Shown piece by piece: positions 1 through 64,000 of a stretch of 64,000 bases of DNA (position 1 is its first letter; the number at the start of each line of letters is the position of its first letter). Origin of the DNA: Sphingobacteriales bacterium. Lineage in GTDB: Bacteria > Bacteroidota > Bacteroidia > Chitinophagales > JADIYW01. A program made the translations under genes and the position numbers. A model generated the notes under the pieces. The model was not told the origin of the DNA and did not search any database. It was given only the letters and a program-made list of their open reading frames with translations. Location of the stretch: positions 94,076-158,075 of the forward strand of contig JADJYT010000002.1 of NCBI GenBank assembly GCA_016719635.1. The letters are read 5' to 3'.

Positions 1-3000
1 AAAATTGGGTGAACTGCTGGACTCTACAAATTGTTGGATTATAGTGCTTGCAATAGCAGGCTGCATGAAAAATTTCACCGCCAGATCAGCTGTAACCTGT
101 AAATTCTGGGATGGCGGCGTAAACTTAAAGACTCCAACCGCAGCAACTTTACACGGCGCTAAATTAAGTCCGAATCCTATCTCTCCAATCGCATCAATCG
201 CTTTCGAATTCTCATTGTACTTCATGCATGACGACTTGGAATAGCTTGATTTAAAGGCATTCTCATCACCAAATATGATTGTATTAGGCTCTGTCTTACT
301 GAATATCATGGATCCCTTCACCGTCATGATGCTCGCATCATTTCTGTCGCGTTTATCCTGTAAGATAGCGCTGTAAAACTCCGGTATGCTTTTATCCAGC
401 ATCAAGCCTACAAAGAGGCTGTTATTTGCCTGACTTAAGACACTATCCATACTGACAGCCGGTTTTTTAGGATCGAGTGCCTGTATATTTGTTATCCAGT
501 CACTGGTGTTGTTGGCAATATCAATCTTTACAGCTCCGTCCAAAAATACATCCTTATGCCTGGAATCGAATTCGAATTTCCCTTTATAGTAAATCTTATT
601 ATCCAGTTTAAAATTCTCTGCCTCATCAATAAGGGCCTTGCCAAATGTAAATATTTTTGACATATCTCTCTGATCCCCTGTTCTTCTTCCCTTTTTATCC
701 AATGTATATACCTTACCTCTGTAAGGATTGTTTACATTAATTTCCGTTATTGCAATTTTTGATGTAGAACCGTTGTTCATTTTCATAAAATAATTACCGG
801 TTCCGGTAAAATCATTTCTACCGACAATGTTAACTTCCGCATCTTTTACCGTATGGAAGGAACTGTCGGCGTTAAAGACGATACTGGCGTTTTTAAGGGT
901 TCTGACGGTTCCATCCTGCTCTATAAAGATTTGTCCCTTATCCGGAATAACTTTTGAATCGGCCAGCAATAATTCGTTGATACCCCCAAAAAAGATAGAG
1001 TTATCATTTAAATTCAAATCGGCCGTAGTCGTAATAAATTTGAGTGAATCCTTTGTCGGATCAGTCGACAACAAAAAGAAAGTGGCATACTTGGAAACGG
1101 AATTCAGTGTGAGTTTATTATTCGCCAAATCAAATTTTAAGAACTTCGGATTGGCAACATACCTAAACGATTCCAGCGGTATTGTATCGTTCTTATTCAA
1201 TTCAATATCTGCCACCTTGTTATCCAAATCAAATTTAGCATTCACATCATTCGATGCGAGAAGTGATACCCCGTCATTATTTGACAGATTCAATTTTCCG
1301 TTTCTGGCCTCAAACTGTCTTGCCTTAAAAGTGATATCATCAGACTGGAGTTTAGTTTTGTTCCACGAAAGCACTCCGACTCCTTTCAGCTTCTTTTTAT
1401 ACAATATGATTTTACCGTCCAATTCGGTGATGGCATTATACATACTGAATTTCTCCTCTTTTTCCGGTGAAACGACTAAAGAATCTGTTTTTACGTTCCA
1501 AATAAAGGAAGACTGATTGACCCTGGTTTGCGGCAAATCCGCATTTTTATCTTCCGTTATCCGAACGCTGTCAATTTCGGCATAAACACTGTCCATAAAA
1601 AAGAAAGCCGTATCCGCATACATTCTTGCTGGTCCAAATTCAAACAACCCTTTTCCAGATAGTCCGCTGCTGTTAAGTTTCAGGTCTGCCGTGTATTTCC
1701 CTTTATTTCCAAATAAGCTATATCCTTTTTCGCCGGTTTGCACGTCGATTCCATAGGATTTATCATCCTGTAATTTTAAACCGGATTTGATGGGTTCGAA
1801 AATACCGCCTGAAATTAGTTGTCCGTCTAAACTCAGGTTTTCCGTTGCAATTTCATTTAAACTATCCAATTTGAAAGGGAATACCTGATAAAAGAATTTA
1901 TCCTTATCATATTTAGTCCCGTTCGGACCTTTGTCATAAAACGTTTTTGCCGTGTCGCCACTGACGAAATACGGATATTTTCTGTCATTATTCGTCCCTG
2001 ACTTGTTATCGGGAGCGGCTATATGCAAAGAACCGGTGATATTCTGTATGGGTGTTTTGGAGCGTATTAACTTAATTTCTCCTCGTTCATTGGGTTTTCC
2101 ATCCCCATCCGGAACATAGACTACCATAGAATCCACGTTTTTCATATTGAACGCATAGTTATCATAATCGAAATCCACTTTTTTGGCAACAAAATCAAAC
2201 TTACCTGCCTGTATCTTTCCGGAGAGAGTCATCACCCTGTTTTTCGATAATAAAACGGTATCGTTATTAGGAATGAATTTGACACCTGATTTTGTACTCA
2301 TATTAATTTCCTCCACACCGTAGATTTCAAGTACATTCGTATTGATATTTAACCGGGCGTTCAGATTTCTTTTGAAGGACGCGAACTTGATGAAATCATA
2401 ATCCTGTTTACCACGGGCGGATAATGCCTGATTAACTAATTTTTCTTTTACTTCAATCATTCTTGTTGACGGATTATAATTGATGTATCCGTCTTCCACC
2501 AGCTTAAAGAAAATATGTTGTGATGCGAAAAACGGCGCACCCGGATTGATATCCAGCGCCAGTGCCTGAGCATCCACAAAACGATCCGCGCTACTTTCAT
2601 AATATCTGAAAATTTTGTCAATTGGCCCCTGTTCGGAAGGTCCTTTGTATTTATTTTCCAGATTTGGCTGGTAATAATTAAATGATTCAAAAATTGCAGG
2701 CTTCTCTCCTGACAACGTAATCATACTGAATTTCATGATGGTACTGTCCAGATTCCATTTCAGCTCGTCGACAAAAAAAAACATTTTATGGTATTCACTT
2801 GTAAACGGCTGTTTGGATAAAGGTTTCATATCCCGATATGCCTTAACATCCTTATTTTTGGAGAAGTAGGAAAAATTGACAAACGGATGAATAATCGTAT
2901 TGTCTTTTAAAAAGATGGTCATGGATGCATCCTCTACGGTAATATCCTTGAATTCCTTGATTTGAATCCTGTTAGCTGTAACACGAACCAGTTCTTTGCC

Positions 3001-3975
3001 GTCTTTGCCGGTCAGTGAAATCTTGGGAAGTACGGTATCCGAGCCAACGCCGTAGATACTGGTACCTTCCAATTGAAAACCGCCGCTGAATTTCACTTCT
3101 TTTCCGAGTGTATTAAAATTGACGTTATTGCTGTAAGAACGGAATTTTGGATATAATCTTTCCTGTGATTTTGCCTGCAATAATTTATCCGTGTAGGCAC
3201 CCAACAGAACCTCACTCAGGACGGGTTTAAATGTAAACTTTGCAGAATCTATCTGGATATCCGATTTGCTGAAATTAATCTGATGGTTACCAAACTGTAC
3301 AAAATTATTGGCTGGATCAAAACCTGCCCTCTGTAAGGTCATGCTGCCGGTTGTGCCAATCCATAAATTTTCCAGGGGGTAATATTTTCCTTTTTCATTT
3401 CTGATGGTAAGGGTATCCGAATTGGAAGTACCAATCAGCTCTGTGGCTGCAAATGTAAATACAGGCTTATCCCCTATAAGGTCAACGGTATAATCTCCGG
3501 TAGCCTGCCAGGTGTTGGTATTGGTGAAATACAATGCATTCTTCTTATATAGATTGGAGAGATATTCTATATAACTGGAAAACTCCTTAACATTCCCGAT
3601 CTTCCCTTTATCTATCAAGGTTTGAAGAATATCGAAGTTTTTATCAATAGCTGCTGCGTTGGCTTTTGTGGCATCCAATGTCATTAACATGGCCGCAAAC
3701 TGCATGAACACCGGGTATGCGGGTGCCTTTTTGACCAACATGGTTTGTGAAATGCCTTTAATCTTAAAAAGATAAGCTGCAGCCTTTCCCGTCGTTACGG
3801 ATGACGGAAATTTATCCGCAATCTCTTTGCAGTCATCTCTTGTGCAGGTTCTTATAAAATCGGTATATGCTTTAGCAAAACCCGCATTATCTGCAGGAAA
3901 TTCTTTCGGGTATTGTGCATGCAGTAAATGAGTCGTAGCAAAAAGAAATACAATTAAGTTCAACAGTTTTTTCAT
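1..3975 (-). CDS. large secreted hypothetical protein; has its start codon but runs off the window edge (at least 1325 codons)
   Basis: The ATG is the reverse complement of cat at 3973-3975. It is followed by a signal-peptide-like MKKLLNLIVFLFATTHLLHAQ. The frame is still open at base 1, and the ORF track lists no stop-bounded minus ORF ending at 3975, which fits a run-off ORF. No family recognised. Confidence 0.7.
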   Translation of the reverse strand, partial: MKKLLNLIVFLFATTHLLHAQYPKEFPADNAGFAKAYTDFIRTCTRDDCKEIADKFPSSVTTGKAAAYLFKIKGISQTMLVKKAPAYPVFMQFAAMLMTLDATKANAAAIDKNFDILQTLIDKGKIGNVKEFSSYIEYLSNLYKKNALYFTNTNTWQATGDYTVDLIGDKPVFTFAATELIGTSNSDTLTIRNEKGKYYPLENLWIGTTGSMTLQRAGFDPANNFVQFGNHQINFSKSDIQIDSAKFTFKPVLSEVLLGAYTDKLLQAKSQERLYPKFRSYSNNVNFNTLGKEVKFSGGFQLEGTSIYGVGSDTVLPKISLTGKDGKELVRVTANRIQIKEFKDITVEDASMTIFLKDNTIIHPFVNFSYFSKNKDVKAYRDMKPLSKQPFTSEYHKMFFFVDELKWNLDSTIMKFSMITLSGEKPAIFESFNYYQPNLENKYKGPSEQGPIDKIFRYYESSADRFVDAQALALDINPGAPFFASQHIFFKLVEDGYINYNPSTRMIEVKEKLVNQALSARGKQDYDFIKFASFKRNLNARLNINTNVLEIYGVEEINMSTKSGVKFIPNNDTVLLSKNRVMTLSGKIQAGKFDFVAKKVDFDYDNYAFNMKNVDSMVVYVPDGDGKPNERGEIKLIRSKTPIQNITGSLHIAAPDNKSGTNNDRKYPYFVSGDTAKTFYDKGPNGTKYDKDKFFYQVFPFKLDSLNEIATENLSLDGQLISGGIFEPIKSGLKLQDDKSYGIDVQTGEKGYSLFGNKGKYTADLKLNSSGLSGKGLFEFGPARMYADTAFFFMDSVYAEIDSVRITEDKNADLPQTRVNQSSFIWNVKTDSLVVSPEKEEKFSMYNAITELDGKIILYKKKLKGVGVLSWNKTKLQSDDITFKARQFEARNGKLNLSNNDGVSLLASNDVNAKFDLDNKVADIELNKNDTIPLESFRYVANPKFLKFDLANNKLTLNSVSKYATFFLLSTDPTKDSLKFITTTADLNLNDNSIFFGGINELLLADSKVIPDKGQIFIEQDGTVRTLKNASIVFNADSSFHTVKDAEVNIVGRNDFTGTGNYFMKMNNGSTSKIAITEINVNNPYRGKVYTLDKKGRRTGDQRDMSKIFTFGKALIDEAENFKLDNKIYYKGKFEFDSRHKDVFLDGAVKIDIANNTSDWITNIQALDPKKPAVSMDSVLSQANNSLFVGLMLDKSIPEFYSAILQDKRDRNDASIMTVKGSMIFSKTEPNTIIFGDENAFKSSYSKSSCMKYNENSKAIDAIGEIGFGLNLAPCKVAAVGVFKFTPPSQNLQVTADLAVKFFMQPAIASTIIQQFVESSSSPNF

Positions 3976-3981
3976 CGCTCG

Positions 3982-4809
3982 TTAATTTTCTTTTTTCTGA
4001 AATACCAAACACTCCCAGTTTTCCAGGTTACTATGATAGTTAGCTATCAAATTACATTCCAATGCTTTGTCCAAAATACATTTTGCGTCCTGGGTGTAAA
4101 ACCCTGAAATGAATAAATGACCGTTATTAACCAACAACGATGCTAATTTGCCCATATTTTCCAGTAAGAAATTCCGATGGATGTTCGCAAGGATGCGGTT
4201 AAATGTTCGTTGTCCTAACGTATCCAAATCACCTATAAGAGCCGTTATGCTTTTGGATTGATTCAATTCTATATTTTCCAGACAGTTTTTATAACACCAT
4301 TCGTCATTATCCAGCGCGGTGCAGTTGTCTGCGCCAAGCTTTTCAGCCAGTATGGCCAATATGCCTGTACCTGAACCGCAGTCTAATACTGATGTATGTT
4401 TAAAATCTATCAGCCGCATGCGCCGCATCATCTGCAGCGTAGTCGGATGATGCCCGGTACCAAATGACATCTTAGGTTCAATCACAATATCATAAGGCAC
4501 CTGCTGATTGACAGGGTGGAAGGTGGCATGTACGTAAACAAACCCATCTATTAACAACGGATGAAAACTGCGTTCCCATTGTTCATTCCAGTTTTTGTTT
4601 TCCAGTGCATTTTTTTGGACTGTAAGCTGATAGGTTTCGGCTATCTCCTTAATAAATTTTTCGCCATCCGTTTGCTGTATGTCATTCAGATAAAGTTCGA
4701 TGCAATCATCTTTTTCCTCAAAGCCTTCCGAATCAACTTCAAAAAATAATCCGGCGAAATCTTCTCTATCAAAATTTACCGGATACGATATGGTATATAC
4801 GTGAATCAT
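3982..4809 (-). CDS. prmA: ribosomal protein L11 methyltransferase
   Basis: 275 aa. SAM-binding motif 'VLDCGSGTGILAILAEKLGA'. PrmA-like length and layout. Confidence 0.9.
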   Translation of the reverse strand: MIHVYTISYPVNFDREDFAGLFFEVDSEGFEEKDDCIELYLNDIQQTDGEKFIKEIAETYQLTVQKNALENKNWNEQWERSFHPLLIDGFVYVHATFHPVNQQVPYDIVIEPKMSFGTGHHPTTLQMMRRMRLIDFKHTSVLDCGSGTGILAILAEKLGADNCTALDNDEWCYKNCLENIELNQSKSITALIGDLDTLGQRTFNRILANIHRNFLLENMGKLASLLVNNGHLFISGFYTQDAKCILDKALECNLIANYHSNLENWECLVFQKKEN

Positions 4810-4813
4810 TTGA

Positions 4814-5581
4814 TCAGTGCATTGCTTTTATAATATCCGAAAACTCCTGTACTTTCAGGGAAGCACCTCCGACCAGTCCGCCGTCGATATCAGGGCTGGC
4901 AAACAGTTCTTCCGCATTCTTCGCATTCACGCTGCCACCGTAGAGGATGGTTAGCTGTTCCGCAGTTTCCTTATTATATTTCTTTGAAATCTCTTTACGG
5001 ATAAATGCATGGACCTCTTGCGCCTGCTCAGGTGTGGCTGTTTTCCCTGTACCAATAGCCCAAACCGGTTCATAGGCGATTACCATACTCCTGATGTCAT
5101 TTTCAGGAAGCTGGAAAATGCAGTTATCCAGTTGTGTTTTGATGTATGCGAAATAACCATCCTGTTCTCTGACTTCGAGCGGTTCGCCACAGCAAAAAAT
5201 CGGGTTCAGATTTTCTTTGTGAGCCTGTTGTATTTTGAGCAGCAGCTGCTCATCCGTTTCATTGAAATATTGTCTTCTTTCTGAATGTCCTATGATAACA
5301 TATCGAACATCCAGTGAAGCAATGATTTTAGCGGATACTTCTCCCGTGTATGCCCCCTGTGCATACTCGCTGCAATTCTGAGCGGCGGCATAGAGATGCG
5401 GATATTTTACAAACATGGAGGAACAGTAATGAATGTAGGGGAACGGTGTTGCAATGACGACTTCTTTCGCTGCAGACAATTTATAAGAATCATAATTATC
5501 CAGTAACCCGTTAATCAGCACCACCGCCTCACTTTTAACGGCATTCATTTTCCAGTTTCCTGCTATAATCTTTCTGCGCAT
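4814..5581 (-). CDS. tpiA: triosephosphate isomerase
   Basis: Motifs 'IAGNWKMN', 'IIGHSERR' and 'AYEPVWAIGTGKTA'. The start overlaps the upstream stop by 1 nt (TAATG). Confidence 0.97.
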   Translation of the reverse strand: MRRKIIAGNWKMNAVKSEAVVLINGLLDNYDSYKLSAAKEVVIATPFPYIHYCSSMFVKYPHLYAAAQNCSEYAQGAYTGEVSAKIIASLDVRYVIIGHSERRQYFNETDEQLLLKIQQAHKENLNPIFCCGEPLEVREQDGYFAYIKTQLDNCIFQLPENDIRSMVIAYEPVWAIGTGKTATPEQAQEVHAFIRKEISKKYNKETAEQLTILYGGSVNAKNAEELFASPDIDGGLVGGASLKVQEFSDIIKAMH

Positions 5582-6765
5582 TATTTTCTGAATTCTGCTG
5601 TCTGTTCAAAAATGTGTTTCAATATTTTTTTATCGGTTTCCGTAATTTCTATACCCCGTCGTTCCATCACCCGTTGTGCCACTTCGCAGGCAATCTCTAA
5701 TTGAAAAATGCCATTCTCACCCCAGGCAAAATCGCGTATAAATTTTGGATGAAAGCCTGCTCCAAACACATTGGCACAAACGCCGGCCACCGTGCCGGTG
5801 TTAAACATGGTATTGATGCTGCTTTTGGAATGGTCGCCCATAATCAATCCGCAGAACTGCAAATCAGAATTCACATAATCCTTCGCAGCATAATCCCACA
5901 CCTTAACTTTTCCATAGTTGTTTTTCAGGTTGGAGTTATTCGTATCTGCTCCCAGGTTACACCACTCCCCTATGACGGAATTTCCTAAAAATCCGTCGTG
6001 TGCTTTATTGGAATATCCAAAAATTACCGAATTGCTGATTTCACCGCCTATCTTACAATGCGGGCCGATTGAAGTGTCACCATACACTTTGGTTTGCATT
6101 TTTAATGTGGAATATTCCCCTAATGCGAAAGGCCCCCTGATTGTACAGCCTTCCATCACCTCACTGTCTTTGCCCAAATAACTCGGCCCATGCTGGGCAT
6201 TTAAAATGGAACATTCACATCTTACCCCTTCCTCCACATAGATTTCCTTTCCCAGCAATTGATTGGTGTCTGATAATTTTTCAGGGTTCGGAATTAATCC
6301 AAGCAGATGTATATCCTTGCGGATCTCCTCTCCGTTCCATTTAAAAATATCCCAGCTGAAGTTCAGTTTTTGCAAAGGATAAGCAGAAAATGCAATTATA
6401 TATTCCTCCCGGTTTTTCCCTATCGTTTCCAATGACAGGGTTACCCGATTGGTTCTGACTGCGATAATGCAGTCTTCATTTTGCAGCAGGGTATTATTGC
6501 CCATTTGCAGAATTTCACGACAAAGTTCCGGATTTGGAAGTATGCCTGCATTGATATAAAGGGTAGCTTGTTTTTGCAGTAATGGATATTTTGCCTGCAA
6601 ATAGTCCTGGGTTAATACATCCGTTGAAGTTTTCAGGTATTTTTCCCATTTCTCCCTGATGGTTAAAATACCAACCCGAATATCGGCTACCGCCCTTGTT
6701 GCAGTCAGTGGCAGTAAGTGATTTCTTTCTCGGCTGTCAAAAAGTACGATATGCGGGATAGACAT
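5581..6765 (-). CDS. putative sugar-phosphate nucleotidyltransferase with a left-handed beta-helix C-terminal region (GlmU-like)
   Basis: N-terminus 'IVLFDSRERNHLLPLTATRAVADIRVGILT' is nucleotidyltransferase-like. The C-terminal half has hexapeptide-repeat character. The ATG at 6765 is preferred over 6789 because the rpmE2 terminator hairpin covers 6771-6805. Confidence 0.7.
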   Translation of the reverse strand: MSIPHIVLFDSRERNHLLPLTATRAVADIRVGILTIREKWEKYLKTSTDVLTQDYLQAKYPLLQKQATLYINAGILPNPELCREILQMGNNTLLQNEDCIIAVRTNRVTLSLETIGKNREEYIIAFSAYPLQKLNFSWDIFKWNGEEIRKDIHLLGLIPNPEKLSDTNQLLGKEIYVEEGVRCECSILNAQHGPSYLGKDSEVMEGCTIRGPFALGEYSTLKMQTKVYGDTSIGPHCKIGGEISNSVIFGYSNKAHDGFLGNSVIGEWCNLGADTNNSNLKNNYGKVKVWDYAAKDYVNSDLQFCGLIMGDHSKSSINTMFNTGTVAGVCANVFGAGFHPKFIRDFAWGENGIFQLEIACEVAQRVMERRGIEITETDKKILKHIFEQTAEFRK

Positions 6766-6770
6766 ACCGT

Positions 6771-6805
6771 AAAAATAAAAAAGTCGCAACGTAAAGTTGC
6801 GACTT
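6771..6805 (-). terminator. rho-independent terminator downstream of rpmE2
   Basis: 10-bp perfect stem aagtcgcaac/gttgcgactt (6781-6790 pairs with 6796-6805), 5-nt loop, then a U-rich tract on the minus strand (plus-strand aaaaataaaa at 6771-6780). Confidence 0.8.
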
Positions 6806-6828
6806 TGATGAAATATCTTTGAGAAATG

Positions 6829-7077
6829 TTATTTCTTAGCGTATTTTTTGTTGAATTTATCGATACGTCCTGCAGTATCCAATAATTTAACTTTTCCGGT
6901 ATAGTAAGGGTGAGATACATTAGATACCTCTAATTTCACCAAAGGATAATCATTGCCGTCTTCCCATTTGATGGTTTCGCGGGATGTTGCGCAAGATTTA
7001 GCTAAAAACAAATGGTCACAGGAAAAGTCTTTAAAAACGACTAATCTGTATTCTTTCGGATGGATATCTGGTTTCAT
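6829..7077 (-). CDS. rpmE2: 50S ribosomal protein L31, type B
   Basis: '[10 protein letters not shown]...HPYYTGK' is a classic L31 signature. The internal ATG at 7077 is preferred because a -7 promoter box lies at 7096-7103. Confidence 0.93.
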
Positions 7078-7095
7078 AAAATTATTTTGAGAGTG

Positions 7096-7103
7096 CAAAG
7101 ATA
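7096..7103 (-). promoter_or_regulatory. Bacteroidota-type -7 promoter box (TAtcTTTG) for rpmE2
   Basis: The reverse complement of caaagata is TATCTTTG, matching TAnnTTTG, about 19 nt upstream of the ATG at 7077. The -33 element is not clear. Confidence 0.45.
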
Positions 7104-7223
7104 CAGAATTTTCTTAAAATTTGAAAGATTGAAAATGAGATAATTATTAATTTTGCACCAAACTGAGAGGATTATACAAATTACTGACAATCAACTACAT
7201 ATTTGGTACACAGAAATTACTCC

Positions 7224-8318
7224 TTACTTTTTCTTCACGTTAATCTTCAGTGCACCACTCTTTTTCATGTCTGAGGTCAGCGAAACATTCTGTATTTTTT
7301 TACCGTCGTATACTGTTACAGAGGCGGTATTAGGCGGTTCCGTTCCCACATTCAGGGCGTGTAGAACCAGGTAATTTTGAGTTTTGTCCAAATGGAACTT
7401 TATGCTTTTTTTGGCCTTGGTGAGCAAGACATTTTCCAAAACCGGTACCTTATTCAGATACACATTCACAGAGTCACCATCTTCATTATACCTGTCCCAA
7501 TATTCTATGGTGATATCCGGGCTGCTGACCTCAATTTCATCTTTCACCACAACCGGACGCATCTTGACATTTTCAAAAGTATCAATCACCGGAGCACGAT
7601 CCTCTTTCTTTGCGACTATCTTAGTTTCTGATTTTGGCCTATCAGCTGTCTCCGGTTCCGGTTGCGCGACAACAGTATCAGCAGCCACAACCAGCCTTAC
7701 CGACGCTATTTCCTTTTCCGGTGATTTTGGCTGAGTAGTCATTACAGCCAGAGGTTTAGGCTTATTACCATACTGATCCCATACTTTGTTAAAGTCTGTG
7801 ATGGCATCGCTGTATTTTGGTTTGCGTAAATAGGCAGATCGAAGGCACTGAAACATGTCTTTCTGGATGTATTTTACCTTACAGGCATTATTCTTCTGAT
7901 CTTTCAGCAGCCAGGTATCCGTAAACGTCATCTCCGTATCATCTTCATTCAGGTCAAATGTACCGTTGAGGCAGTCTATCCAATTGGAGGATTCTGTTTC
8001 TCTGATTAAAACAATTGTCGTGATTTCCAGAAATTTTTTACTGCAGATATAACCGCTCACATTGTATTCACCGAAATAAAACCCATTGGTGATTTTCAAA
8101 CGGGCAGAAAAGATATCTCCGGGAGGCAGCTTCTGAACGGATAGCTGAACATCGTACGTATTATGTACATATTCAATGAAATTACCCACCCAGACTCCGT
8201 CAATATCTTGCGCCTTTAGTAAAGAAGAAGGATTATAGTACGAAGTGAGTATGAAAAACAAAAAAAAGTATAACAATCGTTTTATCACAACAACAAAATT
8301 AGATGAATCGATATTCAA
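7224..8318 (-). CDS. hypothetical membrane-anchored or secreted protein
   Basis: 364-aa ORF with a hydrophobic N-terminal segment 'LLYFFLFFILTSYY'. No family recognised. Confidence 0.6.
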   Translation of the reverse strand: MNIDSSNFVVVIKRLLYFFLFFILTSYYNPSSLLKAQDIDGVWVGNFIEYVHNTYDVQLSVQKLPPGDIFSARLKITNGFYFGEYNVSGYICSKKFLEITTIVLIRETESSNWIDCLNGTFDLNEDDTEMTFTDTWLLKDQKNNACKVKYIQKDMFQCLRSAYLRKPKYSDAITDFNKVWDQYGNKPKPLAVMTTQPKSPEKEIASVRLVVAADTVVAQPEPETADRPKSETKIVAKKEDRAPVIDTFENVKMRPVVVKDEIEVSSPDITIEYWDRYNEDGDSVNVYLNKVPVLENVLLTKAKKSIKFHLDKTQNYLVLHALNVGTEPPNTASVTVYDGKKIQNVSLTSDMKKSGALKINVKKK

Positions 8319-8397
8319 CTATCAAAATTATTGCCAAACTATTGTGGATAAGTGAAGGAGAGATGAAAAGATATCCGTAAAACCAACTGACCGAATG

Positions 8398-8985
8398 CTA
8401 CAACAACAACGATTTAATATATTCAACGACCTCTTTGCCTCCCCTGTTTTTTTCTGCAGAGGTCAAAAATTGCTTCGGCAGTGTTTCCCATTGTTCAGCA
8501 AGTTTCGCTTTAAATGCCTTGATATTCTTTTGCACCTGCAACGCTTTCTCCTTATCCGATTTCGTAAAAACAACAGAAAAGGGTATACCCTGTTCGCCTA
8601 ACCAGTTAATAAAATCCAAATCTATTTTTTGCGGAGAAATGCTGGCATCCACCAGCACAAAAACGTTTATCAGCTGACGGCGGTTCTGCAGATAATATTT
8701 AATCATCTTGCTGAACACCTCTCGGGTTGTTTTTGACACCCGAGCATATCCATAACCGGGTAAATCCACCAGCTGCCAGCTTTCATCAATCAAAAAGAGA
8801 TTGATAGCCTGCGTCTTTCCGGGTGTCTGTGACACCTTTGCCAGTTCTCTGCGATTGGTGAGCAAATTTATCAGGGAAGATTTACCTACATTACTTCTGC
8901 CGATGAAAGCAAATTCAGGATAGTCCGTATCCGGACAATCATCTGATTTGGGAAAAGAGCCGATAAATTTTGCCGTTTGTATCAA
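8398..8985 (-). CDS. engB: ribosome biogenesis GTP-binding protein YsxC/EngB
   Basis: G1 motif 'GRSNVGKSSLIN', 'DLPGYGYA', 'TKSDK'. Confidence 0.93.
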   Translation of the reverse strand: MIQTAKFIGSFPKSDDCPDTDYPEFAFIGRSNVGKSSLINLLTNRRELAKVSQTPGKTQAINLFLIDESWQLVDLPGYGYARVSKTTREVFSKMIKYYLQNRRQLINVFVLVDASISPQKIDLDFINWLGEQGIPFSVVFTKSDKEKALQVQKNIKAFKAKLAEQWETLPKQFLTSAEKNRGGKEVVEYIKSLLL

Positions 8986-9053
8986 GTTTCTGATTTATTT
9001 AATGCAAAGATGAATACTATTTTTGATAGATTGATAACTAATATTGTACTTTT

Positions 9054-9791
9054 GTGTTGTATTTCAAAAAATCAGTGGGAACACCATTAACACCATATAA
9101 TACCGGCGAAAGCAAAAAGGAGCAAGTGGCGACGATGTTTAATAACGTGGCTGGCACTTATGACTTCCTGAACCATTTTTTTTCCATGGGCATAGACAAG
9201 CTGTGGAGACGAAAACTGGTAAAATTAATCGGCACCACACAGCCTAAGAAAATCCTGGACGTAGCTACCGGTACCGCTGACTTAGCGATAGCCGAAACCC
9301 AACTTCATCCGGAGCAGATTATTGGAATAGATATTTCAGAAAAGATGCTGGAAGTAGGGAAAAAAAAGATTAAGCCATATCCGAACATATCCCTTCAGTT
9401 AGGTGACAGCGAAAACCTGCAGTTTAAAGAGGGCACATTTGATGCGGTGAGTGTATCGTTTGGCGTTCGCAATTTTGAAAATGTACCCAAAGGGCTCGCA
9501 GAAATGCGCAGAGTGCTGAAGCCCGGCGGCAAAGTGTTTATCCTGGAATTTTCAAAACCTACCAATTGGTTTTTTAAAAAGCTATACTATTTTTATTTTT
9601 GCAACGTTTTACCTTTTATCGGCAAGTTGGTCTCGAAAGATGCCAGCGCATACAGCTATTTGCCGGAAAGTGTCAGACTATTCGCGGATGGAGAAGAATT
9701 TGCGGCACTTTTACAGGATGCCGGCTATAAAAACATTACATGTACACCACTGACCTTTGGCATAAGCACCATATACATTGCAGAAAAATAA
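9054..9791 (+). CDS. ubiE: demethylmenaquinone/ubiquinone C-methyltransferase
   Basis: 'YDFLNHFFSMGIDKLWRRK', SAM motif 'ILDVATGTADLA', 'VSFGVRNF'. GTG start as given in the ORF track. Confidence 0.9.
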   Translation: MLYFKKSVGTPLTPYNTGESKKEQVATMFNNVAGTYDFLNHFFSMGIDKLWRRKLVKLIGTTQPKKILDVATGTADLAIAETQLHPEQIIGIDISEKMLEVGKKKIKPYPNISLQLGDSENLQFKEGTFDAVSVSFGVRNFENVPKGLAEMRRVLKPGGKVFILEFSKPTNWFFKKLYYFYFCNVLPFIGKLVSKDASAYSYLPESVRLFADGEEFAALLQDAGYKNITCTPLTFGISTIYIAEK

Positions 9792-10468
9792 TACTGTTGT
9801 TATTATTGTGCATCCCTGCGTTGGTGTTCGGCCAGCGCAATGCGATGGAAAACGATTTGAAATTTTCCAGAAGACGCTACCACTTCGGCATTCATCTTGG
9901 CGGAGGATTTTCAGATTTCATGGTCAAGCACAACGAAGCGTTTGCCCTCAGCGACAGCATCCTTTCCGTCAAATCAAGATTCGGAATGGGCTTTGAAATC
10001 GGTGCACTGGGCAGTTTTCACATCAATAAGTATGTCGAATTCAGGACACTGCCGAGTTTTGTGTTTTCCAATAAAAACATCACCTACGATTTTGCCGACG
10101 GCACCACCAAACAAAAGACCATTCCGCAAATTTTCTTTGAAATTCCTTTTGAAATGAAATTCAAGACTGAACCGCTTAAAGATATCAAACTGTATCTGGT
10201 AGCCGGTTTAAAATATGCATACGACCTAGGAGGTAATTTCAAATCCAGGAGAGACCCGGATATGCCCAAACAGTCTGCACATGATTTCGGCGTAAATTAT
10301 GGCGTAGGGATGGAAATTCATTTCCCCCTATTCATTTTATCGCCTGAATTTAAAGTATTCAATTCTGTGCTGAATATACACAAACAAAACAACGACCTGG
10401 TCTATTCCAAATACATGAGAGGGTTGTACAACCGTTCCTTTACATTTTCACTGAATTTTGAAGGGTAA
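9740..10468 (+). CDS. outer-membrane beta-barrel protein (PorT/porin-family-like)
   Basis: Signal-like 'ILLLLLCIPALVFGQ', alternating beta-strand pattern, C-terminal 'FTFSLNFEG'. The start is uncertain because the ORF overlaps the ubiE end by 52 nt. Confidence 0.6.
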   Translation: MYTTDLWHKHHIHCRKIILLLLLCIPALVFGQRNAMENDLKFSRRRYHFGIHLGGGFSDFMVKHNEAFALSDSILSVKSRFGMGFEIGALGSFHINKYVEFRTLPSFVFSNKNITYDFADGTTKQKTIPQIFFEIPFEMKFKTEPLKDIKLYLVAGLKYAYDLGGNFKSRRDPDMPKQSAHDFGVNYGVGMEIHFPLFILSPEFKVFNSVLNIHKQNNDLVYSKYMRGLYNRSFTFSLNFEG

Positions 10469-10469
10469 T

Positions 10470-11108
10470 TCATATTCCCGAAACGGTTTCATCCAGTTTC
10501 TCATTAATAGACAGCCTCAAAGCATTCATGGCATCTTCAAAGCTGATATTGTTATTGACGACAATATCACATTCGGATTTGTAAGGCAGGATATATTTCT
10601 GGTAAGACGGAAAAACATGGTGCTGATAACGGTATAAGACATCTTCAAGCGGGTAATTGCGTTCAATCTTATCACGTTGTATGCGTCGGATAAGTTTGAT
10701 ATGTTCATCCGCATCGATGAAAATCTTTAAATCCATCAGGCTGGACACATCCGCAAAATGGAAAACAAAAATACCTTCAATAACAATTACAGGAGCGGCC
10801 TTATAGGTCACCAGGCCGGGTTCTGCATCCGGATTGTTGTAGGTATATTCTTTTAAAACTACCTCTTCACCGTTCAATAACCGGAGGACATCCTTATGGT
10901 ACTCCCGCTCCCTGAAGGATTCCGGCAAATCGAAATTCTTCTCGTTATTGGCATCCGTCACCTGTTCTTCCCTCGGCTTATAATAATTGTCCTGACTGAG
11001 AATACATACCTGATCCGGTGAGAAACTGCGGGCTAATTCTTTGACAAAAGTGGTCTTGCCGCTGCCGCTGCCTCCGGATATTCCAATAACGAATGGTTTT
11101 TGGTTCAT
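10470..11108 (-). CDS. udk: uridine kinase
   Basis: P-loop '[13 protein letters not shown]', 'DNYY'. The ATG at 11108 ([13 protein letters not shown]) is preferred over 11132. Confidence 0.9.
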
Positions 11109-11181
11109 GGTGTTCAAAAAAATGTTTCCCAAAACTAATGAAAGGAAATTATCTTACCTATTTTTAGGGCAAAATTTCACC

Positions 11182-12093
11182 ATGCAACTATTAGACGGCA
11201 AAAAAACAGCAAAAGACATCAGAACGGAAATTGCGGCGGAAGTGAAACAGTTGAAACTAAGCGGTAAAAAAACGCCCCACCTGGCGGCTGTCTTGGTAGG
11301 GGACGACGGTGCCAGTCAGACCTATGTGAACAGCAAGGTAAAATCCTGTGAGGAAGTGGGTTTCAAGTCAACACTGGTAAAATTGAAAAATGATATCACC
11401 GAAAATGAATTGATTACGCAAATCAATTTACTGAACAACGACGATTCGGTGGATGGTTTCATTGTGCAATTACCTTTACCAAAACATATCAGCGAAGAAA
11501 AAATCATATTAAGCATTGCACCGGAGAAAGATGTGGACGGATTCCATCCCATGAATGTGGGCAGAATGACATTGAACCTTCCTTGTTATGTCTCCGCAAC
11601 ACCGAAAGGTATATTAGAACTGCTGAAACGCTATGATATCGAAACAGAAGGAAAGCATTGTGTCATCATTGGCAGAAGCAATATTGTTGGCTTACCCATG
11701 AGTATTTTAATGGCCAGAAAAGGTAAAACCGGCAATTGTACCGTTACCCTTTGCCATTCGAAGACTCAAAACCTGAAAGAAGAGACACGAAGGGCGGATA
11801 TCATCATCGCCGCTTTGGGTAAACCTGAGTTTTTAAAAGCGGACATGGTCAAAGAGGGCGCTGTGGTGATTGATGTCGGCATTACGCGGATAGAAGATAA
11901 AACCAAAAAATCCGGCTACAAGCTGCTGGGCGACGTGGCTTTTGAAGAAGTCAGCAAAAAGTGCAGTTATATCACACCGGTACCGGGTGGTGTGGGTTTA
12001 ATGACAGTAGTCTCCCTGCTGCAAAATACATTAAGTGCGGCAAAAGAAGAATATTACCGGAAAGCTTTGAATTTCAGTGTGGATGATATCTGA
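11182..12093 (+). CDS. folD: bifunctional methylenetetrahydrofolate dehydrogenase/cyclohydrolase
   Basis: '[14 protein letters not shown]', '[13 protein letters not shown]', 'VQLPLP', 'DVDGFHP', 'GRSNIVGLP', 'TPVPGGVG'. The track ORF start at 11041 lies antisense inside udk and is rejected. Confidence 0.95.
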
Positions 12094-12861
12094 TTATAAA
12101 GCAGGATGCTTTACTATAAAATACGGATTCAATAAATTTTCACGATTATATAGCAGCGGTTGATGGTTATCAAACCTTAAAACCTCTGCACCTGCTTCGG
12201 TCGCTACGATTTGCCCGGCGCAGGTATCCCATTCCATCGTTGGTCCCAGGCGCGGGTAGACATCCGCTTTTCCTTCCGCCAGCAAACAAAACTTAAGCGA
12301 ACTCCCGGCTGCCACAAAATCTACATTCGTAAATTTTAATTTCTGTTGGTCAACATACTCCAGTAATTCCGGTGTTTGATGAGAACGACTGCCCACTATT
12401 TTAAGCACACCGCCTTCCGCCAAGGTTCGTATTTTCAAGGGGGCAGTTACCCCATTTTCTATTTTGAAACTGCCCTTATCTTTTTCTGCAAAGTAAGTGA
12501 TATTCTGAGCCGGAACATGCACCACGCCCAGTATCGGCTCACCATTTTCCACCAATGCGATATTAACGGTAAACTCTCCGTTCTTTTTGATAAATTCCTT
12601 TGTTCCATCCAACGGATCTACTATCCAGCATCTTATCCAGTTTTTGCGGACAGCATAATCAATCAGTTTATTTTCTTCTGAAATAATCGGAATAGTGACA
12701 TCTAAGGCCGACAAGCCGTTTACAATAATATCATTCGCATTTTTGTCGGCAATTGTTAACGGTGAATTGTCGCTTTTCAGTTCGACAGAAAAATCATCCT
12801 TATAAATATCCAGTATGGCATCACCGGCCTGAAGGGCAATAGAAATAACAGATTGAATCAT
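12094..12861 (-). CDS. cysQ: 3'(2'),5'-bisphosphate nucleotidase
   Basis: 'WIVDPLDGTKEF' and 'EWDTCAGQ' inositol-monophosphatase-family motifs. 255 aa. The start overlaps the rfbC stop by 1 nt. Confidence 0.85.
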   Translation of the reverse strand: MIQSVISIALQAGDAILDIYKDDFSVELKSDNSPLTIADKNANDIIVNGLSALDVTIPIISEENKLIDYAVRKNWIRCWIVDPLDGTKEFIKKNGEFTVNIALVENGEPILGVVHVPAQNITYFAEKDKGSFKIENGVTAPLKIRTLAEGGVLKIVGSRSHQTPELLEYVDQQKLKFTNVDFVAAGSSLKFCLLAEGKADVYPRLGPTMEWDTCAGQIVATEAGAEVLRFDNHQPLLYNRENLLNPYFIVKHPAL

Positions 12862-13421
12862 CAGACAGAATAAGTAAAATTAAAACTGGCAGTTTCAGCA
12901 AACGGGTTTTGCATGTCTTTCTCACTCAGGATAATATCCTGTTGCGGAATCATCCAGTCAATATTCAAGGCCGGATCGTTGTATGCAATACCTCCTTCGG
13001 AGGCCTTATCGTAATAATTATCGCATTTATATAAGAACTCACATGTTTCGGACAGTACTGCAAATCCATGGGCAAACCCTTTTGGAATCAGCAGTTGCAA
13101 TTTATTCTCCGCTGACAATTCCAGGGCGAAGTGTTGTAAAAATGTAGGTGAACCTCTTCGGATATCCACCACCACATCCAGCACTTTCCCTTGTGTTACC
13201 CGCACTAATTTTGTTTGAGCTGCAGGATTATTCTGATAGTGCAACCCTCTTAAAACACCATAGGATGACTTGGAATGATTATCCTGGATAAAGTCATAGT
13301 TCAGTCCGGCTTCCTGCATTTTTTTTGCATTATAGCTTTCATAAAAGAAACCTCTGTTATCAGCAAAAACAGCAGGTTCAATAATAAATAAATCAGGTAA
13401 GGGGGTGGGTAATACTTTCAT
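12861..13421 (-). CDS. rfbC: dTDP-4-dehydrorhamnose 3,5-epimerase
   Basis: 'DNRGFFYESY', 'LRGLHYQ', 'GFAHGF'. Confidence 0.93.
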   Translation of the reverse strand: MKVLPTPLPDLFIIEPAVFADNRGFFYESYNAKKMQEAGLNYDFIQDNHSKSSYGVLRGLHYQNNPAAQTKLVRVTQGKVLDVVVDIRRGSPTFLQHFALELSAENKLQLLIPKGFAHGFAVLSETCEFLYKCDNYYDKASEGGIAYNDPALNIDWMIPQQDIILSEKDMQNPFAETASFNFTYSV

Positions 13422-13436
13422 CTTAAGGAATCCGCT

Positions 13437-14540
13437 TTATTGTTTTGTACTTACGCTTTTGATCAGATTTTTGATATTTTTCCAGTAATGTCTCTTGAAA
13501 TACACAGCAAGCACAATCATAATATCGATTATAATCCCGAACATCATGTAAGTGATCAGCTGACTTCTGGTAGAGACCATATTTACTGCCAACGGCAAAT
13601 GCGGTTCATCAATAGTCTGGAATAACGGCATGATTGACTGCAGGTTTGTTTTTGAACCTTCCAGTGCAGTTGCGGTTTGAGCATAAAGCCCTTCTAACAA
13701 TCCTTTATTTCTGATATACCTTGTTTCATTCAGGTCAGCCTTGTATGTAACAAGGTTATTGGCTTTGTCTTTATAGTCCGCCAGGTTATATTCCGAATTT
13801 TCCAGCTGCGCCTTCACATACGCCAGTTTCTCTTCCAGGAAGTCCACCGTTATTTTAGCTTTTCTGGTTGCCCGTTCGATATAATAGTCCGTTAGGTTAT
13901 CATAGAAACACTCACACAATAATTTTGAAAATTCCTCATCGCCTGTAGTAACAGTAATGGAATATATTTCCGCTTCGTTATAATCAACGGATACCATACC
14001 CCTGATACCTCCTAAAATACCCTTAAACACCAGATAATCCTGGATACTCATATCTTTTACGGTGATTAATTCCTTAAAATAGCTTGTCTTGTATCCGGAA
14101 TAGAGGCGCAGGTAATGATTCGCCAGAAAATCTTCTCTTCCTTTAAAGACAATCTTTTTAAAGACCATCTTGGAACCTACTTTTTCGGTAAAGGCATATT
14201 CTTTCAATTTCTTAGGATTGGCAAAACTGGAGTTGGTGGTTTGAAGCAGGTTAGAAAATGACCCCCCTCCACCGGGCACCTGCGGTCGTTCTTCCGAGAG
14301 GAAAAAGGTAATCTTGGCTGTATAAGTAGGTTTTACCTGCTTCCCTTTGTAATAGCCATACAAGGACATCAGAATAATGGGAATAACAAGAAGAAACGCT
14401 AACTTACCAACGATGGAAAAGAACTCCTTCAAGAATGCAATAAATAAAATCAGCCCCTGATCTTTGGTTTCAGGTACCGTTTCATTTTCTCTTTTCTCAG
14501 CAGGAGGAGTTATGACGTCCGTTTCTTCGTTGTTTTCCAT
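13437..14540 (-). CDS. polysaccharide chain-length determinant (Wzz-like) protein
   Basis: N-terminal and C-terminal TM helices flank a coiled-coil-like periplasmic region. Located next to the export gene. Confidence 0.65.
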   Translation of the reverse strand: MENNEETDVITPPAEKRENETVPETKDQGLILFIAFLKEFFSIVGKLAFLLVIPIILMSLYGYYKGKQVKPTYTAKITFFLSEERPQVPGGGGSFSNLLQTTNSSFANPKKLKEYAFTEKVGSKMVFKKIVFKGREDFLANHYLRLYSGYKTSYFKELITVKDMSIQDYLVFKGILGGIRGMVSVDYNEAEIYSITVTTGDEEFSKLLCECFYDNLTDYYIERATRKAKITVDFLEEKLAYVKAQLENSEYNLADYKDKANNLVTYKADLNETRYIRNKGLLEGLYAQTATALEGSKTNLQSIMPLFQTIDEPHLPLAVNMVSTRSQLITYMMFGIIIDIMIVLAVYFKRHYWKNIKNLIKSVSTKQ

Positions 14541-14547
14541 CTCTTGC

Positions 14548-17136
14548 CTATTTATTGGTATTTCTCACAGTTAAGAAAAGTAAATAAAGCGTCAGGACAG
14601 AAGATATGGCTGAAATGGTAGCCGTTAAAATCTTCTGAAGCTTTTGTCCCGCTTCTCCGCTAGATACCCTTGTCCTATCCTTTTTAATTTTAGCCTCCTT
14701 GGAAGGTATCACTATCGTAGATCCTTTTTCTACCTTAGGGTAATTTTTTCCAAACATGGAACGGCGCGTTCCCAGTATTTGTCCGTTTGGACGGATAACA
14801 TAGGTTTTCAATCTGTATGCGCTATCACTAAAGCCAGCGCCATATTTATAGATATAATATTTGGCGTCTTTTCCTTCCGTAAAGGGCACATACAAGTGTT
14901 CCGGTTTTTTCTCCGTAGGGTAATTAAATTGTCCTTTTAAAGCCACTAAGTCCTTGATTGCGGGCACATCTATTACATCCCCCTTCTTAAGCACATAGTT
15001 AAACTTGGATGTTTTGTATTTGATAGCCTTTGAAACATCCGTCAGGATATCGCCTATCCCGTCTTCTGTCCGATACAACCGGGCGCCGTCTGCATAAGCA
15101 AAGCGTGTGAGACCACCTGCACGTTCAATGACAGAAGACAATCGTTCGTCTTTTGTTGTCAGCACGTAATCACCGGGGTAAAGCACCTCTCCTTTAATCG
15201 TTACCTTCATCTGATATTCAAACTCCGGAGTTGGCCGAACGTAAATCTGGTCATAAGGTTGCAGTTTGATGGAATTTGCAACCGGGTCTTTTCCGATATT
15301 TTTACTGATACTGTAATTGAGTATGGTCACCTGAGTAGGTACCGACTGGGAAATGGCCTTATCGTAGTTTGCTATCCGTGCAATCTCAATTCTGTTTGAT
15401 GCCGCTTCCATTTTAAAGCCTTGTGCCAGAATCAACGCATCTGCCAGTGTCATACTTTCCATGTATGGGAATGTGTCCGTTTTGCGCACCATTCCGTTGA
15501 CTTCCACATAATATCTGTCAATTCTTCTTAAATCTTTCAGTACATAAATCTTGTCCCGTTTCTTGAGTTTAAACGTATCCATCGACAGGTAATTATCTGT
15601 GGTATCTATCTTAAAGGATATCAGTTTTTCCGTTAAGTCATCATTGACCCGATAGATGATGACTATCTCCAATACATCCCTGAATGTCAGCAACATGTTG
15701 TCTTCAGAAGTTTTATCTTCGATCACTCTGTTTAAATCAATTTTGAAGGAGTGCTTTCTGAAATCATCAAAATTCGTTCTGATCAAGTAAGCTTCCTCCA
15801 AATAGGCATCTTCTTTTAATCCTTGTGCTTTTGTAATTAAATCCCAAACCCTGTCGCCTTCCTGCCATTGATATCTTCCCGGCAGCAATACAGACCCTAA
15901 AATCTCATTGTAGTTCTTAATCTTTTCTGGAATAGAACGAACGCCGATGACATCTCCATTCTTTAATTCAATCTTGCCGCCCACAATTCGGATACTGTCA
16001 AGATTATAATCTATCAGAATTTGTTTGTTTTCTTCGAAACGCCTTATCTGAACCACTTTTGTAAATGCATCCGGTTTGTAATTCCCGCAAAACTTCAGGA
16101 GGTCTTCGAATGTTTCTCCGGGCAGCATTTCATATTTCCCTTCGCGGTTTACGGCACCTTCCACCTTCACAATATTCTTTTGTGCCGGCACGTATATATA
16201 GTCGTTGTTGTCCAGGAAGATATCATCTTGCTTTTCGGGTGTAAACAAGAATTTGTACAAGTCGAATTTCCGGATAATTTTTCCGTCGCGTTTGATTTGT
16301 ATATCTCTGACGGAGCCTGATTTCGAAGGGCCGCCTACATAAGCCAGAATGTTGTAAGCCGTATTGATGGCGGGAAAGGTATACGAACCCGGGTTTTCTA
16401 CATCACCGACAACATTGATGGTTATAACGCGTGAATAGTTGATGGATACATCAAAATCTGATTTATCAATCATATAGGCATTTGCAAAACGGGTCTTTAA
16501 TAATTCTTTAGCCTGTAGTAACGTCAAACCTTTTAAGTAAACACGTCCGATATTTTCCTGTTGGATATACCCGTCCTTATCAATATAAAATAGGCGGTTA
16601 TAGTCCGCATAACCCCAAATGGAAACAACGATCTGGTCACCGACACCCAGTATATAATTGGAGGGTGGTTTAATATCCACGGCATTATTAAATATCTTCA
16701 CATCTTTTTGGCGGAAATAGGTAAACCCGTAAATATCCACCGTATCTAACCTGGCTCTTAATTCCCTTGTCGCTGTTGCCGTAATCTTCTCCACCGTTTC
16801 GGAAGCCTTTTGGGCTTCCTTTAATAATTTATCCGGCGTATTGATATTACCTTTTACCTCATTGGCATTGGTTGCATTACCCAATGATCCGGCCTGTTCA
16901 TCCGCATCTTTCGATCTTGGATTAAACCCTTTTGCAATATCCTGCGATTTTTTTGTTTCCTCCACCTTGATTTCCCCTTGTTTTATCTGAAGGGTATCTT
17001 CAATCTTCTTGAAAATATCCTTTATAGACGGCTCAGGATTGGCTGGCGGGATAAACGGTATGATCAGCTGTGCATTGCCTATCGAAAAGCAAAAAAGCAA
17101 TCCACTTAAAATCACTATCTTTTTTATCATTTTCAT
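14548..17136 (-). CDS. polysaccharide export outer-membrane protein (Wza family with several SLBB-like repeats)
   Basis: 862 aa with a signal peptide. Repeated 'GDVI.V/GDYV..' soluble-ligand-binding beta-grasp-like units. C-terminal TM segment. Confidence 0.75.
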   Translation of the reverse strand: MKMIKKIVILSGLLFCFSIGNAQLIIPFIPPANPEPSIKDIFKKIEDTLQIKQGEIKVEETKKSQDIAKGFNPRSKDADEQAGSLGNATNANEVKGNINTPDKLLKEAQKASETVEKITATATRELRARLDTVDIYGFTYFRQKDVKIFNNAVDIKPPSNYILGVGDQIVVSIWGYADYNRLFYIDKDGYIQQENIGRVYLKGLTLLQAKELLKTRFANAYMIDKSDFDVSINYSRVITINVVGDVENPGSYTFPAINTAYNILAYVGGPSKSGSVRDIQIKRDGKIIRKFDLYKFLFTPEKQDDIFLDNNDYIYVPAQKNIVKVEGAVNREGKYEMLPGETFEDLLKFCGNYKPDAFTKVVQIRRFEENKQILIDYNLDSIRIVGGKIELKNGDVIGVRSIPEKIKNYNEILGSVLLPGRYQWQEGDRVWDLITKAQGLKEDAYLEEAYLIRTNFDDFRKHSFKIDLNRVIEDKTSEDNMLLTFRDVLEIVIIYRVNDDLTEKLISFKIDTTDNYLSMDTFKLKKRDKIYVLKDLRRIDRYYVEVNGMVRKTDTFPYMESMTLADALILAQGFKMEAASNRIEIARIANYDKAISQSVPTQVTILNYSISKNIGKDPVANSIKLQPYDQIYVRPTPEFEYQMKVTIKGEVLYPGDYVLTTKDERLSSVIERAGGLTRFAYADGARLYRTEDGIGDILTDVSKAIKYKTSKFNYVLKKGDVIDVPAIKDLVALKGQFNYPTEKKPEHLYVPFTEGKDAKYYIYKYGAGFSDSAYRLKTYVIRPNGQILGTRRSMFGKNYPKVEKGSTIVIPSKEAKIKKDRTRVSSGEAGQKLQKILTATISAISSVLTLYLLFLTVRNTNK

Positions 17137-17208
17137 TGTATGTTATTTCTTTTATTTGGATACATTTAAAGCCATTCGTCATGAAAACAGGTCATTCTTT
17201 AAGTCATA

Positions 17209-18261
17209 TCAAGCCAATTCGTATTGTTTTTTATAATAATTCAGATACTCGCCGGATGTAACATGCTTCAGCCATTCTTCATTTGCCAAATACCAGTCGA
17301 CCGTTTTTTTCAGCCCATCTTCAAAGACCAATGACGGCTTCCAGCCGAGTTCGTTCTCCAGTTTGGATGCATCTATGGCATATCGCTTATCGTGTCCTGG
17401 TCTGTCTTTTACATAAGTTATCAACTGCTCAGAAGTACCCTCCGGACGGTTCAGCTTATGATCCATTATCCTACACAGCAACCTTATCAGGTCGATATTC
17501 TGCCATTCGTTAAATCCGCCGATATTGTAGGTCTCCCCTACCTTTCCTTTGTGGTAGATAACATCAATCGCGACAGCATGATCCTCTACAAACAACCAGT
17601 CTCTGGTATAATCACCTTTGCCATATACCGGAAGAGATTGGTTGTTACTGATATTATTGATGAATAGCGGTATCAATTTTTCCGGAAACTGATAGGAGCC
17701 GTAATTATTGGAACAATTGGAAATAACCACAGGCAAATCATAAGTATTGTTATACGCTCTTACAAAATGGTCGGAACTGGCTTTTGACGCAGAATACGGC
17801 GAACGTGGGTCATAGGATGTTTCTTCTGTAAATAATCCTGTTTCACCCAAACTGCCATAAACTTCATCCGTGGAAACATGGTAAAATATTTTTCCTTCAA
17901 AATTTCCTTTCCAGCTTTCCCTGGCTGCATTCAGCAAATTAACCGTCCCCACCACGTTCGTCATGATAAATTCAAGCGGATTCAGGATAGACCTGTCTAC
18001 ATGCGATTCTGCTGCCAGATGGATAACGCCGTCAAATGCATATTTACAGAACAGATTCCTGACGTGCTCCGCATCCACGATATCAATTTTCTCAAACGTA
18101 TAATTGGGTTTGTCCTCGATATCCCTCAGGTTTTCAAGATTCCCTGCATAAGTCAGCTTATCCAGATTCACAATGTTGTAATCCGGATATTTATTGACAA
18201 ACAGCCTCACAACGTGTGACCCGATAAATCCTGCTCCTCCGGTAATCAAAATTGTCTTCAT
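17209..18261 (-). CDS. rfbB: dTDP-glucose 4,6-dehydratase
   Basis: 'ILITGGAGFIGSH', 'HVSTDEVYG', 'YSASKASSD'. Confidence 0.95.
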   Translation of the reverse strand: MKTILITGGAGFIGSHVVRLFVNKYPDYNIVNLDKLTYAGNLENLRDIEDKPNYTFEKIDIVDAEHVRNLFCKYAFDGVIHLAAESHVDRSILNPLEFIMTNVVGTVNLLNAARESWKGNFEGKIFYHVSTDEVYGSLGETGLFTEETSYDPRSPYSASKASSDHFVRAYNNTYDLPVVISNCSNNYGSYQFPEKLIPLFINNISNNQSLPVYGKGDYTRDWLFVEDHAVAIDVIYHKGKVGETYNIGGFNEWQNIDLIRLLCRIMDHKLNRPEGTSEQLITYVKDRPGHDKRYAIDASKLENELGWKPSLVFEDGLKKTVDWYLANEEWLKHVTSGEYLNYYKKQYELA

Positions 18262-18265
18262 ATCC

Positions 18266-19573
18266 TTATAATGTCCAATGCTGTAAATTGGATATTTTTG
18301 ATGTGTACATATTCTTTATATCGACTAAAATAGCATCTTTATTTGCTAAGTTACTAAAATAATTTTCATCCAGTTGTTTATAAGCATCATGAGAAACGGC
18401 CACTATGATGACATCGTATTTCCCTGATGTGTCTTTTTTCAGTTCAACGCCATATTCTTCATGCACTTCCCAGGCATCGGCCATCACATCTACCATTTCA
18501 ACATCCATATGGAATTCCTTCAATTCATTGTAGAGATTAAACACCTTGGAATTTCGGATATCCGTCACATTCTCCTTAAAAGTAGCCCCCATGATCAAGG
18601 CTCTGCACTGAGATGGGTTTTTTCCTTTTCCCAGCAAAAACTGCACCACTTTCTTCGCTATATAATTCGGCATACCATCATTGATGTTTCTGCCGCTAAG
18701 GATGATTTGAGGTTTATATCCCAGTTCGTTGGATTTATAAGTTAAATAATATGGGTCCACTCCTATGCAATGTCCGCCCACCAAACCAGGCTGAAACTTC
18801 AGGAAATTCCATTTAGTTCCTGCCGCTTCCAATACGTCGTAGGTATTGATATCCATTAAATTGAAAATCTGGGAGAGCTCATTCATCAGGGCGATATTCA
18901 AATCCCTTTGTGTATTTTCAATCACTTTAGCAGCCTCCGCCACTTTGATGGAAGCTGCTTTATAGACACCCGGCTCGATAATGGAACCATAAACCGCCGC
19001 AATATTTTCCAGCGATTCTCCATCACAACCGGAAACGATCTTGGTGATCTTTGTTAAAGTATGCAGTGTATCACCCGGATTGATTCGCTCGGGGGAATAG
19101 CCCACTTTGAAATCTTCTTTATATTTTAATCCGGAAAGCTCTTCAATAACAGGGACACAATCTTCTTCCGTACAGCCGGGGTATACCGTTGACTCAAAGA
19201 CCACATAATCTCCTTTCTTGATAACTTTTCCGATCGTTCTGGAAGCACCGGTCAACGGCTTTAAATCCGGCACATTATGTTCATCCACCGGCGTTGGAAC
19301 CGCTACGATGAAGAAAGTTGCTTTTTTCAGAACATCATTATCGGCGGTAAAAACAATATCACAACCTTCAAAGGCAGAAGCAGGCAGTTCGTTGCTGGGA
19401 TCCATATGATTGGACATCATTTCCACCCTTTTTTCATTGATATCAAAGCCAATGACTTTGAATTTTTTAGCTAATTCGAGGGCAATGGGCAACTCGACAT
19501 ACCCCAGGCCCAATACGCCTATTATCTTCTCTTTTCGGGTAAATAAATCTAAATATTGCTGTTCGTGTGACAT
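18266..19573 (-). CDS. nucleotide-sugar dehydrogenase (UDP-GlcNAc/UDP-ManNAc 6-dehydrogenase-like; TviB/WbpO/CapL type)
   Basis: Rossmann 'IGVLGLGYV', catalytic region 'GLVGGHCIGVDPYY'. The ATG at 19573 (MSHEQQ) is preferred. Confidence 0.85.
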   Translation of the reverse strand: MSHEQQYLDLFTRKEKIIGVLGLGYVELPIALELAKKFKVIGFDINEKRVEMMSNHMDPSNELPASAFEGCDIVFTADNDVLKKATFFIVAVPTPVDEHNVPDLKPLTGASRTIGKVIKKGDYVVFESTVYPGCTEEDCVPVIEELSGLKYKEDFKVGYSPERINPGDTLHTLTKITKIVSGCDGESLENIAAVYGSIIEPGVYKAASIKVAEAAKVIENTQRDLNIALMNELSQIFNLMDINTYDVLEAAGTKWNFLKFQPGLVGGHCIGVDPYYLTYKSNELGYKPQIILSGRNINDGMPNYIAKKVVQFLLGKGKNPSQCRALIMGATFKENVTDIRNSKVFNLYNELKEFHMDVEMVDVMADAWEVHEEYGVELKKDTSGKYDVIIVAVSHDAYKQLDENYFSNLANKDAILVDIKNMYTSKISNLQHWTL

Positions 19574-19696
19574 TTTACGAGTACGAAATGGCAAAAATAC
19601 GAATTTTTCAGTTAAATATTTCAGTATAAACGGTTAACAAATAATAAGTTTGCCTTAATTTCCGATAGTCCGCCTATAAGCCTAATTTTGTGAAAT

Positions 19697-20917
19697 ATGG
19701 GATTCTGTTACTCGATTCTAATTCAATGTTACCATTTGGCCATCCGTTTTGCAGCGCTTTTTAGCAAAAAAGCCCGAAATTGGCTGGATGTAAGAAAGAA
19801 TTGGCAGGAAGAATTATTCGAAAAAACGACCCCACACAGCAGCTATTGTTGGGTCCATTGTGCCTCTGCCGGTGAATTTGAACAGGCCATCCCTCTCCTT
19901 CAATCATTAAAATCAACGGATAATTCTCTAAAAACAGCTGTCAGTTTTTTTTCTGCTTCCGGATTTGAACTTTATAAAAACTCCGGTAAAGCCGACCTGT
20001 TTTTTCATTTCCCCATTGACACCAAAGAAAATGCGTGCAGGTTGATTCAGCTTCTTCGTCCTGTTTTTGTATTATTTATCCGCAATGAAATCTGGTGGAA
20101 TACACTCTCACAACTCAAAACAAAAGAGATTCCTGCTTTTTTAGTTAATGCGCCGAATTGGCAGAAACGGTCACTTATCTACCAAAAATACCTGGACAGG
20201 TCCTATCCGCTTTTTACAAAAATATTCGACACTTCCACTTATGGGGATACCAAACTGGAGCAGGTATTGGCAAACAGAAATGAAGCTTTTGCTGATTCTG
20301 TTTTAGAGGATTTTTGCAAAGATGCGGAAGTCATACTTGTTGGAAGCAGCTGGCAAACGGAAGAGTCCTATATCGCTTCCTTCTATCAGTCACACCGCAC
20401 TGAATTTCCAAATCTAAAAATCATTCTTGCTCCGCATGACTATGACGAATACAAAGCGGTGGAATTAAGGAAATTATTTTCTGCCGGTCAGGCAGCTGAC
20501 ATGGATGATGTGGCTCTATACAGTTCATTTATCCATAAAAACAACAATCCGCGAATTCTGTTTCTGGATAAAAAAGGGATTCTAAAATATGCCTACCGGT
20601 TTGCGGCAATCGCTTTTATTGGTGGCGGTTTTGACAAAACGGTTCATAATGTTGCAGAGGCTGCCGTATACGGTATTCCGACAACATTTGGCCCTAACTT
20701 CATAAAGTTCGAAGAAATTGTCAGTTTAACAAACCAGCACATTGCTTTTCCGGTCAGCAATTACGAGACATTGGAAGATACTTTGCTTGAATGGCTTTTA
20801 GATCATAAAAAACTGACCGAAATAAACAGCGGGCTGAGTATCTATTTTGAGCAACAATTAATGACCTCCGGACGTATTATTGCCGAAATTTTAGCACAAA
20901 AAAATTCCCGCCGGTAG
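19697..20917 (+). CDS. waaA: 3-deoxy-D-manno-octulosonic-acid transferase
   Basis: 'WVHCASAGEFEQAIPLL' is a KdtA-like motif. 406 aa with a C-terminal GT-B-like region. Confidence 0.8.
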   Translation: MGFCYSILIQCYHLAIRFAALFSKKARNWLDVRKNWQEELFEKTTPHSSYCWVHCASAGEFEQAIPLLQSLKSTDNSLKTAVSFFSASGFELYKNSGKADLFFHFPIDTKENACRLIQLLRPVFVLFIRNEIWWNTLSQLKTKEIPAFLVNAPNWQKRSLIYQKYLDRSYPLFTKIFDTSTYGDTKLEQVLANRNEAFADSVLEDFCKDAEVILVGSSWQTEESYIASFYQSHRTEFPNLKIILAPHDYDEYKAVELRKLFSAGQAADMDDVALYSSFIHKNNNPRILFLDKKGILKYAYRFAAIAFIGGGFDKTVHNVAEAAVYGIPTTFGPNFIKFEEIVSLTNQHIAFPVSNYETLEDTLLEWLLDHKKLTEINSGLSIYFEQQLMTSGRIIAEILAQKNSRR

Positions 20918-20954
20918 GGCGGGAATAGAGCGTGTTTTTATAAGATTCCGACTT

Positions 20955-22364
20955 CTAATTGAATCTTTTCTGCAATAAATCCATAAAACGATCCACCGCA
21001 GTTGTTTTAGTATCCCAATTGAATTTATTCCACAGATTATCTTTACAGAAATTTTCCGCCGCACTGAAAGAATTCAAGGCATCAATCTGCTTTAATCCTT
21101 TTTCATATTCTGCAAACTGGTTTCCGAACAGTTCCCGCACAAAAATAAACTTATCGTTCAATGCGATGGATTCACTCAATGTCTTGCTGATGGCGGTATG
21201 TACATTTTCTAAAACCGTTTGAGGTTTAAAAATCTCATTTAAAGAGGACGGAGTCAATTCTTCCACGACCGTTTCCACTTCTCGCTCTACCACCAGCACA
21301 GACTCGTTACCAAAAGAATTACCGTTATTTTCCGGAAGGAATGATGAAAGCGCTGATGAAAAAGTTTCCTGCAGTTCTTCCTTTTCTTCTTCAAAGAATT
21401 CAAAAAGTTTAGGCTGGCTCTGTTGTTCAAACTTTTCGAACAACAAAGGTTCTTCTTTCTTCTTATCAGCCAATTCTTCGGCTAAAGTAAGTGGTTTCTG
21501 CTCCTGAAATTTAGACAGCACACTTTCGACTTCTGTCGTTAATTTTCCGACAAAAGTTGTATCAGATACTGCATTTTCGCGTACCTCCTCTACCAAAGAC
21601 ATCACGACAGGCTCTTCCACTTTATTAACCGCATAATCTTCCGTGATGATGTTATCTACGGCATGCGTTTCGTTCACCAAGTTGTTTTCCGTGCGTTCAT
21701 TCAATGCATAGTCCTCCGTAATGATACTTTGAACAAAGGTCACTTTCTCCCCTTCCGACTCCTGAACCAGTTTATTGATGGAATAATCTTCCGTAATAAT
21801 GCTCTCCACAAAAGGAAGTACTTCAGTTTTTTCAACGATATGCTCTTCCGTTTCATTAACAGCGTAATCTTCCCTGATAATACTTTCCACCAGTGGTGTA
21901 ATCTCCATCGTTGCTGCTTCTGCAGTTATATGTTCCTCCGTTTCATTTTCCATCAGAGGTATTTCCAGTCTGTTTTCATCTAACGCAGGTGATTCCAGCT
22001 GATCCATTGCTTCCGCTACAATGTCCTCCTGGAGTTCTGAGTTTGTCATATCTTCCACATTCGAGAGAGATGCTTCCAGTTCCTCTACATTAGACTGTTG
22101 TTGTACCTGAACGATTTCCTTTTCTTTTTTAGGGATAAATGTTTCCTCTATTGTTTCCGATGGAGTAAAGGAATTTTCTTCTTTCTGGCTTATTACTAAA
22201 GAGCGTTCGATATCTTCGATTCTGTCGATACTGGTATACAGGTATTTTTTCATCAGGAGCAATTCATCTCTTGACATGGTACCTTCCGACAAAATAGTCT
22301 TGTTTAAATTAGAAACTACCGTTAAATAGTTCTCTATTTTTTGCAAAGCTTTTCTTATTTCCAT
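20955..22364 (-). CDS. acidic repeat-containing hypothetical protein
   Basis: 469-aa, very Glu-rich ORF. Four copies of an 'IIxEDYxxN' repeat. The C-terminal ~70 aa look globular. Confidence 0.65.
   Translation of the reverse strand: MEIRKALQKIENYLTVVSNLNKTILSEGTMSRDELLLMKKYLYTSIDRIEDIERSLVISQKEENSFTPSETIEETFIPKKEKEIVQVQQQSNVEELEASLSNVEDMTNSELQEDIVAEAMDQLESPALDENRLEIPLMENETEEHITAEAATMEITPLVESIIREDYAVNETEEHIVEKTEVLPFVESIITEDYSINKLVQESEGEKVTFVQSIITEDYALNERTENNLVNETHAVDNIITEDYAVNKVEEPVVMSLVEEVRENAVSDTTFVGKLTTEVESVLSKFQEQKPLTLAEELADKKKEEPLLFEKFEQQSQPKLFEFFEEEKEELQETFSSALSSFLPENNGNSFGNESVLVVEREVETVVEELTPSSLNEIFKPQTVLENVHTAISKTLSESIALNDKFIFVRELFGNQFAEYEKGLKQIDALNSFSAAENFCKDNLWNKFNWDTKTTAVDRFMDLLQKRFN
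21624..21893 (-). repeat. in-frame degenerate tandem repeats inside the acidic protein (4 x [VF]xSIIxEDYxxN)
   Basis: Protein residues ~158-247: VESIIREDYAVN / VESIITEDYSIN / VQSIITEDYALN / VDNIITEDYAVN. Matching DNA repeats such as gcataatcttccgtgatgat. Confidence 0.8.
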
Positions 22365-22415
22365 CTGTTTTAGTAATTTGAGGTGAAATTATAAGCTAAA
22401 TTTTAAAATTGTCAA

Positions 22416-23006
22416 ATGTTTTTAGAACCAAATGTTAATAAGTCTAAATCGGGCTGGATAGAGGTGGTATGCGGTTCTATGTTTTCCGGGAAGACGGAAG
22501 AGCTGATCCGGAGATTGAAAAGGGCGAAAATCGCCAACCTAAAAGTAGAGATCTTCAAACCGATGATTGATACGAGATACCATGAAACACAGGTGGTATC
22601 ACACGATTCAAATACGATCATGAGCACACCTGTAAGCAGTTCTCTAAACATTTTACTGTTGTCCAATGATGTGGAAGTGGTAGGCATTGATGAAGCGCAA
22701 TTTTTTGATGAAGGATTGCCGGAGGTTTGTGAACAGCTGGCAAAAAACGGGGTGCGTGTCATTATTGCCGGATTGGATATGGATTTCCAGGGCAGACCGT
22801 TCGGGCCTGTTCCTGCGTTGCTCGCAAAAGCGGAATACATCACCAAAGTTCATGCTATCTGTGTACGTTGCGGTGCTTTGGCAAATCATTCCTATCGATT
22901 AGTAGAGAGTGATACGAGAGTGCTGTTAGGGGAAAAAGAAAGCTATGAGCCGCGGTGCAGGGATTGCTTTACAAAAGGCATGGAAGGTCAGCATGGTAAG
23001 AACTAA
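22416..23006 (+). CDS. tdk: thymidine kinase
   Basis: '[14 protein letters not shown]', 'IDEAQFF', C-terminal Cys pairs 'CVRCG...CRDC'. Confidence 0.95.
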
Positions 23007-23034
23007 TTATTCATTCATCATAACGCTATAGGAT

Positions 23035-23544
23035 ATGAAACTGGCTGGAATCGAATTACCTAAAAGCATACACTTAGGCAATAAGGAACTTTTCTTTAAC
23101 GGAGCCGCTATCCGTTCCAAGTTTTTTATACAGACCTATATCATTTCCATGTATGCCGAAAAGCCGATTAGGGATGAAAAAGCGGGTATTGAAAGTGATA
23201 TTGACAGAAGCCTGCGCATGCAGATCATTACGCCGTTAGCCACCTCAAAAGCAGTAAGTGAAAATATTCAAAGCGGTATGAAAAACGGATTAGGCGCCCT
23301 GTATGACAAACAAAAAGATTTAATTGAGGATCTGAGAAAAGTGATAGAAACCTCCGGCGTGCAGTATAAAGACATTATAGATATCCATTACACCACTCAG
23401 CATGAACTGAAACTCTACAAAAACGAAAAGGAAATTTACCATAATAAAAATGGAAAATTATTCGCACAGACCATCTTTGGGATGTATCTGGGGAAAACCC
23501 CGAAAGATATAAAAATCAAACATGCCTTGTTAAACGGGCACTAA
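23035..23544 (+). CDS. chalcone-isomerase-like family protein
   Basis: 'LFFNGAAIRSKFFIQTYIISMY' resembles the bacterial chalcone-isomerase-like fold. 169 aa. Confidence 0.55.
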   Translation: MKLAGIELPKSIHLGNKELFFNGAAIRSKFFIQTYIISMYAEKPIRDEKAGIESDIDRSLRMQIITPLATSKAVSENIQSGMKNGLGALYDKQKDLIEDLRKVIETSGVQYKDIIDIHYTTQHELKLYKNEKEIYHNKNGKLFAQTIFGMYLGKTPKDIKIKHALLNGH

Positions 23545-23556
23545 AACCGAAACGCC

Positions 23557-25006
23557 ATGTTCCAAAAAATAATGTTACTCATCCTTGCCGGATTCCTCCT
23601 GCTGATTGGAATCATAACGTTCAACACCGTTACGGCTCCTGACAAGCAAATCAAACTGGCTGCAAATCCTGCGCCTGCCCTGACGGATAGTTCTTTGAGC
23701 CATTTTCAGCAGGCCATCCGGTTTCAGACCATCTCTTTTGGAGACACCGCAGACTGGAAAGCGGAGCCGTTCATCCAGTTCAGGCAATTCCTGGAAAAAA
23801 CCTACCCGCTGGTGCATCAGAAATTAATCCGTGAAATTATCGGCGGGTACAGTTATCTGTATAAATGGGAAGGCAAAAACCCTCAAATGAATCCATATAT
23901 TCTGATGGCTCATCAGGATGTCGTACCCATTGAAGAAGCTACAAAAGAGATGTGGACAGTAGATCCGTTTGCAGGCATTGTCAAAGATGGATACATTTGG
24001 GGACGCGGCACTACAGACGACAAAATCAATCTCATTTCCATTTTGGAAAGTGCAGAAAAGTTACTGCGAGAAAACTACCGGCCGGAACGAACCGTTTATT
24101 TTATTTTCGGACACGACGAAGAGATCAGCGGTAAAAAAGGCGCGGTAAAGATTGCCGAATTACTGGAATCCAGAAAAGTGAAAGCGGATATTATTCTGGA
24201 CGAAGGCGGATTTGTGACCAGAGAGAAAGTACCGGGATTAAAGAAACCCGTGGCTTTGATCGCTACCGCTGAGAAAGGATATGTTACACTTGATTTAACG
24301 GTCACGAAAAATGGCGGTCACTCATCAATGCCGGATAATGAAACGGCTTTGGATATACTCTGTAAAGCAATTGTTGAGCTGCGTTCACATCCCTTTAAAG
24401 CGCGTTTTGTGGAATCCACCAAAGATTTTTATGGAATTTGTCGGCCCTGAAATGGGTTTCCCCAGCAATATGGCCATGGCCAATCCAACATTATTCAAAA
24501 AAATGATTCTATCGAATTATGCAAAAAGCGGCAGCGGTAATGCCATGATCCGGACAACCGCAGTTCCCACCATTATCCACAGCGGCATGAAGGAAAATGT
24601 CATCCCAACGGTAGCTGAGGCAACGGTGAATTTCCGTTTACTTCCCGGCGATTCAGCTTCTGCTATTATTCAACAGGTAAAGAAAATCGTACATGACGAC
24701 AGGGTAGAGATTCAAGTGAAAAACAACAATATTGCCGAAGGTACGCCTTCCGCCTCTGCAAACAGTGTTGCCTTCAAAAAAGTAGACAGCCTTATAAAAC
24801 GAAGCTATGAGCATGTCTTGAGTGCTCCGTTTCTGCTGGTAGGCGCCACCGATTCCAGGTATTTTTATAAAGTATCAGACAACATCCTTAAATTCAGTCC
24901 GATGGAAGATCCGATAGGATTTCATGGTATCGATGAGCGTGTAAGTCAGAAAAGTTTTCAGCACTCACTCTGGTTTTTTGAGCAGTTCCTGAGAAGCTGC
25001 AGATAG
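23557..25006 (+). pseudogene. M20/M28-family metallopeptidase (carboxypeptidase-S-like) interrupted by a +1 frameshift
   Basis: ORF 23557-24450 ('MAHQDVVP', 'WGRGTTDDK', 'GHDEE') continues in ORF 24311-25006 from the ATG at 24431. The frames join at the T5 run 24426-24430 (...TKDF|MEFVGPEMGF...). Confidence 0.8.
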
Positions 25007-25045
25007 TTCAGAAAAGACTGAAATCAGTTGGAACAAGAGGGGCTG

Positions 25046-26557
25046 TTAATTAAACAAGTCTTTCATATCTTCATCCATCTCTTCATCCTTACTGAAGTTA
25101 AACATGGCGGAAGTAATATCGGAAAACTGATTTCCCTGCTCCAGTTGGAATTTACTCAACAGTGAATAGGCTGCCATGCCGTGTAAAATAAATTCCATCC
25201 AGATATTCAAGTCCTGTTTGGTCACCCCCATTACTTTTCCTAAAACCAAATCGCGCAAACCGGTCACTTCATCCAACTGGCCGGCATATACTTCATCCGA
25301 AGCTTCAGTCAGCAAATCGATGACATTACCCGCTTCAAAATAACTTTGTACGGTTTGGTATATCGTAGTCTCCTTCTGTTGCGATTTCTTTTTCCTGGGT
25401 TTTGTGGGATTGGGGAAATACTGTACAAATAAATTGCGGATAGCCTTATCTACAATATTCTGTGCCACCCGCATCGGACCTTCCTGTTCCCCTTCATAAA
25501 CCATCTCGATCTTCCCGGTTATGGCCGGAAAAACCCCTGCGAAATCCGAAATACGGGCCACCGTCTGTTTTTCATTATTCAGCAGGGCACGACGTTCGGC
25601 CGTACTCACGAGGTTTTCCATCGCAGCAATGGTCAGGCGTGATGACACCCCGCTCTTTTCATCCACAAACTCACTGTCCCGGGCGGCAAAAGCGATATGC
25701 TCGATCAGGTCTTTTATCAACTCGGGGATAATAACTCTCTGCTGCTGCTCATCGCTTAACTGAGCTTCCTGTGCTGTAATAGCTTTGGAATCTTCAATGG
25801 TTTTGGGATAATGCGTTAAAATCTGGGATTCAATTCTGTCTTTCAGCGGCGTAACGATACTGCCGCGATTGGTATAATCTTCTGGGTTGGCGGTAAATAC
25901 AAACTGAATATCGAGGGGAAAGCGGAGTTTAAAACCGCGTATCTGCAAATCTCCTTCTTCGAGCAAATTAAACAAAGCCACCTGAATCCTTGCCTGCAAA
26001 TCCGGCAATTCGTTGATAATGAAAATACTTCTGTTGCACCGTGGAATAATACCAAAGTGCAGCACCCTTTCATCTGCATAGTGTAGTTTTTGCGTGGCGG
26101 CTTTTATCGGGTCCACATCACCAATCAGGTCTGCCACCGTTCCGTAAGGTGTCGTCAGCTTCTCGGCGAACTGTTGGGAGCGGTGCACCCATTCCACCGG
26201 TGTTTCATCGCCGTTGATTTCAATCAGGTCTTTTGCATAACGGGATAAGGGCTGCAAGGGATCATCCAGTATTTCACTGCCTGCAATAACGGGAATATAT
26301 TCATCGAGCAAATTGACCATTTGCCGTGCGATGCGCGTCTTGGCCTGTCCGCGTAAACCCAGCAACAGGATATTATGTTTGGAAAGAATCGCCCGCTCCA
26401 CATCCGGAATCACGGAAGTATCGTAGCCGATAATCCCTTCAAATGCTTTTTCTTTCTTTTGCAGTTTTTGAATAAGATTATCCCTCAATTCCTGTTTAAT
26501 AGATTTGGTCTGATAGCCTGATTTTTTCAGCTGACCTAAAGTTATGATTGTATGCAT
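25046..26557 (-). CDS. AAA+ ATPase, ChlI/BchI (Mg-chelatase subunit I)-like
   Basis: Walker A 'GLRGQAKT', Walker B-like 'IFIINELPD', 'ANPEDYTNRGSIVTPLKDR'. 503 aa. Confidence 0.75.
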   Translation of the reverse strand: MHTIITLGQLKKSGYQTKSIKQELRDNLIQKLQKKEKAFEGIIGYDTSVIPDVERAILSKHNILLLGLRGQAKTRIARQMVNLLDEYIPVIAGSEILDDPLQPLSRYAKDLIEINGDETPVEWVHRSQQFAEKLTTPYGTVADLIGDVDPIKAATQKLHYADERVLHFGIIPRCNRSIFIINELPDLQARIQVALFNLLEEGDLQIRGFKLRFPLDIQFVFTANPEDYTNRGSIVTPLKDRIESQILTHYPKTIEDSKAITAQEAQLSDEQQQRVIIPELIKDLIEHIAFAARDSEFVDEKSGVSSRLTIAAMENLVSTAERRALLNNEKQTVARISDFAGVFPAITGKIEMVYEGEQEGPMRVAQNIVDKAIRNLFVQYFPNPTKPRKKKSQQKETTIYQTVQSYFEAGNVIDLLTEASDEVYAGQLDEVTGLRDLVLGKVMGVTKQDLNIWMEFILHGMAAYSLLSKFQLEQGNQFSDITSAMFNFSKDEEMDEDMKDLFN

Positions 26558-26592
26558 ATGATTGAAACACCGATTTGGATGATTTGTTACAC

Positions 26593-27108
26593 TTATTGGA
26601 TGGAATTTAAACTTTTATTATTCCCCCAGGAAAACACTTTCTCGAAGAGTGGCAGCCATTTATGCGATCTTATTTTTGACAGGAAAAACACTTCGTGTTC
26701 CTTTTCTTTCATACCCATTTCTATTAGAATGGCATCATGCCGGGTAATGTTCAACTGATTGAATAATTCTTTCATGTTAAAATACTCGCTAACATTGCCG
26801 CTTTCCAGCCTGCCTGCAAAATACATGGGCATAAACCAGCCAATGACATAACAGCTGTAGCAGATAATCTTTCCAATGAGGTAGTATTTTATTTCATAAT
26901 ACGCAGAAACCCGAACCTCATATTCCTGCATGATCCTGAGTACCTCCGCCCGGTGCTGCCATTCATCGTTTTCAATCTCTTTTATCCTGGTTTTATCCTC
27001 TAGCACATTCACAGCACCTGCATGCCCCTTATAGGCAAATGAAGCGGCACGTTCAGCAGAATAAGCCAATTGAAGAAGGTTAATTAATTCGGGCTGCAGT
27101 GATATCAT
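26593..27108 (-). CDS. ferritin-like di-iron protein with a central hydrophobic segment
   Basis: Duplicated E...ExxH ligand pattern ('AERAA'...'NDEWQH'; 'RLESG'...'EKEH'). Hydrophobic 'YYLIGKIICYSCYVIGWFMPMYFAG' lies between the halves. Confidence 0.6.
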   Translation of the reverse strand: MISLQPELINLLQLAYSAERAASFAYKGHAGAVNVLEDKTRIKEIENDEWQHRAEVLRIMQEYEVRVSAYYEIKYYLIGKIICYSCYVIGWFMPMYFAGRLESGNVSEYFNMKELFNQLNITRHDAILIEMGMKEKEHEVFFLSKIRSHKWLPLFEKVFSWGNNKSLNSIQ

Positions 27109-27123
27109 GCAACAAAATTACAA

Positions 27124-28713
27124 TTATATTGCCTTAATTTTCTTTAATAAAGATAAAGCGACGTCTTTCCCTGTTTGCGCACCTCCGTTCATGAATCCCT
27201 GAAACTCGTCGCTGCAGTGCTCCCCGGCAAATAGGATATTTCCGACAGGCTCACTGATGTACGGCATGATATCCGTCCATTGCCCCGGGAAAAAGGCAGA
27301 ATACGACCCTTTAATGATTTTTGACTTCGGCCACCACGCGATATCGGCATTATCGTTGAATTTATTTTTCATACCCGGATATATCTTATCGAGAATCGGA
27401 AGGTACCTATTCACAAACTGCTCTGTATCCTTTTTATTTTCCGCCATATAAACGGCATCTTCCCCCCCTAAGAACACCGTATAAATACCCGGTCCTTCAT
27501 TTTCATTCTGCCCGAATGAACTATCCCAGCCGTTGTGAATCTTATCATTAAACAGATAACCTATCGTCTTATGTTTGGTTCGCCAGATGCGTTCTTCAAA
27601 CCCTAAGAATAATTTAGCATTTTGCCCGTAACCCAGTTCCTTAATGGCCCGTCTCTTTGTTTTGCTCATTTCCACATTTATCGTTACATCCCTCAACACA
27701 GAAAAAGGTGTGGTCAGGATAACATAATCCGCATAGGCGGATTTACCATTTGCAAAGATGAGCGAATAGCCTGAATTGGCTTTATTGATTTCCACTAACT
27801 GATGTTCGAGATGAATATTACCCACAGCAGCGGCCAGTTCGTTGATGAGCGAAACAACCCCGCCCTTGATGGAATAACGTTCATCACTGTCTCCGTACAG
27901 TTCCACTTCATTATTTTCATTTACACCGAGTATGTCAATGAAATTCAATGCTGAATTATCCTGCAAATCCAGTCCAAATTCTGACAGATAGGAGGCGCGC
28001 AACAATTCTTTCAGCCAACCCGACACGCCCAGCCTTGCCAAATACTCATCTAAAGTCAGCCTGTCCAAACGAACCGCATCGGGTGTATCATAATTATCCC
28101 CGCAGGATATGGCATCTTTTTCTATTTGAGGAAGAAAATTCTTAAACTCATTAAACACCTGCTTCATGGTATATCTTTTATCGTTTATGATATACCATTC
28201 CCTGTTTTCACCTTTGTGTAACGGGTCTGCAGCATAATCATTCATCTCCAGCTTAAACTCTTCAATCAAATGCAGCATTTCTTTATGCCCTGTATCCACA
28301 AACTCTCCGCCTATATCCAGTGTAATGCCGGGTAAAAACTCGGCAATGGTATGCATACGCCCACCGCAGCGTTTAAGCATATCAAATATTTCATACTGGA
28401 CGGCACCTGATTTTTTGAGATAATGAGCGGCATTTAAACCGGCTATCCCGGCACCGACAATGGCCACTTTAGGTTTAAAGGCTGAACCGGAAGTGCTGGC
28501 ACCGTTATTTTTGCCGTTGTTTGACTGACAGGCGGTGATGCCTGTTAATGAAGCTGCAATAGCGATTCCGGCGCTTGCTCTTGCAGACTTGCTTAGAAAA
28601 TCTCTTCTGGAATAATATTGTTTTTCTTCCCATTCCTCATTATCCATTCCGGAAAGATAAACTTTGGATTGACGCTGCAATCTGTTGAGTAAAGGGCTTT
28701 TGAAAGTTGCCAT
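27124..28713 (-). CDS. TAT-exported lipoprotein, flavin-dependent amine oxidase family
   Basis: Twin-arginine 'SRRDFLSKS', lipobox 'ITAC', FAD Rossmann 'VAIVGAGIAGLNAAHYL', C-terminal 'FAGEHCS'. An alternative start exists at 28647. Confidence 0.8.
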   Translation of the reverse strand: MATFKSPLLNRLQRQSKVYLSGMDNEEWEEKQYYSRRDFLSKSARASAGIAIAASLTGITACQSNNGKNNGASTSGSAFKPKVAIVGAGIAGLNAAHYLKKSGAVQYEIFDMLKRCGGRMHTIAEFLPGITLDIGGEFVDTGHKEMLHLIEEFKLEMNDYAADPLHKGENREWYIINDKRYTMKQVFNEFKNFLPQIEKDAISCGDNYDTPDAVRLDRLTLDEYLARLGVSGWLKELLRASYLSEFGLDLQDNSALNFIDILGVNENNEVELYGDSDERYSIKGGVVSLINELAAAVGNIHLEHQLVEINKANSGYSLIFANGKSAYADYVILTTPFSVLRDVTINVEMSKTKRRAIKELGYGQNAKLFLGFEERIWRTKHKTIGYLFNDKIHNGWDSSFGQNENEGPGIYTVFLGGEDAVYMAENKKDTEQFVNRYLPILDKIYPGMKNKFNDNADIAWWPKSKIIKGSYSAFFPGQWTDIMPYISEPVGNILFAGEHCSDEFQGFMNGGAQTGKDVALSLLKKIKAI

Positions 28714-28755
28714 AATTTTGGTTTTTGTTATGACAATTTACAAAAAAAATCAGAA

Positions 28756-29892
28756 CTATCTTACTCTTCGCTTTTTGTTGCGTTCGTAATCTTCAAAAAT
28801 AAAATCCCCCAACCCATCCAGGGAAGTGTAGAACGCTTTTCCTTTATTGATTTCCGTGAATTCATGCACGTACTGCTGCAGATAGGCGTCTTTTGCAATC
28901 ATAAAGGTGGTAATGGGAATATTCAGCCGCCTGCACTGTGCGGCATAGTTGTAACATTTATTGATAATTTTCCTGTCCAGTCCAAAACTGTTTTTATAAT
29001 AGGTTAACCCCTCCTTCAGACAGGTGGGCTTTCCATCCGTAATCATAAAAATATGTTTGTTTGAATTTTTTCGTCTGCGTAAGATATCCATGGCGAGCTC
29101 CAAACCGGCTACGGTATTGGTGTGGTATGGCCCCACCTGCAAATAAGGTAAATCTTTCACTTGTATCTGCCAGGCATCATTACCAAACACTATTACATCC
29201 AGCGTATCTTTCGGATAGCGTGTCATGATGAGCTCACTCAGTGCCATGGCCACTTTCTTAGCCGGAGTAATCCTGTCCTCCCCGTACAATATCATGGAAT
29301 GGGAAATATCAATCATCAGCACCGTGGAAGTTTGTGCCTGGTATTCCTGCTCCATCACTTCCAGGTCGCTTTCCCGCAACAGAAAATCCTCTGATGCGTG
29401 ATTGATCTGTGCATTGCGTAAGGATTCTGTCATGAGTATCTGCTCCGGTTTATCGCCAAACTGATACGGACGAACGTCGCCTGTCGGTTCATCGCCGTTG
29501 CCGCCATAAGTAGATTTGTGGTTACCGCGTTTTGACTTTTTAATTTTTCCAAAAGTATCTTCCAGTGATTTTTGACGTATCGTCTTTTCCATTTTGGAAG
29601 TTATCTTCAATGCATCACTTCGTGGATTTTCCTGTTCAAGATAACCCTTATCCACTAAATCACGTATAAAGTCTCCTAACCCGTAATCGTTATTGGTAAG
29701 GTTGTATTGCTTATCCAAATCGGTCAGCCATTCCAGCCCCTCTCTCACATCCCCGGAAGTATACGTCAGCAATTGGCGGAGTACATTAAACAGCTTATCA
29801 AAATCAGCAGACTGCGAATCTAAAAGGGGAATATATTTGGTGAAGCGGTAACCTAACATTTGAATAATGTATGAAGTTAAAAAATTATCCAA
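28756..29892 (-). CDS. von Willebrand factor type A (vWA) domain protein
   Basis: MIDAS 'MIDISHSM', 'ITDGKPT'. 378 aa. Confidence 0.8.
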   Translation of the reverse strand: MDNFLTSYIIQMLGYRFTKYIPLLDSQSADFDKLFNVLRQLLTYTSGDVREGLEWLTDLDKQYNLTNNDYGLGDFIRDLVDKGYLEQENPRSDALKITSKMEKTIRQKSLEDTFGKIKKSKRGNHKSTYGGNGDEPTGDVRPYQFGDKPEQILMTESLRNAQINHASEDFLLRESDLEVMEQEYQAQTSTVLMIDISHSMILYGEDRITPAKKVAMALSELIMTRYPKDTLDVIVFGNDAWQIQVKDLPYLQVGPYHTNTVAGLELAMDILRRRKNSNKHIFMITDGKPTCLKEGLTYYKNSFGLDRKIINKCYNYAAQCRRLNIPITTFMIAKDAYLQQYVHEFTEINKGKAFYTSLDGLGDFIFEDYERNKKRRVR

Positions 29893-30014
29893 TATAAAAC
29901 ACCGGCAATAGATTAATGTTTAGGATTCACATGCATGCACTATCCATCAGAATATTGAAAAAACAATGGGATTGAACCATAATTTATCCTAATTGTTTAT
30001 GTAAAAAAGAAAAA

Positions 30015-30554
30015 ATGAAAAGATTAGTATTGAGTATTTCCCTTATGATATGGCAATATTCATTTTCAGCTGATTTTATGCATGATCTTGGCTTAGGCTT
30101 CTGGTCTAAAATCCGTAACAATAACACCGGACAGCCAACAAGCTATGGACCGCATATACACTATATGCCCAGAATTAATTTTCGCATAAAGGACAACATA
30201 TCATTCTCTGTTGCTTCCCCTCTTGCGATTGGCGCAAGATTTCATCCGACGGAAGGTAACTTTTTTCAGCTGCAATTGCCGGCAACACTTTTAATGTATT
30301 TTGGTCATGGTGCATTTAAGAAATAAAAACATAACAGTACTATCGGTGGATACTTTGGAGCAGGATTTAATTATATTCTGAGTACATCGGGATCATCCAG
30401 AGAGAGTGATTATGGAATAATCTCTTTAACAGGACTACGCTTTTATACACATCACCACAGTATCGGCGTGCATGTGCAATATACACATGACTTTAGATTT
30501 AAAAATAATTTTGTAGGTACCGGATTGTATTATACATTTGGATATTTTGATTAG
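30015..30554 (+). pseudogene. small beta-barrel-like outer-membrane protein with an in-frame TAA at 30324-30326
   Basis: ORF 30015-30326 has a signal-like N-terminus. The same frame stays open for 75 more codons, to the TAG at 30552-30554. That extension has beta-strand-like sequence ('IGGYFGAGFNYIL', terminal 'GLYYTFGYFD'). Confidence 0.45.
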
Positions 30555-30602
30555 AAACGCTCACACATTTTTTGCAGCATTTAACAAGCTGCCGTCTGTT
30601 AT

Positions 30603-31595
30603 TTATTTTTTCAATACTCTCACGTTATATGCACCGGTATTGGTCTTGTCGTACACCGTTTCATAGATGGAAATATAGATATTGCCATTTTCTGCGGCGG
30701 TGCCTTCCAGTTTGGAACCTACAGGTTGTGTCACACCATTCTCACCAATCTTATACACCAATGAACCATATTTAATTTCCATTCCGTCAGAATAGGCAGC
30801 ATCTTTGACACCGCTCAAATAGCCGTCAGGGCCATATGTGCCTCCGGATAAGCTTTTCAAAATTATCTTTCCATTTGCGGAAATACTGAATTTATCGCCG
30901 TTTATTACGCTTACCCCTGTATTCAGCCAGCCTTTGTTATTTTCATTTCCGGATATGTAATAATTCGCCTTTAATTTATAGTTCCCGTCACCTACGATTG
31001 CATTCTCATCAATGGTAGAAATATCCATGCTTTCAATCTTTTCCCGTTTGAATGTCAGGGTCCCGTATTCGGACTGAATCGTAACCTCCGAAAATGCGAT
31101 AGAGCCTTCAATGGTATTGACACCATCAAAAGAAACGGCATCATTGATGGATTGCCCGGAAGGCAAATTGGCTTTTTTATACAGTTCATCTGTCAACTGT
31201 TCTATCGTGTAGTTATCCAAATCGGATATCTTATAAAAAGGATTTTGGGTAAAAGTCAAAACAGAGGATAATACAGGCGTTCCATAAGCAAGGAGCCTTT
31301 CATAAATTGGCTTTGCCTCTTCCTCCGTTTTAACGGATTGGAGTTTATTCAAATCAGGCAACACCGCACCGTCTTTTGTTTTATCGGACGGGATTCCCAG
31401 TTTCATATTGGTTATTTTTTCTACGGGGATGTTCAATGTACCGTAAGGATTTACAATCGAAATTTTGGACAATGCCGCTTTACCGGTAACCACGTCGCCA
31501 TTTTTCAACCTGACCGTTATCTGCACATTTCCGGCAAAGAGAGTTGTTGTTACTGACAGTGACAGGAGCAGGAGAAAAGAGAATACATTTTTCAT
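30603..31595 (-). CDS. secreted protein with a C-terminal PA-IL/LecA-like beta-sandwich domain (tentative)
   Basis: Signal peptide 'MKNVFSFLLLLSLSVTTTLFA'. The C-terminus 'KGWLNTGVSVINGDKFSISANG...YGPDGY...YGSLVYKIGENG...GNIYISIYE' fits the PA-IL-like pattern as I remember it. Confidence 0.55.
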   Translation of the reverse strand: MKNVFSFLLLLSLSVTTTLFAGNVQITVRLKNGDVVTGKAALSKISIVNPYGTLNIPVEKITNMKLGIPSDKTKDGAVLPDLNKLQSVKTEEEAKPIYERLLAYGTPVLSSVLTFTQNPFYKISDLDNYTIEQLTDELYKKANLPSGQSINDAVSFDGVNTIEGSIAFSEVTIQSEYGTLTFKREKIESMDISTIDENAIVGDGNYKLKANYYISGNENNKGWLNTGVSVINGDKFSISANGKIILKSLSGGTYGPDGYLSGVKDAAYSDGMEIKYGSLVYKIGENGVTQPVGSKLEGTAAENGNIYISIYETVYDKTNTGAYNVRVLKK

Positions 31596-31685
31596 GTTTT
31601 ATATTTAATAACTAAAAATACACCATTTAAAACAAATGTATGGAAGAAATATTGCAGGGATTTCAAACCTTAACAAAAGATAAGA

Positions 31686-32666
31686 TTAGTTTCCGGCCGG
31701 GGCAGATATGCAGGGTTTGCAGGAAGCCAACTCAAGATAGGGTGGATTATCCGCTGCCGACCGGTGGATAAACTGTTTGACGACAGCACCTTTATAGATT
31801 AAGAAAATACCAGGCATCTGGTACACATCGGCTCCGTCAGGTGATGTTACAAAAGCACCTTTCGTTAACCACAGATAGAGTCCTCTCACCCATACTTTAA
31901 ACCCAAACAACTGTGAGACAGTCCCTCTTTTGAGCTTAAATGCCTTATATAACAATGACTCCGGGTCTGAAATGTATTCAACATCGGATAGATTATGTTT
32001 TGCCAGTTCCTGCAAGCCGGTTTTTTCGTCCAGCATATTCACCACAATTATTTTAGTGCCCTCCTGTTCTATCTTATCTTTATATCTCCTGATGTTATAT
32101 AAAGTCTCTTTACAAAAAGTACAACCAAAATGCCTTAAAAAAATCAACATCACCGGTTGTTTATCTGCCAGCTCAACCACCGTATGATTGTTGTTTGTAA
32201 TAAACATTTCGAGCAATTCATCCGTAGAGAGATGATTCATGCGTATAAGTTCATTATCGAGTAAATACTGCAGCTTGTATGCGTTATACAGAATCCATGA
32301 AAACGGAAACAGCCAGATGATATGATTCAGTACAATCATCTTGAAAATAATTGAGTTTTCAGTGTGATGCAAGACACTGTTTAGAAAAAACAGGATTATG
32401 ATCAGCTTGTTGATAAAACCAAGTAAGACTATTCTCCAGTGACGAACAGGACTCGATGAAGCCAGAAGATAACCCGCCCCTAAGATAGACGTATAAAAAC
32501 CAATCACCTGCCAGAGCTCCATGTAATTGGGAAATGCCATATTGGATAAACGAAAGAAAAATGCCGGAAAAAAGACAACGGAAAGCCCCAAAAGCAGGTG
32601 ATAGACCCCTGCAATGTATAACAGTACCTTAAACGATCTTGAATCTTTATGCTGTATCATGCTCAT
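31686..32666 (-). CDS. membrane protein fused to a thioredoxin-fold (AhpC/TSA-like) domain
   Basis: About 4 N-terminal TM helices. C-terminal 'IFLRHFGCTFCKETL' is a CxxC-type redoxin motif. Confidence 0.65.
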   Translation of the reverse strand: MSMIQHKDSRSFKVLLYIAGVYHLLLGLSVVFFPAFFFRLSNMAFPNYMELWQVIGFYTSILGAGYLLASSSPVRHWRIVLLGFINKLIIILFFLNSVLHHTENSIIFKMIVLNHIIWLFPFSWILYNAYKLQYLLDNELIRMNHLSTDELLEMFITNNNHTVVELADKQPVMLIFLRHFGCTFCKETLYNIRRYKDKIEQEGTKIIVVNMLDEKTGLQELAKHNLSDVEYISDPESLLYKAFKLKRGTVSQLFGFKVWVRGLYLWLTKGAFVTSPDGADVYQMPGIFLIYKGAVVKQFIHRSAADNPPYLELASCKPCISAPAGN

Positions 32667-32714
32667 GATAAAACTATCAACAGCAACAGCGTAAATTTGT
32701 TTAACAGAAACCTA

Positions 32715-34058
32715 TTATTTCAGAAAATCAAGCAATTCCGCCAATGTAATAACCGTCTGCTCACCGGATTTCATGTTTTTCAGCGCAATTTTACCCTCCT
32801 GCAGTTCTGTTTCGCCGATGATGCAGACAAATGGAATATTTTTCTTATCACAATAGGCAAACTGCTTCTTCATTTTTGCATTTTCCGGATAAAACTCGGT
32901 ATTGATATCGTTTTTCCGGAGTGCAGCTACCAGTTTTAAAGATGCTTCCAATGTCGCTTCACCAAAATTGCCGACCAGAACCTTGGTGGATGTTCGTACG
33001 TCTTCCAGTAAATTAAGCTGCTGCATCGCCGTAAAAATCCTGTCCAGTCCCAAAGTTGTACCCACGGAAGGCATTTCATTCCCTGTAAACATCCCAATGA
33101 GCGTATCGTACCTCCCCCCCCCTGTTAAAGAACCGATATGTGGATGCGCTGGCAGCTTGGTTTCAAAAATGGGCCCGGTATAATAGTCCAAACCACGGGC
33201 CAGTGAAATGTCAAATTTGAAAAACCCGGATGGAATACCTAACGTGTCCAATATTGAAAACAGCTGATTTAATTCCACAATTCCTTCCTGGCAAATATCA
33301 ATGTCTTTTAATTCGTATTTTAAATGATCCAACGTAAGTTCCTTCTCCATCAGATCTTCCAGTTTCATAATGGAATCTGCACTGATATTTTTTTCCGACA
33401 ACTCCTTCTCCACTTCACGCCATTCCACCTTATCCAGCTTATCGATGGAACGACAGATTTCCTGTGTAAAACTTTCATCTAAGCCAATATAACGAACCAG
33501 GCCGTTCAAAATCTTACGGTTATTTATTTTTATCAGAAAATCAGTGAATCCCAGCTGGCTGAGTACTTCATATGTAATGGCCACCATCTCCGCATCTATC
33601 ACGACAGAAGTACTGCCTACACAATCGACATCACACTGGTAAAATTCCCGAAACCTTCCCTGGTGCGGCTGCGGCCGGTCGGCACGCCATACCGGCTGTA
33701 TCTGGTAGCGCTTGAATGGCAATGTCAATCCTGGATTCATGGCCACCACACGCGAAAAAGGCACCGTTAAATCATAATGGAGCGCAGCTTCGTCTTTGCT
33801 GCCGTTTTTATAATTCAGCCGGTAGATCAACCTGTCGGCATCTTCGCCATACTTACCGGTCAGCACATCCAGATATTCAATAGCAGGAGTTTCAAGAGGG
33901 GCAAACCCGTATTTTTTAAACGTGTCCCGCATCACCTGCAAGATGCGTTCCCTGTGCAGCATCTGCTCGGGTAAAAAATCCCTGGCTCCTTTAAACGTTC
34001 TTGGCTGTATCATTTCAAAAAGTAAATTACGATTGGTATTAGATTTTATTTGGTACAA
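32715..34058 (-). CDS. hisS: histidine--tRNA ligase
   Basis: 'FKGARDFLP', 'RYQIQPVWRADRPQ', 'GGGRYD'. The true start may be the ATG at 34013 (MIQPRTFKG), which would remove the overlap with the upstream ORF. Confidence 0.93.
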   Translation of the reverse strand: MYQIKSNTNRNLLFEMIQPRTFKGARDFLPEQMLHRERILQVMRDTFKKYGFAPLETPAIEYLDVLTGKYGEDADRLIYRLNYKNGSKDEAALHYDLTVPFSRVVAMNPGLTLPFKRYQIQPVWRADRPQPHQGRFREFYQCDVDCVGSTSVVIDAEMVAITYEVLSQLGFTDFLIKINNRKILNGLVRYIGLDESFTQEICRSIDKLDKVEWREVEKELSEKNISADSIMKLEDLMEKELTLDHLKYELKDIDICQEGIVELNQLFSILDTLGIPSGFFKFDISLARGLDYYTGPIFETKLPAHPHIGSLTGGGRYDTLIGMFTGNEMPSVGTTLGLDRIFTAMQQLNLLEDVRTSTKVLVGNFGEATLEASLKLVAALRKNDINTEFYPENAKMKKQFAYCDKKNIPFVCIIGETELQEGKIALKNMKSGEQTVITLAELLDFLK

Positions 34059-34660
34059 ATATATTTAACATCCACATTCAGATCGAATGACCTCATGAGG
34101 ATTGCTTTTTGTTCTCCGCGTATGGAAAACCCCTTTCCCGGAAAATATTCTATAATCTGCACAGATGAAAAAATAAATGAGTTGATTTTCTTGGTGATAT
34201 AAATGCGCTGTATCTCATTTTGCCTCATCTCGATGATCATGGATTTCACATTTACCTTTTCCGAAAGCGCCCTGTATTGGACGGAAGTAATACCGGAAAC
34301 GGTTGTTTTAACCGTATCGGCAAAAAACCTGCCCTTCCATGCCGGTTTATTGATATCACAATCCATCAAAGGTTCCAGCTCTTTCTTCCAGTCAATGGAA
34401 TCCAGCAGTCTGGTTTCTTTATTGGCATTCAGGTACACTGATTTTTCTTCTCGGCAGTTGTTTAATGTATTATTCTTTACATCCGTTTTCACCAGGGTTG
34501 TTATGTCAAAATAATTTACGGCTAGGGCGGAAGCATCTTGTTCTGTATGATTGCAGGAATATATAAGAAGAATACAGAGCATAAATAACAATTGTTTGTC
34601 ATCCACCTTGCAGATAAAAGACCTGCAAAACATACCGATACTATTTTTACTGATGCTCAT
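34046..34660 (-). CDS. hypothetical lipoprotein
   Basis: 204-aa ORF with 'LLIYSCNH' lipobox-like sequence. 4-nt overlap with the gpmI stop. Confidence 0.55.
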   Translation of the reverse strand: MSISKNSIGMFCRSFICKVDDKQLLFMLCILLIYSCNHTEQDASALAVNYFDITTLVKTDVKNNTLNNCREEKSVYLNANKETRLLDSIDWKKELEPLMDCDINKPAWKGRFFADTVKTTVSGITSVQYRALSEKVNVKSMIIEMRQNEIQRIYITKKINSFIFSSVQIIEYFPGKGFSIRGEQKAILMRSFDLNVDVKYICTK

Positions 34661-36192
34661 ATTCCTATTAATACCGTTCCGTCCATTTTTTCCGGTACGG
34701 GGAGTTTCATTACCTTTAAAATCGTTGGTGCAATATCGGCCAGTTTCCCGGGTTGCATAGGATTCTTGTAATGATTACTTATCAAAAATAAAGGGACTAT
34801 ATTTTTGGTATGCGCCGTATTGGGTGTTCCGTCTTCATTGACGATATAATCAGAATTTCCATGATCCGCCGTCAGGAAGATGGAATAATCCTTTTCCAAT
34901 GCTTTCGTCACCACCTGCCCCACACAGGCATCTACCGTTTCTGCAGCCCTGATTGCCGCACCAAACACACCGGTATGTCCTACCATATCGGTGTTGGCAA
35001 AATTCAGACATATAAAATGCGGCTCCTGTTTATCCATGTATTCTATGACGGCATCCGTTACCTCTTGCGCGCTCATTTCCGGCTGCAGGTCATACGTGGC
35101 CACTTTGGGAGATGGAATCATGATGCGTTCTTCGCCGGCAAACAGGTCCTCTCTTCCACCTGAAAAGAAAAATGTCACATGCGGATATTTTTCCGTTTCA
35201 GCAATCCGCAATTGAGTGAGTCCATTCTTTGATATGACTTCCCCCAGTGAATCCGGTATATTATCTTTCCCGAAAATAGCTTTTACATTTTTAAACTTCT
35301 CATCGTAGATGGTCATTGTTACATAATACAAAGGCATCGTATACATACCGTTATCCGGCATATCCTGCTGCGTGAGCACAGTGGTAATTTCCCGGCATCT
35401 GTCTGTTCTGAAATTAAAACAAATCACCACATCATCTGACTGAATGGTGGCTAAAGGTTCACCGCTCTCATGGACGATGACTGCCGGTTTTATAAACTCG
35501 TCCGTTACTTCATTTTGGTAAGAGGCATTTATAGCTGAAACAGCATCCTGAAATTTTTCTCCTGTTCCGTTCAGCAGTAAATCATACGCCAGTTTTATAC
35601 GCTCCCAACGCTTATCTCTGTCCATGGCGTAGTACCGGCCGCAGATCGAAGCTATTTTTGTCGGTGTATTTCTGCAAAAATCATCCAGGTCTGTCAGAAA
35701 TTTAAGTCCGCTCCTGGGGTCGGTATCCCTGCCGTCAGTAAAAGCATGCACATAACTTTTTTGTACGCCGTTTTCTTTTGTTGCTTTTATCAATGACTTC
35801 AAATGACTGCTGTGAGAGTGTATTCCTCCATCCGACACCAGTCCCATAAAATGCACCTGTTTATTGTTGGATCTGGCATACTTGAAAGCATCCTTTAAGA
35901 CTTCATTCTCCGCCAATTCTCCCGTTTGCACCTTTCTGTTAATCAACATCAGATCCTGATAAACCACTCTGCCGGCGCCTAAATTCATGTGTCCGACTTC
36001 GGAATTGCCCATCTGGTCATCCGGCAGCCCTACATAGGCACCATGTGTAAGCAATCCGGTATTTGGATATTTCAGGTATAAACTATCTGTAAAAGGTGTA
36101 TTGGCCGCTTCAATGGCACTGGAGGCAGGGTTACGGTTAATGCCCCAACCATCCATAATTATTAACATTGCTTTTGGTTGTTTAGACTCCAC
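34657..36192 (-). CDS. gpmI: 2,3-bisphosphoglycerate-independent phosphoglycerate mutase
   Basis: 'LIIMDGWG', 'GNSEVGHMNLGAGR', 'TADHGN'. 511 aa. Confidence 0.96.
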   Translation of the reverse strand: MESKQPKAMLIIMDGWGINRNPASSAIEAANTPFTDSLYLKYPNTGLLTHGAYVGLPDDQMGNSEVGHMNLGAGRVVYQDLMLINRKVQTGELAENEVLKDAFKYARSNNKQVHFMGLVSDGGIHSHSSHLKSLIKATKENGVQKSYVHAFTDGRDTDPRSGLKFLTDLDDFCRNTPTKIASICGRYYAMDRDKRWERIKLAYDLLLNGTGEKFQDAVSAINASYQNEVTDEFIKPAVIVHESGEPLATIQSDDVVICFNFRTDRCREITTVLTQQDMPDNGMYTMPLYYVTMTIYDEKFKNVKAIFGKDNIPDSLGEVISKNGLTQLRIAETEKYPHVTFFFSGGREDLFAGEERIMIPSPKVATYDLQPEMSAQEVTDAVIEYMDKQEPHFICLNFANTDMVGHTGVFGAAIRAAETVDACVGQVVTKALEKDYSIFLTADHGNSDYIVNEDGTPNTAHTKNIVPLFLISNHYKNPMQPGKLADIAPTILKVMKLPVPEKMDGTVLIGI

Positions 36193-36274
36193 GTGTTAAT
36201 TTTTATAAAATTTTTCTATTTTTAGACATTCTTTGGCACAAAATGTGCGCTACGAATTACGAAAATACAATTTT

Positions 36275-36667
36275 ATGAAGGTTTTCAAGCCAATATCAAT
36301 ATTTATATTTTGTTTACTTTTTAGTTCAATCGTATTGGCGCAAGACATCACCTCTTCCATTCCGGCAGCCATAAAAACAGGAAACGCCGCTTCGATTGCT
36401 AAAAACTTTGATAAAAGGGTAGATATCACCATTGAAGAGAATGCCGATAACTACAGCAATATTCAGGCGGAGATGATACTGAAATCTTTTCTAGGAAAAT
36501 TTTCAACCCGTGATTTCAATGTATTGCATAAAGGCACCTCTCCGGACGGCGCTCAATATACCATTGGGAGTTTAAAAACTAATTCAGGCACTTACAGAAC
36601 CTACATCTACATCAAAAAATCCGGCGGTGTCAATTATATTCAGGAAATCCGTTTTGAAAAGGAATAG
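36275..36667 (+). CDS. DUF4783-like secreted protein
   Basis: Signal peptide 'MKVFKPISIFIFCLLFSSIVLAQ'. Size and position upstream of nadC resemble DUF4783 proteins; this is from memory, not a search. Confidence 0.55.
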   Translation: MKVFKPISIFIFCLLFSSIVLAQDITSSIPAAIKTGNAASIAKNFDKRVDITIEENADNYSNIQAEMILKSFLGKFSTRDFNVLHKGTSPDGAQYTIGSLKTNSGTYRTYIYIKKSGGVNYIQEIRFEKE

Positions 36668-36721
36668 TGCTGACAGATGTCATCAGTAATTAGTGGTTGG
36701 AAAATTTTATTACTTTTGACT

Positions 36722-37573
36722 ATGATAAATGAGCAAGAACTCCGTCAATTTATTGAAAACGCACTCCACGAAGATGTTCGCGAGGGAGACCATTCTTCTT
36801 TAGCCTCCATTGATAAGGACACGCAGGGCAAAGCACGGTTACTGGTAAAGGATAATGGCATCTTATGCGGTATTGATGTGGCAAAAGCTGTTTTTGGGGC
36901 AGTTGACACGAACCTGACGATGGATATCCATATCTCGGAAGGCAATGCGGTCCGATACGGTGACGTCGCTTTTCACGTTTATGGAAGTGCGATTTCCATT
37001 CTGACTGCGGAGCGGCTGGTACTGAACTGTATGCAGCGCATGAGCGGGATTGCAACCAGAACGAGTGAATATGTAAAAGCGGTTGAAGACACTTCTGCCA
37101 AAGTGATTGATACTCGAAAAACAACGCCCAATCTTCGTTTTTTGGAAAAATATGCAGTCACTGTGGGCGGCGGATTCAATCACAGGTTCGGCTTGTATGA
37201 CATGATTATGCTGAAAGACAATCATATCGATTTTTGCGGCGGTATCACAAAGGCTGTTCAGAAAGTACACGAATACCTGAAAGCCCATGCGTTGAATCTA
37301 AGAATTGAAGTGGAAACAAGAAATCTGGATAATGTCAGAGAAGTGATGCAATGCGGCGGTATTGACCGGATTATGCTGGATAATTTTACGCCTGAACTGG
37401 TAAAAGAGGCCATCCAGATTATCAATGGAAAATTTGAAACAGAAGCCAGCGGAGGTATTACGCTGGATACCATCCGTTCGTTTGCGGAAACAGGAGTCGA
37501 TTTTATTTCTGTGGGTGCATTGACGCATTCCGTAAAAAGTCTTGACCTGAGTTTAAAAGCAGAAATAAATTAA
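36722..37573 (+). CDS. nadC: nicotinate-nucleotide pyrophosphorylase (carboxylating)
   Basis: 'TRKTTPNLR', 'GGGFNHRFGLYD', 'LKDNH', 'MLDNF', 'EASGGIT'. The ATG at 36722 is preferred. Confidence 0.93.
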   Translation: MINEQELRQFIENALHEDVREGDHSSLASIDKDTQGKARLLVKDNGILCGIDVAKAVFGAVDTNLTMDIHISEGNAVRYGDVAFHVYGSAISILTAERLVLNCMQRMSGIATRTSEYVKAVEDTSAKVIDTRKTTPNLRFLEKYAVTVGGGFNHRFGLYDMIMLKDNHIDFCGGITKAVQKVHEYLKAHALNLRIEVETRNLDNVREVMQCGGIDRIMLDNFTPELVKEAIQIINGKFETEASGGITLDTIRSFAETGVDFISVGALTHSVKSLDLSLKAEIN

Positions 37574-37576
37574 TGT

Positions 37577-37960
37577 ATGAAATCCTGTATCCTGGTATTA
37601 TTCACGCTGATGTTTAACGTATCCTTTTCTCAGGGAGAAAACGACATACTGCGCATCAGAACGATGACCGAATATGTGAATACCCACCTGGGCGATTTCA
37701 AAAAAGCCAGCCTCAAAACTGCAGGCCCTGCGGATGCTGAAAAAAAAGAAATTGAAATCTATACGTCAGAGCCCAATACTATACGGCTAATTACAGAGAC
37801 TTACCCTTCTGAAACCGGAAAAACCATCATCCGCGACTATCTGGAAAATGGTGAACCTTATTTTGTACTCAAAGAATATTATACATACAATGTTCCCATC
37901 ACCGATACCAAATTTGACATTCAGAAATCCGAAAAAAAAGAAGTGAGTTATTTTTTTTAA
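37577..37960 (+). CDS. hypothetical secreted protein (possibly truncated by a nonsense codon)
   Basis: Signal peptide 'MKSCILVLFTLMFNVSFSQ'. The frame stays open for 44 more codons after the TAA at 37958-37960, up to 38095. Confidence 0.55.
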   Translation: MKSCILVLFTLMFNVSFSQGENDILRIRTMTEYVNTHLGDFKKASLKTAGPADAEKKEIEIYTSEPNTIRLITETYPSETGKTIIRDYLENGEPYFVLKEYYTYNVPITDTKFDIQKSEKKEVSYFF

Positions 37961-38144
37961 AACGGACGAGTCATAAAATGGATGACCGGTAAGAAAACAA
38001 ATAAATTCGACAAAGCCTCTGCCATTGTCGAGAATAACATTATTGAAAACATCCGTTCGATTGTTTCAGAATACGAAAAGGCCGGTGCACCCTAACTTAT
38101 GTCCGTAAAATCAGAACGGAAATCTCTTTACAACAAAAGAAATC

Positions 38145-39044
38145 ATGAAAAAGAAAATACGATTTATCGTTAACCCCGAATCAGGCACTACTTTAGGCGG
38201 CCGTTTTTCAGAGCGACTGGTGAAAAAAAACCTGGATTTACAAAAGTTTGATTATGATATCTATACTACCCGGTATGCCGGACACGCCATCAAGATTGCA
38301 CAGCAATCACTGATAGAGAATATTGATATTATCGCCGTCGCCGGAGGCGACGGAACACAAAATGAGGTGGGGCAGGTATTGGTGAATAAACCCGTTATCA
38401 TGGCGAGTATTCCTACCGGCTCCGGAAATGCCAATGCCCGTAAATTGAATATTCCGATTGATGTTGCCCAATCCATACAACTGCTCAATACGGGAAAGCC
38501 GTTTAAAATCGACGCACTGATTTTGAACGGACAGCCTTTTTTTATGACGGCCGGTATCGGCTATGATGCCAAGGTGGTGGAACAGTTTAATAAGATTCCG
38601 TTTCGCGGAGTGGGTGCATACCTAACCGGCGTTCTGAGCACCGCCTTTACCTACAAGCTGCCCCGTTTTACGATTGAAATCGACAACGAACCTATCATTG
38701 AAACCACTGCCTTTACGGTACTCATCACTTCCACCGGGCAACTCGGATACAATGTGGAATTTTCACATAACAGCATATTGAACGATGGTAAATTTGAAAT
38801 CACCCTAGTCAAGGATTTTGACAGAAAACAGGTACCGCAGTTAATTTATGAATGTTTTTTCGGCGATATCTCCACACAGCCCATGATTGAATCCTACCGG
38901 GTGAATAAGGTATTGAAAATCAGAGCGGATAAAATTGAGAGCATACAAATGGACGGCGACTATAAAGGCCAAACGAATTATATAGAAGTTACCTGTAAGA
39001 AACATGCACTGAATTTTATGGTGGATAAGGATTTTAAGATATAG
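38145..39044 (+). CDS. diacylglycerol/lipid kinase family protein (YegS/BmrU-like)
   Basis: 'IIAVAGGDGTQNEV', 'IPTGSGNA'. Confidence 0.85.
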   Translation: MKKKIRFIVNPESGTTLGGRFSERLVKKNLDLQKFDYDIYTTRYAGHAIKIAQQSLIENIDIIAVAGGDGTQNEVGQVLVNKPVIMASIPTGSGNANARKLNIPIDVAQSIQLLNTGKPFKIDALILNGQPFFMTAGIGYDAKVVEQFNKIPFRGVGAYLTGVLSTAFTYKLPRFTIEIDNEPIIETTAFTVLITSTGQLGYNVEFSHNSILNDGKFEITLVKDFDRKQVPQLIYECFFGDISTQPMIESYRVNKVLKIRADKIESIQMDGDYKGQTNYIEVTCKKHALNFMVDKDFKI

Positions 39045-39080
39045 GAATAAAAAGTAAGGAATCGTAACAAAAAGCTATAT

Positions 39081-39419
39081 ATGACAAAAAACTGGAAAGA
39101 GCGTTTGGGAACGGTGTACTCCACCAATCCGGATTTCAACTACAGCATTCAGGGTGGTGAGGAAGCAGAAACACTTCCTAAGGAAAAGCAATTGCTCTAT
39201 GTATCCTTAGACTCTAAACAGCGCAAGGGAAAAACCGTCACCTTGATTCAAAACTATATCGGCAAAGCCGAAGACCTGGAAATACTGGCCAAACTGCTGA
39301 AAACCAGATGCGGTGTGGGCGGCTCCGCTAAAGACGGAGAAATCGTCCTGCAAGGTGACTTTAAACAAAAAATTAAGGAGTTGCTGGAAAAAGAAGGCTA
39401 TAAGGTAAAATTGAAATAA
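39081..39419 (+). CDS. yciH: translation initiation factor SUI1/YciH family
   Basis: 112 aa. 'RKGKTVTLI', 'LKTRCGVGGSAKDGEIVLQGD'. Confidence 0.85.
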   Translation: MTKNWKERLGTVYSTNPDFNYSIQGGEEAETLPKEKQLLYVSLDSKQRKGKTVTLIQNYIGKAEDLEILAKLLKTRCGVGGSAKDGEIVLQGDFKQKIKELLEKEGYKVKLK

Positions 39420-39453
39420 TGGATAATTTAATTTCCGGTGGAAGTATAAAACA

Positions 39454-39957
39454 ATGAATCTGGAACAGGACATAAAACAGTTAGCATCCAATGCCCTGAA
39501 AAACAAGAAAGCGCATCAGAAATTAATTACGGAGTTAAAGAAATTAAAACCGTTTGATGTCGACGAATTATTTCACACACAACATGAAGAGGTATTTGCA
39601 GAAACAGACTGCCTGCAATGTGCCAACTGCTGCAAAACCACACCGCCGTTATTGCTGAATGAAGACATCAATCGCATCAGTAAAGCGTTGAATATTCCTG
39701 TAAAAAGGATGATGGTGGAATATGTTGTCCGCGATGCAGAAGGCGACCTGGTTTTCAACCAAACCCCCTGCCCGTTTCTGGGAAAGGATAATTACTGCAC
39801 CATCTATGATGTTCGTCCGAATGCCTGCCGGGAATATCCGCATACCAACCGAAAGAAAATGCACCATATCCTGGATTTAACGGTTACCAACGCCGGCATC
39901 TGCCCGGCTGTAGTGAAAATACTGGATAACATACAGGCTACCCTGCTTTCCGACTGA
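39454..39957 (+). CDS. YkgJ-family cysteine-cluster protein
   Basis: 'CLQCANCCK', 'CPFL....YCTIYDVRPNACREYP'. Confidence 0.8.
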   Translation: MNLEQDIKQLASNALKNKKAHQKLITELKKLKPFDVDELFHTQHEEVFAETDCLQCANCCKTTPPLLLNEDINRISKALNIPVKRMMVEYVVRDAEGDLVFNQTPCPFLGKDNYCTIYDVRPNACREYPHTNRKKMHHILDLTVTNAGICPAVVKILDNIQATLLSD

Positions 39958-40081
39958 AACGATTTTCTGTTTAAAATCTGACTATTTACGGATGATTACT
40001 GACCGACAAGGGCAATGACGGATACCCTACGCATTGACTGCCTGACCTAAAATACAAGCGCCTGTTTAGAATTAAACTCCA

Positions 40082-40147
40082 TTCACTCACTGATTTTTCC
40101 ATTTACTCACCGTATTCCATATCATCGAGATACAGGATATACCTTTA
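40082..40147 (+). promoter_or_regulatory. promoter-like module copy 1: tandem boxes TTCACTCA (40082-40089) and TTTACTCA (40102-40109) plus a -7-like TAccTTTA (40140-40147)
   Basis: Same box-box-promoter layout as copies 2-4. The downstream leader AAACCATAAAACTAGG (40181-40196) matches the AAACCATAAA(A)CTATG leaders of copies 2 and 4, but has AGG in place of ATG. Confidence 0.4.
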
Positions 40148-40220
40148 CAGCATCAAACAAACAAAAACCATAAACAACTGAAACCATAAAACTAGGAAAA
40201 CCACTTAACCATGGAAACGA

Positions 40221-40260
40221 CCTTGTCTGCACAGCATTTGCAGGCAAGGTTAATTCTTAT
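40221..40260 (+). terminator. hairpin terminator between convergent units
   Basis: 11-bp stem ccttgtctgca/tgcaggcaagg with one G-U pair, 7-nt loop, then T-rich ttaattcttatt. It lies just 3' of the minus-strand regulator stop at 40268. Confidence 0.55.
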
Positions 40261-40267
40261 TAGAATT

Positions 40268-40777
40268 TTATTTCGCAAACAATTTTAGAATCTTATCCCA
40301 GAACCAGTTTTCCTCCGCTTTGAAAATGCCTTCTATCAGCCTGTCTACATTCAACGCCAGGCGGTGCACATCTTTCACCATCTTTTGGAAATGTTTCATT
40401 TCCTCCGTCTTGGGAAGATTGTCTATCTGTTTGATTTCTTCCAGTAGCTTCAGTATCGGGTCCAGTTCACGCGTTTTTCGGATTTTAGCGACCTGCTTCG
40501 CAATCTTCCATACATCTTTCTCTCCCACAAAGTAGTCCCGGCGTTCCCCATGTTTAAACACCTTGCTCACCAATCCCCAGTCAATCAGTTCGCGGATATT
40601 CATATTCACATTTCCTCTCGAAATGGCCAGCTCTTCCATGATATCCTCCGTGCTGAGTTCTTCTCCGGAGACCATCATCAGCGCATGTATCTGCGCCATC
40701 GTCTTATTGATTCCCCATTGCGAGCCGAGGGCACCCCACGCCTGCACAAACTGCCGTTTTGCTTCTTTTACATTCAT
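40268..40777 (-). CDS. GbsR/MarR-type winged-helix transcriptional regulator
   Basis: 169 aa. 'MAQIHALMMVSGEELSTEDIMEELAISRGNVNMNIRELIDWGLV' is a wHTH pattern typical of GbsR-like regulators. Confidence 0.7.
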   Translation of the reverse strand: MNVKEAKRQFVQAWGALGSQWGINKTMAQIHALMMVSGEELSTEDIMEELAISRGNVNMNIRELIDWGLVSKVFKHGERRDYFVGEKDVWKIAKQVAKIRKTRELDPILKLLEEIKQIDNLPKTEEMKHFQKMVKDVHRLALNVDRLIEGIFKAEENWFWDKILKLFAK

Positions 40778-40866
40778 ATCTCAAATATAATCATTACTTT
40801 ATAACTTTCAATAACTTCTGAAAATTTGAGTACAAAATCCATTTAATCAATATTTATCCCGAATTC

Positions 40867-40927
40867 TCACTCAAAACGACCGCTTACTCATTTACTTGAT
40901 TTAAATCAAAGATACCACGTAACATTG
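40867..40927 (+). promoter_or_regulatory. promoter-like module copy 2: boxes TCACTCA (40867-40873) and TTACTCA (40884-40890), perfect palindrome TTGATTTAAATCAA (40896-40909, containing the -33 TTG), and -7-like TAacATTG (40920-40927)
   Basis: Read directly from the sequence. GACCGCTTACTCA is shared exactly with copy 3. Confidence 0.5.
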
Positions 40928-40933
40928 AAGAAG

Positions 40934-41050
40934 AAAAAATTACCATAAACAAACCATAAAACTATGATTAACCTCTTCTTCTAACAATCATAGTGATTTT
41001 AATAATTCTTAGTTGCGTGTAGCTTGGGTGCAATGCCCGGGCTTTTTTTT
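40934..41050 (+). ncRNA. candidate small RNA or leader of about 115 nt (boundaries approximate)
   Basis: Predicted start about 7 nt after the -7 box. An 8-bp hairpin ctatgatt/aatcatag (40962-40969 pairs with 40986-40993) buries the ATG of a 6-codon mini-ORF (40964-40984, MINLFF*). The 16-nt loop is CU-rich. Ends at the terminator 41021-41050. Confidence 0.35.
41021..41050 (+). terminator. rho-independent terminator
   Basis: Stem agcttggg/cccgggct (8 bp including 2 G-U pairs), loop tgcaatg, followed by T8. Confidence 0.75.
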
Positions 41051-41055
41051 GCCTT

Positions 41056-41120
41056 TTACTCAACTAAATGACCGCTTACTCAGCAGCTTTGCCAATTCAA
41101 GACCGGGTTGATTAGATTTA
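41056..41120 (+). promoter_or_regulatory. promoter-like module copy 3: boxes TTACTCA (41056-41062 and 41076-41082, 20 nt apart), -33 TTTG (41088-41091), -7-like TAgaTTTA (41113-41120)
   Basis: Read directly. The spacing from the second box to the -33 element (5 nt) is the same as in copy 2. Confidence 0.45.
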
Positions 41121-41126
41121 GACTCA

Positions 41127-41193
41127 GAGTCATCATTTTCATAGAAGATGATATTTAGTTCATCCGCCGCACTTTTTTAAGTGCGGTTTTTTT
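41127..41193 (+). ncRNA. candidate small RNA of about 65 nt (boundaries approximate)
   Basis: Lies between module copy 3 and the terminator 41167-41193. No ORF. Has a short internal hairpin (atcat/atgat). Confidence 0.3.
41167..41193 (+). terminator. rho-independent terminator
   Basis: Stem ccgcact/agtgcgg (7 bp), loop ttttta, followed by T7. Located 105 nt upstream of dnaE. Confidence 0.75.
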
Positions 41194-41298
41194 ATTTCAT
41201 TTTCAGCCTGTTAGACTGTTGAAAAATAAAAACTGCCGGTTCGGGGCTTTCAAGGCCTTTCTGTTGTATTTTTAAGTTTCACATTTTCTACCCATTTT

Positions 41299-44200
41299 AT
41301 GTGCGATTTTGCCCCCCTTCATTGTCATACGCAGTACTCACTGCTGGACGGCGCAGCCGATATTGATTCCATGATTAAAAAGGCAAAAGCGGACAATATG
41401 CCCGCCGTTGCCATCACCGACCACGGCAACATGTTCGGTGTCTTCAAGCATTTTGCCGCCTGCAAAAAACACGGTGTGAAGCCTATTCTAGGCTGCGAGG
41501 TATATGTGGTGGAAGACCGTTTTAATAAAAAATTCACCCGCGAACACAGAGATAAACGATTCCACCAGCTGTTGTTGGCAAAAAACGAAACCGGCTATAA
41601 AAACCTGATGAAGATCGTGTCGCAGGGGTTCATCGACGGTATCTATATGGATTTCCCACGCGTGGACAGGGAACTGATCAAACAATATAAAGAAGGTATT
41701 ATTGCCACCACCTGTTGTATCGGAGCGGAAGTGCCGCAAACGATGATTTCAAAAGGGGTGGAAGCTGCGGAAAAAGTGTTTCTGGAATGGCTCGATATTT
41801 TCGGAGCGGATTATTACATCGAATTACAACGCCACGAAATTGACAATCTGGATGGCACCGGCTGGAGCCAGGAAGGCATCAACCAGGAGTTACTCAAATT
41901 CGCCGCAAAACACAAGGTGAAAGCCATTGCGACCAACGACTCGCACTATGTAGACCAGAAAGACAGCGAAGCGCATGATATTTTGCTGTGCCTCCAAACC
42001 GGCAAGGATTTCACTGACCCGGACCGCTTTAAGTTCCCGAACAATAAATTTTTCTTTAAGACGCAGTTTGAAATGAAGGAACTCTTTAAGGATGTTCCGC
42101 AGGCGATTGAAAATACACTGGAAATCGTGGAAAAAGTTCAATCCCTGAACTTGCAAAGAGATGTGCTCCTCCCCGCCTTTCAGCTGCCGGTTGGTTTCAA
42201 GGACCAAAATGAATACCTGAAATTTCTTACATTTGAAGGAGCACGCAGACGATGGGGTGAAATTTTACCCATCGACATTATCGACCGTCTGGACTTCGAG
42301 TTGAAAACCATTGAAAAGATGGGATTCCCGGGTTACTTCTTAATCGTGCAGGATTTCATCAATGAAGGCAGAAAGATGGGTGTTTCCATCGGGCCGGGCA
42401 GAGGTTCCGCAGCCGGTTCCGCAGTGGCATTTGCCATCGGCATTACAAATGTTGACCCCATCAAATACAACCTGCTCTTTGAGCGTTTCCTCAATCCCGA
42501 CCGGATTTCCATGCCGGATATAGATATTGATTTCGACGATGAAGGCAGGGAGCGCGTGATTAATTATGTCATCGATAAATACGGCAAAAACCAGGTGGCG
42601 CAAATTATCACCTACGGCACCATGGCGGCAAAAAGCTCCATCAAAGATGTGGGACGTGTGTTGAAAGTGCCTTTATCCGAAACGGATAAAATGTCCAAGC
42701 TGGTGCCGGAGCGCCCGAAAATCACGCTGGCAGATGCCTATAAGGAAGTGGAAGAACTGCGCAGCTACCGTACTCTGGAAGAAAGCGATATGCGCTTTAA
42801 GACACTGAAACTGGCGGAAAACCTGGAAGGTTCCATCCGCAACAGAGGCATCCATGCATCCGCCGTCATCATCGCGCCGGACGACATCGTAAATTATGTA
42901 CCGGTCTGTACCGCCAAGGACGCTGATTTACTGGTCACCCAGTTTGACGGCAACATCATTGAACAGGCCGGCATGCTGAAGATGGATTTTCTGGGGTTGA
43001 AAACCCTGACCATCCTGAGAGATGCCCTGCGTTTGATTGAAAAGAATCACGGCATTAAAATCAGCCTGGATGAAATCCCTTTAGACGATAAAAAAACATT
43101 TGAACTCTATCAGCACGGCGATACCATCGGCACGTTCCAGTTTGAAAGCCCGGGGATGCAAAAACACCTAAGGGATCTCAGGCCGGATAAATTTGACGAT
43201 CTGATTGCTATGAATGCACTCTACCGCCCGGGCCCGATGAGCTATATTCCGAAATTTATTAACCGAAAACACGGCAGGGAAAAAATTCAGTATGATTTGC
43301 CGCAGATGGAAGAATACCTGCAGGAAACCTACGGCATTACCGTCTATCAGGAGCAGGTGATGTTGTTGTCGCAGAAACTGGCCGGCTTTTCCAAGGGCAA
43401 AGCGGACGAGTTGCGTAAAGCGATGGGCAAGAAAGACAGAGCCAAATTAGATTCGCTGAAACCGCTTTATGTCGAAGGATGCAAAGCCAATAATCTCAAT
43501 GAAGAGATATGCCTGAAAATATGGGTGGACTGGGAAAAATTTGCGGAATACGCTTTCAACAAATCGCATTCCACCTGTTATGCATTCGTCGCTTTCCAGA
43601 CCGCGTACCTGAAAGCGCACTATCCTGCGGAATATATGGCGTCCGTATTATCGCACAACATGAGCGACATCAAACAGATCAATTTCTTCCTGAGTGAATG
43701 CCGAAGAATGGGCGTCCCTACACTGGGGCCGGATATCAACGAGAGCGATGTGAAGTTTTCCGTCAATAAAGCCGGTGAAATACGTTTTGCCCTCTCCGCT
43801 ATCAAGGGTGTGGGTGAAGCCGCCGTTACGGATATCATCATCGAACGGGAAAAGGAAGGCGCATTTAAAAATATTTTTGATTTAACGAGACGCGTAAACT
43901 CCCGTACCGTCAATAAAAAGAATATTGAGGCACTGGCACAGGCAGGTGCTTTTGACAGCTTCCAGAATGTTCACCGTGCGCAATATTTTCATGTGTACAA
44001 GGACAATTCCTCTTTCATAGAGCTTGCCATAAAATTCGGCAATAATGTGAAAGAACAAAATTCGTCCACCGCCTTTTCACTGTTCGGCGATACCATCGAT
44101 GCGCAAATACCAGAACCGGAAATACCACATGCCAATCCGTGGCAGCCATTTGAAAAGTTGCAGCGCGAAAAGGAAGTGATTGGCATTTATATTTCCGGGC

Positions 44201-44781
44201 ATCCGCTGGATGATTTTGACCTGGAAATAAAACACTTTTCCAATACGGACTTCGAGAGTATTGAATATTACAAAGATAAGGATGTCAGCATCGTGTGCAT
44301 GGTATCCTCCGTCAACAAACGCACCACCAAAAACGGCCGCCCCTGGGCTTCCGTAGTACTGGAAGACATCAGCTGCACTCTGGAAATCGCCTTATTCGGC
44401 GAAGATTACAACAAATTCATCGCCTTCCTCGATCCGGGCAACCGGATACTGGTTAAAGGCACGTATAAGAAAAGTTTCCGGGACGAGAATACCTATGAAC
44501 TCCGAATCCACCAGATGGAATTCCTGCAGGATGTGCTCGATAAATTTGCCCGGGGAATCCGCCTGTACATGCACTACAAAGACCTGGATGAGGAAAAAAT
44601 AGAACGAATCTTTAAAGTCGTCAGCAAACACAAAGGCAAAAAGGCATTTTCCATTTACCTGTTCGACGACAATGACCAACCGCTTACCTTTCATTCCGGG
44701 AAGACGGGTGTAAGTATCAGAAAAGAGCTTTTCACACAGCTCAACGCAATACCAAATGTAGCGGTAAAACTGATTGTCTGA
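41299..44781 (+). CDS. dnaE: DNA polymerase III subunit alpha
   Basis: PHP domain 'LHCHTQYSLLDGA', 'ITDHGNMFG', 'PDIDIDF', 'FNKSHSTCYA'. 1160 aa. Confidence 0.98.
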   Translation: MCDFAPLHCHTQYSLLDGAADIDSMIKKAKADNMPAVAITDHGNMFGVFKHFAACKKHGVKPILGCEVYVVEDRFNKKFTREHRDKRFHQLLLAKNETGYKNLMKIVSQGFIDGIYMDFPRVDRELIKQYKEGIIATTCCIGAEVPQTMISKGVEAAEKVFLEWLDIFGADYYIELQRHEIDNLDGTGWSQEGINQELLKFAAKHKVKAIATNDSHYVDQKDSEAHDILLCLQTGKDFTDPDRFKFPNNKFFFKTQFEMKELFKDVPQAIENTLEIVEKVQSLNLQRDVLLPAFQLPVGFKDQNEYLKFLTFEGARRRWGEILPIDIIDRLDFELKTIEKMGFPGYFLIVQDFINEGRKMGVSIGPGRGSAAGSAVAFAIGITNVDPIKYNLLFERFLNPDRISMPDIDIDFDDEGRERVINYVIDKYGKNQVAQIITYGTMAAKSSIKDVGRVLKVPLSETDKMSKLVPERPKITLADAYKEVEELRSYRTLEESDMRFKTLKLAENLEGSIRNRGIHASAVIIAPDDIVNYVPVCTAKDADLLVTQFDGNIIEQAGMLKMDFLGLKTLTILRDALRLIEKNHGIKISLDEIPLDDKKTFELYQHGDTIGTFQFESPGMQKHLRDLRPDKFDDLIAMNALYRPGPMSYIPKFINRKHGREKIQYDLPQMEEYLQETYGITVYQEQVMLLSQKLAGFSKGKADELRKAMGKKDRAKLDSLKPLYVEGCKANNLNEEICLKIWVDWEKFAEYAFNKSHSTCYAFVAFQTAYLKAHYPAEYMASVLSHNMSDIKQINFFLSECRRMGVPTLGPDINESDVKFSVNKAGEIRFALSAIKGVGEAAVTDIIIEREKEGAFKNIFDLTRRVNSRTVNKKNIEALAQAGAFDSFQNVHRAQYFHVYKDNSSFIELAIKFGNNVKEQNSSTAFSLFGDTIDAQIPEPEIPHANPWQPFEKLQREKEVIGIYISGHPLDDFDLEIKHFSNTDFESIEYYKDKDVSIVCMVSSVNKRTTKNGRPWASVVLEDISCTLEIALFGEDYNKFIAFLDPGNRILVKGTYKKSFRDENTYELRIHQMEFLQDVLDKFARGIRLYMHYKDLDEEKIERIFKVVSKHKGKKAFSIYLFDDNDQPLTFHSGKTGVSIRKELFTQLNAIPNVAVKLIV

Positions 44782-44797
44782 TTAAACATCTAACTAT

Positions 44798-45166
44798 ATG
44801 GCCATTCCAACACAATACCAGACCGTGATACCCTATCTGTTGCTGAAAGATGTGTTAGGGTTTCTGGATTTCGTACGCGAATTATTCGATGCAGAAATCG
44901 TACACCGGCATATGCACGATGACACCCATGTGGCGCATGCAGAAATTAAGATAGGCAACGCCACCATCATGTGCGGAACCTCCAATGAGGAATGGCCGCC
45001 CATGCATTCCAGTCTGTTCATCTATGTGGAAGACGCGGATATATCTTATCAAAAGGCATTGACACTGGGCGCCTCCGGCGTCATGGAACTCAGCAACCAG
45101 GATTATGGCAGAACCTGCGGCGTGAAAGATATGTACGGAAACACCTGGTGGATCACATCTGTCTAA
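44798..45166 (+). CDS. VOC/glyoxalase-family protein (PhnB-like)
   Basis: 122 aa. 'AHAEIKIGNATIM', 'DMYGNTWWI'. Confidence 0.75.
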   Translation: MAIPTQYQTVIPYLLLKDVLGFLDFVRELFDAEIVHRHMHDDTHVAHAEIKIGNATIMCGTSNEEWPPMHSSLFIYVEDADISYQKALTLGASGVMELSNQDYGRTCGVKDMYGNTWWITSV

Positions 45167-45391
45167 GCAACCTGTAAGCAGTATTTAGCAGGCAGAAGGC
45201 AGTGATTTAACTATAGTACTAGGTGTACTTTTTATTCATGCCGGGTGCTGTGGAAAAAACTTGGCACAGCGATTGTCATACGCTTTTCAACAAACTATTT
45301 CCTTTATGGAATGACCCTGATGTCAATGTAATTTATTACGAAGGATTGGGCGAATTCCATAAACGACATTGATCACACTAAAAGCATCTTT

Positions 45392-46225
45392 ATGAAAAAA
45401 GCATTTACACTCGCCCTTTCCATTGTCATCAGCAGTTCGATGTTCGCTGCTGCGGATTTTTACCTGAAATTAAATTCCAATGGAAATTACACGGTCAGCC
45501 TGAACAACCAGACACAGACCTCAGCCTCCAACATTTTCCGGTTCAACAACCTGGCCCCTGGAAATTATTTACTGAAAGTTCAGCAAGACGGCTTGTACGG
45601 ACGCATCCTTTACAATCAACCCGTCAGCTTAGCGGATGGCTACCGGACCGCAGCCGAAATGAATCCGAATTTCGTCCTCAGCATCATCGACAAAATGCCG
45701 CTGATACAAAATGCATGGTATCAGGATGGCCTGACGGGTTATCCCAACCATCCGCCATATGGCAACGGGCAAAACCAGCCTTATCCCCCAAAGCCGCATT
45801 ACCCAAAACCAAAAGATCCGAAAGGCTGCAACCACAGCTGTCCGTATCACAATGGCTACAACGGAAATGGCTACGGGCAATATTATCCTAATTATCCCAA
45901 TCCGTATTCCGGCAATAACGGCAATTACTACAACATGAAACTGATGGACGAAGCCGGTATGCAAAGCCTGATGCAAACCATGAAAAATGTTTCGTTTGAT
46001 GACAAGATGTACAACATTGCTAAAACGGCGTTAAAAAACAGAAGTGTTAAAACCAGTCAGGTACATCAGTTGCTGCAGTTGTTTTCCTTTGAAAAATACA
46101 AGCTGGACTTAGCCAAACATTTGTACGACAAAACCATTGATAAGGAAGACTATTACACGCTCTACAATGATTTTGATTTTGATTCTTACAGTTCACAACT
46201 GGATAAGTACATCAATTCAAAATAA
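45392..46225 (+). CDS. DUF4476-like secreted protein with a P/Y/N/G-rich linker
   Basis: Has a signal peptide. C-terminal 'FDDKMYNIAKTALKNRSVKTSQVHQLLQLFSFEKYKLDLAKHLYDK' is DUF4476-like, from memory. Confidence 0.65.
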   Translation: MKKAFTLALSIVISSSMFAAADFYLKLNSNGNYTVSLNNQTQTSASNIFRFNNLAPGNYLLKVQQDGLYGRILYNQPVSLADGYRTAAEMNPNFVLSIIDKMPLIQNAWYQDGLTGYPNHPPYGNGQNQPYPPKPHYPKPKDPKGCNHSCPYHNGYNGNGYGQYYPNYPNPYSGNNGNYYNMKLMDEAGMQSLMQTMKNVSFDDKMYNIAKTALKNRSVKTSQVHQLLQLFSFEKYKLDLAKHLYDKTIDKEDYYTLYNDFDFDSYSSQLDKYINSK

Positions 46226-46243
46226 CAGCTATTCACCATTATT

Positions 46244-46274
46244 AAAAAAAGCGTTCCGATGGAACGCTTTTTTT
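46244..46274. terminator. bidirectional rho-independent terminator between convergent genes
   Basis: A7 tract, stem agcgttcc/ggaacgct, then a T7 tract. Confidence 0.8.
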
Positions 46275-46425
46275 GATCAGCTTATGCCGAGTAGCTGCCC
46301 GGGAAATTATAGAAAGACTGTTTTCTGTCTTCCGGCAGGCAGGCGCTGCGTCCGCAAGGACGGCAAACAAATTCGTAAGGAGAGCTTAAAGGCAGTATTT
46401 AATAATTAGAAACCCTGTTAGTGTG

Positions 46426-47112
46426 TTACCACACACCGCATTTTTTGCAGAAGATGGCATCGTAAGCCGTTTCAATTACGGCAATGGTATGCGCGAAATC
46501 GTGGTTCAATCCCAAATCCCTTAATACCCTGTAATAGTTGCTGAAATTAGTGGCATCAAAATCATCTCTACGGACGGCGTTCTTTGACTTTGGCGCCAAT
46601 GGATACTCATTCAGCGCAATATCCCAGTAGGTGCCGCTTTCTTCAAAAAGCAAAATCATGGCTTCCAGTTCTTTTCCCACCAGGGTATCTTTAATCGATT
46701 CAGCTGCCTGTATACGCAGCTTATGAAAATCTTCCGCAGATTCCGCAGTGAACTTTTTGCCGGCCCTTATCCTATTCAATTCGGCAAGATACTTCAGAAC
46801 CGTTTCATCCTGCCTGAATGGTTTTCCCATTCTGGCGGCATACAGAGCCAATATATCTATATGTTTCACAGTATCCATTCCCAATGCGCCATAGACCTCA
46901 TTCAGATGCGCACCCTGTTCGCTGACCGTTTGTGTAATGGAAGCGAAAACCTTGTCAGGCGCCAATTTTCCATTCCCTAATTTATTTATAACTGGCTGAA
47001 TGGCTTTGGTATGCCAGGTATGCATATTTGACCTGTAATTATGATAGTCACAGGCTTTAGCATATATAAATCCACAGAGCAGAACAGCACAAGAAATAAT
47101 AATTTTTTTCAT
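46426..47112 (-). CDS. hypothetical secreted protein
   Basis: The ATG at 47112 gives the signal peptide 'MKKIIISCAVLLCGFIYAKA'. No family recognised. Confidence 0.6.
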   Translation of the reverse strand: MKKIIISCAVLLCGFIYAKACDYHNYRSNMHTWHTKAIQPVINKLGNGKLAPDKVFASITQTVSEQGAHLNEVYGALGMDTVKHIDILALYAARMGKPFRQDETVLKYLAELNRIRAGKKFTAESAEDFHKLRIQAAESIKDTLVGKELEAMILLFEESGTYWDIALNEYPLAPKSKNAVRRDDFDATNFSNYYRVLRDLGLNHDFAHTIAVIETAYDAIFCKKCGVW

Positions 47113-47365
47113 GGAGGGGAATTTTTTGTTTGATGTTAAAGATAAACCTGCTAAAGGTGAGCTGATTGCAGCCAAAATTATGCCAAATAAACCTGAAAAT
47201 CAACACAGCCGTTAAATTAATCAATTCACTATGGTATATACACTTCTCCTATCCACCCGTACAATTTAATGATGTCCGTCCCGTTTACCTTCATGTCAGC
47301 ATTAAAGATACAGAATACAGTCTATACGTTAAACTTTTTGATTAAATTACCATCTAACGAATACC

Positions 47366-48676
47366 ATGTTCCTGAAAAAGTGGTTTACCATCATACTCGT
47401 CACATTTGCATGCAGTATCCATGCACAACCGACGTATTTTCCACCTTTGTCCGGAACGACATGGGACACATTGTCGCCGAACCGTCTGGGCTGGTGCCAG
47501 CCAAAAATTGATTCCCTCTACAACTACCTTGAAAGTACCGGTACCGATGCTTTCATCATCCTGAAAGACGGCAAAATCGTTTTGGAAAAATATTTCGGCC
47601 TCTTCACGCAGGACTCCATTCATTACTGGGCTTCCGCGGGAAAAAGTTTAACGGCGATGATGGTAGGTATCGCACAGCAAAAAGGATTGTTGAACATCAA
47701 CGACTCCGTTTCCAGATACCTGGGGGTGGGATGGACCAGCGAAACACGCCAGAAAGAAAAACTGATTACCATCAAAAGCCTGCTGACCATGACCGGCGGA
47801 ATGGACGACCAGCCCGCATCACCCTGCGACAACCTAAGCCAGTTGCCGGCCTGCCTGCAATACAAGGCCGATGCCGGCACCAGATGGTCTTACCATACGG
47901 GTGCCTACCGGAAACTGGAAGATGTGGTAAGCACCGTTACCGGACAAAATTATACGGCTGCCACCAATACCTTTATCGGCAGCAAGATTGGTATGAACGG
48001 ACTATGGTTTCAGAGCGTGTATTACAGTAAACCACGCGACATGGCACGTTTCGGATTATTGGCGCTGAACAAAGGTATCTGGCACAATGATACGGTATTA
48101 AGGGACACCGCCTATTACCGGGCGATGACCAACACCTCCCAAAATTTCAATCTATCCTATGGTTATTTGTGGTGGCTGAACGGCAAAGCCTCCGCCATGG
48201 TGCCGTATTCCCAAATCGTGTTTCCGGTGAAACTGATCCGTAATGCACCCGATGACCTGATTTGTGCACTGGGCAAAAACGACCAGAAGATTTATGTGGT
48301 GCCGAGCCAAAAGATGGTGATTGTGCGCGTGGGCGGTTCGGCTTATGAGGCGGATGCCGTCTCCACCTACGATACCCTCATCTGGAGTTATATCAACAGA
48401 CTGAGTGATGGCTGCATGGCTTCCACTGTTATAGAAAACAAAATTGCACCTGACCTGAGACTCTTTCCGAACCCCGCCAATAATTTTATCACCTTCAGGG
48501 GCATGATGGAAACAAGCACCACTCATTACATCATTACCAACCTATACGGACAAACCATTTCCGAAGGCGATACACAGAACCACACGCTGGACATTTCAGC
48601 ATTGAGTGCCGGAACCTATATCCTAATGCTGCAAAACGAAGGACGGACGGCCACCGGGCAATTCATTAAACTGTAA
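47366..48676 (+). CDS. beta-lactamase-family serine hydrolase with a T9SS C-terminal sorting domain
   Basis: Has a signal peptide. SxxK motif 'SAGK'. C-terminal 'LFPNPANNFITF...LDISALSAGTYILMLQN' is a Por_Secre_tail-like domain. Confidence 0.8.
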   Translation: MFLKKWFTIILVTFACSIHAQPTYFPPLSGTTWDTLSPNRLGWCQPKIDSLYNYLESTGTDAFIILKDGKIVLEKYFGLFTQDSIHYWASAGKSLTAMMVGIAQQKGLLNINDSVSRYLGVGWTSETRQKEKLITIKSLLTMTGGMDDQPASPCDNLSQLPACLQYKADAGTRWSYHTGAYRKLEDVVSTVTGQNYTAATNTFIGSKIGMNGLWFQSVYYSKPRDMARFGLLALNKGIWHNDTVLRDTAYYRAMTNTSQNFNLSYGYLWWLNGKASAMVPYSQIVFPVKLIRNAPDDLICALGKNDQKIYVVPSQKMVIVRVGGSAYEADAVSTYDTLIWSYINRLSDGCMASTVIENKIAPDLRLFPNPANNFITFRGMMETSTTHYIITNLYGQTISEGDTQNHTLDISALSAGTYILMLQNEGRTATGQFIKL

Positions 48677-48727
48677 ACCTGGCCGGTTCGCCAAAAATAT
48701 GCTACTTTTGCCGCATACCCATAACAG

Positions 48728-48934
48728 ATGGACACCTTTGAAATTAAAGACGAACTCATTTTGCTGAACCAGTTGCTGAAAGTGCTGAACTGGTGCGAAA
48801 GCGGAGCGCTGGCGAATGCTGCCATTGAAGAAGGGCTGGTGAAAGTAAACGGCCAAACGGAACTGCGCAAACGCAACAAACTAACCAAAGGCGCGGTGGT
48901 GGAATTTGAGGGAAATAAGGTGAAGCTGGTATAA
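48728..48934 (+). CDS. S4-domain RNA-binding protein (YbcJ-like)
   Basis: 68 aa. 'LNQLLKVLNWCESGALANAAIEEGLVKVNGQTELRKRNKL'. Confidence 0.75.
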   Translation: MDTFEIKDELILLNQLLKVLNWCESGALANAAIEEGLVKVNGQTELRKRNKLTKGAVVEFEGNKVKLV

Positions 48935-49222
48935 ACAATTCTGTTTTGCGTCCTAAAAAAAGATTTTCATTATGGGCAAAGGCGTATGAAAAACGTTGTG
49001 ATGCTTCAACGTATTGTTAAACACCCATTATGTATGATGCTCAGAGAGGTTAAACACATACGCAAAACGGGTACCCCTGAACCTAAAGTGTACCCAAAAT
49101 ACGCAATGCGCAAAACAAGTACACATTTGCATTATTTACTTGATTATCAATTAATAAGATTTATTTCTAACTATTTGAATAAATGCAACAATTGCTTATA
49201 TTTATAAGTTAGCTGATATTTT

Positions 49223-50080
49223 ATGACGACACACCAACACTACATACAGTACCATAACGCAGACAGATTAGGTAATTATCCGACACCTAAAACTGACTTC
49301 AAAACCAGCATTGACTTGTTGACGTTTGACAACAGCGTTAAATATGAAGCACAGTTTTACACTTCGAAAAAACTTGTAGAAAAAGCAGTTGGACAGTTTT
49401 GTTTTTTAATCGTTGGTAAGACAGAAAAAATCAAAAAATATTATTTGTGGTCATACTTTAGAATTGATGACTTTACAAAAGACCAAAATAAATATTACAA
49501 CGTAAACGGGACTGGTTTTGACTTTCAGAAACCTATTTTACTAAATGAGCTTGACAACTTTACGGACTTTAGAAATTTTTGCGGGAATTTTGGTATTGGT
49601 TTTCAAAATATTGACAAACACATTTTCTGTTCGACCTTAATTTCATTGGCAGACCAAACCAAACTCGACATTCCGACAAATACAAATGTTCCAAACATTG
49701 CGGACGACTTAAAGCTTGCACTAAAACTACTTAACGAAAAAATGCAAAATGTTAGTCCAGAGAAAAGAATGGCAGAAGTTGAGCAGACTTTGCGTAAGGA
49801 CAAACAAATTGTTGACCTATTCAAAAAAGTAAATAAATATAAATGTCAGTTTCCAGATTGCGACTCGTTAGTAATGACAGCAGACGGAACGAATTATGTT
49901 GAAGTTGCCCATATAAAACCAGTTAATCAAGGCGGACAAAGTATTCTTGGAAACATAATAGTTTTGTGTCCAAATCATCATAAAGAATTTGACTACGGTG
50001 TTTTAAAAATAGACGTGCAAACGGAAAATTTATTACAAGGACAGTTGAACGGAAAGACCTTTCAAATCGATACAGAATGA
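49223..50080 (+). CDS. HNH endonuclease with an unrecognised ~200-aa N-terminal domain (candidate type IV, McrA-like restriction enzyme)
   Basis: C-terminal 'CQFPDCDS...YVEVAHIKPVNQGGQSILGNIIVLCPNHHKEFDYG' is an HNH motif. The gene is visibly AT-rich compared with its flanks. Confidence 0.75.
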   Translation: MTTHQHYIQYHNADRLGNYPTPKTDFKTSIDLLTFDNSVKYEAQFYTSKKLVEKAVGQFCFLIVGKTEKIKKYYLWSYFRIDDFTKDQNKYYNVNGTGFDFQKPILLNELDNFTDFRNFCGNFGIGFQNIDKHIFCSTLISLADQTKLDIPTNTNVPNIADDLKLALKLLNEKMQNVSPEKRMAEVEQTLRKDKQIVDLFKKVNKYKCQFPDCDSLVMTADGTNYVEVAHIKPVNQGGQSILGNIIVLCPNHHKEFDYGVLKIDVQTENLLQGQLNGKTFQIDTE

Positions 50081-50132
50081 AAAAAACATCAGCTAACAGC
50101 ACCTACCCAAAAGGCGGTGTTTCGTGTTCCAA

Positions 50133-50200
50133 AGACAGTTTTGTGGTTAATCAAACATTTGTTCTTCATTTCAAGTGTAGTGCTGGCAGACAGTTTTGTG
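50133..50200 (+). repeat. 13-nt direct repeat AGACAGTTTTGTG (50133-50145 and 50188-50200) inside a structured spacer
   Basis: The two copies are exact. They are flanked by the imperfect inverted pairs ggcggtgtttcg (50113-50124) / cgaaaacgcc (50204-50213) and cagcacctac (50093-50102) / gtagtgctg (50177-50185). Confidence 0.6.
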
Positions 50201-50284
50201 CTTCGAAAACGCCAACTTCATAAACCCGCAAAACGTTACCGGTCATTGCTGAACGCAAACTAAAGGATAGATACACAGACAAAA

Positions 50285-50866
50285 ATGACACCAATATTCT
50301 TCCGAACACCATTGTTATTTAGGGAGTGGTTAGAAAAAAACCATGAGAACGAAACTGAATTACTGGTTGGTTTTTACAAAGTAAATTCAGGCAAACAATC
50401 TATGACCTGGTCCCAGTCGGTTGATCAGGCAATTTGTTTCGGCTGGATTGACGGTGTCAAACATTCCATTGACAATTGCAGTTATCAAATACGTTTTACA
50501 CCAAGAAAAAAATCAAGCATCTGGAGTGCGGTAAACATAAAAAAGGTTGAAACATTGACAGAGCAAGGGCTTATGACAAAACCAGGGCTGGAGAGTTTCA
50601 GGCACCGAACCGAAAGCAGATCAAAGCTATATGCTTTTGAAAACGAAGAGGTAAAGTTTTCGCCTGAACTTGAAAAATTATTTAAAGCGAATAAAGCAGC
50701 CTGGGACTATTTTCAATCTCTTGCACAAACTTACAGGAAACTTTCTTCCAATTGGGTAATGAGTGCAAAACAAGAAACAACAAGAATGAAAAGACTTCAT
50801 GAACTTATTGCTGACAGTGAATTAAGGACGAATAAATGGAAACATAATAAATACAACAGGAAATGA
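50285..50866 (+). CDS. YdeI/OmpD-associated family protein
   Basis: 'FREWLEKNH', 'ELLVGFYK', 'AICFGWIDG', 'RFTPRKKSSIWS'. Confidence 0.75.
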   Translation: MTPIFFRTPLLFREWLEKNHENETELLVGFYKVNSGKQSMTWSQSVDQAICFGWIDGVKHSIDNCSYQIRFTPRKKSSIWSAVNIKKVETLTEQGLMTKPGLESFRHRTESRSKLYAFENEEVKFSPELEKLFKANKAAWDYFQSLAQTYRKLSSNWVMSAKQETTRMKRLHELIADSELRTNKWKHNKYNRK

Positions 50867-51169
50867 AAAGCGGATGAGGTAGAACAACGAACCGCAAACA
50901 GCACATTTGCAGCAGGCGCCAAACCGATATCGGCATTTTCAAAAATTATGATTCTTTAAACCTGCCGGAAATCCAAAACCTTTCCATATATATTACGAAA
51001 AAAACGTATGGACATGAAATCCAAAGCATAGTGCATTATGTAAACAGGCAACAACAGGAAGCGGTGGTTTTCCATGAGTTTACACAAGGGTGGTTTCTGC
51101 TGAAGATATAGACACCTGTTTCAAACATCTTTACAATATCAAAGATTCATCACCATAAAAATATAAGCA

Positions 51170-51649
51170 ATGGAAACGCAAACAAAAACAACAGAAAACT
51201 TCATCACAAAGAACAGGAAGGCCCTTCTCGTCATCGGTGCCCTTATCGTGTTGTCGAAATTATCCGGCGGCAGCGGCGACAATGAATATGCCGGCGCAGA
51301 ATCATCTTACGCCTCAGCTTCATCATCTTCTTCCCGGCAATCTTTGGATCCGCAAGTGGCGGGACGATGGGTGTACGAACAGCATACCACTACCACCGGT
51401 TCTGCAAGCTATGCTTCGTTTACTTCCGTGAAATACCATGATTTTAACGAAGACGGAACTTACGTATTCACTGACGGAGGTTCCTCATTGAGTGCGCCTG
51501 CCGGAGAATTGGGACGCGGTACATGGCATACAGAAGGCAGGGTCATCGTAATGGTCAGGAATGGCCAAAACTTTAGGGTTCCTTATCAGTTCTCAGACGG
51601 ACAACTGGTGATGGGAAGCGGTGGAGACTATTACCACATGCACCGTTAA
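51170..51649 (+). CDS. hypothetical membrane-anchored protein
   Basis: 159 aa with one TM helix ('ALLVIGALIVL') and a Ser-rich linker. No family recognised. Confidence 0.5.
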   Translation: METQTKTTENFITKNRKALLVIGALIVLSKLSGGSGDNEYAGAESSYASASSSSSRQSLDPQVAGRWVYEQHTTTTGSASYASFTSVKYHDFNEDGTYVFTDGGSSLSAPAGELGRGTWHTEGRVIVMVRNGQNFRVPYQFSDGQLVMGSGGDYYHMHR

Positions 51650-51671
51650 AAATGATTATACTAAAAGTATG

Positions 51672-51695
51672 GCCGCCTTTAGGCGGCTTATTCTC
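51672..51695 (+). terminator. hairpin terminator after the 51170-51649 gene
   Basis: Stem gccgcc/ggcggc, loop ttta, followed by T-rich ttattct. Confidence 0.6.
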
Positions 51696-52106
51696 CTTAA
51701 AATTTAAGGGTGGGCTCAGCAACTGGCGGGTGAATAGCGGCGGATAAGAATCCCACCTTAGAGTCATTTTTATAAACCCCCTTTATTCATTCAATCAAAG
51801 TCGTTATTTAACAGCATACGTTGAGTGGTTTCTCCATGGTCTGTTTAGGTAAAATGAGAATAAACAGAAGTCTCCGGTTGCATTGAAAAAATAAATCATT
51901 AAGTCAGTAAACAGCGAGCAACAAAACGGCCGCCAACCACTTAGTTCACCTTACTTCGTGTTAAGTTCCATTTTACAAATTTTAAACTATAAAGCTCGCT
52001 CATACGTCTGCTTGCAATCCGATATTTTTTGCTCCGCAAAAATCACCATCCGCTTCTTCTCCTTTAACGAGTCCTTTTTTTCCAAAGTCCTCTGACAAAT
52101 TTTCAA

Positions 52107-52303
52107 AACTGCCGACCTCGAGGGTCGGGAAAGAAAACCCGGTACTGTCCAACCAAGATGGCAACTTCTGAATGCACCGCACATCCGTAATTCCGACATA
52201 TTTCATTCATCCTTCGCCAATCAACAGACACCTCCCATCGTTCGATGTGACCTCGAGGGTGGAAACAACAGATAGTTTAGGGAACTGCCGACCTCGAGGG
52301 TCG
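52107..52303. repeat. REP-like palindromic repeats: AACTGCCGACCTCGAGGGTCG twice (52107-52127 and 52283-52303) plus the partial copy GACCTCGAGGGT (52249-52260)
   Basis: The two long copies are 21-nt exact duplicates. The core ccgacc-tcgag-ggtcgg can fold into a short hairpin. One copy sits immediately 3' of the GT2 stop codon. Confidence 0.75.
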
Positions 52304-52307
52304 AAAA

Positions 52308-53486
52308 TCAATTCCTGACGGTAGGCTGCCAGATATTGCTTTTTACGCCGATGCAAAACCGGACAAAACCTATGAATACCGCCGCATTCATCAGCAGGAA
52401 ATAATGAAACCGGCGCAGTGGTTTCAGCTGTGCGCCCAACACCCCTAAAAGCAGGTCCAGCAGCGGCAGGGTTATGGTCAGCAGCAATACCGGAAGTGTC
52501 CACTCCAGCAATAAGATATAATACAGGATGAGCAGCAGAAAAGGGGTTTTCCAGCGCAGTACCTTGTGCGATAAAAAAACAAAACCCGGCATACCGAACG
52601 GATTCAAAGCCTGTTTCTTAAAGCGCCACAGGTTCTGAAAATTTCCGGTAGCGATTCGTATTTTGCGGGTAAACTCCTGCTTCCAGCCGGTGATGATGTC
52701 TTCGTAGCACACCGCCTCCTTATTGAACAAGGTATGATATTGACGCACCGCAATGGAAAATCCGATATAGAAATCATCCACCAAAAAATTGGCAGGCACC
52801 GATGTGAACAGACTTTTCCGGATGGCGTAACAACCACCGGAAGGCCCGGTAATACAGTGGTAAACGAGGGTTTCATCTTCCTTAATCCTGTTCTCATATT
52901 CCCAGTACAGGTTCTCATTTTCATTCGTTACACGTTTGGGCTGAATGTTGGCATCCACCAACCCTACCTGTTCGTCCTTAAAATACTTCACCAGCTCAAA
53001 GATGGTATTTTCGGAAAAGAGTACATTGGCATCCGTCAGGAGCAGCAAGGCATTATCCTTAAAATTCTGACCGGCAACCATCTGATTCAATACCGAAGGT
53101 TTACCCTGACGTTCGGAAAACTCCACAAGATGGACAGCCTCAGAAAACCCCGATTCTATGACATTTTTCGTTGAATCCGTGCAGTTATCCAATCCTATAT
53201 GGATGTATATCTTCTCTTTGGGATATGCAGACAGCAGGATGCTGTTCAGTTTATCCCCAATGACCTTTTCTTCATTCTGAACGGGAATAAGGATATGGAC
53301 TTCCGGCAAATCGTCCTCTCTGGTAAATGTTTCCAATCGAAGCGATTTACCGCCTGCCTTTCTTTTCAAAAAATAAGGATAGAGGAGATACGTGTATATC
53401 AGCAGAAAAGCAGTCAGTATAAAAACAACGTATATCAATTGGTAATCTTGACGATTTTTTTCAGTCGTTGATTCAGCCTGTTCCAT
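52308..53486 (-). CDS. family 2 glycosyltransferase with N- and C-terminal TM helices (processive synthase-like)
   Basis: 'ILIPVQNEE', 'LLLTDANV', 'GGCYAIRK', and multiple C-terminal TM segments. Confidence 0.8.
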   Translation of the reverse strand: MEQAESTTEKNRQDYQLIYVVFILTAFLLIYTYLLYPYFLKRKAGGKSLRLETFTREDDLPEVHILIPVQNEEKVIGDKLNSILLSAYPKEKIYIHIGLDNCTDSTKNVIESGFSEAVHLVEFSERQGKPSVLNQMVAGQNFKDNALLLLTDANVLFSENTIFELVKYFKDEQVGLVDANIQPKRVTNENENLYWEYENRIKEDETLVYHCITGPSGGCYAIRKSLFTSVPANFLVDDFYIGFSIAVRQYHTLFNKEAVCYEDIITGWKQEFTRKIRIATGNFQNLWRFKKQALNPFGMPGFVFLSHKVLRWKTPFLLLILYYILLLEWTLPVLLLTITLPLLDLLLGVLGAQLKPLRRFHYFLLMNAAVFIGFVRFCIGVKSNIWQPTVRN

Positions 53487-54887
53487 GTAATGTTATACCA
53501 CTCGCTCCTGAACAGCACGGAATCGTTATTGGCCTTATAGGTGAGAAACAAAGCCACCGGAAGCAATACAATCGACGACAGCCACATACCCACAAACGGG
53601 GGAAGAATCAGCTCTTTCGCCAGTTTTTCACCAATCACATTGAAGACATGGAAGACCACAAAATACAACACCGCAATCAGGATAGGCATGCCGAATCCGC
53701 CTTTGCGCACGATGGCACCCATGGCACCGCCGACAAAACAACAGGACCAGGCAGGCGAAGGAGAGGCTGAATTTCCTATACATCTCACAATAGTAATTGA
53801 CATAATTCAGCTGCTTGAAAGCAAGTTGGCTCTCCGATGCATTGGTATTGTTGATCAGCCCCTGCACATTACCGGTGGTGACAGACAAACAACTACGGGT
53901 GATGTTTCTCTTAAAGACATTCCGGATATTGACTTTTGAATAATGAACGGTATCTATCGGCTTGAGGGTATCTATCGAAGGTTTCAGGGATGATAAATAA
54001 ACGGAATTGTTCTTACTGATATCTTCGACACGCTTCAGCATATCTCTCTTTAAGGAATCCGCCTCCTGCAGCAACTGCGAAGCACTGAACATGATGAAGT
54101 TTGTTTTAAACAGGGACTGGTCAGTTCTTGTCATTTTAAATTCCCTTAAGTCAAAGACTTTTCTCCATTGCTTAAATTCCATCACGGTCTGTTCCGGTAC
54201 GTCGTCCGGAGATCCTCCGGCCCTCTTTCGCACATCCTGGTATTGTTTTCCGTTGTATAAGGTTAATATCAGATGATCTCCCGTATTGTTCAGGGCAATG
54301 TCTCCTTTATCTGCCAGCACGACGTTGTCGTTGCCCCTGCCCTGTGAATGGTCATATACTATGATTCCGTACAGTGTCTTGTTGTCAGGGTCCTTGTGCT
54401 GGATTTTCAGGGCAAACCCGGAAATTCCGCGGTAAAAAACGCCTTCTTTTATATCCAGCGCCGGTTTCTGTTTCCGGATATCATAGAGCAGGGAATAGAA
54501 CCTCAGATGCACCTGCGGCAGCAAGGTATTGGAAAAATAAAAGGCGGCAGCTGCCAGAAAAACGGTAAACACAATCAGGCTGCCCATCGTTCTGATTAAC
54601 GACAACCCGCCTGCCTTATAGGCCGTAAGCTCACTGTTTTCACCGAGTGTCCCGATGACCATGGTTGAGGCCAGCAGAATGGCTAATGGCAACGCCATGG
54701 GTACTATCGTCAGGGAGAAGAGCCCGACCAGTTTCAGCAGCAACGATGTCTCCAGGCCTTTTCCGACAATATCGTCGATGTATTTCCATAGAAACTGCAT
54801 CATAAAGATAAAGGTGGTCAGTCCAAAGGTGATGATCAGTGGAACGATGAAACTTCCTAATACTACTCTGTCTACCCGCTTTAACAT
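53435..54887 (-). pseudogene. LptF/LptG-family (YjgP/YjgQ) permease interrupted by a +1 frameshift
   Basis: ORF 53628-54887 carries the LptF/G-like N-terminus. It derails after '...RKFSLSFACLVLLF'. ORF 53435-53803 continues with 'VGGAMGAIVRKGGFGMPILIAV...'. The frames join at the coding-strand T4 run (plus-strand aaaa at 53745-53748). Confidence 0.75.
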
Positions 54888-54919
54888 ATTTATATCTTAC
54901 TCCGAAAATGACCTGCTAA

Positions 54920-55906
54920 TTACAGCGTGCTGTAAAATTTCTTCAGTCTCGCTTCTATGCGCTCCTGTAAAAATCCGTCTTTCAGCGCTTTTTCCAATAC
55001 AGGAACCGCGAACTCTTCGGTTTCCTTTATCACTTTCTGCTGAGTGATGCCATTTTCGTTTAACAGATCCGCAACGGTTTTATTATTGCAGTATTCAAAG
55101 AAGTGGTCAATGACGATCTCGCTGATTTCCTTGACGGCTGCATTTTTCAATAAATCCTTTACCACCTGTTCTCCTATCTCAAGGCTGCCTTCTATGTCTT
55201 CAAATTTAATCTTTTTGGCAACGCCGCTTATTTTCACATCTTCAATCTTATGCCAGATGGATTTGGAAGAAGCGCGCAGTTTGGCATCGCTAAACCGGTC
55301 TTTCAGGTGCTGCTCACTTTGTTTCAGTGTCTTGGATAAATTGTCAGCGATAAACTTCTTGATATTCTTATCAATCGTGTCGGAGACACCCGACAATGCG
55401 GCACCTAAGATGCCTTTACCCAAATTGAACAGGGAACCGCCGACGGTTTCGTTGCTGGGCCCGCTTTGCGATGCGAACGCCTTGATACCATCGTACAATG
55501 TATCGGCAATAATTTCACCGTACACCGGATTCTTCACCATATTTTCTATCAGCTCTTCTCTCCATTCTTTCTGGGCGATGAGCTTATCCGCAATTTCATT
55601 GTATCTTTTTTCACTGAGATAATCCGAAACCGTATGTTTGGATTGCTTCGCTTCCTTATGCAGGTGTTTCGCCAGGTCCAGCGCATATTCCTTCTGTTCT
55701 TCAGACAGCTCATAATGCTTGACATTGCGTTCTAAAAACCCCTTTACCGTTTCTGCATCTGCAATATCTTTCAATTTGACCTTTTCCAGCCATTGATACA
55801 CCGCACCGGCATCTTCCCGGATGTTCGCCTTGATATTCTTTTTACTGAATTGTTCCAATTCAAACGCAACATGCGCTTCATATATTTTTTTTGTTTCTGC
55901 CTTCAT
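54920..55906 (-). CDS. hypothetical protein
   Basis: 328-aa helical, Lys/Glu-rich ORF. No family recognised. Confidence 0.6.
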   Translation of the reverse strand: MKAETKKIYEAHVAFELEQFSKKNIKANIREDAGAVYQWLEKVKLKDIADAETVKGFLERNVKHYELSEEQKEYALDLAKHLHKEAKQSKHTVSDYLSEKRYNEIADKLIAQKEWREELIENMVKNPVYGEIIADTLYDGIKAFASQSGPSNETVGGSLFNLGKGILGAALSGVSDTIDKNIKKFIADNLSKTLKQSEQHLKDRFSDAKLRASSKSIWHKIEDVKISGVAKKIKFEDIEGSLEIGEQVVKDLLKNAAVKEISEIVIDHFFEYCNNKTVADLLNENGITQQKVIKETEEFAVPVLEKALKDGFLQERIEARLKKFYSTL

Positions 55907-55976
55907 ACAAGTACTGATTATTGTGACCTGATGAAGTTAATACTATTTTTGAAAAAAATATTATACAAATGAATTC

Positions 55977-56819
55977 TTACCTGCGAATCCTTCTTCGTAT
56001 AAACCAAAACAGTACGAAAAACACCAGTAAAACCAACGGCCATGCGCGGATGATACCTAATATGAAATACAGCAATCCTTTCCATCCTGCCACGAAACCT
56101 TTTCCAATCTCCCCGAAAAACCCGACGGGCGCAGAAGTCGTTTCATAAATGCTAAGATTCAATACACTCATGCCGACCCGGTCATTCAGGTATTTCAATC
56201 TGCCCTCCGCGCTTTCAATATCTGTCCGAACATTATTGAGCTCTTCCTCCACCTGCAGCACCTCTGACACATTCTTCGTCTGCTTTAATAAGTCATAATA
56301 ATGCTGTTCCAGTTCTTTCTTCGTCTTTATCCTTGCCGTCACGTCAATATACTCCTCCGTCACATCCATTACCTTGACATTCTTTTCATCAAATCTGTTC
56401 ACCTCCTTTTCTATATCGGTGATGAAGGTGTCAAATTTATCGGAAGGGATGCGCAGTTCCATCGTCGTCCTGACTTGATATTCATCCCGCACCTGGTTGT
56501 CGCTGGACAGATAACCGTTGAGTTTCTTTGCCTGTTCGACGATTCCGGCATGTGTTTTTCGGATGTCAGACGTTTCCCAGATAAGTGTGCCTTCTTTTGT
56601 CAGCTTGCGCTCCATCTTTACGGCTGATGGGGCAGACCCGGATGGGGACGATGTTGCAGCATCCGGAGAGGAGCCGGAAGAACTTTCCAAAACCGGTGCT
56701 GAGAATCCTCCGGCAGAGGAATCCATTTGTTTGCTTTCCCTTTTTTGACTGCACTGTGTAAAAGAAAGGAAGAGGACGGAGCCGTATAACAGGCTCCTGA
56801 TTAAGAAATACTTTTTCAT
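55977..56819 (-). CDS. DUF4349-like lipoprotein
   Basis: The ATG at 56819 gives 'MKKYFLIRSLLYGSVLFLSFTQC' (lipobox). Coiled-coil middle and a C-terminal TM helix. The DUF4349 assignment is from memory. Confidence 0.6.
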   Translation of the reverse strand: MKKYFLIRSLLYGSVLFLSFTQCSQKRESKQMDSSAGGFSAPVLESSSGSSPDAATSSPSGSAPSAVKMERKLTKEGTLIWETSDIRKTHAGIVEQAKKLNGYLSSDNQVRDEYQVRTTMELRIPSDKFDTFITDIEKEVNRFDEKNVKVMDVTEEYIDVTARIKTKKELEQHYYDLLKQTKNVSEVLQVEEELNNVRTDIESAEGRLKYLNDRVGMSVLNLSIYETTSAPVGFFGEIGKGFVAGWKGLLYFILGIIRAWPLVLLVFFVLFWFIRRRIRR

Positions 56820-56918
56820 TTTTAGTTGGTTTGGTTGAACTAAAATTGAAGAAAGCAATCAGAATTGTAAAGGAGGATATAGTTAAATACTATTAAGCAT
56901 CCCGCTTATTAGGAATAA

Positions 56919-57629
56919 TTATGCCAGGTTGTGGAAGACGTTCTGAACATCGTCATCCTGCTCGAGTTTGTCTATCAGCTCGAGCACATCATCCGTTTCC
57001 GTTTCGTTCAACTCTTTATGAATGGACGGAATGCGGTGCAGCTCCGCACTGATTACTTCGATATTCCGGTCTTCCAGCGCTTTTTGCATCGAACCGAAGT
57101 CTGCAAATTTGGTATAGATGAGCAAATGATTCTCTTCGTCTTTTTCGAGACTGTCCAGACCGGCGTCAATCAATTCCAACTCGAGTTCATCCATATCTAT
57201 ACCATCCGCTTTTATTTTAAAAACCCCTTTCCGTTCAAAAATGAAATCGTGCATGCCCTGGGTTCCCATAGAACCGCCGTTTTTATTCAGGATGGTGCGC
57301 AGGTTCGCCACGGTACGGGTAGGGTTGTCGGTGGCGGTTTCAATGACCAGTGCGGTAGCATGCGGCCCCATTCCTTCATATACCACTATGGCAAAACCCT
57401 TATCGTCCTTGGAAGAAGCCCGTTTGATAGCCGCTTCTATCCTGTCTTTCGGCATCTGTGCCGCTTTCGCATTCTGTATGGCTCTGCGCAAATTCGCATT
57501 GGTATCCGGGCTGGTCCCTCCCTCTTTCACGGCCATCGCTATTTCTCTTCCGGCTCTGGTAAAGGCTTTCGCCATCCGGTCCCAACGGGCAAATTTTGCT
57601 GCTTTACGATATTCAAACGCGCGTCCCAT
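56919..57629 (-). CDS. yebC: YebC/PmpR-family DNA-binding transcriptional regulator
   Basis: 'MGRAFEYRKAAKFARWDRMAKAFTR', 'NLRRAIQNAKAAQMPKD'. Confidence 0.93.
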   Translation of the reverse strand: MGRAFEYRKAAKFARWDRMAKAFTRAGREIAMAVKEGGTSPDTNANLRRAIQNAKAAQMPKDRIEAAIKRASSKDDKGFAIVVYEGMGPHATALVIETATDNPTRTVANLRTILNKNGGSMGTQGMHDFIFERKGVFKIKADGIDMDELELELIDAGLDSLEKDEENHLLIYTKFADFGSMQKALEDRNIEVISAELHRIPSIHKELNETETDDVLELIDKLEQDDDVQNVFHNLA

Positions 57630-57716
57630 AAAAAAATTTAGTTTACTGTATTCTGTGCGCAAAGATAAAATTTATAAAACAAGTAACAAACAAGGCATAT
57701 TTTATATTTTTAGAAG

Positions 57717-58142
57717 ATGATTCAGAAAAAGAAGAAAGATTTTATCAAAAAGCATGAGTATCCGGGCGGCAGGAAAGCCTTTCAGGAATTTATTAAATCG
57801 CATTTGACCTACCCGGAAAATGCCCGGAAAAACAGGGTTGAAGGTGATGTGTTTTTAGAGTATCAGGTGGGATTTGACGGGCAGGTATCACATGTAAAAG
57901 TACTAAAAGGGATTGGTGCAGGATGTGATGAAGAGGCTGTCAGAATCCTGAAATTGTTGAAATTCGCGCCGCAGAAGAACCACGGAGTCAGAATTATTTC
58001 CACCCATAAAATCAAGATGCATTTTCAACTGCCGAAAGAGACAGAAAAGAAAGCAGTTCAAATCCGGTATGCTGTTCCTGTTAAAGCTGCTGATAAAAAG
58101 AAAACAGGAAAAAGTGGTTACTCTTACACCCTAAAATTCTAG
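57717..58142 (+). CDS. TonB C-terminal-domain protein
   Basis: 'YPENARKNRVEGDVFLEYQVGFDGQVSHVKVLKGIGAGCDEEAVRILK'. Confidence 0.7.
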   Translation: MIQKKKKDFIKKHEYPGGRKAFQEFIKSHLTYPENARKNRVEGDVFLEYQVGFDGQVSHVKVLKGIGAGCDEEAVRILKLLKFAPQKNHGVRIISTHKIKMHFQLPKETEKKAVQIRYAVPVKAADKKKTGKSGYSYTLKF

Positions 58143-58549
58143 ACATCCAGGAAACGGCTCCTGATTTCGGGAGATGGTATCATGCAACTGTCTTTCTTGC
58201 CAAACCAATTATAGCGGTTACGTGCGATGATATCGTAAAAAAAATCCGTTACAACCTTCGGAAGTACTGAAAAAAGGAGAAGCAGTCGCCAGATACCACC
58301 GAAATAACGGGCTATCCGAAAGGCAGCTGCGGATTTGAAATAAGCCTTGTTGTTTTCAACAAATACCACACCTTCCAGTGTTTCGGGCATCTTATAATAT
58401 TCCAGCAATTCTTTTCCGATTGCAGACTGAAGGCTTGCAAACTGAAGTGAGTTTGTTTTATCGTGTTTTATAATAAACTGTACACTGGATGCACAGAAAT
58501 TACATACCCCGTCGAACAATACCACCTTATCTAATTCACGGCTATTCAC
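58139..58549 (-). CDS. thiol-disulfide oxidoreductase DCC family (DUF393)
   Basis: 'VVLFDGVCNFCASSVQFIIKHD'. Confidence 0.8.
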   Translation of the reverse strand: MNSRELDKVVLFDGVCNFCASSVQFIIKHDKTNSLQFASLQSAIGKELLEYYKMPETLEGVVFVENNKAYFKSAAAFRIARYFGGIWRLLLLFSVLPKVVTDFFYDIIARNRYNWFGKKDSCMIPSPEIRSRFLDV

Positions 58550-60440
58550 TCTTGATAAATTTGTTTGAACCTGTCTGATGGGTAGTAAGGTTGGTTAACT
58601 GAATAACATAAGCCGCTGCGGGAAGTTCATGAATGTCAATATATCCCGAAGCAGAAAGGTTTGTTTGCAGAAGCAGAACACCATTAAGCCCGAATATTTC
58701 CAGGTGGCTTTTTTCTTTAATGCCTTCTATATACAGCTGACTCGCAGCCGGGTTTGGGTAAATTTTGACTTCATATGCATTGACCTTCCAATGACGAATG
58801 CTGGTCAGATAGCTGGGCAGTGGTTTTCCCACCACCGGGTTGACAATCATCGTCCCCGCCAGATCCGACTCCCGCCATTTCGTTACGCCGTCCACATAAA
58901 AATTGCGGTTGGAATGATTGTTGTTTCTGTCGAATCCTACAATCAGCGTCTCTTTGTTTTCTACTATCAGACCAATGGCAAAGGTATCGCTCAGGACAAG
59001 CGGAAATGCAGCGCCATTCAATAAAAAAGTTGGTTTTATCGGAGCATAGTAAAAGCCGTTTAAGGTATCCGCGCCATTCTCCGCTACTAGGTCTGCTATC
59101 TTCAGGTTATTTTGCTGATAAATCAAATCATCCGCGTTATAAACGGCGTTTCTGGAAAAATTTTTCCAGACGCAAATACTGAACTTTGCCAGGCTGTTAT
59201 CGGGCCGAACGGGAAAGAACTGCAACTTAACGGCCTGCAGTGTGTCCGGTTTACGCATGCCATACTTCACCGCCATTTTATAATTATCCAGTCCGGTAAC
59301 CCAAAAACCACGCTCCGGAGTGCCGTCATCGTAGGCAAAAAAATTGCTGAAAACCTGTTCATGCGAAACGGCGTTGTTGGCCTGCACTTTTGCAGGTTCC
59401 CCGGCTTCCGCCGACACATCAAAGTGATAATCCACTTTAACGACAACCGTATCATCCGTCAAATCTGTGGGGATATTGAACTTGGGGTATAGAATCGGAT
59501 TGGTGGTGATTGGCCCGAAGTCTCTGGATGGCCCGCTGAAGGAGGCGATATTGGCAGCAGTATTTACCACATTCGCTTCATAAAAATCCACGATATCCGT
59601 GGTGGCATTGATAAAATTATTTCTGACAACCACCTGAATACTGTCTGCCAGATCTGTCGTGTCAAACTGGTTGTAGGGCATTGCATAATAATCCTTCAGC
59701 AGGCTTGGCGGCAGAAACTCATAGGCCATTTCCTTTATATTGACTTCAGCAGAAGTATCCCTGTTTTTGTCCAGTTTCACGTAATCAATATGCCACGTGT
59801 CATTCGCACCGTTGAGGCTGCCAAATGACTGGAATCTGAACTGGAATTTATCCGATAGAAAGGGTGTATCCACTTTTACAAATACCTGACGCATACTGAG
59901 TATGGTATCTGCAGTAGCCTGCCACATGATGTTCCAGTTGCCGGAAGTATCTAAAAAATGTACCGTGATTAAATCATTGGGGGCGGTAGGCGTTTCACCA
60001 AAATCACCACTCAGGTAATAAAAACTCAGAAAAACATTATCGTTTGTTGTCAGGCCGGATAAATCTATGGGATTAGATGTCAGCTTATCCGCTGCACCGG
60101 AAGCATCTAACAGCAAACTGTATGGTTTTCCGGAAGCATCGGTTCCGTCGAATGTTGCCACCCCGACGGTAACTGTTTCTTTAGGATAAGTGGTATTGAT
60201 GAAAACAAAATTATCCTCCCACAAGGCCGGGTCCGGAAAAATATCCTTTTGGTAAAAGTCATCAAAAAAAGGCAGTGACAGAGCACTTACCCTCTTGTTT
60301 GCCTTTTGTTGTAAGAAATCAGCATTTGTTTTGGCATTCATCCCCGGATGTAACCTGAGTGGAGTTAAAGCCTCCTTTTGTGCCATGGCATTCAACCCTG
60401 TCAGAAAAATGATTATACTGCTGCAAATTGATTTCATCAT
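58542..60440 (-). CDS. secreted protein with a T9SS C-terminal sorting domain
   Basis: Signal peptide 'MMKSICSSIIIFLTGLNAMAQ'. C-terminal 'IYPNPAASQLYIEG...LEIFGLNGVLL...LPAAAYVIQL'. Confidence 0.75.
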   Translation of the reverse strand: MMKSICSSIIIFLTGLNAMAQKEALTPLRLHPGMNAKTNADFLQQKANKRVSALSLPFFDDFYQKDIFPDPALWEDNFVFINTTYPKETVTVGVATFDGTDASGKPYSLLLDASGAADKLTSNPIDLSGLTTNDNVFLSFYYLSGDFGETPTAPNDLITVHFLDTSGNWNIMWQATADTILSMRQVFVKVDTPFLSDKFQFRFQSFGSLNGANDTWHIDYVKLDKNRDTSAEVNIKEMAYEFLPPSLLKDYYAMPYNQFDTTDLADSIQVVVRNNFINATTDIVDFYEANVVNTAANIASFSGPSRDFGPITTNPILYPKFNIPTDLTDDTVVVKVDYHFDVSAEAGEPAKVQANNAVSHEQVFSNFFAYDDGTPERGFWVTGLDNYKMAVKYGMRKPDTLQAVKLQFFPVRPDNSLAKFSICVWKNFSRNAVYNADDLIYQQNNLKIADLVAENGADTLNGFYYAPIKPTFLLNGAAFPLVLSDTFAIGLIVENKETLIVGFDRNNNHSNRNFYVDGVTKWRESDLAGTMIVNPVVGKPLPSYLTSIRHWKVNAYEVKIYPNPAASQLYIEGIKEKSHLEIFGLNGVLLLQTNLSASGYIDIHELPAAAYVIQLTNLTTHQTGSNKFIKSE

Positions 60441-60453
60441 TGGCTATGTTCTT

Positions 60454-61212
60454 TTACGGTTGAGGTTCTTCTGCTTTTTGCTGACGAATGAATAACTGAA
60501 CGGTATTTCCGGGTCCCAGTTTGCCGGGCTGACCGTATTTGGGTTCCTGGTCGTAGACATAGGCACTCATGGTATCGGTTATGCTTCCGTCTGCCAGCAA
60601 CATACCGACATTCAAATGTACCGCATCCAGCACGGCTCGTGCTTCCAGCACGGTCAGGTCAGTCAACGGCGGTACCTCCACTATCTGGTTTCCAAACCCG
60701 TCCCCCAGCACCAGATCGACCACCGTACCCTTGGGAACCACCAAACCGGGTTTCACTATCTTGCCATTTAACTGGATATTCAATACGGCATCTTTCGCCA
60801 TGTCGGGAATATACACCAAATTTCCGGGTACCAATCCCCAACTGTTTAATATTAGTTCCGCCTGTCGTCTAGAATTGTCTATCACATCCGGAATCTTGAC
60901 ACTAGGGGGCTGAGATGCGTTTAAGGTGATGTAGACTTTTCTGTTCTCCTTCACTTTTGCGCCTTTTCCGGGTTGCTGATCCAGTACTGACAATGGCGGT
61001 TTGGAAGCATCATATGTGGAGTCTGTCACCAGAAAATCAAGATCATAATTGCTCAGTTCCTTTTTGGCTTCATACAGCGATTTGCCTTTTATGTTTGGTA
61101 CAGAGACATAATCTCCGTGCATGGTGTACACGTTCAGTCCTAAAAAGGTGACTATGAGCAGCCCTATGGTGGCTCCGAAAACATATAGTATGGTTAATGA
61201 AATTTTGCCCAT
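60454..61212 (-). CDS. PASTA-domain membrane protein
   Basis: N-terminal TM helix followed by three ~65-aa repeats of PASTA type ('VPNIKGKSLYEAKKEL', 'IPDVIDNSRRQAELIL', 'VPPLTDLTVLEARAVL'). Confidence 0.75.
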   Translation of the reverse strand: MGKISLTILYVFGATIGLLIVTFLGLNVYTMHGDYVSVPNIKGKSLYEAKKELSNYDLDFLVTDSTYDASKPPLSVLDQQPGKGAKVKENRKVYITLNASQPPSVKIPDVIDNSRRQAELILNSWGLVPGNLVYIPDMAKDAVLNIQLNGKIVKPGLVVPKGTVVDLVLGDGFGNQIVEVPPLTDLTVLEARAVLDAVHLNVGMLLADGSITDTMSAYVYDQEPKYGQPGKLGPGNTVQLFIRQQKAEEPQP

Positions 61213-61382
61213 TCAAAAAGCATTCATCTATCTTCAAACGTCAAACGGAGCCGATTATTCTCCATGCTCAAAAATAGGGAAATTAAGCAAATAATTCCCT
61301 ATGGTTCTTTCTCACAATAGTTTATAATCTTTGTCGTTGTATTCCTGCTTCGCCATTATATTTACAAAAAAAACAGCAGCCC

Positions 61383-62471
61383 ATGACAAAACAGCGTATC
61401 GGATTGGTTTTCGGAGGAAAATCTCCGGAACATGAGGTATCCATCATCTCGGCAAGAAATATCTACAATGCCATCAATAAGGATACGTTTGATGTTGTAC
61501 TGATCGGTATTTCCCAAAACGGACAATGGTATCTGGAAAGTGAAACCAATTTACTGGATGAACATGCCGTTGTAGGAAAAGAAGGAATACAGCTGGGGGT
61601 TATCTTTGGCAGCGCCAAGAACCATATGATGCGTCTGGATAATCAGGCATTCTTGGAAGATGTAGATGTCATTTTTCCTATTACCCACGGTCCCAACGGA
61701 GAAGACGGAACCCTGCAGGGCGTTTTCACCCAGTTAGATATTCCTTTTGTAGGACCGGGCGTACTGGGCTCCGCCGTGGCGATGGACAAAGATTTTACAA
61801 AACGTATATTACGGGATGCCGGTATCGGACATGCAAAAGGCATTACTTTTTATAAAAACCGGAAAGGAGCCATTTCTTATTCCGAGACAACCAGGGAATT
61901 AGGCGGACTAGTGTTTATCAAACCCTGCAATATGGGTTCTTCCGTGGGCGTGAGCAGGGCAACCAATGAAGCCGGGTTTTACAAAGCGCTGGATGAAGCA
62001 TTTAAATTTGACACCAAAGTACTGGTAGAGCAAGCTGTTACAGGCAGAGAGCTGGAATGTGCCGTACTGGGTAATGAACTTATTGAAGCCAGTACTGTAG
62101 GTGAAATCGTCATGGAAAAAGGCTTTTACGATTTTGAAAACAAATATGTGAATGACAATGCCAGAATATATATCCCAGCACCCGATATTTCGGATGCCCA
62201 ACTGCAAAAAATCCAGGAAACCGCGCGTAAGGCTTATCATGCGCTGGGACTGGAAGGGTTGAGCAGAATCGATGTTTTCCTGACTGAAAAAGATGAAGTC
62301 ATTGTCAATGAACCCAACACGCTGCCAGGTTTTACCTCTATCTCCATGTACCCTAAGCTTTGGGAAGCATCCGGGCTGAAATATGCCGATTTAATTGAAA
62401 AGCTGATTGAATTAGCCATTTCCAGGCACCGGAGAGACAGCAGTCTGCAACGCACCAGAGTCATTCAGTGA
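61383..62471 (+). CDS. ddl: D-alanine--D-alanine ligase
   Basis: 'IGLVFGGKSPEHEVS', 'HGPNGEDGTLQG', 'VKPCNMGSSVGV', 'EPNTLPGFT'. Confidence 0.95.
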   Translation: MTKQRIGLVFGGKSPEHEVSIISARNIYNAINKDTFDVVLIGISQNGQWYLESETNLLDEHAVVGKEGIQLGVIFGSAKNHMMRLDNQAFLEDVDVIFPITHGPNGEDGTLQGVFTQLDIPFVGPGVLGSAVAMDKDFTKRILRDAGIGHAKGITFYKNRKGAISYSETTRELGGLVFIKPCNMGSSVGVSRATNEAGFYKALDEAFKFDTKVLVEQAVTGRELECAVLGNELIEASTVGEIVMEKGFYDFENKYVNDNARIYIPAPDISDAQLQKIQETARKAYHALGLEGLSRIDVFLTEKDEVIVNEPNTLPGFTSISMYPKLWEASGLKYADLIEKLIELAISRHRRDSSLQRTRVIQ

Positions 62472-62505
62472 GTTGATTCGTACATTTTAGCTTCCTTCTT
62501 ACCGT

Positions 62506-62570
62506 TTACGCAGTAAAACATCCCGTTTACTCATTATTTCTTGACCTAAATCAAGAAATATGCAACTTTG
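62506..62570 (+). promoter_or_regulatory. promoter-like module copy 4: boxes TTACGCA (62506-62512) and TTACTCA (62527-62533), TTGACCTAAATCAA (62541-62554), -7-like CAacTTTG (62563-62570)
   Basis: Same layout as copies 1-3. The leader AAACCATAAACTATG ends at the start codon 62599. Confidence 0.5.
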
Positions 62571-62598
62571 GTGTACCAAGCCACTAAAACCATAAACT

Positions 62599-63024
62599 AT
62601 GAAAAAGCTATTATTTCTAATGTGTTTCGCAACGATGGGAGTTACAGCATTAGCCGCACGAAAGAATGACGCACAGAATCCCGTTGTCGGTAGCTGGAAA
62701 TTCAGCAGACAAAGCAATCAGAATGAATTCCGGAAAGTAATGGCCAATGATGCCAGTAAAGACTACCAGTCGGAATATTTCATATTTGAAGGTGATAACA
62801 AATTCCGGCATGAATTTGTAAACGAAAAGGGAGTCATTGTTAAAGTACTCAAGGGTAAATGGAAAACCACCGGCGATAAAATAAAAATCGATTACAGTGA
62901 CATCGATTACAACCTGACCATCAGCTATTTCTTTCTGGACAATGACCTGGTTCTCGGACAAAATTTCAATCACGTGATATTTTCCAAAGACAATACGGAA
63001 AATCAGAACTACGCTTTAAAATAA
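62599..63024 (+). CDS. lipocalin-like small secreted protein
   Basis: Signal peptide 'MKKLLFLMCFATMGVTALAA'. 'VVGSWKF' and 'KGKWKTTGDKIKIDY' are patterns typical of bacterial lipocalin-like domains. Confidence 0.6.
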   Translation: MKKLLFLMCFATMGVTALAARKNDAQNPVVGSWKFSRQSNQNEFRKVMANDASKDYQSEYFIFEGDNKFRHEFVNEKGVIVKVLKGKWKTTGDKIKIDYSDIDYNLTISYFFLDNDLVLGQNFNHVIFSKDNTENQNYALK

Positions 63025-63057
63025 TCTGTTCCCACACTTCAATTACCTTTAAAGCGG

Positions 63058-63089
63058 AAGAAGACTGACGATGTTCAGTCTTCTTTTTT
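63058..63089 (+). terminator. rho-independent terminator
   Basis: 11-bp stem aagaagactga/tcagtcttctt, 6-nt loop, followed by a T run. Confidence 0.8.
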
Positions 63090-63291
63090 ATATCACACTT
63101 TCATTTTTTATTGAAAGTTCTAAAATATTTACATACTTGGATTTAACACGCCTCCCTTAAAATGAGGGCTAATTTTACGTTCCGGTAATATACCGTATCC
63201 GTTTGTTTCGGGAAGTTTAATATTCACATTGGATTAACCTGACATTTACACCAAGTACATTTTTATATCAAACTTTCGTAATTGGAATAAG

Positions 63292-63323
63292 TTGACAAAC
63301 ATCAATGATCGGGTATATCTTTG
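63292..63323 (+). promoter_or_regulatory. Bacteroidota-type promoter: TTGACA at 63292-63297 and TAtcTTTG at 63316-63323
   Basis: Matches the TAnnTTTG -7 consensus, about 38 nt upstream of the ATG at 63361. Confidence 0.5.
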
Positions 63324-63360
63324 CAGTATCAAATTATTCACAATTAAATCTTTTTAAAAA

Positions 63361-63765
63361 ATGGAATTCGCACAAAAATTCAAAGACGCAGTAGACAGTT
63401 TTACTGCAGAAACAAAAGCAAACGTAACGGAATTACGTTACAACGTGGAAAACACTGTTAAAAATGCGGTGAGTGAAGCAAAAGAAGAAGTGGAGTTACA
63501 AAAAAATCACCTTAAAACAACATCTGAAAGAATTCAGTCCAAACTGAAAGGACCTTTCACCGTGGAAAAAATCCAGTCTGATGTTAAAGAAGAAGCTGAA
63601 ATTTTAGTAGCAGACCTTAAAACAACCCTCAACAGGAATGCTGACAGGGTAAAAGGTTTATTCAACCACGCTTCTGAAAAAATCGAACAACAAGTGGAAG
63701 AAGTTAAAGCTGAAGTAAAAAAAGCTACTTCTAAAGCAAAAGCAAGAGTAGAAAAGGCTGCGTAA
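63361..63765 (+). CDS. hypothetical all-helical protein (apolipoprotein/phasin-like composition)
   Basis: 134 aa, Lys/Glu/Ala-rich, with heptad-like periodicity. A promoter lies upstream and a terminator downstream. Confidence 0.6.
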   Translation: MEFAQKFKDAVDSFTAETKANVTELRYNVENTVKNAVSEAKEEVELQKNHLKTTSERIQSKLKGPFTVEKIQSDVKEEAEILVADLKTTLNRNADRVKGLFNHASEKIEQQVEEVKAEVKKATSKAKARVEKAA

Positions 63766-63789
63766 GCACCTTTTCCCCAACCATTTTTA

Positions 63790-63827
63790 AAAAGAGCCGC
63801 CACTAAATGTAGAGCGGCTCTTTTTTT
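63790..63827 (+). terminator. rho-independent terminator
   Basis: Stem agagccgc/gcggctct, 13-nt loop, followed by T7. Confidence 0.75.
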
Positions 63828-63950
63828 CATGTTGAATGAATCAAGATTTAGCTATTTTTACCCATTCAGCAACAACGCCAAAGCAATGTATGTAGACGAA
63901 CAAAGTAAGAGCGTTTAAGTAACCAGTAAACAATACCTAATCACCAACCA

Positions 63951-64000
63951 TGCGAATTGCAGGCACTATCCCTCATCCCATTTTGAAAATCACGGTCATG
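63951..64000 (+). CDS. start of an unidentified ORF that runs off the window
   Basis: The ATG at 63951 gives MRIAGTIPHPILKITVM. Only 16 full codons are visible. Confidence 0.3.

Follow-up and report, generated by a model that had tools for sequence, protein, structure and literature searches.

Tandem-box promoter modules in a Chitinophagales genome precede small RNAs and a lipocalin-like gene and are probably bound by a LytTR-type activator

Four sites in the window, i.e. the whole 64-kb stretch of DNA analysed here, are probably activator-dependent promoters whose tandem boxes are bound by a LytTR-family response regulator and which together form a small regulon; we give this reading a probability of roughly two in three. 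The sites have one common and statistically distinct architecture, they are conserved across genomes, and in other Bacteroidota the same module is associated with LytS/LytTR genes. This genomic context supports a LytTR-type response regulator as the best candidate activator. The regulon in the window would comprise a short unit behind copy 1, small RNA A behind copy 2, small RNA B behind copy 3 and a lipocalin-like secreted protein behind copy 4. The first-pass annotation had arrived at a similar overall picture, and its promoter modules of a small regulon under a LytTR-type activator are retained here, while the role that it gave to the adjacent wHTH regulator is not.

The module consists of two 12-mer direct repeats with the consensus ACCGyTTACTCA and a period of 20-21 bp. 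For the search, a weight matrix of 14 columns was derived from 21 modules, all of them outside this genome and two from one closely related genome, and box pairs 20-22 bp apart were looked for. Exactly four pair matches were obtained in the 64 kb, all on the plus strand and in the orientation of a downstream unit, at 40077, 40857, 41050 and 62500, compared to a single match in total over 20 shuffled windows (0.05 per shuffle). The box pair thus exceeds chance, and the four-site layout proposed beforehand is real: all sites are found where they had been placed, and a matrix built from other genomes returns just these four. The tandem arrangement itself stood, with two corrections: the spacing is 20-21 bp instead of 17-21, and the unit is a 12-mer that starts with (A)CCG instead of a 7-mer. 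The heptamer TTACTCA alone shows no enrichment in the window (9 matches vs. 7.2 expected) and was ruled out as the enriched unit. Enrichment is confined to the longer box and the pair; CCRYTTACTCA with at most one mismatch has 11 matches vs. 3.1 expected, a count that none of 100 shuffles reached; eight of these matches fall inside the four sites.

Housekeeping promoters of the Bacteroidota follow the consensus -33 TTTG / -7 TAnnTTTG. The -7 boxes of copies 1 to 4 (TACCTTTA, TAACATTG, TAGATTTA and CAACTTTG) conform to it, and in all four copies the -7 box starts 29-30 nt past the proximal box. The proximal box ends 5-7 nt ahead of the -33 TTG, which is located 19-21 nt ahead of the -7 box in copies 2 and 4; copy 3 has a TTTG-like element and copy 1 has none. 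LytTR-type sites are imperfect direct repeats of about 9-12 bp that recur every 20-23 bp or so; the four copies, like 62 non-identical modules from other loci, have 12-mers with a 20-21 bp period, and these abut the -35-equivalent element at a fixed phase. The distal boxes of copies 1 and 3 are weak (4.0 and 5.8 bits). As proposed beforehand, GACCGCTTACTCA is common to copies 2 and 3, and the copies have a leader in common: AACCATAAA occurs five times in the window, four of these in module leaders.

At each site, a promoter of the Bacteroidota housekeeping kind (-33 TTG / -7 TAnnTTTG) would depend on an activator. The 20-21 bp period puts both repeats on the same side of the helix, and their centres fall near -69 and -48 relative to a start predicted 5-8 nt past the -7 box. 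A dimer of a LytTR-family protein would bind the two boxes and recruit or stabilise RNA polymerase, which would explain the fixed distance of 29-30 nt from the proximal box to the -7 box and also why copies 1 and 3 can dispense with a -33 element. In this mechanism, we infer the binding of a LytTR protein, activation instead of repression, and the transcription starts.

Conservation in related genomes, which the first-pass annotation had named as a test of its proposal, is evident. Boxes and transcripts are conserved in genomes of the Chitinophagales and Saprospirales while the spacers have diverged, and the same holds for two lineages with identical GbsR-like regulator proteins, in which the -7 boxes are kept as well. 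The module is still present in relatives whose GbsR-like regulator is 74-86% identical. For 46 of the 62 non-identical modules, a match of at least 5 of 6 positions to TAnnTTTG begins precisely 29 or 30 nt behind the proximal box; any other offset accounts for at most three modules. A metagenome scan with TTACTCAN{8,9}ACCGYTYACTCA yielded 56 matches, and 29 of them carry the prefix ACCGY on box 1, which the pattern does not demand. In relatives, modules also precede small lipoprotein genes and other genes for secreted proteins.

The proposal of a LytTR-type activator is backed by this architecture and by the genomic context in other Bacteroidota. At eight metagenome loci, which represent about five independent groups, a gene with a LytTR domain is located directly upstream of the module on the same strand, and six of these were confirmed as Response_reg plus LytTR. 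The order is regulator, kinase, module in L094, L123, L125 and L146, where the kinases have the domains Reg_prop/Y_Y_Y/His_kinase (PF06580). In L096, L100, L126 and L132, the module comes right after the regulator; in L139, only the kinase is seen. The adjacency in L132 counts for little, since the orthologous loci L149 and L150 have the small RNA and no boxes. No LytTR ORF was detected by jackhmmer on six-frame ORFs of the window and 92 other loci, none by Pfam, applied to every window ORF of 220-255 aa and to the near neighbours, and none in the 20-kb locus of the sister genome; two Saprospirales loci with the module (L033 and L051) have no two-component genes among their neighbours. Sphingobacteriaceae and unassigned contigs, rather than this Chitinophagales clade, supply most of the LytTR context. 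In a motif-independent test, three orthologous regulator-kinase loci (L151-L153) of cultured Sphingobacteriaceae were picked by protein similarity only. Desertivirga arenae and Pedobacter namyangjuensis have a module above the matrix threshold at or just past the kinase stop codon, and Arcticibacter pallidicorallinus has a sub-threshold module with a degenerate box 2 that keeps the 21-bp spacing and the 30 nt to the -7 box. All three modules precede a terminated non-coding unit. Adjacency and conserved gene order fall short of proof of regulation.

The boxes might instead be bound by an activator of another family, of AraC/XylS, LuxR/GerE or OmpR type, with the LytTR genes as mere syntenic neighbours. 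We regard this as unlikely. AraC and XylS half-sites, too, typically recur every 21 bp beside the -35 region, and GerE-domain proteins of about 239 aa are encoded downstream of modules in L102, L116, L133 and L134, possibly as a case of autoregulation. A Pfam census of 123 ORFs that lie no more than 3.5 kb from 36 modules, however, gave as the commonest families Reg_prop 6, Response_reg 6, LytTR 6, His_kinase 5 and Y_Y_Y 5, and the only other DNA-binding family with at least two members was GerE, whose four members are all downstream targets. DNA-binding domains of AraC or OmpR type, HTH_18 included, stayed below two members near these modules. The GerE proteins are found downstream only and in one low-GC group only, whereas an upstream LytTR gene is seen in about five independent groups as well as all three loci picked by protein. 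Furthermore, the conserved box measures 12 bp, compared to AraC-type sites of 17-20 bp and half-sites of 15-20 bp.

A LytTR-type activator is also in good agreement with the architecture of known systems. In Clostridium perfringens, a LytTR response regulator binds the VirR boxes, a pair of imperfect direct repeats that measure about 12 bp each and share one helical face, and the targets of VirS/VirR include the regulatory RNAs VR-RNA, VirT and VirU as well as secreted proteins. Our modules resemble them in repeat size, in the single helix face, in the fixed promoter-proximal position and in having both RNA and secreted-protein targets; they differ in box sequence and phylum, use a Bacteroidota -33/-7 promoter, and their binding by LytTR is predicted. 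The lytSR-lrgAB locus of Firmicutes likewise has two-component genes followed by the regulated promoter, as in L094, L123, L125, L146 and L151-L153, but the target here is a short non-coding unit and not a holin-like operon, and the modules of the window adjoin no two-component gene. For YehT (BtsR) of E. coli, the consensus is reportedly ACC[G/A]CT[C/T]A with a 13-bp spacer. The BtsR site in the yjiY/btsT promoter has the same 21-bp period, its ACC(G/A)CT(T/C)A corresponds to the first eight box positions here, and the system also employs a LytS-type kinase (PF06580). In contrast, the last four box positions (CTCA) are not in common, the regulated gene in E. coli, which encodes a pyruvate transporter, does not adjoin the two-component genes, and the kinases found here have periplasmic Reg_prop/Y_Y_Y sensor domains instead of 5TM-Lyt. 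Since the members of the LytTR family have no conserved recognition sequence in common, the match to the BtsR site may be due to chance. The oligonucleotide used for the YehT/BtsR site was GACCGCTTAC..N..AACCACTCA, with a 21-bp period (PMC4847170). LytTR sites in general are described as two repeats of 9-11 nt, 11-13 nt apart (PMC4847170), a description with which the AgrA sites of Staphylococcus aureus (P2/P3, RNAIII) agree. The latter, two direct repeats bound by a LytTR regulator, share with our modules the period of about 21 bp, the location next to the -35 region and a regulatory RNA as output. Unlike the boxes here, AgrA repeats are 9 bp long with spacers of 12-13 bp, and AgrA is part of a self-regulating peptide quorum-sensing circuit, while neither autoinducer genes nor modules upstream of regulator genes were seen at our loci.

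All promoter elements, transcripts and the target gene described in the following lie on the plus strand. Copy 1 has a weak distal box TCCATTCACTCA at 40078-40089 (matrix pair match at 40077, spacing 20, score 4.0), which is kept in the second lineage as TCCATTCGCTCA. Its proximal box TCCATTTACTCA at 40098-40109 is matched by both CCRYTTACTCA and the matrix (score 12.0) and is invariant in nine close relatives, while the flanks diverge. The -7 box at 40140-40147 starts 30 nt after the proximal box without a -33 TTG; ATATACCTTTAC at this position is kept between lineages, and the preceding 27 nt are not. The short transcript (40153-40262, with a predicted start) combines the leader AAACCATAAAACTAGG with a 13-bp hairpin (40219-40251), shows a fold z-score of -4.3 and converges on the 3' end of the GbsR-like regulator gene. 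The unit driven by copy 1 is short and probably decaying. A 25-codon ORF behind it was rejected as a conserved peptide: it is frame-shifted in the sister lineage and therefore probably non-coding. In L087, the position of copy 1 holds a module and a gene for a 49-aa lipoprotein. That copies 1 to 3 drive short terminated non-coding units and not genes had escaped the first-pass annotation.

In copy 2, the distal box CCCGAATTCTCA is located at 40858-40869 (score 14.1), and CCGAATTCTCA at 40859-40869 is the conserved form, 21 bp before the proximal box; the orthologous boxes of 16 genomes read ACCGAATaCTmA. The TCACTCA at 40867, previously taken for the box, is in the wrong register, because relatives show AACTGA or AAGTCA there. 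A possible third, distal box TCCATTTAATCA (40838-40849, a one-mismatch match) lies 20 bp before the distal box; weak counterparts occur at the equivalent position in L013, L040, L082 and L083, and it is not kept in the sister lineage. The proximal box ACCGCTTACTCA at 40879-40890 (score 22.6) is kept in all orthologues. It is followed by the palindrome TTGATTTAAATCAA at 40896-40909, which holds the -33 TTG, and, 29 nt after the proximal box, by the -7 box at 40920-40927. This 14-bp palindrome, like its relative at 62541-62554 in copy 4, had been noted beforehand and was found again.

Small RNA A, of about 120 nt (40925-41051; covariance model 121 bits, E 7e-23), has 16 orthologues, all between the GbsR-like gene and dnaE. 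Its 5' part is A/C-rich with two ACCATAAA(A)C motifs and is followed by a variable hairpin, an invariant AATAATTCTTAGTTGCGTGT, and a terminator at 41021-41043 with a T8 run, in which three stem pairs show compensatory changes. An ORF inside the RNA varies from 3 to 10 codons across genomes and its stop is lost in the sister lineage, so MINLFF behind copy 2 was discarded as a conserved peptide. The covariance model finds one copy in the window and six matches in other loci, two of them identical. It fails to detect the RNAs of copy 1, copy 3 and the kinase-adjacent units, and hence homology among these RNAs is unproven. With Rfam 15, no family reached the gathering score in the window, the region 39950-41310 gave only chance-level matches with E above 0.6, and the kinase-adjacent units had no match. 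Similar ..CUUAGU/CUAAGU.. motifs are seen in small RNA A and in the copy 1, copy 3 and kinase-adjacent RNAs.

The distal box of copy 3, GCCTTTTACTCA at 41051-41062 (score 5.8), overlaps the tail end of the small RNA A terminator, and the same layout behind small RNA A is found in L039/L101 and L114/L140. The proximal box at 41071-41082 has the same 12-mer as that of copy 2 (score 20.5) and has decayed to CCGAACTCTCA or CCGAACACTCA in the sister lineage, where the -7 box (41113-41120, 30 nt after the proximal box) is kept. Small RNA B, of about 70 nt (41124-41194), carries the motif ATTTAGTTC besides two hairpins, has a terminator (41166-41187) plus a T7 run, and shows a fold z-score of -6.9. 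Related units ending with ATTTAGTT and a terminator occur in L039 and L114/L140.

Copy 4 has its distal box ACCGTTTACGCA at 62501-62512 (score 15.8, with orthologues in L053 and L064), its proximal box CCCGTTTACTCA at 62522-62533 (score 18.8), a -33 element TTGACCTAAATCAA at 62541-62554 with an imperfect palindrome, and a -7 box at 62563-62570, 29 nt after the proximal box; GCAACTTTG at the latter is kept in L030, L053 and L064. The target gene (62599-63024) encodes 141 aa with a signal-peptide-like N-terminus and a Lipocalin_4 domain (PF13648, E 2.3e-5). It forms a monocistronic unit that has a terminator of its own near 63057-63090. Orthologues follow ddl in five genomes, and all five have the module; L030 carries two tandem paralogues with one module each.

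The wHTH regulator of GbsR/MarR type (40268-40777) had been proposed to act at the palindrome TTGAyyTAAATCAA. It probably does not, and we consider it very improbable that this protein acts on the module at all, be it at the palindrome or at the boxes. Copies 1 to 3 flank its gene, small RNA A adjoins the gene in 16 of 16 genomes that have this RNA, and those regulator-adjacent orthologues that were retrieved via the protein retain TTGAy-N4-ATCAA. However, the adjacency represents one inherited syntenic block (CxxCxxCC gene, regulator, RNA, dnaE), and modules also occur far from any such gene, after ddl, kinase genes or dnaE. The orthologues in L019 (65% identity) and L021 (60%) have neither module nor palindrome beside them, yet ACTTTCA-N8-TGAAAGT is kept. 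This different inverted repeat precedes the regulator gene in every orthologue, including those of 60-65% identity without a module, is found at 40804-40825 in the window, and is a candidate operator of the GbsR-like regulator. MarR-type dimers bind inverted repeats and would not be expected on direct repeats of a 21-bp period. TTGAC-N4-ATCAA is also the -33 region of a box-less promoter (63292-63305), and L105 is a copy 2 orthologue with boxes and without the palindrome; in copies 2 and 4, the TTGAy-N4-ATCAA that covers the -33 is an element of its own, which a module can lack. As with GbsR/MarR-type operators, the wHTH gene is preceded by a conserved inverted repeat, but this repeat differs from the element named beforehand. 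The function of GbsR-type proteins in Bacteroidetes is unknown (PMC6207618), and a putative operator for these uncharacterised regulators is a side yield of the analysis.

That the similarity is purely inherited, from a promoter and leader duplicated without a common regulator or from a mobile or iteron-like repeat, is scarcely probable: the leader ACCATAAA..CTATG of copies 1, 2 and 4 indicates common ancestry, and the lipocalin paralogues of L030 with a module each and the arrays of three to four boxes in L103 and L122 point the same way, but boxes and distance are conserved while the sequence from box to -7 is not, modules precede unrelated genes in distant genomes of 29% to 48% GC, their position is syntenic and not scattered, and neither terminal repeats nor transposase genes are present.

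LytTR response regulators are numerous in Bacteroidota, yet the literature searched here does not describe the binding motif or a target of a single one. The module provides a box that can be put to the test, namely two copies of ACCGyTTACTCA with a period of 20-21 bp and 29-30 nt from the second copy to a -7 box, along with a predicted regulon, and adds at least two undescribed small-RNA families. Because the arrangement is present in the cultured Desertivirga arenae, Arcticibacter pallidicorallinus and Pedobacter namyangjuensis, the prediction is directly testable beyond metagenome-assembled genomes. A more far-reaching and speculative scenario, rather improbable when taken jointly, is a widespread LytS/LytTR family of the Bacteroidota with small RNAs as its main output, in which small RNA A acts on the lipocalin mRNA in a feed-forward loop. 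In this clade, small RNA A would then carry a copy of the regulon's leader and start codon, ACCAUAAAACUAUGA, held in a helix by the invariant UCUUAGUU, and could act on the lipocalin mRNA, with its start region AACUAUGA, either by pairing with it or by luring away, as a decoy, a factor that binds the leader.

The four sites are best explained as a putative LytTR-type, activator-dependent promoter module for small RNAs and small secreted proteins, and the finding is real and conserved. The window stems from an uncultured Bacteroidota genome, whose relatives are labelled Chitinophagales or Sphingobacteriales, depending on the source. All four tandem-box sites of the first-pass annotation were confirmed in the sequence. 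TTACTCA by itself is not enriched in the window (9 matches vs 7.2 expected); CCRYTTACTCA with at most one mismatch is enriched, with 11 matches vs 3.1 expected, a number reached in none of 100 shuffles. Eight of these 11 lie inside the four sites. Alignments of relatives define the module as two 12-mers, ACCGwwTaCTmA and ACCGyTTACTCA, with a spacing of 21 bp or, in some, 20 bp, followed 3' of the proximal box by TT, 3-5 nt, TTGAy-N4-ATCAA, about 10 nt and TAAnnTTG. Since they set the register, the distal box of copy 2 lies at 40858-40869, and its earlier placement at 40867 was out of register. A weight matrix was built from 21 of the modules found in a scan of other genomes (below), two of them from one closely related genome. 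In the window it retrieves precisely the four sites, all on the plus strand, and 20 shuffled controls gave one match in total. Arrays exceeding the usual box pair, with at least three to four tandem boxes (TGTACCGTTTACTCACACTTT repeated) at the same 21-bp period, occur in the foreign loci L103 (1315-1420) and L122 (275-340).

Among 62 non-identical modules, 46 carry a match to the -7 box TAnnTTTG (at least 5/6) that starts exactly 29 or 30 nt after the proximal box, and any other offset from 10 to 45 occurs in at most three modules each. All four window copies keep this rule, with or without the -33 TTG. That the modules are alike by mere inheritance is argued against by this fixed offset, which would be expected of an activator obliged to contact RNA polymerase from a set position.

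Conservation in related genomes, on which the annotation had made its proposal depend, was found at several distances. The regulator protein has an identical copy on CAZBED010000001.1 of GCA_964490845.1, and relatives with the identical protein form two DNA lineages, between which boxes, -7 boxes and transcripts are retained while the surrounding sequence is divergent and carries indels. Where regulator identity is 74-86%, the copy-2 module and its transcript still lie between the regulator gene and dnaE. A search for the proximal box together with the palindrome, in which each species was represented by a single genome, gave 71 matches, 23 of which have a distal box at -21, though it is absent from the pattern. 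All 23 belong to Chitinophagales, Sphingobacteriales or Saprospirales genomes; downstream are the same small RNA (small RNA A, 16 cases), lipocalin orthologues after ddl (five) or a lipoprotein gene (two). In L039, a second module and small RNA directly follow the first, as in the window. On foreign loci, the weight matrix also found palindrome-free modules, and it placed modules ahead of genes for a second paralogue of the lipocalin, a secreted protein of 580 aa and a lipoprotein of 49 aa; the lipoprotein gene has the same position as window copy 1.

Copies 1 to 3 lie between a CxxCxxCC-domain gene and dnaE (39958-41298), a region whose sole gene encodes the GbsR/MarR-type regulator (169 aa, minus strand, Pfam MarR_2). 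Each has a hairpin resembling a terminator about 100 nt further on (40219-40251 for copy 1, 41021-41043 with T8 for copy 2, 41166-41187 with T7 for copy 3), and thus they appear to drive short self-contained units rather than to serve as gene promoters. The gene downstream of copy 4 encodes a Lipocalin_4-domain protein of 141 aa whose N-terminus resembles a signal peptide, and it has a terminator of its own. Of the five occurrences of the leader ACCATAAA(A)C in the window, four fall in the module transcripts, which makes it specific to them.

The genome scan gave 16 orthologues of small RNA A (about 40925-41051). In its consensus fold, an invariant AACUAUGA around an AUG is predicted to pair with an invariant UCUUAGUU, and the terminator stem shows compensatory changes at three pairs. 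Starting at this AUG, the short ORF ranges from 3 to 10 codons and its sequences are unrelated, which makes a conserved peptide improbable. The start codon of the lipocalin mRNA lies in the same AACUAUGA (62593-62600), which suggests that small RNA A may target this mRNA or mimic its leader. The covariance model of small RNA A detects one window copy (121 bits) and six matches in other loci, two of these identical, but not copies 1 and 3 or the RNAs adjacent to kinase genes in foreign loci. Small RNA B (about 41124-41194) has a fold z of -6.9 vs shuffles and relatives in L039 and L114/L140. The copy 1 unit has the common leader with AGG in place of ATG; its hairpin is strong (z -4.3), its T-tail is weak, and we read it as a decaying or re-purposed unit. 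It points towards the regulator gene's 3' end and converges on the stop codon there, and its transcription may continue into that gene in antisense. The same regulator-to-CxxCxxCC gap (40153-40270), which in the window holds the short copy-1 unit only, carries a 130-aa gene plus a DCC1-like gene, the module-driven 49-aa lipoprotein gene, or nothing in relatives (L011, L087, L021). No Rfam family matches small RNA A, small RNA B, copy 1 or the kinase-adjacent units.

TTGAy-N4-ATCAA is found at four places in the window vs 0.8 matches expected (palindromes counted twice), three of them -33 regions of predicted promoters. The third, TTGACAAACATCAA at 63292-63305, belongs to the promoter of an apolipoprotein-like gene (134 aa, 63361-63765); this promoter lacks TTACTCA boxes, and the element, whose shape is that of copies 2 and 4, does not vary among six genomes. 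L105, an orthologue of the copy-2 promoter, has the boxes and no palindrome, and the two cases together mark the palindrome as an independent element. It would be either an operator for some other factor or an extended -33 element. The proposed action of the adjacent regulator at this palindrome is unsupported, as every GbsR-like orthologue examined has retained ACTTTCA-N8-TGAAAGT, a 7-8-7 inverted repeat that lies 30-55 nt ahead of the start codon (40804-40825 in the window), including the module-less L019 (65% identity) and L021 (Chryseolinea, 60%). A near-match recurs only once more in the window, at 63097-63118, in the gap that separates the lipocalin terminator from the following gene; all six genomes with that locus keep it. 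From these sequence patterns, this repeat, not TTGATTTAAATCAA, is likely the operator of the GbsR-like regulator. It also occurs 3' of the regulator gene in L011, L054, L056 and L087. In the literature, no function is known for GbsR-type proteins of Bacteroidetes (PMC6207618).

The best candidate binder of the boxes, judged from genomic context, is a LytTR response regulator. A metagenome scan with TTACTCAN{8,9}ACCGYTYACTCA gave 56 matches on contigs of 29-48% GC; in 29 the distal box bears the prefix ACCGY, which was no part of the pattern and marks them as real sites. When all six-frame ORFs of the window and the collected loci were searched with jackhmmer, LytTR domains appeared in eight loci only, all among the 56 matches, and none in the window. 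The LytTR gene is always immediately upstream of the module on the same strand, in the order regulator, kinase, module (L094, L123, L125, L146; L139 has the kinase only) or regulator, module (L096, L100, L126, L132). Pfam assigns Response_reg plus LytTR to six (L094, L096, L123, L125, L126, L146), a LytTR domain to L100 and L132, and Reg_prop/Y_Y_Y/His_kinase (PF06580, the LytS-type kinase domain) to the kinases. Among 123 ORFs lying no more than 3.5 kb from 36 modules, the top families are Reg_prop, Response_reg and LytTR (6 each), His_kinase and Y_Y_Y (5 each), followed by GerE and Por_Secre_tail (4 each), both among the downstream targets; DNA-binding domains of the AraC or OmpR type have fewer than two members each in this set.

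As a motif-independent test, orthologues of the L123 regulator were taken from three cultured Sphingobacteriaceae and their loci inspected. All three show the order regulator, kinase, intergenic region, scpB. The module opens the intergenic region above the matrix threshold in Desertivirga arenae and Pedobacter namyangjuensis; Arcticibacter pallidicorallinus has a degenerate proximal box, GCCGATAGCTCA, with the 21-bp spacing and the 30 nt to TATTATTG retained. A terminated non-coding unit comes next in all three. Known LytTR sites consist of two repeats of 9-11 nt with 11-13 nt between (PMC4847170). The E. coli YehT/BtsR site oligo, GACCGCTTACATCCCTAAAATAACCACTCAG (PMC4847170), has the same 21-bp period as the module and shares ACC(G/A)CT(T/C)A with box positions 1 to 8. 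In sum, this context makes a LytTR response regulator the leading candidate; the window itself encodes no such protein, and the adjacency seen in L132 does not recur in L149 and L150. The module would be a further example of an established type of system, and our literature searches found no such site described for its phylum, the Bacteroidota.

The kinase-adjacent units (L094, L123, L139, L151, L152; L125, L146) are conserved non-coding RNAs, e.g., ..UUUUAUCUAAGUGUGUGUUUAGCGG..CCGCUUUUUU; ahead of the terminator they carry ..CUAAGU.., which is similar to ..CUUAGUU.. in small RNA A, but the covariance model does not connect the two. In L093, L122, L098 and L113, the module drives genes for type IX secretion cargo (Por_Secre_tail), a protein with leucine-rich repeats and one with NHL repeats, so the regulon tends towards secreted and surface proteins. 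On the low-GC contigs L102, L116, L133 and L134, the module lies ahead of LuxR-type (GerE) proteins of about 239 aa without a receiver domain, three of them in tandem in L134.
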